From the NCBI RefSeq assembly GCF_009914755.1, contig NC_060927.1: a stretch of DNA of 64,000 nt. One strand, written 5' to 3'. The notes beneath the pieces were generated by a model. That model was not told the origin of the DNA and made no database searches. It saw only the letters and a program-made list of their open reading frames with translations. The stretch is from the human T2T-CHM13v2.0 reference genome, Homo sapiens. The position numbers and the translations under genes were made by a program. Below are positions 1 through 64,000 of the stretch, piece after piece; position 1 is the stretch's first letter, and the number at the start of each line of letters is the position of its first letter.

Positions 1-212
1 AAAAACCCTGTCTCCACTAAAAATATAAAAACTAGCTGGGTATGATGGTGCATGCCTGTAATCCCAGCTGCTCGGGGAGGCTGAGGCAGGAGAATTGCTT
101 GAACCCGAGGCGGAGGTCGTGGTGAGCCAAGATCGTGCCATTGCACTCCAGCCTGGCCAACAAGAGTGAAACTCCGTCTCCAAAAAATAAAAATAAAAAA
201 AGAAAAAGAAAA
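1..212 (+). mobile_element. Alu (truncated by window edge)
   Basis: Alu linker, right arm and A-rich tail. Confidence 0.9.
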
Positions 213-647
213 TACCAAAACACTGGTCAGCATACTGTCACCACAGCCTCACGCAGCCACTACATCCTTGACCCAGCTCCCGGGGCCTCCTCCCCAAGAA
301 TGCCGCATTTGGAGCCCACATTCCCAGGGACCCCAGAATCCTTCCCTTAACAGTGCTCCACTCCAGCTGCACTGCCCCCTCCACATCTGCCTCATGTTCA
401 GGGCCAAGGGCCCCATACCCCAGGTCAGCCCAGGGAAGACCCAGGCCGCCTGCCCATGTATGCCAGGCCAGGACTCACTCCAGGGCAGCATAATTCCTCT
501 TCAGTGAGAGTGAACATGGGGGTGGAAGCTGAACGAAGGATCCCAACACAGACCTGCGAGGAAGACCACAGCACCAGGTGTCGACAGAGCAGGCCAGAAA
601 AAAAACACTTCAGAAATGGAGAACTGGCTACCAAATACAACCTGAGA

Positions 648-2710
648 TTATTTTTTAAAAAGTATTTATTGCAAAGAATGCTGGACACAGTGTTGCATGT
701 GGCTGAGATTCAATACCATCCATTCTGGGGAACTCGGGAAAATATCTGCAACATGGGCACGCCAGCCAGCATGGCCGAAATGTGGCAGCCAATCAGCTAC
801 ACCTCAGCCCATGCGGAGACCATGCCAGGGCAGAGGCCGGGGGGTTGCCCCCACTCATGCCCTGATCCCTGGATGTCCCTCTACCCTGTCCCCAGTCCTC
901 GTAATGCATCCAGTCCAGCAACTCCTAACTCCCCTCTGTACACAGAGAGAAAAGGCCTCGGTGGTCTCACCTCAGATGACATCCAGAGGTACATGCACTG
1001 TTGCTGACCAAGGGAACCCACTATGGCTAACAAATGAGTGTGTCCAGGTGACAAAAGTCACCAAAACTCCAAAATACACAGAAGCAAAGGCTGCAGTCCT
1101 AATGTCCCAAAGGCATGGTCCTTGGGCTCTGGGTCTAAAGGGCTTGGGGCTCTGACAGATGAGTCTGGAAGGATCTTGCCCCGGCTCCGCCTTGGACATC
1201 TCTTAGCAGAGCAGCACACAAGGATGAGAGACCACCGGCCAGGGCCAGGGACGCTAACTTCTCTCAGGGACAGGTGGCATCTGCAGGCTGCAAAGCCCTG
1301 GGAGGCTGGAAAGATGTGCTACCCTCCAGGCACAGGCCAGGAAAGGCTCCGGACACAAAGGACTTGGGATCCAGGGGCCTGGCTTCCCCAGAGTCCACCT
1401 GTGGACAGCAGGGCACCCGATTACAAGTCCAGACACTTTCTGACCCAGCCCCACAACTTGCCAGCCAGTCTGTTTGCCAGCTGTAAACAGACTGCCCAGG
1501 CTGCCTCTCTGGGACCAAAAGAACTCAGGGGCATGACAGACACTGGACTTCACAAGGCCATTTTCACCAGACTCACGTGCACATGAATGGAAGGCTGTGC
1601 TGCGGCCGGGAAAATCCTCCCTTGCCCAGGGACTGCCTATGGGTTCTGCCTTCTCCCTTCCTCAGACCCACAGGCAGAAGTCAACAAACACCAGAGAAGT
1701 TTTACAGGACCATACAAGTGTTTCTGAATTATTTATGGCAAATGCATGTTTCTGCCACCAGTGTACATTCCTGTGTGGACACGGGCAGCAACAGGGGAGA
1801 GGCCGCCTCCCCATTGGCTGCCAGTGTCCACAGCCAGGGAAGGGGAGAGGGGGCGGCAGCCTCTCCCTCGAGCACTTCGGTGTGTGCACCAGGAAGGTAA
1901 CTTCCTGCCCTGTCTTGAAGTGGTTTCACTGTGAGAGCAGGCCTGAAGGGGCACCCCTGGCCACCAGCTCCCCTAAGCATACCTAAGTAGCCGGGTACAT
2001 GCACAACTGGGGAGGGGCGACCACAACTGCCCCCCTGCCCTCACGTTTCTGTGCATCCCAATGTGCTGAAGCAAGCGCATTGCTTTCATGAATGCCCACA
2101 ACTAAGGGTGACATGGATACAACGGCCTGGCCAGTGGCTGCCCAGGAAGCATCTGCTGTGGTTGGGGCTCTAGTTCCTGGTGGGTAAGGATGGGAAGGGC
2201 TCTCCCTCTCACCAGAGGCAGCAGAAGCTCAGGGCCCCATGAAGACCTGGCCTCTGGCTCAGGAAGTGGCCACAGAGAGGATGGTAGAGGCCCTGTGGAG
2301 AGTCACCAGGTCCATGCTGGGCAGCTGGGCCACAGTAGGAACATCACAGCAAGCACTTTCCTTTCACATTGTAGGGTTTCACACTTCACAAAGCCAACTG
2401 AGCTGGCGAGAGTGAACACCTAAGAGCTGCGCCGGAAGAAACTGGGGCTGGGCAACCTCCGCGCAGCCCATGCAGATGCAGTCTGGTCAAGTGACTCTTA
2501 GCAGCAGGTCAGGAGCCACGCACAACCTTGTCGCCGACTGTCAACAAAGAGCCAGGTGGGCTGGGGTGGGGGCTCTGGGTTCCGCCAGCCATGTGTGGCT
2601 TCAAGAATATCCCTGCATGGCATGGTGACTATCACACACACTGGAGGGCCTGGAATGACCCCCTCTGCAGAGAGCAGTGCCTGCCTAGTGGTCACAGTGG
2701 ATGAACATGG
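648..2710 (-). other. PFKFB4: PFKFB4 3' UTR (~2.1 kb)
   Basis: Runs from the TGA at 2711-2713 to the AATAAA at 665-670. The 3' end position is approximate. Confidence 0.8.
665..670 (-). terminator. PFKFB4 poly(A) signal AATAAA
   Basis: tttatt on + strand, followed on the minus strand by a U/GU-rich segment (GGTTGTATTTGGT). Confidence 0.8.
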
Positions 2711-39740
<37,030 letters not shown>

Positions 39741-40505
39741 CCCGGGGCCGGGATGAGTCGGACTGCGCCGCTTCCAACCCAGCAGCCGGGCCACCTCGGG
39801 CCACCCGAGGTCCCGCCCCTTGGGCCCCGCCCCTCCTCAAGCCGCGACAGCCCATGTCTATCTTCCCGCAGGTCCCGCCCCAGAGTGAGTAGGCTCCGCC
39901 CCAGCTGAAAGGGGCCCGGCCTCCGACCACGCATGCCCAACTCACCTACCCGCCCGTTTTGGAACAAGTGGGCCCAGTTCTTCAGGCCAGGATCGAGAAT
40001 GCGCATGCTCAACTCCGGATTGTACTGGTCCCGCCCCAGTTCAAGGCCCGGATTGTGCAGGCCCGCCCCGGATGCGCAAACTCAGCTCTCCCAACCTGCC
40101 CGCGCTGATTTGCATAGGCCCCACCTACGGGCTCCGCCCTGGCGCTGCATCCCTGAGCAGCGGCACGCGTGAATTCTGCTACCTCCTTGCTAGGGAGCCC
40201 AGGGCCCCCAGGAGGGAGGGGTTTTCATGCAGTGGGACGAGGCCTACGTGACCCGCACGGCCAGGTTGGTCAGAGCCGACAGGGGCCAGTAGGCCTGCAG
40301 TCCCAGCCGTCAACTCCGCTGCGCCCTCCTGCCCCTCCTCGGGGTCCCCCTTGACTGCTCCGAGCCCCGGGACTCTTCCGCCGTCCATAGGAGCATGCTC
40401 AACCACGCTGGAAAAGCTCTTTTACCTCATGGATAGAGACTCAAAACACATTTCAATATTGTTCCTCTTTCTTTGCTTTGGCTGCTGGGAGCAAATGCGT
40501 GGGAC

Positions 40506-40896
<391 letters not shown>

Positions 40897-42860
40897 TGAT
40901 TTTTAGTATTTTGGTTTTTTTAACTAAAGTTTTACATATTTTTTGAAAATAATATGTTAATAACATTTTCTCTTCAGGAAAATGGGATGTGCACATTGTC
41001 TATCTTACAGTATTACAGTATAAATTAAGTATGTCAATCTCTAAGAAATTCATTTTAAAATACGTTATGGTTGCCTTTTACTATATTTGTATCTCCCTCT
41101 TGTCTTTGAAAATGCACTGGGGACAAGGAACAAGGGAGAGATCCAGAAGTTCCTAAACCCCTGGCTCACTTTCTTGTTTGGCCCCCACCGGACTCCTGCA
41201 GTTTCCCGCCTCCTCGGGATCCCCAGCCCCGCCTCTCCAAGCTTTGTACACTCTCTGCCCCAGCCCCCACCAACACGGCTTCAACCTGAGCCACACTGCC
41301 CTCTAGCGATGTCATCCACAACACCCCTGGCAGGTGCCCTGCATCCTCAGGTTCTCTCTGCCCAGTGTGTACCCAGCCAGGAGCCAGGTGTTGAGGGCAT
41401 GGGACTGGCAACAAGACTGGCCTCGTGGGCTATAGGTGTAGCACCCCCTCCCATGCCCTCCCTGCCACAGCCCTGCCTTGGATCAGTCCAAGTCCACCCA
41501 GCTCTTTAAAGCTTGGCAAGGACCCTTAAGATGACTGACACAGATGTCTTGCCCACTTCATAGGAACTGAAGATTCCAAAGGTCCACATGCTGGAAGCCC
41601 ATCTGGACCCTCCCCCAAACCAGCTCTAGCTGCTTGCCCTGGGAACACCCTGCCCCAGGCAGAGTCAACAACTTCCTCCTTCCTCATCCTCCTTTTGCAG
41701 TATCTACCCGCTTATTCCTCCACCCCAGTCCCAGCAGATCTGAGCACATCCATGGGCGGCTCCTGATGAGCTGGGTGCCCCTCGTGACCTGCTCCCTACT
41801 TCTCCAAAGCCACTCATTCTGTTCGTGACACAGCCAGCCCTCTTGTCTTCTGGCCACTGCCAAGGCCATCTTGGGGCCACCGTGGCCTCTGAGACCTCAT
41901 TACCACATGCCCACACCCTGTCTAACCCGCAGCACTCATTGCAAAAGCTATCTCCTCTGATATCTACAGACACCCAGCACCTCCTCTGGCCTGTCCATTC
42001 TCTTCCCAGACCTCCTGGGATGCTAATCAAGGGCTGGGGGTAGAGGACAGCTGGCCTGGGCAGGGGGCCAGGGCTATCTCTGGGAAGGCATCCTCACACC
42101 CAGACAGGATGAGCCTGGTTCCCAGGAAATGCAACAGCTCTGCACCTTCCTCTCTTCCCCAGAAAGTCTACCCGTGGCTGACCCAGGCACCCTCCTTCAA
42201 GGCCCTATGTCCAGCTGGAAGGCCACAGGTCAACATCAGGAGATGCCTGGGGTTCCTCCCCAAGGCCACCGTCCACATCTGCTCTGAGGATATTCTCCAT
42301 CTCCCCTCCCATGGCCCTGTTTGTCAGGTGGGAAACTGAGGGTCAGGAAGAGGGAGAAGGGTCCAAGATCACAAAGCGAGTCCACAGTGCAGCATGGACT
42401 CAGCTCAACTCCCAGCCTTCCAGACCTTGCCTGCCACACTACAGTGGAATCGCACAGTCCACCTTCACATGTGTGCTCCCACTCCCCTGTGTCCTCTCCA
42501 TGGAGATGCTGTCCCAGCGTCTGCTCTCTCAGCATCAGCGGATGCCCGGTAGAATCTCTGGCCCTCATGGCTTTTTCCTCCTCAGTATATCCGAAAGTGA
42601 GCCAGCTGTTCTGTCCCAGGCGTGGGAAGTATGCTGGGATGTCTGTACACACGTGTGAACATGTTCTGCTCAGCCTCTGCCCACCATGAACCTGGCTGGC
42701 CTGACCCTGGTTGGCTCCCAGGGTGCCCTCTGCACTGACCACTGGACTTCCTCCCAGTGTCCCAGCCTAGAAGCCATGTGGTGGCCAGTTCTCAAAGCTC
42801 AAACTCTTCCCAGTCCCTGTATCTACTGGCCAGTCCTGACAGAACTGCCAAACCATCCCA

Positions 42861-42862
<2 letters not shown>

Positions 42863-42909
<47 letters not shown>

Positions 42910-43046
42910 CTCGCTCCTGTTACCCAGCCTGGAGCACATAGTGCAATCATGGCTCACTGCAGCCTTGAACTCCTGGCCTCAAGCGATCCTCCCGCCTCAA
43001 CCTCCCAAAGCCCTGGGTTTATAGCCATTAGCCACCACATCTGGCC
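42863..43046 (-). repeat. (CA)~22 microsatellite followed by a FLAM/Alu monomer
   Basis: acac run at 42863-42907; antisense Alu monomer to ~43046. Confidence 0.85.
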
Positions 43047-44008
43047 CACAAACCACCCTTTGCAGCATAAAGACCCAGGGGTTTCAGTGCATGCCACACA
43101 GGCCCACACACTGATGCACACAGAGACACTGGCACAGCTGCACATGCACACACAGACGCACACACACTCACAAGTCCTGCACCCCAGCATGTGCAGAGAC
43201 AGGCAGGCTGCAGTGGGGCCTGCTGCTCTCTGCTGCCTCCCTTCCCACATATATCTCTCCACCCCCAGCCCTGCTGTCCACTGGGAGGTTCAGGAGTTTC
43301 CAGGAATTCCAGCTTCCTCTGGCCATTTCCAGCAAAGGATTGTCCCCTGTGTCTCCCTGGGCCCAGGGCTCACAAGGAGTGTGAAGTTCTGACTTCAGGT
43401 TATAGAACCATGTCACCAAGCAGCCTGGGAACCCTGATCTGCACTTCCTCCTTCCAGCCTGCCACAGGGCGTACAGTAGGTGCTTAGGGATTCAGGACCA
43501 GCAAGGGCACACAGAAAGGGTTCAGAGAGGTTCATGACCAAACTGAGTACACAGCAGGTGTTCAGAGAAGCTCAGGACTGGCACAGGGCACACAGCAGAC
43601 ACCCTAGAAGTGCTGGTTTAAGGGCTAAAGCCACATCATGTGAAACCCATCCTAAATGAGCCTCTAGACTTCCCCAAACTGGTGTGACCCCAAGAGGAAA
43701 CCTGGACAAACATGATCCCTTGGAGGCCAGCAAAGAGCAGAGCAGGAGGGCCTGGGCAGCGCCAGCTGGCGGTCCCTCCCCCTGGGCTGGAGGAAGACAC
43801 TATTTATAGTTCCCCCTTGGCCCAGCCCCCTCTCCCTTGCAGGGCGACAGTTTTCCCCCTCCTTCGGGCCACTGACAGATGAATGGCCCTCAGAGCACCC
43901 CTAAACCAGGAGAGACCCCCCAACACTCTCGCACCCCTCCAGCACCACCCTGACTTCATCCAGGTCTTTCCCTAACCCTCCACCCTCCCCACGCTGTCCC
44001 GTGCCTAC

Positions 44009-44072
44009 CCCGCCTGCTGCTCCCCGGCCCCAGGTCGGTCAGGGAGCTGCCTCCTAACGAGCCTCTGTCCAT
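44009..44072 (-). CDS. PFKFB4: Candidate alternative first coding exon of PFKFB4 (MDRGSLGGSSLTDLGPGSSRR-), would give a 458-aa isoform
   Basis: ATG at 44072, 21 codons + 1 nt, donor G|GTAGG at 44008. Phase 1, in frame with exon 2. Confidence 0.6.
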
Positions 44073-44590
44073 CCTGCAACCAAACTGGCCAGGGCCACTG
44101 CCCCCTGCAGCTCCAGAGTGGGGTAACCCCGCCTAGCACTCTGAAGAGAGAGAAGCGACTCCTGCGGCTCCTGCAGCCCCGCCTCCCCAGCCCACTGTAG
44201 GCCCGCCCCCACAGGGCTGCTTACAACTGTGAGGGCAGCGCCAGTGCCCCCACTCCAGTCAGCCGGCCACGCTGTGGCCAGTACAGTCTCCCTCTCCCGC
44301 CAGAGCTGCCCATGCCACCCAGCGTCTGCCTTCATGTCCACCTAGAGTTGTCTGCACAGCCCAGAGTGCCTGCCCCCTCTGCGGGCAAGCCCGTCCACAC
44401 TGCCTGGAAAGTCAGTTCTGTCTCTGGCCCAGCAATGGAGTTGGGCTGTGAAATCAGGCAAAACCTAGTCCTTCCAAACCAAGGGACCAGGTCAGTTAAC
44501 CGGGGAGCTAGGGAGGAAGGCAGAGAAGCCAGGTATGACTCACCCACCATGTGTCGCGGCCTGGGTGCACACCACTGGGATTCTCGCACA

Positions 44591-44773
44591 TCCCATCCTT
44601 CAGTCGCTTTGTGTTTATTGAGCACCTCCTGCTGCAGGACCTCCATGTCTGCTACATACACAATGCTCACAGGCTTGCTGGTCCCATCCTTCAGTCGCTT
44701 TGTGTTTATTGAGCACCTCCTGCTGCAGGACCTCCATGTCTGCTATATACACAATGCTCACAGGCTTGCTGGT
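44591..44773. repeat. 91-bp tandem duplication, 2 copies, 1 mismatch
   Basis: tcccatccttcagtcgctttgtgtttattgagcacc...aggcttgctgg starts at 44591 and 44682; the only difference is gctacata vs gctatata. Confidence 0.95.
44705..44710 (-). terminator. Probable UCN2 poly(A) signal AATAAA (second copy at 44614-44619)
   Basis: First canonical AATAAA I found downstream of the UCN2 stop (~1 kb 3' UTR); duplicated by the 91-bp tandem repeat. Confidence 0.7.
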
Positions 44774-44782
44774 GTCGCTTTG

Positions 44783-44890
44783 CTTTACAGATAAGGAAAC
44801 CGAGGCTCGGAAAGGTGAACACCTTTGCCCAGGACAGTCCGTGCGTGAAGTGGGACAGAGTTTGGTTGGAGCTCCGGCAGCCTGAGCCCT
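44783..44890 (+). mobile_element. MIR fragment
   Basis: tttacagataaggaaaccgaggctcggaaaggtgaa core. Confidence 0.65.
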
Positions 44891-45344
44891 GTCTCCTGTG
44901 AGCCCTGCATGTCCCTGGGTCGAGGCTGGGGATGCAGGGGTACGTGGGGAGGACAGGGCCTGGCCAGGAGTTGTTCTTGCTTCATGCAGGTTTGGGGGAC
45001 AAGCACCCACTCCTCTCAGACCCCTCACGTACCCTTACCCTGCTCACACACACTCACAGCTGTCAGAGACTCAGCCACACACGCACATATGCGCCCATAA
45101 GACAAGGCTGCCATGGTCACAGGCTTCCTGTGTTCGGGCCTTTGTGCCTGGAGACACCCCTCACAGCCCCGTCCATCTGGGGCAGGTGCTGCCTCATGGG
45201 GCACAGAGCAAGCAAGTGACCCTCAGCCAGCATTTCTCTGTGTGGTGGCCTATGGGATGACAGACCTGTGGGCCTCAGAGGGACTGGTCGGAGGCAGTGT
45301 TGAGCTCTCGTGTTGAGGCTCCTGAAAGTAACATGATGATGACT

Positions 45345-45670
45345 GCATGTGGCGGTGTCCAGGTGTTCTGTGACTATGGGGCACCCAGACATAGCAAGAC
45401 TCGCCACAGCAGTGACCTTACGTGGCAGCATCCAAGCTGTCCGGACATATATTAGGTCTGTGGGGCACACAGGCATGGCAAGACTCCATGTGGCAGTGAC
45501 CCAACTTAGCAATGTCCAATGTCCAGGCTGTCCAGACACACTGTGACTCTGTGGGGCACTCAGATCTGATATGACCTGCATGACAGTGGCTCCATGTGGC
45601 AGTGTCCAGACACTGTATGCCCAGATGTGGCAGCGTCCAGACACTGTATGCCCAGATGTGGCAGCATCCG
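45345..45670. repeat. Degenerate tandem array in UCN2 3' UTR ending in a perfect 31-bp doublet
   Basis: gtccagacactgtatgcccagatgtggcagc at 45604-45634 and 45635-45665. Older ~85-100-bp units share tgtcc..tggggcac..catgtggcagtg. Confidence 0.8.
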
Positions 45671-45742
45671 TCCAGCTGTGTGGCTGCCCTCCAGGTCTTC
45701 CCATCCAGGGTGGCCCTATCACTGTGACCCCCTCTCTCAGGC

Positions 45743-46081
45743 TCAGCAGTGGCCGACACGGGCCAGGATGCGGGCGTTGGTGGTGGCCTGCTCCCTGGCA
45801 GCCCTGGCCCGGGCTTGCTCCAGTAAGATCTGCAAGAGGCCGATGGGGACATCCAGCGATAGGACAATGCGCGAGCCAGGGTGGCGGGTGGGGCTGCAGT
45901 GGCTCTGGGCAGCCCACGGCCATGTGGGAGCAGCTGAGGGGCTCTCTGAGGCCGCAGGTCGGGGAGTGGTCTGGGGAGAATTCTGAGGGCGGAGCTGGAA
46001 GGTTGGGATAGGGGTCACTGGGACAACCAGGACTCTGCCCAACATCAGGACCATCAGCAACAGCAGAGCACACCTGGTCAT
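45743..46081 (-). CDS. UCN2: Urocortin-2 (stresscopin-related peptide) preproprotein, 112 aa
   Basis: MTRCALLLLMVLMLGRVLV signal peptide and CRF-family mature peptide IVLSLDVPIGLLQILLEQARARAAREQATTNARILARV-GHC*. Exon 2 starts at 46093 after a CAG acceptor. Confidence 0.98.
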   Translation of the reverse strand: MTRCALLLLMVLMLGRVLVVPVTPIPTFQLRPQNSPQTTPRPAASESPSAAPTWPWAAQSHCSPTRHPGSRIVLSLDVPIGLLQILLEQARARAAREQATTNARILARVGHC

Positions 46082-46149
46082 CGTGAGGTCAGGCTGCAAG
46101 GAGAAAATGGGCTCAGGGCAGGGGCTCTGGTCAACTGGGGTCCATGGAC

Positions 46150-46470
46150 AGAGACAGATGGCAAGGGCAGAGTGACAGAGCGGGGGATGGAGAGAGAGGA
46201 AGACACCGAGAAAGGGGTTAGAGAGGCCAGGCCAGGCCAGAGACAGAGAAGGGGAGACAAGAGGAGAGCCAGAATGAGACAAAGAGGCAGAAAGCAAGAC
46301 AGAAAAAAAGAAACAAAGAAATCCAGAGACAGAGGGACAGCAAGAGAGGGAGATGAAGGAGATGGAGGCAGAGCAAAATGGAGACTAGAAGAAAAAGACA
46401 GACAGAAACCATCCCAGAGACAGACAGCATGATGGAAAGAAAGATTCAGACAGAAACACAGAGTCCACAG
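46150..46470. repeat. GA-rich low-complexity tract in the UCN2 intron
   Basis: Degenerate gagacaga repeats. Confidence 0.7.
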
Positions 46471-46659
46471 GAGGGCAGGCGGTTCTCAGCAGGAGAGCTT
46501 GCAGCTGATCCAGGAAACAGAAGGGCAGGAATCGGATCTCAGAGGCAGAAAAGCAGCCAGAGATCCCAGAGTCCCCTGGGTCCAAGCCCTCCATAAAGCC
46601 AAACCCCACATCCACTCAACCTCCAAGACCCTTCCCATCCCGACCCAACCCAGTCCTAC

Positions 46660-46742
46660 CGCCACCAGCTGCTTCTGGGGTAAGGCAGCCTGCTGTGGCT
46701 GCCTGGGGCTGGGGCCAGGCACTACTGTCCTGTGGTCTGACC
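46660..46742 (-). other. UCN2: UCN2 non-coding exon 1
   Basis: Donor GCG|GTAGG at 46659, TATA-like GATAAAT at 46764-46770 about 25-30 nt upstream, no ATG in the exon. TSS approximate. Confidence 0.7.
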
Positions 46743-46744
46743 CT

Positions 46745-47270
46745 CTACCCCGCTTCAGGGCCCATTTATCTCCCTCAGCCCCCTGGGGTGGGAGCTGGTA
46801 CATGCTTCCTGGCATGAGGCAGCCCCCCACCTATGACTCATCCCTCCCGGGGGTGTCCTTAGCCCCCACCCTATCTACTCTTTTCCGGGGACAAGTTGGG
46901 GACTGAGAATCACAAGACAGTGACCAGGACTGGGCAGAGGGACTCTGTACCCATGCAGAATAATACCAACCCCCCAAGGAAAACCTTCCCCCTTGAAACC
47001 CCCCATCTTCCCAAACAGTCACAACAGGAGCCTTTTAAAACAGCAGCTTTAATGCCCCCCAGAATCAGCACCATGTCATCACAGGCTTGGGTCAAGGGGC
47101 GGGTCAGACGCCAGTCACATCCGCTCACTGCCCACAGCCACCCCCCCACAGTGAGTCATCTGCCAGGGTGGCAGGAGCCACAATGGGGGTTTGTCCACAG
47201 GGGGGAAGGCTAGACCCACGGGACCAAGTCACTGAAATAACGGACGTGCACACGCACGCTCACGTGCACA
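46745..47270 (-). promoter_or_regulatory. UCN2 promoter region overlapping the COL7A1 3' end
   Basis: TATA-like 46764-46770, AP-1 TGACTCA at 46834-46840 and TGAGTCA at 47152-47158, RCGTG/E-box cluster at 47243-47266. Confidence 0.55.
47048..47053 (-). terminator. COL7A1 poly(A) signal ATTAAA (variant)
   Basis: tttaat on + strand about 310 nt after the stop; GU-rich downstream element TGTTGTGACTGTTT. Confidence 0.75.
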
Positions 47271-47362
47271 CAAGCCTCTAGCACCAAGGGGAGGGACAGT
47301 GGGGTTCTGCTGAGACCCCGACTCCTCCAGGGGATGCTGAATCTCAGCTCATTATCTGGGCC

Positions 47363-63886
<16,524 letters not shown>

Positions 63887-64000
63887 CTGGTGATAGAGAG
63901 AAAAGTCATACTGCACAGGGCAGTCAGGATCTAACTCACTCAGGGAGAGGGGACAGAGAAGGGTCTGAGCAGCAGCTGGACAGGAGGCAGGGAGTGGATG

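What the first reader, a model, noticed from the sequence alone, without database searches (positions are those of the whole stretch)
44536..44773. A 91-bp duplication that is both UCN2 terminator and possible PFKFB4 start, with a built-in overlapping uORF
Seen: each copy carries AATAAA (44705-44710, 44614-44619) and GACATGG in strong Kozak context (ATG 44737, 44646). The downstream ATG opens MEVLQQEVLNKHKATEGWDVRESQWCAPRPRHMV then G|GTGAGT (44543), in frame with PFKFB4 exon 2. Because 91 is not 3n, the upstream ATG makes an out-of-frame 40-aa uORF that stops at 44615, overlapping the downstream ATG. The donor overlaps an AP-1 site (44536-44542) and lies ~70 nt past the second PAS. Known: U1 binding near a PAS suppresses cleavage. 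Inference: a cleave-versus-splice switch making UCN2-PFKFB4 read-through RNA, with a recent (1 mismatch) duplication adding a second PAS and a repressive uORF; copy number may vary between individuals or species.
Basis: partly seen in the sequence, partly recalled or inferred. Interest (0 to 1): 0.75.

Follow-up and report, generated by a model that had tools for sequence, protein, structure and literature searches.

The report
Duplicated UCN2 poly(A) site, leaky read-through
The end of the human UCN2 gene carries a genuine 91-base tandem duplication that gives it two poly(A) signals, and the splice site just beyond them is most likely an ordinary route for rare read-through RNA into PFKFB4, not a regulated switch.

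Summary
Observation confirmed. Two head-to-tail 91-bp copies (44682-44772, 44591-44681; one A/G mismatch) occur nowhere else in this genome. Each carries UGUA, AATAAA and an ATG in a purine(-3)/G(+4) context. These are the only two canonical poly(A) hexamers between 46093 and 44000.

The annotated UCN2 mRNA ends 30 nt after the first hexamer. The donor TGG|GTGAGT (exon end 44544) lies 71 nt past the second. RefSeq already uses it as the end of a PFKFB4 model exon that starts exactly at the UCN2 exon-2 acceptor, so that model looks like a clipped read-through RNA.

Joined to PFKFB4 exon 2, ATG 44646 opens a 471-codon frame. ATG 44737 opens a 40-codon overlapping uORF.

Interpretation only partly supported:
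- In a read-through RNA, ATG 44646 is the 28th ATG, after the complete UCN2 ORF. Its translation is unlikely and NMD is likely.
- Two poly(A) sites in series should reduce read-through.
- The AP-1 heptamer is at chance level.
- An in-frame ATG of this length occurs at 7 of 74 GTRAGT sites in the window.
- Chimera lists that contain the neighbouring COL7A1-UCN2 read-through do not list UCN2-PFKFB4.

Published GRCh37 coordinates imply both copies are also in that reference. Verdict: an ordinary member of known kinds, low interest.

The parts
44682..44772 (-). Upstream (5') copy of the 91-bp unit. It carries UGUA (44751), ATG 44737 and the first AATAAA.
44591..44681 (-). Downstream (3') copy of the 91-bp unit. 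It carries two UGUA (44660, 44656), ATG 44646 and the second AATAAA. Its 5' part supplies the GU-rich downstream element for the first poly(A) site.
44705..44710 (-). Poly(A) signal 1 (AATAAA). The annotated UCN2 mRNA ends 30 nt downstream of it.
   Evidence: supplied RefSeq table (NM_033199.4 exon 44675-46093)
44675..44675 (-). Annotated 3' end of UCN2 mRNA (...CAGCAA). It lies 7 nt inside the downstream copy, so the reference mRNA spans the copy junction.
   Evidence: supplied RefSeq table
44614..44619 (-). Poly(A) signal 2 (AATAAA). Its TAA (44617-44615) is the stop codon of the 40-codon uORF. Whether this site is used could not be tested.
44538..44546 (-). 5' splice site TGG|GTGAGT, last exon base 44544. 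It is the first consensus GTGAGT donor past both poly(A) signals. A second donor-like site, ATG|GTGGGT, lies 4 nt upstream (exon end 44548) and is out of frame.
   Evidence: supplied RefSeq table (exon 44544-46093)
44544..44646 (-). ATG-opened frame of 34 codons plus 1 nt (phase 1). It is in frame with PFKFB4 exon 2 only if spliced directly to 33201.
44615..44737 (-). 40-codon ORF from the upstream copy's ATG. It is out of frame with ATG 44646 and overlaps it.
44536..44542 (.). TGAGTCA / TGACTCA heptamer overlapping the donor. It is no more than GTGAGT followed by CA, at chance frequency.
44544..46093 (-). UCN2 exon 2 extended through both poly(A) sites to the donor. RefSeq lists it as the first exon of a PFKFB4 model. 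It is 1550 nt long and contains the whole UCN2 coding sequence.
   Evidence: supplied RefSeq table
33085..33201 (-). PFKFB4 exon 2. Of the acceptor-bearing exons tested, it is the only one that keeps the frame when joined to 44544.
44009..44086 (-). Separate alternative PFKFB4 first exon, with no AG before it. ATG 44072 gives a 458-codon in-frame ORF. This places a PFKFB4 promoter only about 590 bp past the UCN2 mRNA end.
   Evidence: supplied RefSeq table
47740..47937 (-). COL7A1 exon 117. Its donor is spliced to the UCN2 exon-2 acceptor (46093) in the published COL7A1-UCN2 chimera, so RNA entering UCN2 exon 2 can also come from COL7A1.
   Evidence: hg19 coordinates map with one constant offset onto 47740 and 46093

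Best explanation
A small tandem duplication copied the core of the UCN2 poly(A) site (UGUA, then AAUAAA), so UCN2 now ends in two poly(A) sites 91 nt apart.

The first site is the one seen in the reference mRNA. It also gained a better GU-rich downstream element, because the start of the second copy now follows it.

A minority of polymerases escape both sites. Their RNA may begin at the UCN2 promoter or come from COL7A1 read-through that splices into UCN2 exon 2. The next consensus 5' splice site on that RNA is TGG|GTGAGT at 44544. It turns the would-be terminal exon into a 1550-nt internal exon. That exon is spliced to a downstream PFKFB4 acceptor: exon 2 (33201) if the frame is to be kept, or the alternative exon at 39196, which breaks it. 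The PFKFB4 first exons have no acceptor.

This is the usual way a conjoined or transcription-induced chimeric RNA forms, and it is what the RefSeq PFKFB4 model exon 44544-46093 records.

The in-frame ATG 44646 and the overlapping uORF are real in the sequence but are by-products. In the read-through RNA they sit behind the full UCN2 ORF and 24 further-upstream ATGs, so the PFKFB4 part is rarely if ever translated and the RNA should be degraded by NMD. The duplication is neutral or mildly strengthens termination.

Shown: the anatomy, the frames, the uniqueness of the unit and the annotated use of the donor. Inferred: low abundance, NMD, lack of translation and the effect on termination.
For: - The duplication is real and unique to this locus.
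- The two AATAAA in the copies are the only canonical hexamers between 46093 and 44000.
- The UCN2 mRNA ends 30 nt after the first hexamer (supplied table).
- Each copy has UGUA 41 nt upstream of its hexamer.
- The 40 nt after site 1 are 62% G+T with 4 TGT. After site 2 they are 50% G+T with 1 TGT.
- The model exon starts at the UCN2 exon-2 acceptor (AG present). The PFKFB4 first exons 39644-39766, 39946-40063 and 44009-44086 have no AG before them.
- Direct joining to 33201 gives 471 codons. Joining via exon 39049-39196 stops after 40 codons.
- 27 ATGs precede ATG 44646, and the UCN2 stop lies 1199 nt before the junction.
- Read-through at this locus is documented one gene upstream. COL7A1 exon 117 spliced to UCN2 exon 2 was found in 13 of 23 laryngeal tumours, in 30 of 160 ovarian tumours and in about 80% of 192 oral-cancer RNA-seq samples.
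- COL7A1 has a single ATTAAA, whereas UCN2 has two AATAAA.
- The general mechanism of read-through fusion RNAs is described in passages of review PMC11870849.
- There is no RNA structure signal (z = +1.16) and no Rfam match at E <= 1.
Against: - No RNA data could be examined. I cannot see the model's exon chain, its supporting reads, the usage of either poly(A) site or any transcription start sites.
- A strong-context ATG exactly in phase with exon 2 is only moderately likely by chance (7 of 74), so selection for a coding first exon is not excluded.
- UCN2 and PFKFB4 are both listed among hypoxia-induced HIF1A targets in one study, which leaves room for coupled expression.
- On a position matrix built from 78 annotated donors in this window, the 44544 donor scores 6.3 bits. 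That is the 13th percentile, lower than the neighbouring GTGGGT site at 44548, which scores 8.7. The matrix is dominated by COL7A1 exons, so the ranking is unreliable. It still does not show that 44544 is a strong site.
- A 1550-nt internal exon is unusually long. This fits low efficiency but is not evidence for the model.
Confidence: 0.6

Rival explanations
1. U1 binding at the 44544 donor competes with cleavage at the nearby poly(A) sites in a regulated way. The resulting UCN2-PFKFB4 RNA is translated from ATG 44646 into a PFKFB4 with a new N-terminus, and the duplicated ATG acts as a repressive overlapping uORF.
For: - The donor lies 71 nt past the second hexamer and has a perfect intronic GTGAGT.
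- The frame is kept into exon 2, giving 471 codons.
- The uORF geometry is correct.
- U1 suppression of poly(A) sites is established (review passages). The HIV-1 major splice donor silencing the 5' LTR poly(A) site is a recalled precedent.
- Both genes are reported as hypoxia-induced.
Against: - 27 upstream ATGs, including the whole UCN2 ORF, precede ATG 44646 in the read-through RNA.
- An NMD configuration is expected, because the UCN2 stop lies 1199 nt before the junction.
- The reference mRNA ends at the first site, 131 nt upstream of the donor.
- Nothing indicates regulation.
- PFKFB4 does not occur in the two supplementary files of the ovarian study that list COL7A1-UCN2. Neither UCN2 nor PFKFB4 occurs in the one supplementary file of the renal read-through study.
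- No paper contains 'UCN2-PFKFB4' or 'PFKFB4-UCN2'.
Confidence: 0.08
2. An independent promoter inside the distal UCN2 3' UTR starts transcripts a few hundred bases upstream of the duplication. In that case 44737 or 44646 are among the first AUGs, and the exon is a genuine coding first exon of PFKFB4 with real uORF control.
For: - PFKFB4 has several alternative first exons joined in phase 1 to exon 2. One starts at 44086, only 460 bp downstream, and gives a 458-codon ORF.
- A review states that PFKFB genes use various promoters and 5' exons.
- In the PFKFB4 frame the stretch upstream of the donor is open for 66 codons.
Against: - The only annotated form starts at the UCN2 exon-2 acceptor, not at an internal site (supplied table).
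- The region is not a CpG island: CpG observed/expected is at most 0.42 in 200-nt windows stepped by 100 nt from 43700 to 44999.
- The 34-residue peptide has no other match in the genome.
- An 11-residue stretch of that peptide is not found in the paper library.
Confidence: 0.1
3. The donor acts mainly as a U1 landing site that damps the second poly(A) site without much productive splicing. This would shift UCN2 3'-end formation to the first, newly created site.
For: - The donor is 71 nt from the second hexamer and 162 nt from the first.
- The reference mRNA uses the first site.
- U1 suppression of nearby poly(A) sites is established.
Against: - The first site is transcribed first and has the more GU-rich downstream element. 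That alone explains its use.
- No data on second-site usage were available.
Confidence: 0.1

Closest known systems
Transcription-induced chimeras / conjoined genes, including the published COL7A1-UCN2 chimera at this locus (Tao et al. 2018, PMC5834868, passages read)
   Same: - Same-strand neighbouring genes, with failure to terminate at the upstream gene.
- A GT-AG splice into an internal acceptor of the next gene.
- The acceptor 46093 is shared with the published chimera.
   Different: - Here the donor lies beyond the poly(A) sites, in an extended terminal exon. The typical form uses the penultimate exon's donor.
- The whole upstream ORF is retained.
- The intron is 11.3 kb if exon 2 is the acceptor. 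The review gives a median of about 2 kb for such fusions.
- This pair is not in print in the library searched.
Tandem (alternative) poly(A) sites in a 3' UTR
   Same: Two AAUAAA sites with upstream UGUA, 91 nt apart in one terminal exon.
   Different: The two sites are copies of each other made by a single duplication, and they differ only in what follows them. Use of the second site is untested.
U1 snRNP suppression of poly(A) sites (telescripting, seen in review passages; HIV-1 major splice donor and 5' LTR site, recalled)
   Same: A 5' splice site within 200 nt downstream of a poly(A) signal.
   Different: No functional evidence here. The poly(A) site is the normal end of a gene, not a premature one.
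Alternative first exons giving different N-termini in PFKFB genes (review PMC7926708, passages read; PFKFB1 liver and muscle forms partly recalled)
   Same: An alternative 5' exon joined in phase 1 to the common exon 2, replacing about 32 N-terminal residues.
   Different: This exon has no promoter of its own in the annotation and lies inside another gene's transcript.
Overlapping upstream ORFs that repress a main ORF (for example ATF4 uORF2, recalled)
   Same: An upstream AUG in an identical context, out of frame, ending after the main AUG.
   Different: The leader already holds 24 further-upstream AUGs and a complete gene, so the classic logic does not apply unless a nearby start site exists.

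Membership tests
Tandem duplication (two-copy minisatellite) | Head-to-tail copies of one unit at high identity | tested here: met
   Period 91, 2.0 copies, 98-99% identity
Tandem duplication (two-copy minisatellite) | Not a dispersed repeat family | tested here: met
   Only 2 matches in the 3.1-Gb assembly, both here. No diverged copies in the window.
Tandem duplication (two-copy minisatellite) | Copy number varies among individuals or species | not testable with these tools
   No other human or primate assembly is held. Indirectly, the GRCh37 interval from the COL7A1 end to the PFKFB4 start is 7269 bp against 7263 bp here. That is not 91 bp shorter, so GRCh37 probably also has two copies.
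Functional poly(A) site | AAUAAA hexamer with upstream UGUA and a downstream GU-rich element | tested here: met
   Both hexamers have UGUA at -41. The downstream 40 nt are 62% G+T for site 1 and 50% for site 2.
Functional poly(A) site | mRNA 3' ends 10-30 nt downstream | tested here: inconclusive
   Site 1: the RefSeq mRNA ends 30 nt downstream (supplied table). Site 2: no 3'-end data available.
Conjoined gene / transcription-induced chimera | Adjacent genes on the same strand | tested here: met
   COL7A1, UCN2 and PFKFB4 are all on the minus strand (supplied table).
Conjoined gene / transcription-induced chimera | One RNA holding exons of both genes, joined by canonical splicing | tested here: inconclusive
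   The RefSeq model exon 44544-46093 covers UCN2 exon 2 from its acceptor and ends in GT. The exon chain and supporting reads are not visible. The pair is absent from the chimera lists searched.
U1-mediated poly(A) site suppression | 5' splice site complementary to U1 near the poly(A) signal | tested here: met
   TGG|GTGAGT, 71 nt after the second hexamer. It matches the recalled consensus CAG|GTRAGT at 7 of 9 positions. The local matrix score is only in the 13th percentile.
U1-mediated poly(A) site suppression | Poly(A) site use rises when the donor or U1 is inactivated | not testable with these tools
   Needs a minigene or a U1 antisense experiment.
Regulatory overlapping uORF | Upstream AUG out of frame, ending after the main AUG | tested here: met
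   ATG 44737, 40 codons, stop 44617-44615
Regulatory overlapping uORF | The main AUG is otherwise reachable by scanning (a short leader with few AUGs) | tested here: not met
   27 ATGs precede 44646 in the only annotated RNA form, including the 112-codon UCN2 ORF.
AP-1 binding site | TGASTCA present beyond chance | tested here: not met
   10 sites in the window against 13.1 expected. The same overlap occurs at the canonical donor at 21462.
Coding alternative first exon of PFKFB4 | An AUG in frame with exon 2 | tested here: met
   471 codons when joined to 33201
Coding alternative first exon of PFKFB4 | Its own transcription start just upstream | not testable with these tools
   The annotation gives only a 5' end at a splice acceptor. 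There is no CpG island and no CAGE data.

The most novel reading that the evidence does not exclude
A single lineage-specific 91-bp duplication rewired the boundary between two hypoxia-induced neighbours. It created a new, stronger first poly(A) site for UCN2, because the copy's own GU-rich start became the downstream element. At the same stroke it put an overlapping uORF in front of an older in-frame PFKFB4 start. Together these uncoupled PFKFB4 from UCN2 and COL7A1 read-through in apes or humans. Species or individuals with one copy would then show more read-through and some translation of an N-terminally distinct PFKFB4.
Probability: 0.08. Interest if true: 0.5.

Novelty: new member of a known kind. 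Interest (0 to 1): 0.2.

Why it matters
The importance is modest.
- It shows that COL7A1, UCN2 and PFKFB4 form a chain of same-strand genes linked by read-through splicing. Short-read counts for the small, weakly expressed UCN2 gene can therefore be contaminated by neighbours' RNA. That matters for reports of UCN2 induction, for example by hypoxia.
- It is a clean natural example of a small duplication creating a tandem poly(A) site. The new upstream site inherits a good downstream element from the copy behind it.
- It does not open a new mechanism.

Tried and rejected
- **Dispersed repeat or older array.** Rejected: only two genomic matches and no diverged copies.
- **Structured RNA or known RNA family.** Rejected: fold z = +1.16, with 172 of 200 shuffles folding at least as well; 0 Rfam matches at E <= 1 in 43800-46800.
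- **AP-1 site as a designed feature.** Rejected.
- **CpG-island promoter around the duplication.** Rejected: CpG observed/expected is at most 0.42.
- **Hypoxia-response core motifs inside the finding.** None lies in 44536-44773. The nearest RCGTG sites in the 3' flank are at 44268, 43990, 42650 and 42620.
- **Splice routes.** The route 44544 to 39196 breaks the frame after 40 codons. Routes into 39766 or 44086 are impossible because no AG precedes those exons.
- **Local donor matrix.** It gave an ambiguous ranking and is biased by collagen exons, so I do not rely on it.
- **Paralogues of the 34-residue peptide.** Only self-matches.
- **Literature.** UCN2 with PFKFB4 gave 14 papers. I opened four of them (and, for its supplements, 51) and found no UCN2-PFKFB4 read-through. 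The other ten I judged from the listing only. The joined names gave 0 papers. UCN2 with VNTR gave 3 papers, none relevant by title. The 11-residue peptide string gave 0.
- **Could not be read.** The supplements of the 2010 conjoined-gene catalogue, which could list this pair. Only 12 of 33 supplementary files of PMC5431906 were searched; they gave only expression clusters. Buhler et al. 2009, on a hypoxia element in the UCN2 3' flank, is not held. I saw only one sentence about it and its reference in PMC3362921.

Full report
**What is there**

On the minus strand, the last part of the UCN2 3' UTR is duplicated head to tail.
- The copies are 44772-44682 and 44681-44591, 91 nt each. They differ at one position, A at 44746 versus G at 44655.
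- The unit is found nowhere else in the 3.1-Gb assembly (2 matches, both here). It has no older diverged copies in the window.
- Each copy holds UGUA 41 nt upstream of an AATAAA. The G variant gives the downstream copy a second UGUA.
- Each copy also holds an ATG in the context G(-3)...G(+4).
- The two AATAAA are the only canonical poly(A) hexamers between the UCN2 exon-2 acceptor (46093) and 44000.

So the thing duplicated is the core of the gene's only poly(A) site.

**The 3' end of UCN2**

The supplied RefSeq table ends NM_033199.4 at 44675. That is 30 nt after the first hexamer and 7 nt into the second copy. The reference mRNA therefore spans the copy junction (inference).

The 40 nt after that cleavage site are the GU-rich start of the second copy: 62% G+T with four TGT. 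The 40 nt after the equivalent point behind the second hexamer are 50% G+T with one TGT. The duplication thus created an upstream site with the better downstream element.

Two published sets of GRCh37 coordinates map onto the window with one constant offset at 47740, 47030 and 46093. They put 7269 bp between the COL7A1 end and the PFKFB4 start, against 7263 bp here. A one-copy reference would be about 91 bp shorter. So the duplication is probably not private to this assembly (inference, and it depends on which PFKFB4 start that paper used).

One mismatch in 91 nt is compatible with anything from about 0.1 to 61 My. 'Recent' is therefore not established.

**The donor**

TGG|GTGAGT, with last exon base 44544, lies 71 nt past the second hexamer. 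RefSeq already lists exon 44544-46093 among PFKFB4 transcripts.
- That exon's 5' end is exactly the UCN2 exon-2 acceptor, and an AG precedes it. A true start site coinciding with another gene's acceptor is unlikely.
- I therefore read the model as a read-through RNA clipped at the acceptor.
- The other upstream PFKFB4 exons (39644-39766, 39946-40063, 44009-44086) have no AG and are first exons. A read-through RNA can therefore only splice to exon 2 (33201) or to the alternative internal exon 39049-39196.
- Direct joining to 33201 keeps ATG 44646 in frame, giving 471 codons against the canonical 469. The route through 39196 stops after 40 codons.

**Why I do not accept the 'PFKFB4 start with a built-in uORF' reading**

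- In UCN2 exon 1 plus the extended exon 2 there are 31 ATGs. ATG 44646 is the 28th.
- The first ATG opens the 112-codon UCN2 ORF, whose stop is 1199 nt before the 44544 junction.
- By the scanning model and the 50-55-nt rule (established knowledge), such an RNA translates UCN2 and is an NMD target.
- The duplicated ATG 44737 does make a 40-codon ORF ending inside the second AATAAA, past ATG 44646. It adds little to a leader that already blocks scanning.
- An ATG-opened frame of at least 34 codons in one fixed phase occurs at 7 of 74 GTRAGT sites in this window. The in-frame arrangement is therefore unremarkable.
- The 34-residue peptide has no other match in the genome. An 11-residue stretch of it is not in the paper library.

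**Why I do not accept the 'switch'**

- U1 bound near a poly(A) site can suppress it (review passages; the HIV-1 case is recalled). A donor 71 nt downstream could do so. I give that some weight as a rival.
- Nothing, however, indicates regulation.
- Two poly(A) sites in series should make escape rarer (inference).
- The first site being transcribed first, with the better downstream element, suffices to explain the annotated end.
- The 1550-nt internal exon that the splice implies is unusually long, which fits low efficiency.
- The local donor matrix put 44544 at the 13th percentile of 78 annotated donors and scored the out-of-frame GTGGGT site 4 nt upstream higher.

**The neighbourhood**

Read-through is documented one gene upstream. 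COL7A1 exon 117 is spliced to the UCN2 exon-2 acceptor in:
- 13 of 23 laryngeal tumours;
- 30 of 160 ovarian tumours;
- about 80% of 192 oral-cancer samples.

COL7A1 ends with a single ATTAAA, 292 bp before the UCN2 start. RNA entering UCN2 exon 2, and hence any RNA reaching the 44544 donor, may therefore start in COL7A1.

By contrast, PFKFB4 does not appear in the ovarian study's two supplementary files. Neither gene appears in the renal read-through study's one supplementary file. No paper contains the joined gene names. This is weak evidence that escape past the double site is rare. The 2010 conjoined-gene catalogue's supplements could not be read.

**Other checks**

- The AP-1 heptamer is at chance level: 10 observed against 13.1 expected. 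It also recurs at a canonical PFKFB4 donor at 21462.
- There is no RNA structure signal, no Rfam match and no CpG island.

**Comparison with known kinds**

The locus combines a two-copy tandem duplication, a tandem poly(A) site and a conjoined-gene splice. Each is a known kind, and the donor's use is already in the annotation. The particular duplication and the UCN2-to-PFKFB4 link are not described in the papers I could search.

**Verdict**

This is a new member of known kinds, with interest 0.2.

Noticed in passing
47740-47937 and 46093: The published COL7A1-UCN2 read-through chimera (hg19 coordinates in PMC5834868) maps exactly onto the COL7A1 exon 117 donor (47740) and the UCN2 exon-2 acceptor (46093). 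The three genes COL7A1, UCN2 and PFKFB4 may therefore be linked in one read-through chain.
   Followed up: partly
47048-47053: COL7A1 ends with a single ATTAAA variant hexamer, only 292 bp upstream of the UCN2 start (46738). That fits its documented read-through into UCN2.
   Followed up: partly
44009-44086: An alternative PFKFB4 first exon with no AG before it. ATG 44072 (context TGCAGGATGG) gives a 458-codon ORF in frame with exon 2. This promoter lies about 590 bp past the UCN2 mRNA end, inside the UCN2 termination zone.
   Followed up: partly
45594-45669 (also 45343-45501): A 31-bp tandem repeat of 2.5 copies at 95% identity in the UCN2 3' UTR. Older degenerate copies of the same ATGTGGCAG...TCCAGACAC motif lie at spacings of 91-247 bp. 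This 3' UTR seems prone to small tandem duplications.
   Followed up: no
46140-46560: UCN2 intron 1 is a purine-rich low-complexity tract on the plus strand (AGACAGA-type degenerate repeats). AT skew reaches 0.85 and GC skew 0.46.
   Followed up: no
44268-44272, 43990-43994, 42650-42655, 42620-42624: RCGTG hypoxia-response core motifs in the UCN2 3' flank, which is also the PFKFB4 upstream region. A 2009 paper (not held; known only from a citing review) reports a functional hypoxia element in the UCN2 3'-flanking region. Such an element could serve PFKFB4's upstream promoter as well. RCGTG occurs 141 times in the window against 64.7 expected.
   Followed up: partly
44548: A second donor-like site, ATG|GTGGGT, lies 4 nt upstream of the annotated donor. 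Using it would put ATG 44646 out of frame with PFKFB4 exon 2.
   Followed up: partly
21454-21460: The canonical PFKFB4 exon 21462-21583 also ends in a donor reading GTGAGTCA. An AP-1 heptamer overlapping a donor is therefore a trivial coincidence.
   Followed up: yes
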